Source: an uncultured Candidatus Saccharibacteria bacterium (GTDB taxonomy: Bacteria > Patescibacteriota > Minisyncoccia > UBA6257 > WO2-44-18). From it: a DNA stretch of 38,790 nt. The stretch is from assembly GCA_964361795.1 (NCBI GenBank), contig CAYIBZ010000001.1, forward strand, positions 27,149 through 65,938. Reading direction: 5' to 3'. The position numbers and the translations under genes were made by a program. The notes beneath the pieces were generated by a model that was given only the letters and a program-made list of their open reading frames with translations, searched no databases and was not told the origin of the DNA. Below, piece by piece: positions 1 through 38,790 of this stretch (position 1 is its first letter; every line of letters starts with the position of its first letter).

Positions 1-1383
1 CCGGCTTATTTTGACGACAGCCAGCGGCAAGCCACTAAAAATGCCGGAGAAATTGCCGGCTTGAAAGTCCAGCGCATTCTCAATGAACCGACCGCCGCGG
101 CTTTGGCCTACGGCCTAAATAAAAAAAAGAATGAAAGAATCGTTGTCTATGATTTTGGCGGCGGCACTTTTGATGTTTCGGTATTAGAAGTCGGCGATGA
201 TACTGTGGAAGTAAAATCTACCGGCGGCGACACTCATCTGGGCGGCGATGATTTTGATAAAAAAATTATAGAGTATTTAGTTAATGAATATAAAAAACAG
301 GAAGGGGTTGACCTTTCAAAAGACGCTTTGGCGCTCCAGCGGCTGAAAGAAGCGGCCGAAAGGGCCAAACACGAATTATCCACTTCATTTGAAAGTGAAA
401 TCAACCTTCCGTATATAACTTCGGACGCGTCCGGCCCGCGCCATTTTTTAATGAAGCTTACTCGGGCGAAACTGGAAGAATTAGTGAATAATCTCATAGA
501 CCGTTCCGTGGAAATTCTTGATAAAACCATCAAGGAGGCCGGATTTGGCGTTAAAGAGATAAATGAAATAGTTTTAGTCGGCGGCCAAACCAGAATGCCG
601 GCAATGCAGGAAGCGGTTAAAAAATATTTCGGCAAAGAACCGCATAAAAATCTTAATCCCGATGAAGTTGTGGCTCTTGGCGCCGCGGTTCAGGCCGGAA
701 TTTTACAGGGAGAGGTTAAAGACGTTTTATTGCTGGACGTCACTCCGCTTTCTTTAGGCATTGAAACGATGGGCGGCGTAATGACTAAAGTAATTGAAAA
801 AAACACCACTGTGCCAACGGCTAAATCGCAAGTCTTTTCTACCGCGGGAGACAGCCAAACTTCGGTAGAAATTCATGTTCTGCAAGGTGAAAGGCCAATG
901 GCGGCGGACAATAAAACTTTAGCCAGATTCATCCTTGACGGCATCCCGCCCGCTCCGCGCGGAGTCCCTCAAATTGAAGTTACGTTTGATATTGACGCCA
1001 ACGGCATTGTCAGCGTCTCCGCGAAAGATAAAGCCACGAATAAATCCCAATCCGTGAGAATTGAAGCCAGCACCGCTTTATCAAAAGAAGAGATTGAAAA
1101 ACTAAAAAATGAAGCCGCTCAACACGCGGAAGAAGACAAAAAAAAGAAAGATTTGGTTGAAGCCAAAAATCAAGCCGAACAGCTTGTTTACTTAGCCGAA
1201 AAATCCTTGAAAGACGCTGGAGAAAAAGTCAGCGCCGAAATTAAAGAATCTATTAGTAAAAAAATTGACGCCATTAAAGCGGTGAAAGACGGGCAGGATG
1301 TGAACGCGATTAAAACCGCCGTTGAAGAACTTTCAAAAGAAGTTCAAAAAATTGGATCGTCAATGTATGGAAAAAAGGAATAA
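1..1383 (+). CDS. dnaK: Molecular chaperone DnaK (Hsp70); N-terminus lies upstream of the window
   Basis: Frame is open from base 1 ([20 protein letters not shown] precedes the listed ORF). Hsp70 signatures [52 protein letters not shown]. Stop TAA 1381-1383. Confidence 0.95.
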
Positions 1384-2290
1384 GCTTATCGCTCTTTTTG
1401 GCGCCTCCGCGCTGTCGGCGCTCCTCTTTGGTTTTGCGTTTAAGGCCTTTATTCAAAATAACGGCTTGATCTTTTGGATTTTGGCCGGTTTCAGCGCCAT
1501 TCTTTTTTTAGCCATCGCAGTTATTGTCGCGTTATTGGTCAAACGCCCTATTTTTGGGTTTAGCGTCATGGCTGTTGACATGGCCGCAATGCTGATAATT
1601 TTTTACGAACATTTTTCTTTGGCTCTCCTTATTTCTTTTTTCGTATCCGCGGCGCTTTTAATGTTCGGGTATAGCCGCGGACAGCAAGACCTTAAAAATA
1701 ATCTAAACTTAAGATTTATAAAAACCGCTGAATCTGTTTTGGGGCCGGCCTCATCGGCTTTGGCGATTTTCGCGATTTTGCTTTATATTTCCATGATTAA
1801 TTTAAAGGATCCGACAGCGGCAAAACAGAATTTAGAAATAATTGCCAAGCCGTCTGAAACTTTTGTCAGGCCGTACATTCCAAATTTCTCGCTGCAAAAC
1901 TCGCTAAATCAAATTGCCGCTAAACTGCTTCCAAAAGAGTTAGCTTCCGCCCCGCAGGAATTAAAAAATCAGTTCATCCAAGAATCTTCCATTCGTTTAA
2001 GCGAGATTGTCGGAAATTTTACCAATCTTTCCGTTAAAAGCAGCGATCGGGTTATTGATATAATTTATAAAGCGACCATCGACCGACTTTTAAATTTACC
2101 CGCCCTCCAGCAAAATCTCGTGCTCTTTGCCGCCGGCGTTTTTTTATTTTTATTAATTAGGTTTGCCTTAATTTTTGTTAATTGGATTTCTATCGGCTTG
2201 GCTTTCGGAATTTATAAAATTCTTCTAGCCGCTGGTTTTTGCAAAATTATTTTACAAAATCAGCCGAAAAATGTTATAGTGTTAGAGTAA
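1367..2290 (+). CDS. Multi-pass membrane protein, unknown function
   Basis: Listed ORF 1322-2290 overlaps the dnaK end; first ATG is at 1367 (MEKRNK). Several long hydrophobic segments (e.g. [58 protein letters not shown]). No family recognised. Confidence 0.55.
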
Positions 2291-2294
2291 TTAA

Positions 2295-3380
2295 ATGAAG
2301 GACTATTATCGCATTTTAGGAGTGGAGAAAAGCGCCTCTGATGAGGAAATTAAAAAAGCTTATAGAAAATTAGCTCACCAGTATCACCCGGATAAAACCG
2401 GCGGCGACGCGAATAAGTTTAAAGAAATTAACGAAGCTTACCAGATACTTTCTAACCAAGAAAAACGTTCGCAATACGATCGTTTTGGTCGGGTTTTTTC
2501 CTCTGGCGGTGATGACCAATCTGGCGGTTCGCCATTTGGCGGATTTGAGTTTGGCTTTGATCCGTCAAATTTGGAAGACGTTGGCAATATTAGCGATATT
2601 TTTGACGCGTTTTTTGAAGGCTTAGGCGTTAAGAAACGTAAAACTTACCGCCGGGGAGCCGATCTGGAAGTTGTTCAAGAAATTTCCTTGGAAGAAGCGT
2701 TCAGCGGCGCCGCGAAAACCATCTCGATAAAAACATTTGTCAGCTGCGGCAAATGTTCTGGAATCGGTTATTTTGAAAAAGAGGGCTTAACAACTTGTTC
2801 CGCCTGCGATGGCCGGGGAGAAATTAGAGAGTCCCGTTCAACATTTTTTGGCAACTTTTCTCAAATTCGGGCTTGCGCCAAGTGCGGCGGCGCCGGCCAA
2901 ATACCCAATAAACATTGTTCTGCCTGCAGAGGATCGGGCCGGCTGACAGGAGAAAAAAACCTAACAATAGACATAGCGCCTGGCGTTAGCGATTCCCAGC
3001 TGTTAAAAATTTCCAAAGAAGGAGAAGTTGGCGAACGGGGCGCGGATAAAGGAGATTTGTACGTTCGCATCAAAATAAAACCTCATAAAATTTTTGAAAG
3101 AAGAAATAACGACCTTGTCATTAAAAAAGAAATTGGTTTTGTAGACGCTGTTTTGGGAAATAAGATTGAGATTTCGGAAATTTCCGGACAAAAGCTTTAT
3201 ATAGAGATTCCTCCGGGTTTTAATTTGCGCGAAACCTTAAAAATTCCCGGACACGGCATGAATAAATTTGGCGGTTTCGGCAGGGGAGACTTATTAATAG
3301 AGTGGCAGATTAAAACCCCCAGAAAAATCAATCCAAAAGCCAAAAAACTTTTAGAAGAATTAAACGGAGAATTTGAATAA
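2295..3380 (+). CDS. dnaJ: Co-chaperone DnaJ
   Basis: J domain with HPD (QYHPDK), G/F-rich linker, four CxxCxGxG zinc-finger repeats (CGKCSGIG, CSACDGRG, CAKCGGAG, CSACRGSG), C-terminal client-binding domains. Confidence 0.95.
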   Translation: MKDYYRILGVEKSASDEEIKKAYRKLAHQYHPDKTGGDANKFKEINEAYQILSNQEKRSQYDRFGRVFSSGGDDQSGGSPFGGFEFGFDPSNLEDVGNISDIFDAFFEGLGVKKRKTYRRGADLEVVQEISLEEAFSGAAKTISIKTFVSCGKCSGIGYFEKEGLTTCSACDGRGEIRESRSTFFGNFSQIRACAKCGGAGQIPNKHCSACRGSGRLTGEKNLTIDIAPGVSDSQLLKISKEGEVGERGADKGDLYVRIKIKPHKIFERRNNDLVIKKEIGFVDAVLGNKIEISEISGQKLYIEIPPGFNLRETLKIPGHGMNKFGGFGRGDLLIEWQIKTPRKINPKAKKLLEELNGEFE

Positions 3381-3388
3381 AAAAACTC

Positions 3389-3787
3389 CTACTTCTTATA
3401 AAGAATTAGGAGCCCGAATAATCTAATCTGATTATCCGCGTCCAAAACCGTTAGAGGAAATGACGCAACTACAATTTTCTGGAGATTTGCCGCTTGCCAT
3501 TTATTTTTTCTGTCAATTGCCTGATGCAACGCTTGGTTGAGATCTTTGCCTAACAAATTATCCACGTTCACAAAAACACTTCCGCAATTATCGTCGTAAA
3601 CCTCTTTTGTGTTATTCACATTAGGCGCAAGCACGTTACCGTATTCGGAGACTGGCGGGCCTGATTTTTTTTCTGTTTCTTGAGAATAAGCGCTTATTCC
3701 CGCAAGAAAAATAAACCCTAAAACCAATATTATCAGAAAAACAGCTAGTCCGGCTTCCATAAACTTCTCCGAAAAGAGCCGATTCAA
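3389..3787 (-). CDS. Hypothetical membrane-anchored or secreted protein
   Basis: 132-aa ORF with one N-terminal hydrophobic helix (GLAVFLIILVLGFIFLAGISAY). No motif recognised; start codon uncertain. Confidence 0.45.
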   Translation of the reverse strand: MNRLFSEKFMEAGLAVFLIILVLGFIFLAGISAYSQETEKKSGPPVSEYGNVLAPNVNNTKEVYDDNCGSVFVNVDNLLGKDLNQALHQAIDRKNKWQAANLQKIVVASFPLTVLDADNQIRLFGLLILYKK

Positions 3788-3808
3788 TAGTAAGATCTGG
3801 CCAGTTAT

Positions 3809-4027
3809 TTGTCAATTTCTTTCCAATATATTAAACTATTAAAATCTAGGTCCCCATGGCTCAATTGTATATTGCCAAATAAGTTAAAAAGTTTTACAAG
3901 TAAAAATAGCGGGTTTTGGCAGTTGATATATAGTGAAAAGTACGATACTAGGGAAGAAGCAATAACTCGTGAGTACGAATTAAAAAGTTTCCGTGGCAGA
4001 GAATTCATTAAAAAATTCATAGCGTAA
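3809..4027 (+). pseudogene. Decayed GIY-YIG (UPF0213/YhbQ-like) nuclease gene
   Basis: The C-terminal half FWQLIYSEKYDTREEAITREYELKSFRGREFIKKFI matches the conserved end of small GIY-YIG proteins. The N-terminal motifs are split across frames: YIKLLKS is in frame, AQLYIAK is in another frame and followed by TAA. The segment after HNSG-like SKNSG is missing. Confidence 0.45.
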
Positions 4028-4029
4028 AT

Positions 4030-4129
4030 CATATATTCTCTGGTGCCCCCATAGCTCAATGGTAGAGCAGCTGCCTTTTAAGCAGTTGACCAAGGTTCGA
4101 TTCCTTGTGGGGGCACCAGAGAATATATG
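4030..4129. repeat. 15-bp perfect inverted flanks enclosing tRNA-Lys
   Basis: 4030-4044 CATATATTCTCTGGT is the exact reverse complement of 4115-4129 ACCAGAGAATATATG, so the acceptor stem extends to 22 contiguous bp. Confidence 0.85.
4045..4118 (+). tRNA. tRNA-Lys (anticodon UUU), CCA encoded
   Basis: Manual cloverleaf: acceptor GCCCCCA/TGGGGGC, D arm GCTC-AATGGTA-GAGC, anticodon arm GCTGC-CTTTTAA-GCAGT, T arm CAAGG-TTCGATT-CCTTG, discriminator A, CCA. Confidence 0.9.
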
Positions 4130-4130
4130 T

Positions 4131-4189
4131 GTCCCATAGCTCAATGGTAGATCCGCCAACTGGCGGATCGATTCCTTGTGGGGACATCA
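4131..4189 (+). pseudogene. tRNA-Lys-derived remnant or tRNA-like element
   Basis: Shares GTCCCATAGCTCAATGGTAGA and CGATTCCTTGTGGGGACA with the adjacent tRNA-Lys. The anticodon arm and the 5' T-stem are replaced by the hairpin GATCCGCC-AACT-GGCGGATC. A T-run follows at 4196-4204. No canonical cloverleaf is possible. Confidence 0.5.
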
Positions 4190-4246
4190 GTAGGTCTTTT
4201 TTTTAAACAAAGAATTTGCTAGTATCTTTATATTCTTTTTCTGGCA

Positions 4247-5470
4247 ATGAAATATAATCCAAAGCTTATTTTATTTGTCGTAGTCGTTCTGGCAATCTTC
4301 GCCGGCTTTTTTGTCTATCCAAAAGGATTTGGAGAAAAATTTTTGCCATGGAAACTTGGACTGGATTTGGTAGGCGGCAGTTATTTGGTGTATGAAGTTG
4401 ATATGTCTGGCGTTCTTTCTGGAGACCGAAATTCCGTTTTGAATGGGTTAAGAGATGTGATGGAAAGACGCGTTAATGTTTTTGGAGTCAGCGAACCACG
4501 GGTAACAACCGCCAAAAAAGGAGATTCTTATCAGCTAACGGTAGAATTAGCTGGGATTAAAAACTTAGAAGAAGCAATCCAGCAAATAGGACGAACCGCT
4601 CTTTTAGATTTTCGCGCCGTTAAGCAGGCGGAGGAAAAAGCGGATTTTGTGAAAACTGAACTGACCGGAAGATACCTTCAAAGCTCGCAAGTCGCCAGCG
4701 ATCCGACAACCGGCATACCGATCATTCTAATAAAATTCAACGGTGAAGGCGCTCAAATTTTTGAAGAACTGACTGCCGCGAATGTTGGAAAACCTTTAGC
4801 GATATTTTTGGACGACAACCTAATTTCCATGCCAACGGTTCAGGAAAAAATTTCCGGCGGCGACGCCCAGATTTCCGGCCAATTCAGTTTTCAAGAAGCG
4901 CGTCAGCTTGTCAGCCTGTTTAATGCCGGCGCCTTGCCAGCTCCCGTTAATTTAATCGGCCAGCAAACTATCGGCGCCTCTCTCGGCATTGATTCTTTGA
5001 CAAAATCAATTTGGGCGGGACTCATCGGAAGCGCGGCTATTATTGCCTTTATGATTTTATATTACCGGCGCCTTGGACTGGTTTCTTCGTTAGTTCTGGT
5101 TATTTACATCGTACTGACTCTTGCCGTCTTCAAACTCTTTGGCATAACAATGTCGTTATCCGGCATAGCGGGCTTTATTTTGTCCATTGGCATGGCCGTG
5201 GACGCGAACATTCTAATTTTCGCCCGCACCAAAGAAGAATTAAAAAAGGGACTGTCAATGACCGCCTCTCTTGAAGAAGGATTTAAAAGAGCTTGGACAT
5301 CAATTAGGGATTCAAACATTTCAACAATTTTAACCTCTGTTATCTTGTACTATCTTACCTCCAGTTTCGTTAGGGGATTTGCTTTGGCTTTGTTGATCGG
5401 CGTGCTTCTTAGCATGTTCAGCGCGATTACTGTCAGCCGCGCGGTCCTAAGAGTTTTTATTAAAAATTAA
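4247..5470 (+). CDS. secD: Protein translocase subunit SecD
   Basis: N-terminal TM, periplasmic domain (LGLDLVGG, RVNVFGVSEP), C-terminal 5-TM block with GMAVDANILIFAR; immediately followed by secF. Confidence 0.9.
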   Translation: MKYNPKLILFVVVVLAIFAGFFVYPKGFGEKFLPWKLGLDLVGGSYLVYEVDMSGVLSGDRNSVLNGLRDVMERRVNVFGVSEPRVTTAKKGDSYQLTVELAGIKNLEEAIQQIGRTALLDFRAVKQAEEKADFVKTELTGRYLQSSQVASDPTTGIPIILIKFNGEGAQIFEELTAANVGKPLAIFLDDNLISMPTVQEKISGGDAQISGQFSFQEARQLVSLFNAGALPAPVNLIGQQTIGASLGIDSLTKSIWAGLIGSAAIIAFMILYYRRLGLVSSLVLVIYIVLTLAVFKLFGITMSLSGIAGFILSIGMAVDANILIFARTKEELKKGLSMTASLEEGFKRAWTSIRDSNISTILTSVILYYLTSSFVRGFALALLIGVLLSMFSAITVSRAVLRVFIKN

Positions 5471-5474
5471 TTCT

Positions 5475-6374
5475 ATGAACATTATTAAAAACAAATATAT
5501 CTTTCTGACAATTTCCGGATTATTGGTTTTGGCCAGTGTTATTTCTATTGGCTACTTTAATTTAAAGCCTGGCATAGATTTTTCCGGCGGAATCGCTTGG
5601 GAAATTAAATTTTCTGAAAAACCGGCGGCAAAAGGCGAGCTCCTGGATTTTTTCAATAATACGCTTCAGATAACAGACGCGGCAATTATTCCTCAAGAGG
5701 GGAATAATAATTTTTTAATCAGATTTAAAACCATCAGTGAAACCGAACATCAGCAATATTTGAAAAAAATTGAAGAAAAATTTGGGGCTTTAGAAGAGCT
5801 TCAGTTTCAAAATATCGGCCCGTCCGTTGGCGAAGAACTAAGGAAAAAATCGCTTTGGGCTTTTGGATTAGTGCTATTGGCGATTTCCCTTTACGTGGCT
5901 TTCGCGTTTAGAAAAGTGTCGCGCCCGGTTAGTTCTTGGAAATACGGCATCATCACGCTAGTAACTCTATTTCACGACGCTTTAATCCCGGCCGGAATGT
6001 TTGCCATGCTTGGGAAATTATTAAATGCCGAAGTTGATACTAATTTCGTTGTCGCGATTTTAGTCGTAATGGGATTTTCGGTGCACGATACCATTGTTGT
6101 GTTTGACCGCATCCGTGAAAATCTTCGGAATCAAAAAGACGGCCAATCCAGCTTTGAAAATTTGGTCAATCAAAGCGTTAACGAAACAATGTCACGCTCA
6201 ATCAACACTTCTTTAACTCTGGCCCTAACCCTTATTGCCTTATACATCTGGGGTCCGGACACTTTAAAGCTTTTTAATCTAGTCATTCTGGTTGGCACGG
6301 TAGTCGGCACCTATTCTTCCATATTTGTCGCCAGCCCCCTCTTGACTTTATGGCAAAAATCTAAGAAACTATAG
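5475..6374 (+). CDS. secF: Protein translocase subunit SecF
   Basis: N-terminal TM, GIDFSGG motif, C-terminal TM block with GFSVHDTIVVFDRIREN; 4-nt gap after secD. Confidence 0.9.
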   Translation: MNIIKNKYIFLTISGLLVLASVISIGYFNLKPGIDFSGGIAWEIKFSEKPAAKGELLDFFNNTLQITDAAIIPQEGNNNFLIRFKTISETEHQQYLKKIEEKFGALEELQFQNIGPSVGEELRKKSLWAFGLVLLAISLYVAFAFRKVSRPVSSWKYGIITLVTLFHDALIPAGMFAMLGKLLNAEVDTNFVVAILVVMGFSVHDTIVVFDRIRENLRNQKDGQSSFENLVNQSVNETMSRSINTSLTLALTLIALYIWGPDTLKLFNLVILVGTVVGTYSSIFVASPLLTLWQKSKKL

Positions 6375-6388
6375 AGTATTGCGCTCTA

Positions 6389-6417
6389 TTGACCTAAAAG
6401 ATATATTATGTTAAAAT
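6389..6417 (+). promoter_or_regulatory. sigma70-type promoter (TTGACC-17 nt-TAAAAT)
   Basis: -35 at 6389-6394, exact 17-nt spacer, -10 at 6412-6417 preceded by TGT; 16 nt upstream of ATG 6434. Confidence 0.6.
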
Positions 6418-6433
6418 CACCGAGTAAATAAAC

Positions 6434-7471
6434 ATGGCAGTGAATTACAACGTAAATCAACTGATTAAAGCGGTCTTGGCTGAAATGCCGGTACGGCATA
6501 AAAAAGTTATTGAAGGCCGTTATAGTCTTGCCGGAGGAGATCCATTAACACTAGCTGAACTAGGCGGCGCTTATAGTTTAACTCGCGAAAGAATTCGCCA
6601 AATTGAAGCTATCGCCCTAAAATCCATCCAGGAAAAAATAGGAAATGTTAATTTAGGGGGATTTGTAAAAGCCGCGGTTAACTATCTGAAATCCGTCGGC
6701 AACTTAAAGCGCGAAGATCTTTTAATTCGCGATTTATCTTTATTAGCGGAAGATAAAGATGAAACCGCCGGCGCCAGCCGGGTTAAGTTCTTACTGGAAG
6801 TTTGTGGAAAGTTTAACTACGCGAAAGAAACCGACAATTATCACGCTTATTGGTATTTAACTCCAGCGGATCAAAAAAAGGCAGTTGGGTTTGTCGTGAA
6901 AGTATTAAACGCGTGGAATTCCAGAAAAAACAACGCTGAATTAGCCGATTTCTACAAAACCTTTACGGCTCTAACAAAGTCTGCCGGAATCACGGAAGCC
7001 GTAGCTCTTAATTATTCTTCCTTATCTAAAGAAATTGCTATGAATTGCTACGGAGATCTTGGCCCTTCCTCTTCCTCAGAAATTAATCCAAAAACTTCTC
7101 GCGATTGGGCTTATTTGGTTTTAAAAAAGGAGAGCCGCCCCATCCACTTTACAGAATTGGCTCAGCTGATCGCCAAATTAAAATCTGGCTCAATTCACGC
7201 GCCGACAGTCCACAACGAATTAATTAAAGACGCAAGATTTGTTTTGGTTGGCAAAGGAACTTACAGTTTGAAAGAATTTGGAATTGTTCCCGGTACGGCT
7301 CGCGAAATTATAAACCATTATATTAAAAAGCACGGCCCGATGAAAGCGAAAGAAGTCGTGCAGTTAGTTCTTAAAGACCGTTTATTTAAAGAAAATACTA
7401 TCTTTATTAATCTGCAGAATAAAAGGCATTTTAAACGTTTGGATGACGGACGTTATACCACTCTGGTATAA
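6434..7471 (+). CDS. Sigma-70 region-4-like HTH fused to a C-terminal HARE-HTH domain
   Basis: The N-terminus (LTLAELGGAYSLTRERIRQIEAIALKSI) looks like sigma70 region 4.2. The C-terminus (DWAYLVLKKESRPIHFTELAQLI ... FVLVGKGTYSLKEFG) looks like the HARE-HTH of RNA polymerase delta/RpoE-type proteins. No sigma region 2 is seen. Confidence 0.6.
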   Translation: MAVNYNVNQLIKAVLAEMPVRHKKVIEGRYSLAGGDPLTLAELGGAYSLTRERIRQIEAIALKSIQEKIGNVNLGGFVKAAVNYLKSVGNLKREDLLIRDLSLLAEDKDETAGASRVKFLLEVCGKFNYAKETDNYHAYWYLTPADQKKAVGFVVKVLNAWNSRKNNAELADFYKTFTALTKSAGITEAVALNYSSLSKEIAMNCYGDLGPSSSSEINPKTSRDWAYLVLKKESRPIHFTELAQLIAKLKSGSIHAPTVHNELIKDARFVLVGKGTYSLKEFGIVPGTAREIINHYIKKHGPMKAKEVVQLVLKDRLFKENTIFINLQNKRHFKRLDDGRYTTLV

Positions 7472-7479
7472 TAATTGTT

Positions 7480-8739
7480 GTGGTTCTTCCTGAAATAGTG
7501 CAAGGCATTTTAAATACCATTTGGGATGTTTTTCAAGCAGTTTGGTGGATCATTGTTCCGCTAAGCCTGGTTTTTGTTTTCATAGAATTTTGGATTTATT
7601 ACGTATATGTTAAATACCTAAGGTCGCAAAAATGGGTTTTACTGGAAGTCAAAGTTCCAACCGGAATTGAAAAATCTCCTAAGGCCATGGAGCAGATTTT
7701 TTCAGCCGCCTACGGCATTTACTCTTTTGGCTTTCGGTTTACTCAAAAATACTTTGATGGCCATATTAAAGAAGATTGGATTTCATTTGAAATTGCCGGC
7801 TATAACGGCGGAGTGCATTTTTACATCAGAACGCCGGAGGGCGCCAGAAATTTATTGGAATCGGCGGTTTACGCCCAGTATCCCGACGCGGAAATCGTGC
7901 AATCTGAAGATTATATGGATCTTATGCCAAGAACTTTACCTAATCAAACCTTTGATGTCTGGGGAACGGACTATCATTTAATTAAGGATAACGCTTATCC
8001 TATCCGCACTTATGAATATTTTGAAGCGCCGGTGCCGGAAAAACGGCTTGATCCTATCGCCGCCTTAACAGAAGCAATGTCAAAATTGAAAAACGACGAA
8101 GCTATTTGGGTGCAAATTTTCATCAGGCCAGTCGGGCCGGAATGGAAGAAAGAAGCCGAAGCTGTCCGCGATAAACTTATTGGCCGCAAAAAACCCGCTC
8201 CGCCAATGCGCCTGATTGAAAGCGCTTTTATCCTTTTCAAAAATTTAATCAACGCTCCAATCCAGCATCCGCAATGGCCTGCCGAACTTAAGAAAGAAGA
8301 GAAAAACCTTATGTTGCTTCTAACGCCCGGTGAAAAGGAGATTGTTGAAGCAATAGAAAAAAAGGTGGCTAAATTGGCTTTCCAGACAAATATCCGCTTT
8401 CTTTATATTGATAAGAAAGACAGCTTCACTCGATCTAATATCGCGGCCACTATGTCCACTTTCCACCAGTTCAATGATCAAAATCTCAATGGCTTTCGGC
8501 CAAACCCAAACACCATTACTATTTCCAAAGGATTGTTTAAGAAAAAGAAGCTTTTTTACAAAAAACGCAAACTAAACGACGCGATCCGCCGAATGTACTG
8601 GCCCGGTAAAACTTCTATACTTAATATTGAAGAATTAGCGACTATTTATCATTTCCCAAGCATAGTCGTGGAAGCTCCTCTATTGCGTCGGGTTAGCACT
8701 AAACGAGGCGAACCGCCAGCCGGATTGCCGATAGAATAA
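7480..8739 (+). CDS. Membrane protein, probable partner of the downstream ATPase
   Basis: 419-aa ORF with GTG start and N-terminal TM helices (WWIIVPLSLVFVFIEFWIYYVYV). 17-nt gap to the ATPase gene. No motif recognised. Confidence 0.6.
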   Translation: MVLPEIVQGILNTIWDVFQAVWWIIVPLSLVFVFIEFWIYYVYVKYLRSQKWVLLEVKVPTGIEKSPKAMEQIFSAAYGIYSFGFRFTQKYFDGHIKEDWISFEIAGYNGGVHFYIRTPEGARNLLESAVYAQYPDAEIVQSEDYMDLMPRTLPNQTFDVWGTDYHLIKDNAYPIRTYEYFEAPVPEKRLDPIAALTEAMSKLKNDEAIWVQIFIRPVGPEWKKEAEAVRDKLIGRKKPAPPMRLIESAFILFKNLINAPIQHPQWPAELKKEEKNLMLLLTPGEKEIVEAIEKKVAKLAFQTNIRFLYIDKKDSFTRSNIAATMSTFHQFNDQNLNGFRPNPNTITISKGLFKKKKLFYKKRKLNDAIRRMYWPGKTSILNIEELATIYHFPSIVVEAPLLRRVSTKRGEPPAGLPIE

Positions 8740-8756
8740 TAATATAATCAAAAATC

Positions 8757-10325
8757 ATGTCAGAAATAAATTTTTTTGGACAAACTAATTTCAGGAATCA
8801 GAACACGAAATTCGGCATCAAAGTTGATGACCGTCGGCGCCACATGTACGTCATTGGGAAAACCGGAATGGGGAAAACCACCTTACTGGAAAATATGGTC
8901 ATTTCCGATATTACAAACGGCCATGGAGTCGGAGTGGTGGACCCGCACGGAGATTTCGCGGAAAAAATTCTTGATTTTATTCCCAAGTCAAGAATAAAAG
9001 ATACCGTCTATTTTAGCCCGTCTGATATTGAATTTCCTATTGCTTTTAATCCGCTGGAGCAGGTAAATAACGAATTTCGCCATTTAGTTGCTTCGGGATT
9101 GATGGGCGTTTTCAAAAAAATCTGGCCGGATGTTTGGTCCGCTAGGATGGAATACATACTAAATAACGCCCTTTTAACTCTGCTGGAATTTCCTGATTCC
9201 ACTATTTTAGGCGTAATGCGATTGCTTTCAGATAAAGATTACCGAAAGACTATCGTGGATCAGGTGAAAGATCCGGTTATTAAAGGTTTTTGGGTTAATG
9301 AATTCGCCCGCTATGCCCAAAAGTTTGAAACTGAAGCCACTGCCGCCATTCAAAACAAAATCGGCCAATTTGTGGCTAATCCATTGGTCCGAAACATCCT
9401 TGGACAAACTAAATCCGCGCTTGATCTTCGCAAATCCATGGACGAACAAAAAATTTTGATTTTCAACCTGTCTAAGGGGAAAATCGGGGAGGATAATTCG
9501 GCTCTTTTGGGGTCAATGATTATCACTAAGCTTCAGCTCGCCGCTATGTCGCGCGTTGATCTTCCGGAATCCGAAAGAAAAGATTTTTATCTCTATGTAG
9601 ACGAATTTCAAAATTTCGCCACCGATTCCTTCGCTAATATCTTATCGGAAGCCAGAAAATATCGCCTTTGCCTGATTCTCGCCCACCAATATATCCGCCA
9701 GCTTATTCATGACACGAACACCAAAGTGCGGGACGCCGTATTCGGCAATGTCGGCACTTTAGCCACTTTCCGAGTTGGCGCGGAAGACGCGGAATTTTTG
9801 GAAAAAGAATTTGAACCGGATTTTATGTTAAACGATATTATTAATCTTCCTAAGTACAATATGTACGTAAAATTAATGATTGACGGCATTTCTTCCCGGC
9901 CGTTTTCAGCTAGAACTTTAACGCCGACTGAAAAGCCGAAAGAATCTTTCAAGGACGCGGTTATTGAGCATACTCGTAAAGTTTACGCCACTCCGATTGC
10001 CAAGGTAGAAGCAAAAATTGCGTTGGAATTTTTACCGATAGAACAGCCAGCCCCTTCTTTCACTGATATTCGCCCAAGCGCTCCCCGAAGGCCTAGAATG
10101 CCTGAACGGCAAGATCGCGGCTGGACATATCATCAGGAACGGCCGGAACGATCCTATTCTCCGCCAAAGCCAAAAGAACAGCTAAAACCCCCGGAGGCCT
10201 CTCTTAAAAATCTTACTCCCAAAGAAACACCCGCAACTAAACCGCCCATCCCAAAACCAGAAAAAAAACCAGTCAACATTGACGAACTTAAAGCTGCCAT
10301 CAAAAAATCTTTGGACGGAAAATAA
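8757..10325 (+). CDS. P-loop ATPase of the TraG/TraD/VirD4 coupling-protein (HerA/FtsK-like) type
   Basis: Walker A GKTGMGKTT, Walker B YLYVDEFQNF, RKYRLCLILAHQ motif. The C-terminal ~100 aa is a P/K/E-rich low-complexity tail. Confidence 0.7.
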   Translation: MSEINFFGQTNFRNQNTKFGIKVDDRRRHMYVIGKTGMGKTTLLENMVISDITNGHGVGVVDPHGDFAEKILDFIPKSRIKDTVYFSPSDIEFPIAFNPLEQVNNEFRHLVASGLMGVFKKIWPDVWSARMEYILNNALLTLLEFPDSTILGVMRLLSDKDYRKTIVDQVKDPVIKGFWVNEFARYAQKFETEATAAIQNKIGQFVANPLVRNILGQTKSALDLRKSMDEQKILIFNLSKGKIGEDNSALLGSMIITKLQLAAMSRVDLPESERKDFYLYVDEFQNFATDSFANILSEARKYRLCLILAHQYIRQLIHDTNTKVRDAVFGNVGTLATFRVGAEDAEFLEKEFEPDFMLNDIINLPKYNMYVKLMIDGISSRPFSARTLTPTEKPKESFKDAVIEHTRKVYATPIAKVEAKIALEFLPIEQPAPSFTDIRPSAPRRPRMPERQDRGWTYHQERPERSYSPPKPKEQLKPPEASLKNLTPKETPATKPPIPKPEKKPVNIDELKAAIKKSLDGK

Positions 10326-10341
10326 TCTACAATGAAAAATT

Positions 10342-10911
10342 TTAGGCTTTCTCTACCCTCTCAACGTATTCTCCAGTTTCGGTATTAATCCGAATTACAT
10401 CGTCTGTGTTTACAAAGAGAGGCACATTTACTTCCGCGCCGGTTTCTAAGATTGCTTTTTTAGTCCCGCCAGTCGCGGTATCGCCTCGTTCTCCCGGCGG
10501 AGCTTCTTTAATTTTCAAGTCCATTTTAATGGGAAGCTGAAGATTAATAATCTTATCTCCCATTTTATTTGCTGTTACTTCCGTATTGGCTTTCAAAAAC
10601 TTTCCGCCCGTCCCCACAATTTCTTCCTTCAAAGAGAATCGTTTAGCTGGGTTATCTTTTTCGCAAAACCAGTACTCGCCGCGATTATTATACAAATACC
10701 TTATCGGCTGTTTTTCAATTTCTGCTTCTTCAAAAGTTTCGTTTTGATGAAAATTTCGCTCTAAAATTTTTCCTGTCGTCAGGTTTTTAATTTTCGTTTG
10801 GGCTACCGGTTTTCTCTGCTGCATTCGCAAAAAATGAAATTCCATTACCTCATATGGCTGTCCCTCATACATAAAAATTGTTCCGGGCTTCAAATCGTTG
10901 TAAGTCAGCAT
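10342..10911 (-). CDS. efp: Elongation factor P
   Basis: MLTYNDLKPGTIFMYEGQPYEV start at 10911 (the listed ORF extends 12 codons further). Three OB/KOW-like domains; ends ...VNTDDVIRINTETGEYVERV. Confidence 0.9.
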   Translation of the reverse strand: MLTYNDLKPGTIFMYEGQPYEVMEFHFLRMQQRKPVAQTKIKNLTTGKILERNFHQNETFEEAEIEKQPIRYLYNNRGEYWFCEKDNPAKRFSLKEEIVGTGGKFLKANTEVTANKMGDKIINLQLPIKMDLKIKEAPPGERGDTATGGTKKAILETGAEVNVPLFVNTDDVIRINTETGEYVERVEKA

Positions 10912-10951
10912 AGGAACTATTGTACAACGGAAATTATCAATTTTCAAATAA

Positions 10952-10980
10952 TTGGCAAAATAGCAATTTTCTTGTATAAT
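10952..10980 (+). promoter_or_regulatory. sigma70-type promoter (TTGGCA-17 nt-TATAAT), likely leaderless mnmA
   Basis: -35 at 10952-10957, 17-nt spacer, TGT-extended -10 at 10975-10980. The mnmA ATG at 10987 is 7 nt after the -10. Confidence 0.6.
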
Positions 10981-10986
10981 ATTGTC

Positions 10987-12111
10987 ATGTTAAGGAATAA
11001 GAAAACAGTTTTCGTGGGAATGAGCGGGGGAGTGGACAGTTCTGTTGCCGCGGCGCTTTTGAAAACAGCGCGCTTGCCTGACGGCAGTCAGGGTTTTAAC
11101 GTTGTCGGCGCGCACTTGAAGTGCTTCAACGTTGACGGATGCGCCGCTCAAGACGCCGAAGACGCCCGCCGAGCGGCAGAGCATCTCGGAATCCCTTTTT
11201 ACACTTTTGATTACGAAAAAGAATATAAAGAAAAAGTGGTGAAATACATGATAGACGGTTACAAAATGGGAATTACTCCGAACCCCGATGTGATGTGCAA
11301 CAAAGAGATCAAGTTTGGCCTGTTTTATAAAAAAGCGATGGAACTCGGCGCGGATTTTGTGGCTACCGGTCACTACGTTTTGAAAATTGCCACCGCCAGA
11401 GGCGGGGTCCCGCCCTCAAAAAATTTAGAAAATGGCGGCGGGAAAAATTTAAAATTGAAAATTGCGCATGATCGCGCAAAAGACCAATCTTATTTTCTCT
11501 GGGCTTTAAAACCCGAGCAGTTAAAACACTGCCTGTTTCCAATTGGCGATTATACAAAACCGCAAGTTCGAAAGCTCGCAAAGAAATTCGGCCTTCATAA
11601 TGCTGAAAAAAAAGACTCGCAGGGAATCTGTTTTCTTGGCCAGGTTTCTCTGCCGGATTTTTTGAGAAGATATATTCGCCCTAAAGTCGGCGCTATCATC
11701 AATGATAGCGGTAAAGTTATTGGCCAGCACAAAGGAGCCCATCTTTACACAATCGGCCAAAGACACTTAGGGCTTAAGAATTATGAATTAAAAATCAAAA
11801 ATAAGCCGGATCAAAAGCCATTTTATGTTGCCGAAAAAGACGTTAAGAAAAACACCGTTGTCGTTGTAGAAGGAGAAAATCACCCGATGCTTTACAAAAA
11901 AGAAGTTGTCTTAGCCAACCTTAATTTGTTTACTAAAAAAATCCCAAAAACCGTTTTTTCCCGCGTTCGTTACAGACAATCGCTTTCGCGCGCAAAAATA
12001 GTTGGGAATAAGCTGATTTTCGAGAAACCGGTAAAATTCGTCGCTGAAGGGCAGTCGGCGGTATTTTACGATAAGTCTGGCAGAATGCTTGGCGGCGGCA
12101 TTATCTTGTGA
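10987..12111 (+). CDS. mnmA: tRNA 2-thiouridine(34) synthase MnmA
   Basis: PP-loop VGMSGGVDSSVAA, NPDVMCN, ATGHY, KDQSYFLW, GQSAVFYD. The listed ORF start 10798 overlaps efp and is rejected in favour of ATG 10987. Confidence 0.9.
   Translation: MLRNKKTVFVGMSGGVDSSVAAALLKTARLPDGSQGFNVVGAHLKCFNVDGCAAQDAEDARRAAEHLGIPFYTFDYEKEYKEKVVKYMIDGYKMGITPNPDVMCNKEIKFGLFYKKAMELGADFVATGHYVLKIATARGGVPPSKNLENGGGKNLKLKIAHDRAKDQSYFLWALKPEQLKHCLFPIGDYTKPQVRKLAKKFGLHNAEKKDSQGICFLGQVSLPDFLRRYIRPKVGAIINDSGKVIGQHKGAHLYTIGQRHLGLKNYELKIKNKPDQKPFYVAEKDVKKNTVVVVEGENHPMLYKKEVVLANLNLFTKKIPKTVFSRVRYRQSLSRAKIVGNKLIFEKPVKFVAEGQSAVFYDKSGRMLGGGIIL
11380..11465 (+). repeat. 11-bp direct repeats (TTGAAAATTGC) exactly 75 nt apart inside mnmA
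   Basis: Copies at 11380-11390 and 11455-11465 encode LKIA twice. The 64 nt between them carry GC-rich alternative hairpins (CCGCC-AGA-GGCGG, GGCGGG-GT-CCCGCC). Confidence 0.8.
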
Positions 12112-12152
12112 TACATTGATTTAGCTCTTTAGCAACTGAAAAAGGAGAACTA

Positions 12153-13055
12153 TTGGAGCTCTCGCTATTCGCCGTCGCTTCTTGGGTTTTAGCGTTGGTC
12201 TATCACCATTACTCTAAAGACATGAAAGCTATGATACCGAAGAATTCATTGGGCTTGAAAGAAGTGATAAGATTTGTTGCGCAATTCGCGGTAATGATTT
12301 TCATTATTGGCCTTATAAGCGGCGCGCTATCTTTTTCTGACAATCCAAAATCCAATGATCCAACTCTGCCAGCCGCTCCTTTGTGGCCGCATTGGTCAAT
12401 ATCGCTCCCGATAGCAATATTAGCATTTTTAGTCTGGACGCTGTTTACGGCAGAGCTCAATAAATTTATTTGCCATTTGCTTAACGGAAAAAATTCGCTC
12501 TTAGAAACGCCGATACTCTTGATATCTAATTTATTGATCTTATTTCTTATAGGAATACAGGTAATTTCCCCCAATAAAATTACCAATAATATCTTCATGT
12601 TTTTTGTGGCGCTAATGGTTGTGCCATTCGCCATGGCCCTTAAGCGAAGCGGGGTGCTTTCTTTATTTTCTTTACTTATGCTTCTTGACGTTTACTTGGT
12701 TTGGATGGCTTCGGTTGGGACGGGAAGCGGAGAAGCCAATAAACAAAGCTGGTATATCACAATGATTGATAGCGAATTAATGCGGCATTGGCCGTTTCCC
12801 ATTGGATTTATCTGGGGACAACATATAATCGGAAACGGAGACATTTTCTTTATGGGTATCGTGGCTGTTTACGCCAAACAAGTGTCGGGAAATCGGGCGG
12901 CAATTTTATCCGGAATCGCCATGACAGCGCCGATATTACTCTTGGGGTGGGTTAAAGAAATCTGGCCTAATATGCCGTCCGCTTGGCCCTACACGATTTT
13001 CATTGCTCCAATCGCGATTTTAGTTGCACTATTGTCTAAGAAAAGTAATATATAA
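12153..13055 (+). CDS. Polytopic membrane protein with presenilin/signal-peptide-peptidase-like (GxGD) motifs
   Basis: TTG start 6 nt after AAGGAG. About 8-9 hydrophobic helices. LLDVYLVW resembles the SPP YDVFWVF motif, IGNGDIFFMG resembles LGLGDIVIPG, and TAPILLLG is a possible PAL-like motif. Confidence 0.55.
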   Translation: MELSLFAVASWVLALVYHHYSKDMKAMIPKNSLGLKEVIRFVAQFAVMIFIIGLISGALSFSDNPKSNDPTLPAAPLWPHWSISLPIAILAFLVWTLFTAELNKFICHLLNGKNSLLETPILLISNLLILFLIGIQVISPNKITNNIFMFFVALMVVPFAMALKRSGVLSLFSLLMLLDVYLVWMASVGTGSGEANKQSWYITMIDSELMRHWPFPIGFIWGQHIIGNGDIFFMGIVAVYAKQVSGNRAAILSGIAMTAPILLLGWVKEIWPNMPSAWPYTIFIAPIAILVALLSKKSNI

Positions 13056-13157
13056 TCAGTGGTCAACCCCGTTAGAGATCCGCCCTCCTGAAAGGAGTGG
13101 CGGCAGCCACCTAGGGGCGGCTTATCTCTAACGGGGTACATCCCACTGATTTTTTTA
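13054..13157 (+). terminator. About 100-nt compound hairpin ending in a T-run (terminator or structured RNA)
   Basis: Outer stem 13054-13062/13143-13151 (9 bp). Second stem ACCCCGTTAGAGAT 13066-13079 / 13124-13137 (14 bp). Inner hairpin 13081-13103. T7 run 13150-13156 abuts the comEC ATG at 13157. Confidence 0.5.
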
Positions 13158-14494
13158 TGAAAATTCATGAGTTATTTTTCTGGGCAGTCTGCTTTTTCTT
13201 GATGGGAGTCTTGATTGCAAGCATCGCGAACGGCTTTAATCAAGCCCTCCTAATAACTTTCTTATCAGTCCTATTAGTTTTATCAATTCTATTCGTCCTA
13301 TCAAAATGGAAATTCTTGCCGCTTTCACGCGTGAAAGCGGCTCTCGGTTTAATGATGTTTGTTGGAGCCGGATATTTTTTTTCTTTTGATTATTTTAAAG
13401 ACGATTCTAAAATTATTTTTGACCAAAAGGTGGAATTAGTCGGTACGATTACTGAAACGGAGCAAAGAATTAATAGCCAGATTTTGAGATTAGCTGATGT
13501 TCAAATCACCACATCGCGATATCCTGAATTTGAATATGGCGACAAGATCAAAGCTATTGGCGTTGTTAAAAAACCGGCGGAAGAATGGATCGGATATTTT
13601 TATAAAGAAGGCATTTCCGGTCTGATGCAATTTCCTAAAATATCGCTTGTGTCCAAAGATAACGGTTCGCCGATTAAAGCCCGTCTTCTTAAAATAAAAT
13701 CATTCCTGGAATTGAGTTTTAAAAAGGTTTTGCCATTTGAGAAGGCAGTGTTTCTTGCGGGGCTGACCCTTGGTTCTACCGCGGAGTTTAGCGGCGAGTT
13801 TAAGGAAAAACTGCGTCTCACTGGCACGACGCATTTAGTAGCTCTTTCGGGATACAACATTTCAATTATTATCCGTTACGTTGGCTACGCGCTTGCTTTG
13901 TGGTGGGTAACTAAAAGATTGAAACTGCCTTTGAGTATTATTGCTGTTGCCGGTTTTGTAATTATGACTGGCGCCGAACCATCCGTTGTTCGCGCCGCGA
14001 TTATGGCCATGATCATTTTACTGGCGGATCAAATTGGCCGGGCGGCTCATATTCCCAATGTAATTGCCGCCGCCGCTTTGGCGATGATTTTGATTAATCC
14101 AAAAATTCTCGCGTTTGACATTGGTTTCCAGCTTTCTTTCATGGCGTTAATCGGAATTATTTATTTGGAACCGTGGCTGCGTAAAAAATTTAAAGCCAAA
14201 AACGAACCGGGGTTTTTGGGATGGCGAACTCATTTTTGGACTACTACTTCCGCCCAATTGGCTGTTTTGCCAATTCTTATTTACCATTTCGGTTTTGTTT
14301 CGCCAGTTTCGATTCTAACCAACGTTCTTTTGCTGGAATTTATCCCGGTTACGATGGGCCTAGGTTTTTTTATTGGTTTTTCAGCCATTGCCAGTTATTG
14401 GTTGTCATGGATAATTGCCTTGCCAGCTCAAGCTTTTCTTGGTTATGAATTATTTATTATTAATGTTTTCTCAAAAATTATAAATCTATTTTAA
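13157..14494 (+). CDS. comEC: ComEC/Rec2 DNA-uptake channel, N-terminal part (DUF4131 + competence domain)
   Basis: TGTTHLVALSGYNISII and EPSVVRAAIMAMIILLADQ competence-domain motifs; many TM helices. Stops before any MBL domain. Confidence 0.85.
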   Translation: MKIHELFFWAVCFFLMGVLIASIANGFNQALLITFLSVLLVLSILFVLSKWKFLPLSRVKAALGLMMFVGAGYFFSFDYFKDDSKIIFDQKVELVGTITETEQRINSQILRLADVQITTSRYPEFEYGDKIKAIGVVKKPAEEWIGYFYKEGISGLMQFPKISLVSKDNGSPIKARLLKIKSFLELSFKKVLPFEKAVFLAGLTLGSTAEFSGEFKEKLRLTGTTHLVALSGYNISIIIRYVGYALALWWVTKRLKLPLSIIAVAGFVIMTGAEPSVVRAAIMAMIILLADQIGRAAHIPNVIAAAALAMILINPKILAFDIGFQLSFMALIGIIYLEPWLRKKFKAKNEPGFLGWRTHFWTTTSAQLAVLPILIYHFGFVSPVSILTNVLLLEFIPVTMGLGFFIGFSAIASYWLSWIIALPAQAFLGYELFIINVFSKIINLF

Positions 14495-14497
14495 GAC

Positions 14498-14535
14498 CAT
14501 ATTCCCACCTCTGACGCGTCAGAGGTGGGAATATG
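14498..14535. repeat. 38-nt perfect palindrome centred on ACGCGT
   Basis: CATATTCCCACCTCTGACG|CGTCAGAGGTGGGAATATG. It lies between the comEC stop (14494) and ATG 14538. Confidence 0.95.
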
Positions 14536-14537
14536 AT

Positions 14538-14972
14538 ATGATAGTCACCATGAATAATATTAATGATAGAGATTTTCAAAATAGACACCGGACGGAATGG
14601 AAAGATTTTTTATGGGACAGGTTTTTGGAAAAATTTTCTGGGATAAAATCTAAAAAACAACAACGAAAAGCTATTGATCTACTTTTTAGTGATTACGAAA
14701 AACAACTAATTACAAAACGTTTGGCGGCACTAATTTTACTGAGAGAGGGGAGGGGGTCTAAAGAAATCAGCGCTATTAAAAAAGCTTTTTTAGGCCCCGG
14801 CCCCTATAAGAGCCAACGATCTTTCAAATCAATGAAAAAAGAAAGTGATTTCACGATTGCGCCGAAAAATCTTTCGTGGCTGGACAGTCTTTTTAATGAT
14901 ATCGATTTATGGGAGATAATTAAAAATCCGCCCCGTCCGCGGGGTACAGGAATAAAAGACTCCTACCTCTGA
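14538..14972 (+). CDS. TrpR/YerC-YecD-like small protein, possibly degenerate
   Basis: AIDLLFSDYEKQLITKRLAALILLREGRGSKEIS resembles the TrpR-like fold of YerC/YecD-type proteins. The expected recognition helix is not evident. Confidence 0.45.
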   Translation: MIVTMNNINDRDFQNRHRTEWKDFLWDRFLEKFSGIKSKKQQRKAIDLLFSDYEKQLITKRLAALILLREGRGSKEISAIKKAFLGPGPYKSQRSFKSMKKESDFTIAPKNLSWLDSLFNDIDLWEIIKNPPRPRGTGIKDSYL

Positions 14973-14990
14973 CGCGTCAGAGGTAGGAGT
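14959..14990. repeat. 32-nt perfect palindrome, cognate of 14498-14535
   Basis: ACTCCTACCTCTGACG|CGTCAGAGGTAGGAGT. It shares the core ACCTCTGACGCGTCAGAGGT with the first copy. The one arm difference (C to T) is mirrored by G to A. It contains the TGA stop at 14970-14972. Confidence 0.95.
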
Positions 14991-14998
14991 TGGTTATT

Positions 14999-15862
14999 AT
15001 GGATAAATTTATTTTAGAAAAAAGATTTTTATATTTGGTGATGGTGGTGATAATGGCGGGAAATGTTTTTGTTTGGCAGGCGATTATTTTTGACGGCGGG
15101 ACAGAGAATTTAGAGCTTTGGTTTTTGGATGTCGGACAAGGGGACAGCCAGCTGATAAATCTTCCAAATAATGTCCAGATTTTGATTGACGGCGGAAAAG
15201 GTCCGAAAGTGTTAAACGAGCTCGCCAAAGTTTTAAAACCAATGGATCGATATATTGATCTAGTGGTTGCTACCCATCCGGATTTTGATCATTTTGGCGG
15301 CCTGATTGATGTTTTGAAGACCTACCAAGTCGGAGCGGTAATTACCAACGGACGAAAGGGAGTCGCGGCGGCGTACGCGGATTTTGAAAAAGTGATTCAA
15401 GAAAACGGCATTCAGGAAATTAATCTGATAGCCGGCGATAAGATTAAGTACGAAGACGCGGTTTTGGATGTTTTGTGGCCGCTTTCGCATGCGAAAGCGG
15501 TTGGCGAGAAAAAAGTTAATGAAACTGGGATTGTGTTGATGTTGGAAAAGGGGCCGCTGCGCGCCCTGTATACGGCAGATATTGGTTTTGAGACGGAGCG
15601 GGAACTTGTTAGAAAATATGATCTTTCCGCGCAGATTTTGAAAGTGGCGCACCATGGATCAAAATACTCAACTTCGCCAGAATTTCTAAAAGAGGTTCAA
15701 CCGAAAATATCGCTTATTGGAGTTGGCAAGAATAATTACGGCCATCCTACCAATCAGGCTTTGAATCGATTAGCGAATATCCGCTCGCAAATTTTCCGAA
15801 CCGATCAAGGCGGCGCCGTAAAAATAATTTTTGACGGAGAAAAATTAAAAATATTTAACTAA
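14999..15862 (+). CDS. ComEC C-terminal metallo-beta-lactamase domain encoded as a separate membrane-anchored protein
   Basis: N-terminal TM, FLDVGQGDSQLI, ATHPDFDHFGG, VAHHGSKYS motifs typical of the ComEC MBL nuclease domain. ATG 14999 is preferred over the listed TTG 14990. Confidence 0.85.
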   Translation: MDKFILEKRFLYLVMVVIMAGNVFVWQAIIFDGGTENLELWFLDVGQGDSQLINLPNNVQILIDGGKGPKVLNELAKVLKPMDRYIDLVVATHPDFDHFGGLIDVLKTYQVGAVITNGRKGVAAAYADFEKVIQENGIQEINLIAGDKIKYEDAVLDVLWPLSHAKAVGEKKVNETGIVLMLEKGPLRALYTADIGFETERELVRKYDLSAQILKVAHHGSKYSTSPEFLKEVQPKISLIGVGKNNYGHPTNQALNRLANIRSQIFRTDQGGAVKIIFDGEKLKIFN

Positions 15863-15873
15863 TATCTATAATT

Positions 15874-15898
15874 AAACCCCCGCGCTAAGCAGGGGTTT
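15874..15898. terminator. Hairpin between convergent genes
   Basis: AAACCCC-11 nt-GGGGTTT. AT-flanked on both sides, weak. Confidence 0.35.
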
Positions 15899-16509
15899 TA
15901 TGAATTTTCAAATGATAAATCTTTTTTAAACAATTTTGTCGCAAGAACGAAAATACCGTATACCATAAACGGAACTGCCAAAACGTCAATAGAATAATGA
16001 GATTTCGCTAATAAAGTAGAAACGCCAAAAATGACAGAAACGCAAATCAGGCAATATCTGACGAGTTTAATGTCCCAAAAAATTAAAGCGGCCATTAATG
16101 GCAAAGCGGTGTGGCCGGAAAAAAACAGGTCATTGCTTCCGTAGAGCAACCTTCCTAATTCGCCGTATTCCACGGGAATTTTACCGGGATGCACCTTAAG
16201 ATGGGTTAAGCTGATAAAAATTGCTCTAATAAAATAAAGCAGAGCGACCGATTTTAAGGCAAATGGAGCGTATCCGGGATGAAATAAGACTATTATCAAA
16301 ATTGAAGCGCTTACTCCTAAACTGCCCCAAATTAATAAATTCACTAAAATGGATGGCCATGGGAACGCGGGAACATTGTCCAGAATAATGTCGCTAAGAT
16401 AATTACTGGTTACCTGATTGCTGTATAACTGGACTAAGGAAGTAAGAAATAAAGATAATATTAATAATAATATCCCAGTTAGCGTGGACTGGAGATATTT
16501 ATTTTTCAA
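15898..16509 (-). CDS. PAP2_C / sphingomyelin-synthase-like lipid phosphotransferase
   Basis: Six hydrophobic helices. NDLFFSGHT matches SMS motif D3 (CGDxxxSGHT). SHYSIDVLAVPFMVYG matches D4 (HYTxDV...). The catalytic H, H and D are present. Confidence 0.65.
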   Translation of the reverse strand: MKNKYLQSTLTGILLLILSLFLTSLVQLYSNQVTSNYLSDIILDNVPAFPWPSILVNLLIWGSLGVSASILIIVLFHPGYAPFALKSVALLYFIRAIFISLTHLKVHPGKIPVEYGELGRLLYGSNDLFFSGHTALPLMAALIFWDIKLVRYCLICVSVIFGVSTLLAKSHYSIDVLAVPFMVYGIFVLATKLFKKDLSFENS

Positions 16510-16528
16510 AGAACTTCCTTTCTTTGGA

Positions 16529-16557
16529 TTGAAGTCAAAATAACACTATGTTAAAAT
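16529..16557 (+). promoter_or_regulatory. sigma70-type promoter (TTGAAG-17 nt-TAAAAT)
   Basis: -35 at 16529-16534, -10 at 16552-16557, with the same TATGTTAAAAT context as the promoter at 6412. 18 nt upstream of the aspS ATG. Confidence 0.55.
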
Positions 16558-16575
16558 TTAATCAATAACTTTACG

Positions 16576-17988
16576 ATGAGAACTTTAGTCGGCGAAATAA
16601 TAAATAAAACTGGCCAGGAAGTTGAGCTTATGGGCTGGGTGGCTGTAAGACGCGACCACGGCAAGATTATTTTCATTGATTTGCGGGATCGGAGCGGTAT
16701 TGCTCAAGTGGTTTTTGCCGGGAAGATGCAAAAGGAGGCGGACAAACTTCGGCCGGAGTGGGTGGTCAAAATTACCGGAAAAGTGGCGAAACGGCCGGCT
16801 AATTTGGTGAATCCAAATTTACCAACCGGGGAGTATGAAGTGCAAGCGGAAACATTAGAATCCTTAACCGAAGCGCAAACGCCGCCCATTGCTGTTGATA
16901 CTGACGGCCTAGAAATTGGCGAGGAAAACCGGATGAAATACCGATACTTGGATTTGCGTCGGCCGAGAATGCAAAGAAATTTACGAATGCGCAGTAAAAC
17001 TTTGCGATTTATCAATAATCATTTCAAAGACCACGATTTTGTGGAAGTAGAAACGCCTATTTTAGGAAAATCCACGCCGGAGGGGGCGAGAGATTACTTA
17101 GTGCCGTCGCGGTTGTATCCGGGGAAGTTTTACGCCCTTCCGCAGGCGCCCCAACAATATAAGCAACTTTTGATGGTAGCGGGGCTAGAAAGATATTTCC
17201 AGGTAGCGCGCTGTTTCCGCGATGAAGATACTCGAGGCGACCGCCAGCCGGAATTTACTCAAATTGACTTAGAGATGAGTTTTGTAAAACGCGACGATGT
17301 TTTGGAATTTATTGAAGGCGCGATGGTTAAGCTAGTTAAAGAAGTCTGGCCGGAAAAACACATTACCAAAGTCCCGTTTCCAAGAATTAGCTATAAAGAA
17401 GCAATGGAGAAATATAAGAGCGATAAGCCGGATCTACGAAAAGACAAGAACGATTTGAATGAACTTGCTTTTACTTGGATAACCGACTTTCCATTTTATG
17501 AATACGATGAAAAAAATAAGTGCTGGGATTTCGGGCATAATCCTTTTAGTATGCCGCAGGGGCAGCATCTCTGGGAATTTACAGAGAAAGACTATAAACA
17601 GGGCCTCACAGATCCAAAGGATAAGCGAAGTAAAGTATTATCAGAGCAATACGATCTGGCTTTAAATGGTTATGAAATTGCCGGTGGAAGTATCCGTAAT
17701 CACATCGGTACATTGCTTCAAAAAGCATTTCTTATACTTGGTCGCGATGAGGAAGAATTTAGAGAAAAATTTGGCCATATGAAAGAGGCTTTTGGTTATG
17801 GAGTACCTCCACATGGCGGAGCGGCTGTCGGTTTTGACCGCCTGATGATGATACTTTTGAACGAACCGAATATCCGCGAAACAATCGCATTTGTAAAAAC
17901 CGGCGACGGGCGAGATTTGATGAGCAACGCGCCTTCAGAAGTTGACGAAAAGCAGTTAAAAGAGCTTCACATAAAAACAACCAAATGA
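16576..17988 (+). CDS. aspS: Aspartyl-tRNA synthetase, bacterial type but lacking the GAD insertion domain
   Basis: N-terminal OB (GWVAVRRDHGKIIFIDLRD), motif 2 FRDEDTRGDRQPEFTQID, SDKPDLR, motif 3 GGAAVGFDRLMMIL. 470 aa; SDKPDLR is followed after about 12 aa by WITDFPF. Confidence 0.9.
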   Translation: MRTLVGEIINKTGQEVELMGWVAVRRDHGKIIFIDLRDRSGIAQVVFAGKMQKEADKLRPEWVVKITGKVAKRPANLVNPNLPTGEYEVQAETLESLTEAQTPPIAVDTDGLEIGEENRMKYRYLDLRRPRMQRNLRMRSKTLRFINNHFKDHDFVEVETPILGKSTPEGARDYLVPSRLYPGKFYALPQAPQQYKQLLMVAGLERYFQVARCFRDEDTRGDRQPEFTQIDLEMSFVKRDDVLEFIEGAMVKLVKEVWPEKHITKVPFPRISYKEAMEKYKSDKPDLRKDKNDLNELAFTWITDFPFYEYDEKNKCWDFGHNPFSMPQGQHLWEFTEKDYKQGLTDPKDKRSKVLSEQYDLALNGYEIAGGSIRNHIGTLLQKAFLILGRDEEEFREKFGHMKEAFGYGVPPHGGAAVGFDRLMMILLNEPNIRETIAFVKTGDGRDLMSNAPSEVDEKQLKELHIKTTK

Positions 17989-18572
17989 AATTAAAGGAGG
18001 AACAAACATTAGTTCTAGTAAAGCCAGACGGTGTAAAAAGGGGGCTGATTGGTGAAATCATTCGCCGGATTGAACAGCGCGGGCTCAAAATTATCGCGCT
18101 GAAGATGTTTCAAGCGACAAAGGAGGATTTAACCAAGCATTATTCCGATTCGGAAGCCAATTTGAAAGCGATGGGTGATAAAACATTAGCGACTTACCAG
18201 AAGTATCAAATGGATGCCAAGAAAGAGATTGGCACTGACGATCCGGTGAAGATTGGTAAGATGGTGCACGGCTGGATTACCGATTTTATGACCTCCGGGC
18301 CGATCGTAAAAATAATCGTACAGGGTTTGCATGCGGTAGAAATGGTTCGGAAACTTGTTGGCAACACAATGCCATCGCAAGCGGAGATGGGCACTGTGCG
18401 CGGCGATTATTCCGTAGATTCAGCAGTGCTTGCCAATGCCCAAAAACGGGGGATTCGCAATCTAATTCATGCCTCCGGCAACCTCGCCGAAGCGGAAGCG
18501 GAAATAAAACTTTGGTTCAAGCCCGATGAGATTCATGAGTATAAGAGGGCGGAAGAAGATATTATGTTTTGA
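17985..18572 (+). CDS. ndk: Nucleoside diphosphate kinase (long form with internal insertions)
   Basis: TLVLVKPDGVKRGLIGEIIRRIEQRGLKI, MTSGPIV, GTVRGDY, NLIHASG (catalytic His). ATGA overlap with aspS. Confidence 0.85.
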   Translation: MKLKEEQTLVLVKPDGVKRGLIGEIIRRIEQRGLKIIALKMFQATKEDLTKHYSDSEANLKAMGDKTLATYQKYQMDAKKEIGTDDPVKIGKMVHGWITDFMTSGPIVKIIVQGLHAVEMVRKLVGNTMPSQAEMGTVRGDYSVDSAVLANAQKRGIRNLIHASGNLAEAEAEIKLWFKPDEIHEYKRAEEDIMF

Positions 18573-18635
18573 GAGTTTTCTCAAAATTTTCCAGCCCAGT
18601 ATTGCGGGGCGTCGAAAATTTTGTTAGAAAACCTC

Positions 18636-18791
18636 AACCCAGCACTAATTTTGCCGCAGTATTACCTGCGATGCGCGCGGGCCAAATAGGCCCCATCCCG
18701 TTGTTGGCGAAGCGCGTCGCCGTTTTTATTTTTGATAGGTGTGGCACGAAAAAGACCTTGTATTGAAATGGCAAAATTTAGTGCTGGGGTT
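18636..18791. repeat. Imperfect 20/22-nt inverted repeats bracketing a 114-nt GC-rich core
   Basis: AACCCAGCACTAATTTTGCC at 18636-18655 versus the reverse complement of GGCAAAATTTAGTGCTGGGGTT at 18770-18791 (two 1-nt indels). Confidence 0.75.
18706..18733 (+). terminator. Intrinsic terminator-like hairpin
   Basis: GGCGA-AGCGCG-TCGCC followed by GTTTTTATTTTT. Confidence 0.55.
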
Positions 18792-18839
18792 AACTCTTTC
18801 ATGGATGTTTTGACTCGTCAAACACTATACGAGTGGCGT

Positions 18840-18857
18840 ACTATGACATGTCATAGT
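18840..18857. repeat. 18-nt perfect palindrome
   Basis: ACTATGACA|TGTCATAGT. Confidence 0.9.
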
Positions 18858-19000
18858 GGACACTACCATGCATAATAGTGTTAGGGTTTGCGCCTTTTCG
18901 AAAATTTGTTACAATCCGAGCATAACTTCGATAGGTCAGAGAAAAGAGATACCAAAGAAACTCTCTGGTTTTGACAAATTGGCATAGTATGGTATGTTAT

Positions 19001-19040
19001 AAAAAAACCCGCCCTCATTACTGGGCGGTTTTGTTTTTTT
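19001..19040. terminator. Bidirectional intrinsic terminator
   Basis: A7 run, CCGCCC-8 nt-GGGCGG hairpin, then TTTTGTTTTTTT. It lies directly downstream of the minus-strand gene ending at 19040. Confidence 0.7.
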
Positions 19041-19534
19041 CACGAAATTCTTAACTTAGTGGAACGAAATGGCCGCAAGATTGAATTTACAATCTTAAGC
19101 GGTTCAATGAATAAGTCCTTGATAGAGGAACTACGGCTTGGCGCAAGACTCACGCGATAGCCGTAATTGCGCACCTTCCAAAGGAACCAAATGCGAGGCA
19201 GGTGGTACCAGCTGGAAATGGCCGTAATGCCCGCTATCCTTTCATCATCTTCTTTATTGAGGATGATATAACAAGCATCAGTTTCTCCAGCGGTGTTATA
19301 ACCCCAGCACCTTACCCAAAGATGCTTTACTGGTACGCCATTTTTCAAAAAATAGGCGGCCATTTTTTTGGCCATGGAGACGCCATTTTTCTCAACACCG
19401 GCAGTGACGCAGATTCGGTCGATTTTGCAGTGTTTGTATAGCTTCAGCGCTGTCGTGCAACGAGCTTTGGTTTGCGCGTTGATCTCGCCATCAGCCTGCT
19501 GGCCATGGCCATACACCAATCCTACTTGTAGCAT
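19040..19534 (-). CDS. DUF218/YdcF (SanA/ElyC-like) family protein
   Basis: Pattern GHG...R...A..LY......I.V.AG, SMAKKMAAYFLKNGVP, YNTAGET resembles the DUF218 core (SEA..M..YL...GV, S.NT.EN). AAGGAAG SD-like sequence 8 nt before the ATG. Confidence 0.55.
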   Translation of the reverse strand: MLQVGLVYGHGQQADGEINAQTKARCTTALKLYKHCKIDRICVTAGVEKNGVSMAKKMAAYFLKNGVPVKHLWVRCWGYNTAGETDACYIILNKEDDERIAGITAISSWYHLPRIWFLWKVRNYGYRVSLAPSRSSSIKDLFIEPLKIVNSILRPFRSTKLRIS

Positions 19535-19563
19535 CCAGTCGCTTCCTTAAAAGTCCTTTTGTA

Positions 19564-19592
19564 ATTATACCAATTTTCGATATAATAGTCAA
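19564..19592 (-). promoter_or_regulatory. Consensus sigma70 promoter on the minus strand (TTGACT-17 nt-TATAAT)
   Basis: Reverse complement reads TTGACT (19592-19587), ATTATATCGAAAATTGG, TATAAT (19569-19564). It drives the DUF218 gene. Confidence 0.7.
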
Positions 19593-19599
19593 TAATAAC

Positions 19600-19635
19600 T
19601 ATCATTTACCTATTCGTACGAATAGGTAAATGATA
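19600..19635. repeat. 36-nt perfect palindrome centred on CGTACG
   Basis: TATCATTTACCTATTCGT|ACGAATAGGTAAATGATA; 8 nt upstream of the -35 box of the minus-strand promoter. Confidence 0.95.
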
Positions 19636-19654
19636 TCTGTAATTCTACTGCAAG

Positions 19655-19684
19655 AAATAAAAAGGGGCGCCTATTATAGCGCCC
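19655..19684 (-). terminator. Intrinsic terminator of the 181-aa gene
   Basis: Minus strand reads GGGCGC-TATAATAG-GCGCCC followed by CTTTTTATTTCTT. Confidence 0.75.
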
Positions 19685-19698
19685 ATGCGTCTTCTAAT

Positions 19699-20244
19699 CT
19701 AACACCCGCTATCCGGAACTTTGGTGCCTAGGCAAGCCGCCGCGTTATTCGGCAATGCCATTCTCTTTTCATTGGGCCTAATGCTTCGCGATTCCGCATA
19801 AACCCGATAAGCCAGTTCTGCCTTGTTCTTTCCGCGCCGTCTGCTTAAAGCAAGAATTTTTACAATGCCGTCCAAATTTATCGGATCCGGATATCCCTTG
19901 GCAATCAACAGCTCTCGAGATACGCCCAACACATCAACACTGCCAGTCGTAGGGTCAGATATGCGGAATACATAGGACGCAAAATCAATGAATTTTCTAA
20001 CCTTAACAATGTCCAGAGCCGCTAATTCGGCTTTGCCTATTGCTTGAAATAACTTGGACAACGTCTCTTCCGGATCGTGTCCGGCATCGTTGTACCGGAA
20101 ACCGCCGTCAGCTGTTGCGACAACAGCGTTAACCGCTAAAATCCGATCTCTAAGGAAAAGCCGTTCCGATCCGGCAAAATCGTTATACACCACCAGATCT
20201 CCGCTAGTCTGTAAATCCAAAAACGCGATTCGTCTGGTCTCCAT
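19699..20244 (-). CDS. Hypothetical protein (181 aa), no family recognised
   Basis: Long ORF in a locally GC-richer segment with its own terminator. The N-terminal IAFLDLQTSGD vaguely resembles a DEDD-exonuclease Exo I motif, but E is replaced by Q. Confidence 0.5.
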   Translation of the reverse strand: METRRIAFLDLQTSGDLVVYNDFAGSERLFLRDRILAVNAVVATADGGFRYNDAGHDPEETLSKLFQAIGKAELAALDIVKVRKFIDFASYVFRISDPTTGSVDVLGVSRELLIAKGYPDPINLDGIVKILALSRRRGKNKAELAYRVYAESRSIRPNEKRMALPNNAAACLGTKVPDSGC

Positions 20245-20290
20245 CTAAACCCCCAAAAGAACCAACCAAAACATTAACAAAATCAATGTT

Positions 20291-22627
20291 TTATGTCAAA
20301 TTAATGTCTTTTTTAGAAAGCGACCGGATTACTTTTTTAATCAAAACTTCCGTTGCCCCCTGATGGCTGCGTACCACCATCACAGAATTTCTGCCACGCC
20401 TTATGAGAGATTCCGCGATGCCGCCAAATCTAATTTCTTGCAAAAATTTCAAAACTGTCGCTCCTATCACAATTAAATCAATATTATTTTTTTCCGATTC
20501 CTCCAAAATACTATTAGCGACGGATTTTCCGGTTACAATTTTAATGTCCGCAAAATCCTTCTTTTTCAATCTTAATCCTTTTAAGATATTCGTCGGATCC
20601 AGTTTAAGATAAGAGGGAATCGTAGAATCAATCACGCTGAATAATTTCATGGTTGGCTTATAATAATCATTCAAACCGCTAACTACCTCTCCCATTAATT
20701 CCAAATAAGGGCTTTTAGCCGACGGATGAGCCGCTAACAGCACAGATTTAATTGGCCTTGGATTTTTTATTACTACAAGATCGCATTGAGATTCCCGCAA
20801 AATCCGATCAATTTTTGCGCTTAAAATCACCCCCTGTGTTTGGGGGTATCCTTCCCAATTAAGCAGTAACAAGTCGCAATCTTCTTGTTTAATAACATCT
20901 AAAATTACATCCACCACATCGCGGCCGATTAAAATCAAACTATGAAAATTAATGTCTTTTTTTTCCGGACCAGTCTTTACATTATACTCATTAACCCACT
21001 GCTGAAGGCTTTCAAATAATTTTTTCTCCCCATCTAACACTTTTGGATCAATCACTGATGGATGGAGCGCAAGAGCCGGAGGAATTTCGTGAATCCTGAC
21101 AATAATTAGTTCGCCGTTAAATTTACTGGCTAAAGTAAAAGCAATTTCGCTAAGATTTTTAATTTGTTCCCAGTTCAATTCCGGAGAGAGCGGCAGTAAA
21201 ATTCGCCTGCCGGTTTTGGGGCCAATGCGGGCGGCCTGCTCGTAAACAATGCCGGTTTCAAAACTTTCTCGGCTTTGAGTTTTCGCGTAAGCAAAATAAT
21301 TAACAAACCCAAGCAATACCCAAAATAATGATACTATCCAAGCGCTAAGGTTAACTTTTAACATCGTAATGGCAAGAAGGGCGTAGGCGCCAACCGCAAC
21401 CAAAGGGGTAATTGGAAATAAAGGGACTTTGTAAGCCCATTTAGTATCCGGCCATTTGTAGTGAATGTTTATTCCGGCAATATTAAGTTGAAGAAATAGT
21501 AAAATAAAAAGCAGACTGGCAAGAGCCGCGATATCAATAAGCGGAAGAAAAATAACCATCAAAGCGATTAAAATAGTAGAGGCAATAACCGCGAGGTGCG
21601 GAGAAAGATTTTTTAAGTGAATGTTGGCGAGCCGCGACCAAACGTTCCTATCTCTGGCAAGAGCGAAGGCCACACGACTGCAGGAATAAATAGTAGCGTT
21701 CAGCGCTCCAAGATTAGCAAGAAGGCCGCCAATCAGCATCAAAAATATTCCAAAAGGCATAAAACCAGCCGCGGCTTTGACTACCGCTCCTTCGCCCCAT
21801 TGGCCAAGAACTTGCCAAATCGGCCCGCCATCGCGAGTCGCTCCTATGATCACTAAAGAGACTAAAAGATACAAAGCGCTGACGATTCCCCAGGACCAAA
21901 AAAGTCCGTATTTGAGAGTTTTTTGAGGGTCTTTAGTTTCTTCTCCGGTTTGCACTTGAATCTCCGAACCCTCAAAAGCGATGTAAAACAGAGCCGCGGC
22001 GCCAAGGATGCCAAGAAATCCGTTTGGCAAAAGTGGAGTGTAATTCGCAAATGACTGCGCCGGTTCGCTGAAAATTTTAAAAAATCCAGAAAATATAAAA
22101 AGGGCTAGGATGCCGATTAGAACGCTATCAAAGATATTGCCAGTCAGCCGGCTGGATTTCGCTCCTTTCCAGTTTACGTATCCAAAAATAACTACGACAA
22201 TTGTCCCAAGGATTTTTTCTATTGATAACAAGTCTTCATTTAATCCAAGGCGCATTCCTAAAAATCTGGATGCCTCAAAAGCGTAATAGCCAAAACTTAA
22301 AGCATAGAGCCCGGCCGCGGCTCCGTGAGCAAACCAGGAAATCCACCCGGATAGGAATCCCTGAAAATCTCCAAGACCCTTGCGCACCCAAAGATAACCG
22401 CCGCCTGCTTCTGGAAATGTAGTACCGAGGGCGATGTACATTTGAAGGTTTAACAACGCTAAACCCGCCCCTAACAACATTGATAAAAAAAGTCCCGGGC
22501 CGGCTAAACCAGCCGCTGGGCCTAAAAGCGTAAAAATTCCGCCGCCCAAAAGGGCGCCAATGCCCAACAAAATAATAGACCCCAGGCCCAAAGTCCGGGC
22601 TAAGGCGATTTCACCGGTTTTTTCCAT
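20291..22627 (-). CDS. APC-family amino-acid/polyamine permease fused to tandem C-terminal universal stress protein (USP) domains
   Basis: Start at ATG 22627 (MEKTGEIALARTLGLGSIILLGIGALLGGGIF). About 12 TM helices, then two USP-like alpha/beta domains (RILLPL...DLLLLNW; VLLAAHPS...DLIVIGAT...VMVVR). Confidence 0.85.
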   Translation of the reverse strand: MEKTGEIALARTLGLGSIILLGIGALLGGGIFTLLGPAAGLAGPGLFLSMLLGAGLALLNLQMYIALGTTFPEAGGGYLWVRKGLGDFQGFLSGWISWFAHGAAAGLYALSFGYYAFEASRFLGMRLGLNEDLLSIEKILGTIVVVIFGYVNWKGAKSSRLTGNIFDSVLIGILALFIFSGFFKIFSEPAQSFANYTPLLPNGFLGILGAAALFYIAFEGSEIQVQTGEETKDPQKTLKYGLFWSWGIVSALYLLVSLVIIGATRDGGPIWQVLGQWGEGAVVKAAAGFMPFGIFLMLIGGLLANLGALNATIYSCSRVAFALARDRNVWSRLANIHLKNLSPHLAVIASTILIALMVIFLPLIDIAALASLLFILLFLQLNIAGINIHYKWPDTKWAYKVPLFPITPLVAVGAYALLAITMLKVNLSAWIVSLFWVLLGFVNYFAYAKTQSRESFETGIVYEQAARIGPKTGRRILLPLSPELNWEQIKNLSEIAFTLASKFNGELIIVRIHEIPPALALHPSVIDPKVLDGEKKLFESLQQWVNEYNVKTGPEKKDINFHSLILIGRDVVDVILDVIKQEDCDLLLLNWEGYPQTQGVILSAKIDRILRESQCDLVVIKNPRPIKSVLLAAHPSAKSPYLELMGEVVSGLNDYYKPTMKLFSVIDSTIPSYLKLDPTNILKGLRLKKKDFADIKIVTGKSVANSILEESEKNNIDLIVIGATVLKFLQEIRFGGIAESLIRRGRNSVMVVRSHQGATEVLIKKVIRSLSKKDINLT

Positions 22628-22774
22628 ACCCGGTGCCACAATAATTGCGTCGCCGTCCCTTGTGAAACTCACATACTTGTAGCATAAAATTTTAAAATTA
22701 TCATTATTGTGGCGCCGGGCATAAAAAAATACCTTTCTAGGTCTTATTGTATAGTATATACTACTTGGGTATTT

Positions 22775-24622
22775 ATGGAAAACATAAGAAATTTTTGCAT
22801 AATTGCCCACATTGACCATGGCAAGTCCACTTTAGCCGACCGGCTTTTGGAAATTACCGGCACTATAGAAAAACGGCTGATGAAGCCGCAATTTTTAGAC
22901 CAGCTGGAACTGGAAAGAGAGCGGGGGATAACTATTAAGATGGCGCCAGTCCGAATGGTCTACCGGCTTTTATCAACGAATAACGAATCAAACTCAAATA
23001 AACGAATTACGAATTTCGCTGATGAATACATTCTGAATCTGATTGACACTCCCGGCCATTCCGATTTCCGTTATGAAGTTTCCAGAGCGTTGGCCGCCGT
23101 AGAAGGAGCGGTTTTATTAGTTGATGCGACTCAAGGAATCCAAGCCCAAACTTTGGCTAACTTACAGTCTGCCCGCAAGGCGGGACTTAAAATTATTGGC
23201 GCGGTTAACAAAGTTGACGCTGCAACTTCAGACCAAGTCAAAGAAAACATAAAAAATCTTAGTCTGCTGCTGGAAATTCCAGAAAAGGAAATTTTGAAAG
23301 TTTCCGGCAAGACTGGCGCCGGAGTTCCGGAGCTTTTAGCGAAAATTATAGAACGAATACCGCCACCAAGTAACCAAGTAACTAATAAAGTAACCGGTCG
23401 GGCCCTAATTTTTGATTCTCTTTATGACGAACATAAGGGCATTATCGCGCACATAAGAGTTTTTGACGGAGAATTCCAACTCAACCAAGATATTTTTCTT
23501 TTGGCGACTAAAACCGCGGCAAAAGCGAAAGAAATTGGCTACTTCGTTCCCCAATTAAAGCCATCGGAAAAGATCGCAACTGGCGAAATAGGATACATCG
23601 CTACCGGAATTAAAAACCCAGATAAGCTCAAAATCGGGGATACTATAATTGGAAATTGGAAATTGGAAATTGGAAATTGCCAGCCTTTGGCTGGTTATGA
23701 GGAGCCGAAGCCGGTTGTTTTTGTATCATTCTATCCTGAAGAGACCGATCAATATGACGAATTGAAAATCGCGCTGGGAAAATTGCGTTTAACGGATTCG
23801 TCTCTCCGTTTTGAGGCAGATATGAACGAAGTATTAGGCAGAGGATTTAAAGGCGGATTTTTAGGCCGGCTTCATTTTGAAATTGCCGCCGAAAGATTAG
23901 CGCGCGAATTTAAGATTGAAACCGTCCACAGCTTTCCATCCGTCGCCTACAAAGTAAAAATCAAAAATGACTGGCGGCTTGTCACTAATCCAAAAGATTT
24001 TCCGGAGAATCCGGAGGAAGTGGAAGAACCAATCGCCAAAATAGAAATTCTTACGCCGACAGCTTATCTCGGCCTAATTTTGCAGTTAAAAGAATTTTTT
24101 CGATTTTCCGAAATTGAAACCCAAAACTTGGGAAATAATATCTTAATTTCCGCCAAACTTCCGCTCGCGGATTTAATCAGCGATTTAGACGACAAACTTA
24201 AATCTATCTCCTCCGGCTTTGCTTCCTTAAGCTATGAACTGATCGGCTACGAAAAAGCCAATGTGGCTAAATTAGAAATTTTGGTGGCGGGGCATCCTGT
24301 CCCCGGCTTAACTCGCATTGTCCCTAAAAATGATTTGGAAAGAGTAGGACGATCTACCGTGGAAAAACTCAAAGATTTATTGCCTAAACAGCAATTCTCT
24401 CAAGCGCTTCAAGCGGCTGTCGGCGGCAAAATTCTGGCTCGTGAAACGATTCCCGCCATGAAAAAACTTTTAGGAAATTTCGGAAAAACCGGCGGCGACC
24501 GAACCCGCAAAATGAAGCTTTGGAAAAAACAGCAAAGAGGCAAAGAAAAACTTAAGGAAATCGCGGAAAAGAGCGACATCAAAATTCCCGCCCACATCTT
24601 CAAAGAACTATTAAAAAAGTAA
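22775..24622 (+). CDS. lepA: Translation elongation factor 4 (LepA)
   Basis: IRNFCIIAHIDHGKSTLADRLL, DTPGH, NKVD, and a LepA C-terminal domain ending in a basic tail. ATG 22775 is preferred over the listed 22709. Confidence 0.95.
   Translation: MENIRNFCIIAHIDHGKSTLADRLLEITGTIEKRLMKPQFLDQLELERERGITIKMAPVRMVYRLLSTNNESNSNKRITNFADEYILNLIDTPGHSDFRYEVSRALAAVEGAVLLVDATQGIQAQTLANLQSARKAGLKIIGAVNKVDAATSDQVKENIKNLSLLLEIPEKEILKVSGKTGAGVPELLAKIIERIPPPSNQVTNKVTGRALIFDSLYDEHKGIIAHIRVFDGEFQLNQDIFLLATKTAAKAKEIGYFVPQLKPSEKIATGEIGYIATGIKNPDKLKIGDTIIGNWKLEIGNCQPLAGYEEPKPVVFVSFYPEETDQYDELKIALGKLRLTDSSLRFEADMNEVLGRGFKGGFLGRLHFEIAAERLAREFKIETVHSFPSVAYKVKIKNDWRLVTNPKDFPENPEEVEEPIAKIEILTPTAYLGLILQLKEFFRFSEIETQNLGNNILISAKLPLADLISDLDDKLKSISSGFASLSYELIGYEKANVAKLEILVAGHPVPGLTRIVPKNDLERVGRSTVEKLKDLLPKQQFSQALQAAVGGKILARETIPAMKKLLGNFGKTGGDRTRKMKLWKKQQRGKEKLKEIAEKSDIKIPAHIFKELLKK
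22976..23014 (+). repeat. ACGAAT hexamer cluster inside the lepA G domain
   Basis: ACGAATAACGAAT (22976-22988) and ACGAATTACGAAT (23002-23014). Together they encode the extra loop STNNESNSNKRITNF between G1 and DTPGH. Confidence 0.8.
23647..23679 (+). repeat. Perfect heptanucleotide tandem repeat (AATTGGA x4 + AATTG) inside lepA
   Basis: Four exact 7-nt units plus a partial one, translated IGNWKLEIGNC. Confidence 0.95.
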
Positions 24623-24643
24623 TGCTAAGGGTATAATCAAATC

Positions 24644-24901
24644 ATGCGGCTGATTCTCGGAGCGCTGGCAATCGTTTTTACAGTTTTTCTCGGATTCCAG
24701 CTTTATCGTTTATATAAAGAAAATCGGCTCGCGGGCCAGCAGGTGAAAAAATTGGACGCGGAAATTGAGGCTTTTAAAAAAGAAAATAACGGCCTGAAAG
24801 CCGATATAAGTTATTTTTCAGATTTGGAAAACTTAGCTAAAGAATTAAAATCAAAATTTGATTACAGAAGGCCCGGAGAAAAGTTAATCAAAATTCAATG
24901 A
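24644..24901 (+). CDS. FtsB/DivIC-like septum formation initiator
   Basis: 85 aa with an N-terminal TM followed by a coiled coil (QQVKKLDAEIEAFKKENNGLKADI). TATAAT at 24632-24637 sits 6 nt before the ATG. Confidence 0.5.
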   Translation: MRLILGALAIVFTVFLGFQLYRLYKENRLAGQQVKKLDAEIEAFKKENNGLKADISYFSDLENLAKELKSKFDYRRPGEKLIKIQ

Positions 24902-25455
24902 CAAAATATTTTATAACCTTTCTTGTCTTAATAGTGGCCGGCCTTGGCGCCTATTTTATTTTTCATTTAGGATATTATCCAATCGCGATTGTTAACGGGA
25001 AAGTCATTATGGCCAGTTCCTTTAAAAATATGTATGCCAGCGCTTATCAATATTACGCGAAAGCGGTGGGGAATTTGGAACAAATAAACAACGATGATTT
25101 TAAAAAAGAATTAAAGCGCCAAGTCTTAAACCAGCTTATTGAAAGATCGCTTATATCGTCAGCTCTAAAAAATTTAGTTGGCCAAAATTTAGAGAATTTA
25201 GTGAAGGAAAAAATCAGCCTTCCGGCGTTAGATGAGCCGGATTTTCAAGAATCTATCGCTCTGCTTTATGGACTTTCTATAGCGGATTTCAAAACAATGA
25301 TTCTAGAACCTCAAGCTCAAAAAGAAATACTGGAAAAAGAGCTTGTTAATACTAAAACTAATTTCTCAAATTGGTTGACCGAAGTTAGAAAAACCGCTAA
25401 AGTAACTTTGCTAATGGCCGGTTTTAATTGGCAAGACGGGGAATTGCGGGATTAG
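24898..25455 (+). CDS. Membrane-anchored SurA-N-terminal-like chaperone domain protein
   Basis: ATGA overlap with the upstream gene, N-terminal TM, helical region resembling the SurA/PpiD N-terminal domain. No PPIase domain. Confidence 0.4.
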   Translation: MTKYFITFLVLIVAGLGAYFIFHLGYYPIAIVNGKVIMASSFKNMYASAYQYYAKAVGNLEQINNDDFKKELKRQVLNQLIERSLISSALKNLVGQNLENLVKEKISLPALDEPDFQESIALLYGLSIADFKTMILEPQAQKEILEKELVNTKTNFSNWLTEVRKTAKVTLLMAGFNWQDGELRD

Positions 25456-25519
25456 TACAGTGGTAGTACGCAACCTTCCCAAGGTTGAGATGCGAGTTCG
25501 ATTCTCGTATCCCGCTCCA
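25446..25519 (+). tRNA. tRNA-Gly (anticodon CCC), CCA encoded
   Basis: Acceptor GCGGGAT/ATCCCGC, D arm GTAC-AGTGGTA-GTAC, anticodon arm CAACC-TTCCCAA-GGTTG, T arm GCGAG-TTCGATT-CTCGT, discriminator T, CCA. The first 10 nt overlap the preceding CDS. Confidence 0.9.
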
Positions 25520-25668
25520 TTCTATGTCCTCGGCGGATAATGGCCATCCGTAACCTTTGGGTCATATCTCAACCATTTCCAAACCAACAAAAGCCGGCTC
25601 ATAGGCCAACGCTTTAATTCGATCGCGATATTTCGGATTCTCCATTACTTCTTCTAAACATAACGATC

Positions 25669-25699
25669 CGCCAGCTATCGCATAGCTGGCGTTTTTTTT
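25669..25699 (+). terminator. Strong intrinsic terminator
   Basis: CGCCAGCTAT-CGC-ATAGCTGGCG (10-bp stem) followed by T8. Confidence 0.8.
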
Positions 25700-25706
25700 C
25701 ACGGTG

Positions 25707-25728
25707 GCACTATTACGCGTAATAGTGC
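25707..25728. repeat. 22-nt perfect palindrome centred on ACGCGT
   Basis: GCACTATTACG|CGTAATAGTGC followed by TTTT. Confidence 0.95.
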
Positions 25729-25782
25729 TTTTACATGTAAAAGCAAGCGGTTGTGGCGGCTTTGGTCGTCAATGCTAAATCA

Positions 25783-25809
25783 AAAACTCCGACGTCGTGT
25801 CGGAGTTTT
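25783..25809. terminator. Bidirectional terminator, probably ending the minus-strand two-gene operon
   Basis: AAAACTCCGAC-GTCGT-GTCGGAGTTTT. The minus strand reads hairpin then TTTTTGATTT. Confidence 0.7.
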
Positions 25810-25832
25810 ATAGTTTTCTGGGGTTTCTTTAA

Positions 25833-25870
25833 CCATCCAATTACCAAGCTATAGCGTGGTAATTGGATGG
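25833..25870. repeat. 14-bp-stem hairpin
   Basis: CCATCCAATTACCA-10 nt-TGGTAATTGGATGG; 31 nt downstream of the stop at 25902. Confidence 0.9.
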
Positions 25871-25901
25871 ATCAAAATAAAAAACAAAATCGCCTTAGCG
25901 T

Positions 25902-26264
25902 TTAGCTTCGGCGATCTGATAGAAATTCCATCAGTATTTTCTCGTTTTCGGTGAAGTCGGGATTGCTGTTTGCCCCCCTCTTCAGAAGCAACTGCTGAAT
26001 TGCCAACCTATCCCCCAAATCCCGTAATACGCCATAAATAACTGAACGCAGTACCTTTAGGTTAATCCAGCATTGGCTGTCTAGACAAGGAGCACCCATG
26101 ATTTTCAAGTTGTAAGGAAGATTCATCGCATTGCAGTAGCCCATAAATTCGTATCCATTTTTATACAAATTATAGAATCTTCGCAGAAGCTCTTTTTGCT
26201 CCTTGGTGAGTTTCTTCAGATTCAGCTTTTCGCCTTGTAGGGTGGTGTAGACGGCATTTTTCAT
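25902..26264 (-). CDS. Hypothetical protein (120 aa), island gene P4
   Basis: ATG 26264 is preceded by AAGGAG at 7-nt spacing (the listed TTG 26282 is less likely). It closely follows P3 (14-nt gap). No family recognised. Confidence 0.6.
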   Translation of the reverse strand: MKNAVYTTLQGEKLNLKKLTKEQKELLRRFYNLYKNGYEFMGYCNAMNLPYNLKIMGAPCLDSQCWINLKVLRSVIYGVLRDLGDRLAIQQLLLKRGANSNPDFTENEKILMEFLSDRRS

Positions 26265-26278
26265 TGGCCTCTCCTTTT

Positions 26279-26509
26279 TCAAAAATCATTTCCGCCAAAA
26301 TCCCCAGGCGGATCGCCGGCGTGGCCATGGCCGCAAGTACCGTCAGCGCATTTGCTCATTTCTTTTTGAAAATCATCGTATCTCTTTTGCGCTTCTACGC
26401 ACCTTCCGCATTGAGCAACATGGCTTAAAAATTCTTCGCTTTTGTCTGTCAGAAAAGCTCGAAACCGACCGCCATTCCATTCGTCACAAAATCCCCAATG
26501 ATCCGGCAT
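26279..26509 (-). CDS. Small Cys/His-rich protein with zinc anti-sigma (zf-HC2, H-x3-C-x2-C)-like motif, island gene P3
   Basis: AGGAGG SD 6 nt before ATG 26509. C8 ... H30-VAQ-C34-GR-C37 spacing resembles RsrA-type ZAS domains. An extra CADGTCGHGH cluster lies near the C-terminus. Confidence 0.55.
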   Translation of the reverse strand: MPDHWGFCDEWNGGRFRAFLTDKSEEFLSHVAQCGRCVEAQKRYDDFQKEMSKCADGTCGHGHAGDPPGDFGGNDF

Positions 26510-26704
26510 GATGTTCCTCCTTTGCCTGCCGAAGCTTTATGCGTAGGCGGGCTTTTCAGTGCTGACGAAAAACTAACATGGATATAAGAAGAATGCAAAA
26601 AACCTTATTTTCTTTTTCATTTTCATTCTTAAGTTCTCAAGAATATAGGAATAAACGGAATTAAAAAACATACAACTGGTCAATGTCGGCTTGCTTTAAT
26701 AAGT

Positions 26705-26741
26705 CAAAGCACTGCTATCACGCGTGATAGCAGTGCTTTTT
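26705..26741. repeat. 34-nt perfect palindrome centred on ACGCGT, plus T-run; cognate of 25707-25728
   Basis: AAAGCACTGCTATCACG|CGTGATAGCAGTGCTTT followed by TTT. It shares GCACT...ACGCGT...AGTGC with the other copy. Confidence 0.95.
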
Positions 26742-26795
26742 TCGTGTATAGAAGTGAACTATTCAACTATTGCATCTCGCGCATAATTCGCCATT

Positions 26796-26831
26796 CGTAA
26801 AAATAAAAATCCCCGAGACTTTCGTCTCGGG
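26796..26831 (-). terminator. Strong intrinsic terminator of island gene P2
   Basis: Minus strand reads CCCCGAGAC-GAAA-GTCTCGGGG followed by ATTTTTATTTTT. Confidence 0.8.
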
Positions 26832-26892
26832 GTGCCGCATGGGGCTAGATTCTTCCTCAAACCTGCCACGGTTAGCTGGGCCGTGGGTTTTT

Positions 26893-27201
26893 TCACTCGC
26901 CGATCATCTTCACGATCGATGAATCGGAGAGCCACGGACGGGCCTGAAGGTAGAGATGGCCGACATGGAGCAGACGATCCGCGCCGCCATCGTCGTACTC
27001 CTCCTGATCCCATTGGAACTCGATCCGCTCGTTCGTGCTGGGACAGTTGAGCGTCAGACCTTTCGGCCCGATGCTGGAGATGCCGGTGTCGCCGTTGAGA
27101 TTGTCCACGAGCTCGACGAGCGCTGCTTCTGCCGATCGGAAGTGGGTCCGCCGTCTGTGCGACTCACCTTCCGCCTTCTCGAACACCGTGATCTGGATCA
27201 T
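26893..27201 (-). CDS. Hypothetical protein (102 aa) in a high-GC patch, island gene P2
   Basis: ATG 27201 is preceded by GGGAGG at 6-nt spacing. Third codon positions are strongly G/C-biased in this frame (atc cag atc acg gtg ttc gag aag gcg ...). All other overlapping ORFs lack an RBS. Confidence 0.6.
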   Translation of the reverse strand: MIQITVFEKAEGESHRRRTHFRSAEAALVELVDNLNGDTGISSIGPKGLTLNCPSTNERIEFQWDQEEYDDGGADRLLHVGHLYLQARPWLSDSSIVKMIGE

Positions 27202-27270
27202 GAAATCCTCCCTTTTGAAAAAGAACCTTGTTCTTAGCCCACAACACAATGTTATGAGCTAGGAAAAGGT

Positions 27271-27295
27271 GGGGTGAACCTCGCTGGTTCACCCC
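27271..27295. other. GC-rich 10-bp hairpin within the predicted 5' leader of P2
   Basis: GGGGTGAACC-TCGCT-GGTTCACCCC. On the minus strand it is followed by ACCTTTTCC. Confidence 0.8.
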
Positions 27296-27380
27296 GTGGA
27301 TCCTACTACTTGCTCTTGTCGAGACACTTGCGGCAGGTTTCGAGAATCAGGGTTTCCTCATGCCGTCGTTGTATGCTCCT

Positions 27381-27410
27381 ATTATACACCATAACAACCA
27401 CTTTTGTCAA
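27381..27410 (-). promoter_or_regulatory. Consensus sigma70 promoter, minus strand (TTGACA-18 nt-TATAAT)
   Basis: Reverse complement has TTGACA (27410-27405), an 18-nt spacer and TATAAT (27386-27381), about 170 nt upstream of the P2 ATG. Confidence 0.7.
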
Positions 27411-27420
27411 GTACAAATAA

Positions 27421-27449
27421 TTGACAAGTTTAGTAGTATATGCTAGAAT
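27421..27449 (+). promoter_or_regulatory. Consensus sigma70 promoter, plus strand (TTGACA-17 nt-TAGAAT)
   Basis: -35 at 27421-27426, -10 at 27444-27449. The two -35 boxes form the inverted repeat TTGTCAA-10 nt-TTGACAA. Confidence 0.7.
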
Positions 27450-27479
27450 ATCCGCAGGTCATATTTGAAAGGAGGCGCT

Positions 27480-27851
27480 ATGACGCCAGAGAAAACGGAT
27501 CGGTTTATTGGCCTGAATGAATGGGCTCTTGAGAAAGTTACGCTTCCAGGCGCTAAAACTTCTCTAACTAGATCGATTTACGCTGATACCCAAGGAGACA
27601 AGCACCCTCTTTTCCGATATGAGTTGCCAGACGGAACAATCTGCGAGGAAGATCTATATACCTACCAGTCCTTGGATGCCGACAGAAAAATATACTTTCT
27701 GGCTCTAAGAGACGGTGTGGGTAACTGGATCACAGAATCGCTCTGGAGCGATAAGGATATTCAGGAAGCGTGCGAAATTTCTCTGGAACTCCTCAAAGAA
27801 GAATCCATGGAAGTTGAAGAAGCAATAGAGGTAGCAGTGATTGAGGGCTAA
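27480..27851 (+). CDS. Hypothetical acidic protein (123 aa), island gene P1
   Basis: ATG 27480 is preceded by AAAGGAGG at 6-nt spacing, with its own promoter and terminator. No family recognised. Confidence 0.6.
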   Translation: MTPEKTDRFIGLNEWALEKVTLPGAKTSLTRSIYADTQGDKHPLFRYELPDGTICEEDLYTYQSLDADRKIYFLALRDGVGNWITESLWSDKDIQEACEISLELLKEESMEVEEAIEVAVIEG

Positions 27852-27866
27852 GGCCCTCCTTTTTTT
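27843..27866 (+). terminator. Intrinsic terminator of P1
   Basis: GAGGGC-TAAG-GCCCTC followed by CTTTTTTT. It overlaps the TAA stop. Confidence 0.75.
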
Positions 27867-27893
27867 GAAAAAATTGGCGAAATAAGGTAAACT
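27865..27893 (+). promoter_or_regulatory. Putative promoter for tRNA-Thr and prfB (TTGAAA-17 nt-TAAACT)
   Basis: -35 at 27865-27870, -10 at 27888-27893. The tRNA 5' end at 27903 is 9 nt after the -10. Confidence 0.45.
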
Positions 27894-27902
27894 AACTGCA
27901 TT

Positions 27903-27974
27903 GCCGGAGTAGCTCAATGGCAGAGCAATGCTTTCGTAAAGCAGAGGTTGCGAGTTCGACTCTCGCCTCCGGCT
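27903..27974 (+). tRNA. tRNA-Thr (anticodon CGU), no CCA encoded
   Basis: Acceptor GCCGGAG/CTCCGGC, D arm GCTC-AATGGCA-GAGC, anticodon loop TTCGTAA, T arm GCGAG-TTCGACT-CTCGC, discriminator T. Confidence 0.9.
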
Positions 27975-27983
27975 CTAAAACTT

Positions 27984-28709
27984 ATGCTTAAATCTTTAAC
28001 CGGAAAATACGACCAAGGAAACGCGTATCTAACGATTTATCCCGGTGTTGGCGGAGATGACGCTAAAGACTGGGCGGACATGCTTTTTAAGATGTATTTA
28101 AAATACGCGCAAAAACGCGGGTGGAAAGTTGTGATAACAGACGATCGCGCGATGGAAATTAAAGGAGATTATGTTTACGGCACTCTTAAAAAAGAGTATG
28201 GAGTTCACCGCCTTGTGAGAATCTCGCCTTTTTCCGCCAAAAAACTCCGGCATACCTCTTTCGCGCTCGTGGAAATCGTTCCGGTTCTGCCGGACCTCGA
28301 ATATCGCAATCTCAATATCCCGCCGGAGGACTTAAAATTAGAAACGGCGAGATCCAGCGGCCCGGGCGGACAAAATGTCAATAAAAGAGAAACGGCCGTG
28401 CGAATTGTCCATTTGCCAACCGGCTTGAGCGCCGGTTCTCAATCCGAACGTTCCCAGCCGCAAAACCGCGACAAAGCGATGCAGCTGCTGAAGTCCAAAC
28501 TTTTCAATCTGATGCAAGCCACGCAAAAGAAAGAATTATCCGAACTAAAAACCCATGTAAAACCGGAGTGGGGAAGCCAGATACGATCATATGTGTTTAA
28601 CCCTTACCACCTCGTAAAGGATCACCGCACTAAAGCTGAAACCACCCAAGTTGAAGAAGTCCTAGAAGGAAATCTCGACAAGTTTGTGGAAGCCGAGTTA
28701 GAACTTTAG
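27984..28709 (+). CDS. prfB: Peptide chain release factor 2 lacking the N-terminal domain 1 (241 aa)
   Basis: Alignable from memory to E. coli RF2 from about residue 110 onward: [26 protein letters not shown] (RISPFSA), GGQ (SGPGGQNVN), WGSQIRSYV. The first ATG after tRNA-Thr is 27984. The listed start 27948 lies inside the tRNA. Confidence 0.85.
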
Positions 28710-28712
28710 TGG

Positions 28713-28748
28713 TCGCTAATAATGCGAATTTGGGCTAATAATGCAAAT
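28713..28748. repeat. Left 36-bp terminal inverted repeat of the GxxExxY cassette
   Basis: TCGCTAATAATGCGAATTTGGGCTAATAATGCAAAT. 30 of 36 positions match the reverse complement of 29139-29174. It contains the internal direct repeat GCTAATAATGC(G/A)AAT. Confidence 0.85.
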
Positions 28749-29139
28749 ACAATTAGAACAGAAGATTATTTTTCCAGAATTAAGTTACAAAATAGTTGGT
28801 GCCGCTTTTGATGTATTTAATGAGCTAGGATGGGGATTGCCGGAAAAGGATTACCAATTGGCCCTAAGCAAAGAACTGCAAATTTTACAGATAAAGCATG
28901 TTCGTGAAGTTTACCTGCCGGTTAATTATAAAGGGTCAAATATTGGTAAATACTTCGCTGATTTTTTGGTAGATAACAAAATCATCTTGGAACTAAAAGT
29001 GGTGTCCCGGCTTGGATATACGCACGCTCGGCAACTTTTAACATATTTAAAAAGTGCTGGTTTTAAATTGGGTATCCTGTTATATTTTACTAAAGACGGC
29101 GTAAAATATCGTCGTGTGTTAAATGCTGAAGTTAAATAA
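28741..29139 (+). CDS. GxxExxY protein (PD-(D/E)xK nuclease-like, PDDEXK_3 family)
   Basis: GLPEKDY (GxxExxY) motif, ELK in DNKIILELK, 132 aa, typical family size and layout. Confidence 0.8.
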   Translation: MQIQLEQKIIFPELSYKIVGAAFDVFNELGWGLPEKDYQLALSKELQILQIKHVREVYLPVNYKGSNIGKYFADFLVDNKIILELKVVSRLGYTHARQLLTYLKSAGFKLGILLYFTKDGVKYRRVLNAEVK

Positions 29140-29174
29140 TTCGCATTATTAATGTAAATTTGCATTATTAGCGA
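29138..29174. repeat. Right terminal inverted repeat of the GxxExxY cassette
   Basis: AATTCGCATTATTAATGTAAATTTGCATTATTAGCGA. Confidence 0.85.
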
Positions 29175-29181
29175 TTACTCT

Positions 29182-29862
29182 ATGATTGGTTTTCACAATG
29201 TTTCTAAGGCCTATAACGGCCAATTAGTGCTGGACAATATTAATTTCAAAATTTCCCCGGGGGAGTTCGTGTGTTTAGTCGGTAAATCCGGCGCTGGAAA
29301 ATCAACCATTGTTAAACTGCTTACCGGAGAAGAAAAGCCAGATCAGGGCAGGGTTCTGTTTGGCTCCTATGAAGTTAATAAATTAAAACCCAAAGAGCTT
29401 CCTCCTCTCCGGAGAAAAATCGGCATAGTTTTCCAAGATTTTAAATTATTGCCCATAAAAACTGCCTATGAAAACGTCGCTTTCGCCATGGAGGTAGACG
29501 GCCGCAAACAGGAAGAAATTGACGCTTTGGTGCCGCAAGTTTTAGATATCGTTGGATTGGCTGACAAACAATATAATTTTCCTCACGAGCTATCAGGCGG
29601 CATGAAACAAAGGGTGGCGATTGCCAGAGCTTTGGTGCATAGGCCGTCAGTGATTATTGCCGATGAGCCAACCGGCAATCTAGACCATTATAACGCTTGG
29701 GAAATTGTAAATTTATTGCTGAAAATAAATGATTTAGGGACAACTTTAATCTTGGCCACGCATAGCAAGGAAATTATCAACAAAATCAACAAAAGAGTAA
29801 TTACGCTGGATAATGGTAAAATTATCAATGATGAGCCGCATGGAAAATATCTGCTTAAATAG
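29182..29862 (+). CDS. ftsE: Cell-division ABC transporter ATP-binding protein FtsE
   Basis: Walker A GKSGAGKST, signature LSGGMKQR, Walker B VIIADEPTGNLD; followed by ftsX. Confidence 0.95.
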   Translation: MIGFHNVSKAYNGQLVLDNINFKISPGEFVCLVGKSGAGKSTIVKLLTGEEKPDQGRVLFGSYEVNKLKPKELPPLRRKIGIVFQDFKLLPIKTAYENVAFAMEVDGRKQEEIDALVPQVLDIVGLADKQYNFPHELSGGMKQRVAIARALVHRPSVIIADEPTGNLDHYNAWEIVNLLLKINDLGTTLILATHSKEIINKINKRVITLDNGKIINDEPHGKYLLK

Positions 29863-29864
29863 GC

Positions 29865-30773
29865 ATGGCTACTACTTTATCCAGAATCATTAAATTCGGA
29901 ATACAAAACTTTCTCCGCAACGGCTGGCTTTCAGTTGCCACGATAGCGGTATTAGTGCTGGCTCTTCTGGTTTTTCACGGCTTAATAGTTTTTGGAGTTA
30001 TTTCTCAAACCGCTGTCGCCTCTATTAAAGACAAAATTGATATTAGCGTTTATTTCAAAGATTCCGCGCCCGAAGATGAGATTTTAAAAGTGGAGAGAGA
30101 AATTGAAGGATTAGCCGAAGTAAAAAGCGTTGATTATGTTTCTAAGGACAGAGCTTTAGACGCCTTTAAAGATCGCCATAAAGAAGATGCAGTAATCGCT
30201 CAAGCGCTGGCGGAACTTCAAGCCAACCCGCTTCTTGCTTCCTTAAATATTAAAGCTAAAGACCCTAAAGAATATCCGAATATCGTGGAACGGATTCAAG
30301 ATGGGCCCGCTATTAATGTCATAGAAAAAATCAGCTACGCTCAAAATAAATCGGCCATTGAAAGGTTGGCTCGGCTGGTAGACACATTCGGCAATGCGGG
30401 GCTGGCGATAACTATCACTCTAGCGCTTATCGGCGCTTTGGTAACTTTTAATAGCGTGCGGTTAGCCATTTATTCCAATAGAGAAGAAATTGGAATCATG
30501 CGACTAGTTGGGGCTTCTAATAAATTTATCAATGGCCCCTATATAGTCAGCGGACTAATTTATGGAGTTATCGCGGCAATTTTAAGCTTAGCCGCGGCCG
30601 CGCCAATTATCGCGCTGGCTTCGCCGTATGTTGAGGTATTTGTTCCGGAAATGAATCTGCAATCATATTTTTACGGCAATTTAATATCGTTTTTTGGTTA
30701 TCATTTGCTTTTTGGCGTTGTCTTAGGCGTTGTCTCTAGCGCCGTAGCTGTTCAAAGGTATCTAAAGCTTTAA
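29865..30773 (+). CDS. ftsX: Cell-division permease-like protein FtsX
   Basis: N-terminal TM, extracellular domain, three C-terminal TM helices, and the position after ftsE. Confidence 0.9.
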   Translation: MATTLSRIIKFGIQNFLRNGWLSVATIAVLVLALLVFHGLIVFGVISQTAVASIKDKIDISVYFKDSAPEDEILKVEREIEGLAEVKSVDYVSKDRALDAFKDRHKEDAVIAQALAELQANPLLASLNIKAKDPKEYPNIVERIQDGPAINVIEKISYAQNKSAIERLARLVDTFGNAGLAITITLALIGALVTFNSVRLAIYSNREEIGIMRLVGASNKFINGPYIVSGLIYGVIAAILSLAAAAPIIALASPYVEVFVPEMNLQSYFYGNLISFFGYHLLFGVVLGVVSSAVAVQRYLKL

Positions 30774-31185
30774 TTTGCTTGTCGTTTAAGTGAACTCCGG
30801 GCCTTTTTGAGGTTAAAAGATTAATAGCTTGATCTTTAGTCATGCCCTTGCTGATAAAATAGGCCGCCACCAATGTTGGCGCGCGTCCGTGGCCATTTTT
30901 GCAGTGGACATAAACTTTTATTTTATTCTTGACAAAGAAATCTAACGCCGTCACCCCTAATTCTAATTTTTTATTATCCGGCGCGTAATGATTTTTAGTA
31001 GGCAGCCATAAAAAATAATCTACGCCAATCGGGCTATCTATTTTTTCTTCTTCCAAGCTAATATCCGCGGCAACTCCTTGATTCAAAAGCTCTTTTTCAA
31101 AATCCGCTTGGCAGCACATATTATTTCCGATAAAAATCGCGTCAATTATCTCGTTATAGTCAAAAGTTTTTAGAGGATGGGTCAT
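30736..31185 (-). CDS. Dual-specificity / protein-tyrosine phosphatase
   Basis: Active-site loop HCKNGHGRAPT (HCxxGxxR[ST]). 149 aa. The 3' end overlaps ftsX convergently by 38 nt. Confidence 0.75.
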   Translation of the reverse strand: MTHPLKTFDYNEIIDAIFIGNNMCCQADFEKELLNQGVAADISLEEEKIDSPIGVDYFLWLPTKNHYAPDNKKLELGVTALDFFVKNKIKVYVHCKNGHGRAPTLVAAYFISKGMTKDQAINLLTSKRPGVHLNDKQIKALDTFEQLRR

Positions 31186-31224
31186 AATAGATTAATTGTA
31201 ACAGGAGAAAATTTTAATGCATTG

Positions 31225-31249
31225 TTCCGGGACAAGGAATCGAACCTCG
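31225..31249 (-). pseudogene. Orphan tRNA 3' half (T arm + 3' acceptor strand)
   Basis: Minus strand reads CGAGG-TTCGATT-CCTTG-TCCCGGA. No matching 5' half. It lies 20 nt downstream of tRNA-Gln. Confidence 0.5.
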
Positions 31250-31269
31250 ATTTTTATTTACGTGCAAAG

Positions 31270-31340
31270 CTGCGGGACAGGGAATCGAACCCCAATTTTC
31301 TGGTTCAGAGCCAGACGTCCTACCATTAGACGATCCCGCA
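31270..31340 (-). tRNA. tRNA-Gln (anticodon CUG), no CCA encoded
   Basis: Minus strand: acceptor TGCGGGA/TCCCGCA (U1-A72 as in bacterial tRNA-Gln), D arm GTCT-AATGGTA-GGAC, anticodon arm TCTGG-CTCTGAA-CCAGA, T loop TTCGATT, discriminator G. Confidence 0.9.
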
Positions 31341-31365
31341 AAAATCTGCTATCATTATAAATGAT

Positions 31366-31839
31366 ATGAACTTTTGGGGCAAATACAAAAAACACATTGT
31401 GGCCGGACTTTTTGGATTCGGATTAGCGGCTCTTTTTCTTTGGCCTCAAATCTATAATCCTTACGGAGAAATTATAAATAAATATAAAAAAGCTGGGTTG
31501 GAATGCATGTCTGGACACGCGCGCGCGATTCAGCATTTCCATCCTCATTTAACGATTTTAGTTGACAATAAAGAAGAGGGGATGCCGGCAAACCTTGGAA
31601 TAGTCAGTAATTGCATGGGGGAAATACATACTCACGACGCCACTGGAACCTTGCATGTTGAATCTTCTTCAGCAGACAAAGTTTTTTACTTCAAACAATT
31701 TTTCGGAATTTATGACAAACCGATGGAACGGGAAGGATATTCCTTGACAATGGCCGTGGATGGACAACCCAGTCAAGAATTAGGAGAACTGGTTTTGAAA
31801 GACAAACAAGAAATCGTTCTAGAATACAAGAAGCAGTAA
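31366..31839 (+). CDS. Membrane-anchored hypothetical protein with His-rich motifs
   Basis: N-terminal TM. HFHPHLTILVDN and IHTHDATGTLHVE motifs suggest metal binding. TATAAA 4-5 nt before the ATG. Confidence 0.55.
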   Translation: MNFWGKYKKHIVAGLFGFGLAALFLWPQIYNPYGEIINKYKKAGLECMSGHARAIQHFHPHLTILVDNKEEGMPANLGIVSNCMGEIHTHDATGTLHVESSSADKVFYFKQFFGIYDKPMEREGYSLTMAVDGQPSQELGELVLKDKQEIVLEYKKQ

Positions 31840-32435
31840 TGAGAAAAGATTTTACTCCGGAAAAGAATAAGTTTACCAAGGATTTATCCGGCCTAACTCT
31901 TAAAATGCTTAACGAGCATTTTAAGCTCTATGAAGGATACGTTAAGAAAACCAACGAAATTCAGACTAAACTGGAATCGGCTGATAAGTCGGAAGCAAAC
32001 GGAGTTTTTAGCTATATCGGCGAACTAAAGCGCCAAGAAACTTTCGCGGTCAATGGAATGAAACTGCACGAAGTTTATTTTGGACATCTGGGCGGCAATG
32101 GTAAACCGAACGGGCCGCTAATAAAAATGCTTGAGCGCGATTTCGGCTCGCTGGAAAATTGGAAACTGGACATGGTTGCCACTGGAATTTCCGCAAGGGG
32201 GTGGGCGATACTGGCTTACGATTACAAAGATAATCGTCTGCATAATTACGGTTCTGACGCCCACAATGTCGGCGCAGTTTGGGGCGCTATTCCAATAATC
32301 GCGCTGGATATTTACGAACACGCCTATTTTATGGATTACGGCGTCAACCGCAAAGATTACATCAATTCGTTTTTCCAAAATCTAGATTGGGATTTTGCTA
32401 ATAAAATCGTCCGAGATTATAAGTTAAATATTTGA
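31839..32435 (+). CDS. Fe/Mn-type superoxide dismutase
   Basis: C-terminal signature ALDIYEHAYFMDYGVNRKDYI..F..LDW (DxWEHAYY-like) and an N-terminal helical His-containing domain. The start overlaps the upstream stop (TAATG). Confidence 0.8.
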   Translation: MRKDFTPEKNKFTKDLSGLTLKMLNEHFKLYEGYVKKTNEIQTKLESADKSEANGVFSYIGELKRQETFAVNGMKLHEVYFGHLGGNGKPNGPLIKMLERDFGSLENWKLDMVATGISARGWAILAYDYKDNRLHNYGSDAHNVGAVWGAIPIIALDIYEHAYFMDYGVNRKDYINSFFQNLDWDFANKIVRDYKLNI

Positions 32436-32437
32436 AT

Positions 32438-32463
32438 GCCCCCTCAATAAGGGGGCGTTTTTT
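32438..32463 (+). terminator. Intrinsic terminator after the SOD gene
   Basis: GCCCCCT-CAATA-AGGGGGC followed by GTTTTTTG. Confidence 0.85.
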
Positions 32464-32489
32464 GTTATAGTGATTATAAAGGCTAGGAA

Positions 32490-35342
32490 ATGATTTATAG
32501 AAGAGATTTTTTTCTTATAAGAGTAGTCTTTAACCTTTTAGTTTTAGGTTGGCTTTTTTTACTGCTCCTAGCCCAGAGTTCCTATGCCGCGGCGCCGACC
32601 GTACTGGGTTACCAAGGGCAACTCACTGATCTTGCCGGAAATCCGCTGGGCGGAAAGGGGACGATCTATTTTTTCAAATTTTCTATTTGGGAGAACGAAA
32701 ACATTAAGTTTGGAAATCGCCTCTGGCCGGCGAACGCGCCGCAGCCGGTTGCTCTTGTCGTAGAAAACGGAAATTTTGATGTTAATATTGGGGACTATAA
32801 TTTTTCCCAAAACCAAGCAGTTTATCTGCAAATAGAAGTTTCATCCGACAATATTAATTTTCAGACGCTTTCGCCTCGTCAGCCAATTCTTGTAACTGAA
32901 ACAAAAAAAATAATTATTGAGGATCCTCGGTTTGAACTTTTAACGAGCCAAATTCAACAACTCGGGAAAACACAACAGGAAAGCGCGAGCGAACTTTTCC
33001 GAACCATGGCCTTGTTAAGTCAGGGAACTGATTTTGGGCCCAGAGGGAATGTGCCGCTTACCATTTCCAATCCGATTATTCAAGGCGATGTGCGCGGTTT
33101 AGACGACGGCGATATTCCCGATGACATTACAGCTTCCCGCTATCTTTCGCTGTCCGGCGGGAGTGTAACCGGAAATTTAACCGTAGGCGGCGATTTAGCG
33201 GTTAGCGGTTCTCAAACAGCAGACAGTTTAACGATAGGTGAGTTAAAAGTCGGCAATCTTGCGGCAACGTCAACGCCTTCCGGATTTGGCACGTCATCGC
33301 CCTATGCCGCATTGTCGGTGGAAATCCAGCCCGATTCTAAACTGCCGGCGTTTGTTGTTTCAGACGAAGGTACAAGCACGCCGGCGCTTGCGGTTAATTC
33401 CGCGGGGCAAGTACTTATCGGAACGTCTTCCCCTTCGTGCCCCAACTGCACAATAAATGATAAATTGCATATTGATGGGGATTTCAACGGAAATCTTAGG
33501 ATTTTAGTCACAAACCCCAACGGCGGGCCGTTAGCACGTTCAACTTTAGCGTTCGGCAAGGGGGATAATAACGTTCTTCAATTGTCATATGGAAATGAAG
33601 GCCAGCCAGGTACGGCCTTATCACTAATGCCAAAAAGCGGAGTCTTGGTAGCAGCAAACGCCGCTGACAATGGTTTAATCTTTCTTACTCAAGCGCCAAC
33701 CGCCCCGATTCTTTTCGGCACTGGCGGTGTTAGCTTCAGCAATGAACGTCTGCGCATTACCGGAACCGGAGATATTGGCATTGCCACGACTTCACCGGGT
33801 CTCAAACTGGAAGTTGGCGGATTTGCTAATATCAAAGGAAATCTTTCTGTTGAGGGCAACATCAAAACCGGATCCTTCATTGCCACTTCTTCCGTTCCCT
33901 TCGCGTTTGCTAATGCCGCGTATCTTCAAATCGCCGCCGGGGATAACGCGCTGAGAATTGCTACCACCACGCTGGAAGATAATATTGGACACCATCCGCT
34001 TTTGCTTGTTAGCGCGACAACCACCGGAAATCAAAATTACGCGCGAGTTGCGATTGGCACCACGACTTCCGAAGGTCCGGCGGGACTTTTAGATCAGTTG
34101 TATGTCGCGGGCCGCATCAATAGTTCGTGGAATATGTATTGGCAGGATTTTCTTGGAAGAAATAATATCGGCCAGCTGATCGCCGACGCCGCTGTCCATG
34201 GGCTGGTTTTTGACGAAGACTCGGGTAATAGCGGCGGATGGGACGTTACATGGGTCATCGGCGCGGGAGGCGTAGCGATACTAGATAATCCTACGTCGCC
34301 GAATCCTGGCGAAGGTGAATGGTTCGGCACCGGCGGCATTAATGTCGTATCCGCGTACCTGAATCCAGTCTTTGAGACAAGGATTCGCAGTACGGCTAAT
34401 CTTGACCACCGCGCTGTTGCTGGATTTTTGAACATTTCTTTAGGAGCTGACGCTGGCGCCAATCCAACTGACGGCATTTATTTCCGCAAGTCCTTCGCGG
34501 ATACTACTTGGCAAGCAGTCACCAGTTCGGGTGGAAACGAAACCGTCAGCGATACTGGCGTTCCGACATCAGACTTTGAGACACTGCGCATTGAAGTAAT
34601 AGGATTCAAAGAAGTTAGGTTTATCGTTAATGGATATGTCAAAGTAGCGCACGATACGAATATAACAGCCACCGAAATGGGTTTTTATGTCGGCAATGAA
34701 TTAAATGGCACCGTGAACCGCGCAACTGCTATTGATTATCTGCGGGTATGGACTGATGACCCGTCAACCGCGCCGCTCGGAGAAACAATTGCTCAAGTTG
34801 TCCAGCAAAACGATATCACGCAACCGGATTCTTCGGAACCCATAAACCTTGATAACGCGCGATCAGCGGTAACTGATTCGGCGGTAACTGCTGCTAATGC
34901 CAATCTTTTAACTATTCTGCCGGGTGGAGAAATTAAAGTTCCGGATGGCGCGAATGAAATAAGCGGATCCGGAAAAATCGCCGCTGGAACAAACGAAACA
35001 TTTATTTCTAACAACAAAATTGTCTCGGGAAGTAAAATCTTCCTCACGCCGCTGGTCCCGATCCGATTGCCGCTGTCAATTACGGAAAAAAGATCGGGTG
35101 AGGGATTCCGCGTCGCGATTGCTGAAACCGCCGCGAATGACATAGATTTTGATTGGCTAATAATTAGCGGTTATTCTGAAAATACTTCCTCTGCGGCTGA
35201 AACTCCTGCGACAGAACAAACAATAACAGAAATCATCCCGCCGCCCATTCCTGAATCACCGCCAGCGGAAGCATCCGAATCCAATAAAGTAACGCCAGCG
35301 GAGCCGTCTGAACCAGTTCCGGAGTCTCCAACAACGCCTTGA
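32490..35342 (+). CDS. Large secreted/surface protein (950 aa) with tail-fibre-like repeats and a Pro-rich C-terminal tail
   Basis: Signal/anchor LLVLGWLFLLLLAQSSYA. Recurrent motifs of the type GNLTVGGDLAVSG, VLIGTSSPS...KLHIDGD, IGIATTSPGLKLEVGG. The C-terminus is IPPPIPESPPAEASE...PSEPVPESPTTP. Confidence 0.8.
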   Translation: MIYRRDFFLIRVVFNLLVLGWLFLLLLAQSSYAAAPTVLGYQGQLTDLAGNPLGGKGTIYFFKFSIWENENIKFGNRLWPANAPQPVALVVENGNFDVNIGDYNFSQNQAVYLQIEVSSDNINFQTLSPRQPILVTETKKIIIEDPRFELLTSQIQQLGKTQQESASELFRTMALLSQGTDFGPRGNVPLTISNPIIQGDVRGLDDGDIPDDITASRYLSLSGGSVTGNLTVGGDLAVSGSQTADSLTIGELKVGNLAATSTPSGFGTSSPYAALSVEIQPDSKLPAFVVSDEGTSTPALAVNSAGQVLIGTSSPSCPNCTINDKLHIDGDFNGNLRILVTNPNGGPLARSTLAFGKGDNNVLQLSYGNEGQPGTALSLMPKSGVLVAANAADNGLIFLTQAPTAPILFGTGGVSFSNERLRITGTGDIGIATTSPGLKLEVGGFANIKGNLSVEGNIKTGSFIATSSVPFAFANAAYLQIAAGDNALRIATTTLEDNIGHHPLLLVSATTTGNQNYARVAIGTTTSEGPAGLLDQLYVAGRINSSWNMYWQDFLGRNNIGQLIADAAVHGLVFDEDSGNSGGWDVTWVIGAGGVAILDNPTSPNPGEGEWFGTGGINVVSAYLNPVFETRIRSTANLDHRAVAGFLNISLGADAGANPTDGIYFRKSFADTTWQAVTSSGGNETVSDTGVPTSDFETLRIEVIGFKEVRFIVNGYVKVAHDTNITATEMGFYVGNELNGTVNRATAIDYLRVWTDDPSTAPLGETIAQVVQQNDITQPDSSEPINLDNARSAVTDSAVTAANANLLTILPGGEIKVPDGANEISGSGKIAAGTNETFISNNKIVSGSKIFLTPLVPIRLPLSITEKRSGEGFRVAIAETAANDIDFDWLIISGYSENTSSAAETPATEQTITEIIPPPIPESPPAEASESNKVTPAEPSEPVPESPTTP

Positions 35343-35378
35343 ACTAATATCGGCAAAATGCTAGAATGAGCGCGTCTA

Positions 35379-35876
35379 ATGAAAAGAAACTTATACCTTT
35401 TTTTAATCCTGACTATTTTGGGTGTCGGAGGAGGATTGCTGGTTCGCGGTTTTACTTCCAGTTCTGAAAGTTATCGCATCAATGGAATTATCGTTCCTCC
35501 AGAAACACGGCCCAGTGAAAATCCGATTATTCAAAGAACCTATCCAACAGTAGAAATTTCTACCGGATCGCCGAAGGATGCGGCTGTCCTAACTATATCG
35601 TCAGTGGTCGGCAATTTTCCGGATTGGGAACTTTTTGGCGTTACCGCGGTTTTAGGAATTTTTATTTATCTCTTGTATCGGCTTAGTTCGCTCAAACAAC
35701 AGCTTGTAAAAGAAACTCACAAAAGAGAGGCCTTGGAAACGGAACTGACAATTCATAAAACCTTTGACCAGTTAAAAAATACTGTCCAAAAAGGCAGTCT
35801 CCAGCAAGTCTTGGATGAATTCAGTTTAGTTGAGGAATCGCTTAGAAAAACTGTTAGCGATCTTTTAGTAAGGTAG
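35379..35876 (+). CDS. Two-TM membrane protein with a C-terminal coiled coil, unknown function
   Basis: N-terminal TM (LYLFLILTILGVGGGLLV), second TM (LFGVTAVLGIFIYLLY). TGcTAGAAT extended -10 at 35359-35367. Confidence 0.5.
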   Translation: MKRNLYLFLILTILGVGGGLLVRGFTSSSESYRINGIIVPPETRPSENPIIQRTYPTVEISTGSPKDAAVLTISSVVGNFPDWELFGVTAVLGIFIYLLYRLSSLKQQLVKETHKREALETELTIHKTFDQLKNTVQKGSLQQVLDEFSLVEESLRKTVSDLLVR

Positions 35877-36675
35877 GTTTTTTTCCTGCCATCTGAATTT
35901 TTTTTAACACCAATTTGTTGCCAACTGCTTCCGCTTCCAGTATTTTGACTCTTTTTCCGTCTTGGATTGTCCAAGTCCCGGGCTCTGGATTTAAAGCTCT
36001 GACTTTCCGGTCTACGGCGGCTGGATCATCTTTTGTTAAATCAATGAAAGCGTCCTGACTGGTAAATTTTTTAGTATAAGTTGCCTCGGATTCGTTTTGC
36101 GGTGCCGGTTTTATTTCGCCTCTTACAAATCTCGGCAATGTTTCAATCAGTAAATCTGCGCTTAATTCGGAAAGCGCCTGAAGTAGTCTTGGAAATTTGA
36201 AATTGAGAATTGGAAATTCTAATTCTCGCTGTGCGAGAACCGGCCCATGATCTATTTTTTCATCAATTAAAAATAAAGTCGTACCTGTCTTTTCTTCGCC
36301 ATTTAAAATAACGGACTGAATGGGCGTGGCGCCGCGATATTTCGGCAATAATGACGGGTGAACGCCAATCGTTCCTAGGCGCGGTGAAGATATTATTCTT
36401 TTGGGAAGAATTTTAGAATAAGCGGCTACGATAGCGAAATCTAAATTTCGCGAATTCAAATATTTCAATGTTTCAACATCAAAAGTTTCGGGCTGAAGAA
36501 CTTGAATTTTGTGTTTTTCGGCTAAAAATTTGACGGGCGGCGAAGTAACGATTTTTTTTCTTCCCGCTGGTCTGTCCGGATTGCAAACAACCAAAGTTGG
36601 CGGCATACCGGCCTTGATAAGCCGTTCCAAAATTATTGCGGCGAATTCCGGAGTGCCGAAGAAAACATATTTCAT
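35854..36675 (-). CDS. fmt: Methionyl-tRNA formyltransferase
   Basis: MKYVFFGTPEFA, VVCNPDRPAGR, HPSLLPKYRG motifs; downstream of def. Confidence 0.9.
   Translation of the reverse strand: MKYVFFGTPEFAAIILERLIKAGMPPTLVVCNPDRPAGRKKIVTSPPVKFLAEKHKIQVLQPETFDVETLKYLNSRNLDFAIVAAYSKILPKRIISSPRLGTIGVHPSLLPKYRGATPIQSVILNGEEKTGTTLFLIDEKIDHGPVLAQRELEFPILNFKFPRLLQALSELSADLLIETLPRFVRGEIKPAPQNESEATYTKKFTSQDAFIDLTKDDPAAVDRKVRALNPEPGTWTIQDGKRVKILEAEAVGNKLVLKKIQMAGKKPTLLKDR
36189..36227. repeat. Degenerate TTGGAAA-type heptamer run inside fmt
   Basis: TTGGAAA TTTGAAA TTGAGAA TTGGAAA TTCTAAT on the plus strand. It is read on the minus strand as ELEFPILNFKFP. Confidence 0.8.
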
Positions 36676-36769
36676 AAATTTCTAATTATTCTAATTTTTA
36701 AATCCTAAACAAATCTAAATGACAAAATCTAAAGATCAAAAATTTTGACATTTAGTCATTTGAACTTGG

Positions 36770-36797
36770 TTTGACATTTGAGCTTTGAAATTTGACA
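36770..36797. repeat. Tandem heptamers TTTGACA/TTTGAGC/TTTGAAA/TTTGACA in the def-fmt spacer
   Basis: Four in-phase 7-nt units, with an additional TTTGACA at 36744-36750. Confidence 0.85.
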
Positions 36798-36802
36798 TTA
36801 TT

Positions 36803-37294
36803 TCACTGGGATTTGTTGAGGTCAATAGAAATTTTCTCGACCTTCTTTGTCTTATCAGTAAACAACTTCCCACCCAAGTGGTCCATTTCGTGCTGGAAAA
36901 CGCGAGCCAAAAGCCCCCAAGCTTTTATTTTAATTTTTTTGCCGCTGGAATTGTATCCTGCCAATGTTATCTTTTCGGGGCGCTCCACAATCCCATAAAC
37001 TCCGGGAACGCTAAGGCAACCCTCGTCAAGAGAAGACGTTTCTTTTGATTTTTGGAGAATTTCCGGGTTGAACACGGCGTAAAACTTATTCTCTACTTGA
37101 GCCACAAATGTCTTGATATTTAGGCCTATTTGGTTGGCGCTTAAGCCAATGCCAGACGCTTTTTTCATCATCTGCCGCATCGTTTTTACTAATTCCCGGA
37201 TCTCTGCTTGGCTGTGTTTTTTGAAATCAAAATTAACGGTTTTCTGCCGCAAAAATTTTTCGTCTTTTTTATTTTTCACCGTAACTATATTCAT
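36803..37294 (-). CDS. def: Peptide deformylase
   Basis: GIGLSANQIG, EGCLSVPG and QHEMDHLGG motifs. Confidence 0.95.
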   Translation of the reverse strand: MNIVTVKNKKDEKFLRQKTVNFDFKKHSQAEIRELVKTMRQMMKKASGIGLSANQIGLNIKTFVAQVENKFYAVFNPEILQKSKETSSLDEGCLSVPGVYGIVERPEKITLAGYNSSGKKIKIKAWGLLARVFQHEMDHLGGKLFTDKTKKVEKISIDLNKSQ

Positions 37295-37557
37295 TTGATA
37301 TCCCTGATGATTTTCATAAAATAAGCCCCGGCGTTCTTAATGTTTTTATTTTCCGCAATGGATTTCGCGGCGCTTAAGAGCTTGATTGCGTCGTGTTCTT
37401 TAGCTAATTTGATGTACAGCCCTCTGTGTTTCCAGTCACGCAGTATAACCGCTATTTCTAAACCAATCAACTGGTGGGATGTGTAAGCTTTAGATTGCTT
37501 GGAACGTTTTTTAAGCTCATCAAAAAATGATCCGCTGGATTCCTTAAACGCTCTCAT
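37291..37557 (-). CDS. Hypothetical small protein (88 aa) translationally coupled to def
   Basis: ATG 37557 (MRAFKESSG). The stop overlaps the def start (ATGA). The listed upstream extension is hydrophobic junk overlapping the divergent protease start. Confidence 0.45.
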   Translation of the reverse strand: MRAFKESSGSFFDELKKRSKQSKAYTSHQLIGLEIAVILRDWKHRGLYIKLAKEHDAIKLLSAAKSIAENKNIKNAGAYFMKIIRDIK

Positions 37558-37594
37558 ATTGTTAATTATACATGAATAAATTAAAATTGATTTT

Positions 37595-38790
37595 ATGAGA
37601 TTGAAAAGTACATTATTCACTGTTGCCGTCAGCGTTGTTGCCGCCATTGCTCTTGGTGGAATGTTTTATTTGGGATTTGCCGCTGGCGCCCGTAATCCAA
37701 AAGTAATAACAGTCAAAGGAATAACCAATATCGGCGATGAGGATGTGACAGCCGATTTTGGAGTTTTTTGGCAAGTGTGGGACTACATTAAAAAAGAACA
37801 TGTAAATGGAACCGAAGCTAAAGATCAAAATTTAGTCTACGGCGCCGTTAGCGGATTAGTGGATTCTCTGCAAGATCCTAATACAAATTTTTTCTCGCCT
37901 GAAGATACCAAAAAATTCTTGGAAGATGTGAGCGGGTCTTTTGGAGGAATCGGCGCGGAAATTGGAGTTCGCAATGACCAATTAGTTATCGTGGCGCCGC
38001 TGAAAGGGTCTCCGGCGGAAAAAGCGGGCCTTAGAAGCGGGGATAAGATATTAAAAGTGGGGGATTCTGTTTCAATTGATATGCAAGTTACTGAAGCGGT
38101 TAAGCTTATCAGAGGCGATCCCGGCACCACTGTAATCCTTACTATCACGCGCAATGGCTGGAGCAAGCCGCAAGAGATCTCCATAACGCGCGATATTATA
38201 AAGGTGCCAACATTAGAATTAGAAATCAAAGATGTTCAGCTTGCCGGTAAGTCCGACGCTGAAACCGCTGTTCCAGAAAACAAGGAAATCGCGCATATCA
38301 AACTTTATTCTTTCAACGAAAATTCCATACCGTTATTCCAGCAAGCAATGCTGAAAGCGCTGCTGGCTGGCGCAAAGGGAATGATTCTGGACCTTCGCAA
38401 TAATCCCGGCGGCTATTTGGAAGTGGCAGTTAATTTAGCCGGTTGGTTCTTGCCCCGAGGAAGCGTTGTGGTTACGGAAGATTTCCGAACGGGAGAGGAC
38501 ACAGTTTTTCGGGCTAACGGCAATGAAGCTTTAAAAGATTTTCCGGTCGTGGCGCTAATTAATGGAGGATCGGCATCGGCTTCGGAAATTCTCGCCGGCG
38601 CTCTTAGGGATCACCGCGATATAAAACTGATCGGTGAAAAAAGTTTCGGGAAAGGCACAGTGCAAGAACTTAAAACTCTAAAAGATAACTCTTCATTAAA
38701 ATTGACAATTGCCCAATGGCTGTTGCCTAGCGGAAAAACTATTGAAAAAAATGGATTGGTTCCGGATATAGAAGTAAAGCTTACCGAAGA
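37595..38790 (+). CDS. S41 C-terminal processing peptidase (Ctp/Prc-like); C-terminus beyond the window
   Basis: Open frame from ATG 37595 to the window end (absent from the ORF track because it has no stop). N-terminal TM, PDZ (GGIGAEIG...PLKGSPAEKAGLRSGDKILKV), catalytic region DLRNNPGGYL and GGSASASEILAGAL. Confidence 0.9.
   Translation, partial: MRLKSTLFTVAVSVVAAIALGGMFYLGFAAGARNPKVITVKGITNIGDEDVTADFGVFWQVWDYIKKEHVNGTEAKDQNLVYGAVSGLVDSLQDPNTNFFSPEDTKKFLEDVSGSFGGIGAEIGVRNDQLVIVAPLKGSPAEKAGLRSGDKILKVGDSVSIDMQVTEAVKLIRGDPGTTVILTITRNGWSKPQEISITRDIIKVPTLELEIKDVQLAGKSDAETAVPENKEIAHIKLYSFNENSIPLFQQAMLKALLAGAKGMILDLRNNPGGYLEVAVNLAGWFLPRGSVVVTEDFRTGEDTVFRANGNEALKDFPVVALINGGSASASEILAGALRDHRDIKLIGEKSFGKGTVQELKTLKDNSSLKLTIAQWLLPSGKTIEKNGLVPDIEVKLTE

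Follow-up and report, generated by a model that had tools for sequence, protein, structure and literature searches.

Genes and signals of the tRNA-bounded island

The window analyzed here is a 38,790-nt stretch of a groundwater Patescibacteria genome. Within it 2,383 bp lie between tRNA-Gly(CCC) and tRNA-Thr(CGU) and contain four small ORFs (P1-P4). An earlier note, made from the sequence alone, had described this segment as a tRNA-bounded island of small genes and this observation was confirmed; both tRNAs were recovered with ARAGORN and Rfam and all four ORFs were found in the ORF list at the lengths the note gave. The first island base (25520) is immediately 3' of the tRNA-Gly end called by ARAGORN, and the RF2 gene (prfB) directly follows tRNA-Thr(CGU). 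The exact sequences of P1-P4 are present in a protein collection and their starts are therefore identical to those of public gene callers. The features of the locus are listed by position.

25446..25519, plus strand: tRNA-Gly(CCC), left hotspot boundary (ARAGORN; Rfam, 68.6 bits)
25520..25900, no strand: non-coding spacer dense in hairpins (five perfect stem-loops), without a credible ORF
25705..25750, no strand: left arm of an inverted repeat, with palindromes A (25707-25728, centre ACGCGT) and B (25726-25745, centre ACATGT)
25889..25915, minus strand: P4 terminator; the hairpin (ATCGCC.../...GGCGAT) is imperfect, overlaps the stop codon and is followed by a T-run
25902..26264, minus strand: P4, 120 aa, basic (pI 9.4)
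26279..26509, minus strand: P3, 76 aa, acidic and rich in Cys and His, upstream gene of the P3-P4 operon
26586..26665, minus strand: region upstream of P3-P4, likely promoter, 77% identical to locus L093 (blastn, alignment), with TTGCAT-17-TAGTTT just downstream of it
26689..26739, no strand: right arm of the inverted repeat, with palindromes B' (26692-26709) and A' (26706-26739, 34-nt perfect, centre ACGCGT)
26811..26832, minus strand: P2 terminator, CCCCGAGAC-GAAA-GTCTCGGGG, then a T-run
26893..27201, minus strand: P2, 102 aa, acidic, 60% GC (GC1/2/3 = 0.62/0.40/0.78)
27202..27376, minus strand: structured P2 leader, about 170 nt (fold z = -4.9)
27381..27449, no strand: divergent back-to-back promoters of P2 (minus) and P1 (plus)
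27480..27851, plus strand: P1, 123 aa, very acidic (pI 4.3)
27903..27975, plus strand: tRNA-Thr(CGU), right boundary (ARAGORN; Rfam)

A chimeric assembly, raised in the earlier note as something to exclude, was excluded. Three separate assemblies match the locus at 100% identity, one covering P3-P4-tRNA-Gly-SurA-DivIC-LepA (L096), one P2-P1 (L002) and one P2-P1-RF2 (L001), and because they tile both junctions the island is not a mis-join.

The four genes are distributed over three distinct transcription units on both strands. The P2 promoter is TTGACA-18-TATAAT (minus strand, 27410..27381, 12/12 consensus) and the P1 promoter is TTGACA-17-TAGAAT (plus strand, 27421-27449, 11/12, with TG). The P3-P4 candidate, TTGCAT-17-TAGTTT, is not close to consensus, and the near-consensus promoters described previously thus hold for P1 and P2 but not for P3-P4. 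Shine-Dalgarno (SD) matches of 5-7 nt were found for all four island genes (AAGGAGG, GGAGG, AAGGAGG, AAGGAG), that of P1 being AAAGGAGG at 27468-27475, as compared to matches of at least 5 nt in 7 of the 37 core ORFs, one of them reaching 6 nt; this core count is approximate because core starts were set to the longest ORF. The claim that strong SDs are the rule in the island and rare in the core therefore held up. The P2 leader carries two strong hairpins (27271-27295 and 27229-27259) 5' of the SD. P1 and P2 are each followed by a terminator-like hairpin with a T-run (27843-27858 and 26832..26811, respectively); of the clean terminators reported earlier these two stood, and the P4 hairpin is present but imperfect. 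Its stem is kept downstream of the P4 homologues in L093, L083 and L095.

Variable content of the gap and composition of its genes

About 80 related loci were fetched and both tRNAs were present in the same order in 25 of them. Across these 25 related genomes the tRNA-Gly/tRNA-Thr gap ranged from 2 bp to 2.7 kb and varied in content. The cargo was mutually unrelated and included a VIT1-like membrane protein, a large VanW-like ORF, an aminotransferase IV with DagK and PAP2, and Fic, HNH and HTH genes. No homologue of P1-P4 was found among the about 80 loci fetched. The 2.4-kb stretch is a real, variable insertion hotspot and its content is lineage-specific accessory DNA.

Composition within the island was mosaic, as noted before, with GC of 0.59 over 26801-27200 vs about 0.42 elsewhere. 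The GC3 of P2 was 0.78 vs 0.42 +/- 0.05 in core genes. Codon log-odds for P2 and P4 were lower than for every core gene, and those for P1 and P3 fell inside the core-gene range. No relative of P2 was detected among 5.8 billion protein clusters, and P2 is an ORFan of foreign composition. No homologue of P1 was found in a non-exhaustive search, and its single-sequence structure model was poor and uninformative.

The four proteins had been called unrecognizable and proved to be so: P1-P4 matched no Pfam, NCBIfam, PHROG, PADLOC or PDB family, and Pfam, NCBIfam and PADLOC gave no defence or toxin-antitoxin family signal. With PADLOC-DB 2.0 the sole match was CARF9 on P3 at chance level (E = 0.034, 10.9 bits). 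A concatenated query gave a false negative, missing the 70% relative of P4. As the P1 and P3 searches were non-exhaustive, conserved linkage involving either protein could stay hidden.

The P4 family and the P3-P4 operon

P4 was the sole island protein with detectable homologues. Its family comprised 28 representative clusters at 50% identity (profile match at E <= 1e-3) from Patescibacteria and DPANN archaea, and the motifs of the full-length P4-type profile were matched (YxTLxGExLxL; YWI...IYxVLxDLxDRLGIxQG; DFxxNEKxLxxFL). A dN/dS of 0.12-0.28 indicated purifying selection. The structure model was confident (pLDDT 94.8), and Foldseek matched it to no structure in PDB or BFVD. P4 is a genuine protein under selection and belongs to a small uncharacterized Patescibacteria/DPANN family. 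The only residue invariant across the family is Asp82, and P4 has no evident catalytic site because no Ser, Tyr or His is conserved. Pfam identified no sigma-70 domain in P4 and its predicted fold differs from one. Three family members carry a C-terminal fusion to an excisionase/MerR-type HTH_17 domain (PF12728), which P4 itself does not have; this shared domain ties the family to DNA binding and perhaps to the control of mobile elements, although for the P4 core domain there is no match to any family or solved fold. Because P4 is basic and its core domain is fused to this HTH in three members, P4 may be a small regulator that binds DNA or a partner.

The genomic contexts of the homologues were compared. 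Most P4 homologues are monocistronic, and at L083, L085, L088, L091, L094, L095, L099, L100 and L103 they stand alone among housekeeping genes. No P1, P2 or P3 homologue was found near them in about 10 other genomic contexts, and tblastn of P1-P3 against the P4-homologue loci was negative. At L094 a small ORF with a CxxC motif runs into the start of the P4 homologue (ATGA), and at L085 the end of the homologue is overlapped by a 119-aa ORF; the upstream partners are unrelated to one another. The nearest related cassette, L093, is 85% identical in DNA to the P3-P4 cassette over P4 and its terminator and unalignable over P3, which is replaced by an unrelated 60-aa membrane ORF. P4 homologues are recurrently tail-to-tail with tRNA genes. 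One lies in the same Thr/Gly gap beside a 40-nt partial tRNA-Gly copy (L095), one lies between tRNA-Leu and tRNA-Glu (L103), and at L091 and L099 tRNAs are 0.8-2.6 kb away. With its span across Patescibacteria and DPANN, a confident structure without known relative, purifying selection and frequent tRNA adjacency, the P4 family therefore lends itself to structural and functional studies of episymbiont biology.

P3 is co-oriented with P4 and ends 14 nt upstream of it, each gene having its own SD. Its Cys and His residues are arranged as H30-x3-C34-x2-C37 and C54-x4-C59, with C8 upstream. The ZAS-like motif reported in P3 is present as H-x3-C-x2-C, and with a Cys 22 residues upstream it is shared with ZAS anti-sigma factors of the RsrA type (zf-HC2, PF13490). 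However, P3 matched neither PF13490 nor any other Pfam family at E <= 1, has no adjacent ECF sigma factor and is only 76 aa, and its cysteines fit a plain CxxC...Cx4C zinc ribbon as well. P3 would be an optional zinc-binding partner of P4.

Origin of the islet

The locus is probably best explained as a hotspot that collects at least three independently acquired moron-like accessory modules, not one system. Phage morons are autonomous promoter-ORF-terminator units inserted between core genes, as in lambdoid phages. The islet units likewise encode small unrelated proteins of differing composition behind a strong promoter and SD and ahead of a terminator of their own, but they sit in a bacterial chromosome between housekeeping genes with no prophage or nearby phage gene, and no relative was found in phage collections. 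The spacer upstream of prfB, between tRNA-Gly(CCC) and tRNA-Thr(CGU), would be a recurrent insertion hotspot in Parcubacteria-type Patescibacteria. The first module would be the P3-P4 operon within an inverted repeat of about 45 nt, with promoter, P4 and terminator as its conserved core and an exchangeable position between the first two. The second would be the high-GC ORFan P2 with its long, structured leader, and the third the very acidic ORFan P1. The modules are predicted to be expressed in any surroundings because each has its own promoter, strong ribosome binding site and terminator. The anatomy, the variability of the hotspot, the absence of linkage, the family, selection and model of P4 and the foreign composition of P2 are shown by the data, whereas the order in which the modules were acquired and any function of P1-P4 are inferred. 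This explanation sits less easily with the uniformly strong SDs of all four genes in a genome mostly without them, which could mean a common origin, and a donor outside current sampling, itself mosaic, could also have supplied the whole islet at once. Entry of the modules is explained by neither a mobility gene nor an att site, and the function suggested for P4 is drawn just from charge and domain fusions. Read as a collection of modules, the locus is a clear example of ultra-small Patescibacteria genomes keeping a defined tRNA-tRNA hotspot of self-expressing foreign small genes with no visible recombinase.

A possible, if rather unlikely, alternative is that the islet is what is left of one or more decayed tRNA-targeting integrative elements, or that P3-P4 is a non-autonomous inverted-repeat element moved in trans. 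Like tRNA genomic islands, it starts exactly at a tRNA 3' end, holds lineage-specific, partly atypical accessory genes of unknown function and occupies a site that varies in relatives, and the partial tRNA-Gly copy in L095, 40 nt from the 3' part next to the complete gene, is a classic integration scar. The inverted repeat, about 45 nt long and about 85% identical between arms, brackets P3-P4, and the hairpin-rich spacer of about 380 bp could be stacked leftovers; neither feature appeared in the earlier description. The spacer had fold z-scores of -5.7 (plus) and -7.5 (minus) and belonged to no Rfam family, and it contains a bidirectional terminator-like hairpin (25783-25809) and a hairpin (25669-25691) followed by T8 on the plus strand. 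Elsewhere in the window a 144-aa gene between two ComEC halves is flanked by ACGCGT palindromes in a similar pair. However, the island is only 2.4 kb long and ends at a second intact tRNA gene instead of an att site, and as the earlier note had stated it lacks an integrase, a transposase and an att duplication. Pfam identified no integrase or transposase in P1-P4 or in 30 of the 37 window core ORFs, and neither tRNA aligned locally to the island with a score above that of shuffles, arguing against a tRNA-derived repeat. No further copy of the repeat arm was detected in the window, in IMG/VR, in JGI metagenome contigs or in the fetched loci. The flanks of the L093 cassette differ from those of the island, no direct target-site duplication was visible at the repeat flanks, and ACGCGT-centred palindromes also serve as ordinary terminators, one example being 3' of rplK in L083.

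It is doubtful that P3-P4 is instead a regulatory or toxin-antitoxin-like pair in which an acidic zinc-binding P3 neutralizes or modulates a basic P4, much as a ZAS anti-sigma factor does its sigma factor or an antitoxin its toxin. The operon is compact like a type II toxin-antitoxin locus, its first product being small and acidic and its second larger and basic, and the short gap, the separate SDs, the H-x3-C-x2-C motif with its upstream Cys and the ORFs overlapping P4 homologues in L094 and L085 are consistent with a pair. However, P4 homologues found mostly alone are hard to square with a toxin, the partners that do occur are mutually unrelated, and P3-P4 gave no zf-HC2, sigma, PADLOC or toxin-antitoxin family hit. 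A lone invariant Asp82 and no evident catalytic site also speak against such a pair.

That some ORFs, especially P1 and P2, are not genes but non-coding or pseudogenized foreign DNA, or an assembly artefact, is very improbable. P1, P2 and P3 are singletons without comparative support, and the codon score of P2 and the poor P1 model fit such a reading; but for each ORF the annotated frame outscored the other five, the GC1/2/3 of P2 is a genuine high-GC coding-frame pattern, each ORF has a correctly spaced SD, promoter and terminator, and the three assemblies exclude a mis-join. Least probable of all is the earlier proposal that P1-P4 are components of a single undescribed system (defence, toxin-antitoxin or host interaction), for which unusually strong SDs and clean transcription signals in four unrecognizable genes, three acidic products beside one basic, and a tRNA hotspot typical of such cargo could be cited, but which runs against P4 homologues that never co-occur with P1-P3, the replacement of P3 in L093, the separate composition of P2 and its lack of relatives, three transcription units in two orientations and the absence of a PADLOC hit. 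That the four proteins act together is not supported: for P4, where it could be followed, homologues showed no conserved linkage, an outcome that the earlier note had named as refuting its proposal, and what stands of the proposal is a lineage-specific accessory hotspot of self-contained units. As the system reading fails, there is no case for following up P1-P4 as a new defence or toxin-antitoxin module.

The palindromes around P3-P4 resemble those of palindrome-bounded cassettes (integron attC, REP/MITE-like), which likewise have imperfect inverted hairpin repeats around a short cassette. Here no integron integrase was found in the window ORFs scanned, the hairpins, judged by eye, show no GTTRRRY (R'/R'') cores, there is no target duplication or other copy, and the cassettes have their own promoters. 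It would be a long shot that an unrecognized integrase-free cassette, with P4 genes, their conserved promoter and terminator and the bracketing palindromes as its core, colonizes tRNA-adjacent spacers in Patescibacteria and DPANN archaea, with an exchangeable passenger slot (here P3) and the 144-aa gene between the ComEC halves, a second palindrome-flanked small gene in the same window, as a second example of palindrome-mediated mobility. The paired ACGCGT-centred palindromes around small genes in this genome are a lead.

The tRNA-bounded island and its expression signals

The island is bounded by two tRNA genes, each called by both ARAGORN and Rfam, which lie 2,383 bp apart with four ORFs (P1-P4) between them.

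Features of the island, in window coordinates
25446-25519, plus strand, tRNA-Gly(CCC)
25902-26264, minus strand, P4, 120 aa
26279-26509, minus strand, P3, 76 aa
26893-27201, minus strand, P2, 102 aa
27480-27851, plus strand, P1, 123 aa
27903-27975, plus strand, tRNA-Thr(CGU)

The earlier note had proposed this segment as a single undescribed system, and the features it described (the tRNAs, the ORFs, the back-to-back promoters and the high-GC patch) were all found. A promoter scan detected two promoters, back to back as claimed. The minus-strand one (27410..27381) matches TTGACA-18-TATAAT perfectly, and the plus-strand one (27421-27449) reads TTGACA-17-TAGAAT and has a TG upstream. Terminators consisting of a hairpin and a T-run follow both P1 and P2, and the P4 terminator is an imperfect hairpin (25889-25915) followed by a T-run. 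Shine-Dalgarno (SD) matches of 5-7 nt were present in all four island genes, whereas just 7 of the 37 core ORFs outside the island matched over 5 nt or more and only one of these reached 6 nt, a comparison that is approximate as core starts were taken from the longest ORF. Many core genes have a TATAAT-like box immediately ahead of the start codon. This box lies about 10-15 nt from the start with the SD absent in many cases, for example upstream of 7480, 8757, 24644 and 35379, which suggests that leaderless or very short-leader mRNAs are the default in this genome.

The flanks are housekeeping on both sides, with an amino-acid permease, LepA, DivIC and a SurA-like protein to the left and RF2, a PD-(D/E)XK protein, FtsE and FtsX to the right. 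Elsewhere in the window a TrwB/TraG-type coupling-protein-like ATPase (8757-10325) and a 345-aa protein (6434-7471) whose only domain is sigma-70 region 4 also sit among housekeeping genes. The island is not an assembly artefact. It was tiled at 100% identity by separate assemblies from replicate samples of groundwater well H51 (identified by 'Hain_H51' in the ENA record names) and by Logan assemblies; one contig (L096) extends from upstream of P3 through P4, tRNA-Gly, SurA and DivIC into LepA, a second (L002) covers P2-P1 and a third (L001) covers P2-P1-RF2.

The exact sequences of P1-P4 are present as called genes in a public protein collection, each a singleton at 90% identity. No meaningful match to any of the four was found in Pfam, PHROGs, PADLOC, NCBIfam or PDB sequences, and neither tblastn with the P1-P4 concatenate nor blastn with the island DNA matched the phage and plasmid collections. 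The concatenated query also returned nothing from an index of 5.8 billion clusters, yet this search was blind to the proteins themselves and to a 70% identical relative of P4 and is not counted as a negative. P2 queried singly against the same index recovered only itself, and peptide-pattern scans found no P1 in JGI metagenome contigs or IMG/VR and no P2 or P3 in IMG/VR. The single-sequence AlphaFold2 model of P1 was unusable (pLDDT 46.5). The high-GC patch (0.60 GC) coincides with P2, whose frame has GC1/2/3 of 0.62/0.40/0.78 as compared to a GC3 of 0.42 +/- 0.05 for the genome's genes, a pattern that marks it as a genuine coding frame derived from a high-GC donor. Between the perfect consensus promoter and the SD of P2 lies a leader of about 170 nt (27202-27376, minus strand) with two strong hairpins. 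It folds far better than shuffles (z = -4.9), belongs to no Rfam family and may be of the attenuator type.

The same site in related genomes

The best relatives of the window's RF2 are 65-74% identical and come from Patescibacteria MAGs, several of them labelled Candidatus Harrisonbacteria or Paceibacterota. tRNA-Gly(CCC) and then tRNA-Thr(CGU) were found upstream of prfB in the same order in 25 of 80 fetched loci, with a gap of 2-63 bp in seven, 159-761 bp in eight and 1.3-2.7 kb in ten. The cargo of the longer gaps, named by eye from ORF sequences, was unrelated and included a VIT1-like membrane protein, a large VanW-like ORF, aminotransferase IV with DagK and PAP2, a Fic protein, an HNH protein and a small HTH protein. 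No P1-P4 homologue was detected by tblastn in the fetched relatives' loci. As the gap is variable, its cargo unrelated and P1-P4 missing from these loci, the site is a hotspot that recurs among relatives, here with lineage-specific content. Nothing specific on tRNA hotspots or islands in Patescibacteria came out of a literature search.

Ten further contexts of P4 homologues were read, and in these the homologue was a single gene among housekeeping genes, with neighbours that included rplK/nusG and gatB, HisRS and RadA, RtcA/RtcB and DHFR/ThyA; one homologue lies beside BipA in a complete 837-kb genome. A 70-aa CxxC ORF overlaps the start of the homologue in one locus (L094), a 119-aa ORF overlaps its end in another (L085), and three more (L083, L095 and L100) have no such immediate partner. 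The 70-aa ORF was compared with P3 and is not homologous. No homologue of P1, P2 or P3 was found at these loci. Conserved linkage, which the earlier note had itself put forward as the test of its proposal, was therefore lacking for P4, the only testable protein, and the single-system reading fails on this ground; its view of the DNA as foreign, self-contained and unrecognisable still holds. We suggest that at least three accessory modules, separate from one another and self-expressing, have built up in the hotspot, which would be P3-P4 with a palindromic bracket, the high-GC P2 with its structured leader, and the acidic P1. Phage morons and tRNA-associated islets are analogous to the island, which differs in being without any recombinase.

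Several P4 homologues adjoin opposite-strand tRNA genes. In L095 a homologue with 61% identity occupies the same Thr/Gly gap, accompanied by a 40-nt partial 3' copy of tRNA-Gly, running from the anticodon loop to CCA (1774-1813), and a full tRNA-Gly(CCC) (1850-1907). The partial copy is 36 nt from the full gene and 33 nt from the P4 homologue and looks like an integration scar. tRNA-Leu(UAG) and tRNA-Glu(UUC) lie on either side of the homologue in L103, and the nearest tRNA genes are about 0.8 kb away in L091 and about 2.6 kb away in L099. By a rough estimate from a small sample, a tRNA lies within 1 kb in three or four P4 contexts out of the nine or ten that are independent, more often than the 7% or so expected for a random gene.

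The P4 family and the variable first gene

An exhaustive phmmer search of 1.84 billion representatives recovered 28 clusters of the P4 family at E <= 1e-3. The members are mostly 107-123 aa long, share the motifs YxTLxGExLxL...QKxLL, YWI...IYxVLxDLxDRLGIxQG and DFxxNEKxLxxFL, and occur in Patescibacteria and DPANN archaea, including one annotated as Candidatus Woesearchaeota with archaeal ribosomal, Spt4 and exosome genes as neighbours. The dN/dS of P4 against five homologues is 0.12-0.28 where measurable, which indicates purifying selection. No member was found in IMG/VR by a peptide-pattern scan; the broad P4 alignment was too divergent for the tool. AlphaFold2 with a 17-sequence alignment gave a model of P4 with pLDDT 94.8 and pTM 0.88, predicting a beta-hairpin at the N-terminus followed by six helices. 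Foldseek found no match to this model in the PDB (best E = 2.8, TM <= 0.28) or in BFVD (best E = 2.1), and the predicted fold is apparently new. Ankyrin/TBD matches to P4 were spurious, arising from a local LLLKRGANSN string or a coiled-coil stretch that is not conserved in the family.

P4 is basic (pI 9.4) and three family members carry a C-terminal HTH_17 (excisionase/MerR-type) domain. From this charge and these fusions P4 is most plausibly, if tentatively, a small regulatory DNA- or partner-binding protein, and P3 may be its optional zinc-binding partner. The nearest cassette, L093, came from the 0.1-um fraction of the same well. It is 85% identical to the window over a stretch that starts some 25 nt upstream of P4 and takes in the P4 terminator, is 77% identical across the upstream or promoter region (26586-26665), and is unalignable across the P3 segment, where an unrelated 60-aa membrane ORF is found instead. 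Promoter, P4 and terminator thus form the conserved unit, and the first gene is variable. The P4 homologue of L093, the closest to P4, carries an in-frame TAG at 708-710 in place of the window's TTG (Leu); the change reflects either a read error, in a contig covered 2.3x, or a pseudogene.

One rival treats the P3-P4 pair as a toxin-antitoxin or anti-factor module. The ZAS-like motif noted earlier in P3 is indeed present, as H30-x3-C34-x2-C37 with C8 upstream; there is also a second cysteine pair, C54-x4-C59, and a plain zinc ribbon with four cysteines would fit P3 equally well. No zf-HC2 profile match to P3 and no adjacent sigma factor was found.

A motif just upstream of the family's SD is identical in L083 (5985-5998) and L103 (about 30 nt upstream of 1081), TAGTAATTTGATAA, and reads TAGCAATTTGA in L100 (upstream of 6001); it may be a shared -10 region or operator. 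Between rplK and the P4 homologue of L083 there is also a long inverted repeat (5647-5848) with arms of about 60 nt placed about 105 nt apart, a possible structured RNA or repeat element.

Palindromes and inverted repeats

An inverted repeat that the earlier note had not seen, about 45 nt long and of about 85% identity, brackets P3-P4.

Arms of the inverted repeat around P3-P4
25705-25750, left arm, a perfect 22-nt palindrome centred on ACGCGT, then an 18-nt palindrome
26689-26739, right arm, the same two elements in mirror order, including a 34-nt perfect palindrome

A second rival is a decayed integrative or inverted-repeat-bounded element. No recombinase domain was detected in 30 scanned window ORFs, the island has no tRNA-derived att-like repeat, and no further copy of the arm was found in the window, in the fetched loci or, by exact-pattern scan, in IMG/VR and JGI metagenome contigs; the flanks of the L093 cassette differ from those here. 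Perfect palindromes centred on ACGCGT are characteristic of this genome: 5 of the 10 ACGCGT sites in the window are centres of perfect palindromes of 22-38 nt, and 1.27 Mb of relatives' loci contain only one more. The latter (L083 5600-5623) is the rplK terminator just upstream of a P4 homologue, so some ACGCGT palindromes serve as ordinary terminators, and reading the bracket as a transposon is correspondingly less secure. A third rival, that some of the island ORFs are non-genes, is improbable. The parts that merit further work are the P4 family, whose predicted fold is apparently new, and the palindrome-flanked cassettes.

The island holds 8 of the window's 18 perfect hairpins with a stem of at least 9 bp (3.4 per kb versus 0.27 per kb elsewhere). 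Five perfect stem-loops lie in the 380-bp non-coding spacer that follows tRNA-Gly, and on either strand this spacer folds much more stably than shuffled sequence.

Folding of the spacer against shuffles
25520-25900, plus strand, z-score -5.7
25520-25900, minus strand, z-score -7.5

The spacer has no Rfam match, a relaxed threshold giving only sub-threshold chance matches (PhrS, NsiR1 and RsmZ), and may consist of terminator or att remnants stacked together, or be an unknown RNA. A 46-aa ORF in it (25562-25702, minus strand) was discounted as a gene, since a terminator hairpin read in reverse complement forms its N-terminus, it matches no family and no gene caller reports it.

A further palindrome-flanked gene was observed in ComEC (13157-15862). 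ComEC appears to be in two pieces, the Competence domain in one ORF (13157-14494) and the metallo-beta-lactamase domain in another (14990-15862), with a 144-aa TrpR/YerC-like gene (14538-14972) in between. The perfect palindromes on either side of this gene (14498-14535 and 14959-14990) are near-identical, CCTCTGACGCGTCAGAGG, and each provides the SD of the next ORF; the gene may be an inserted palindrome-bounded cassette. A second, related palindrome pair, CCGCTTTC-ACGCGT/GCATGC-GAAAGCGG, lies inside both ComEC halves at 13318-13341 and 15479-15500, nested symmetrically around the first.
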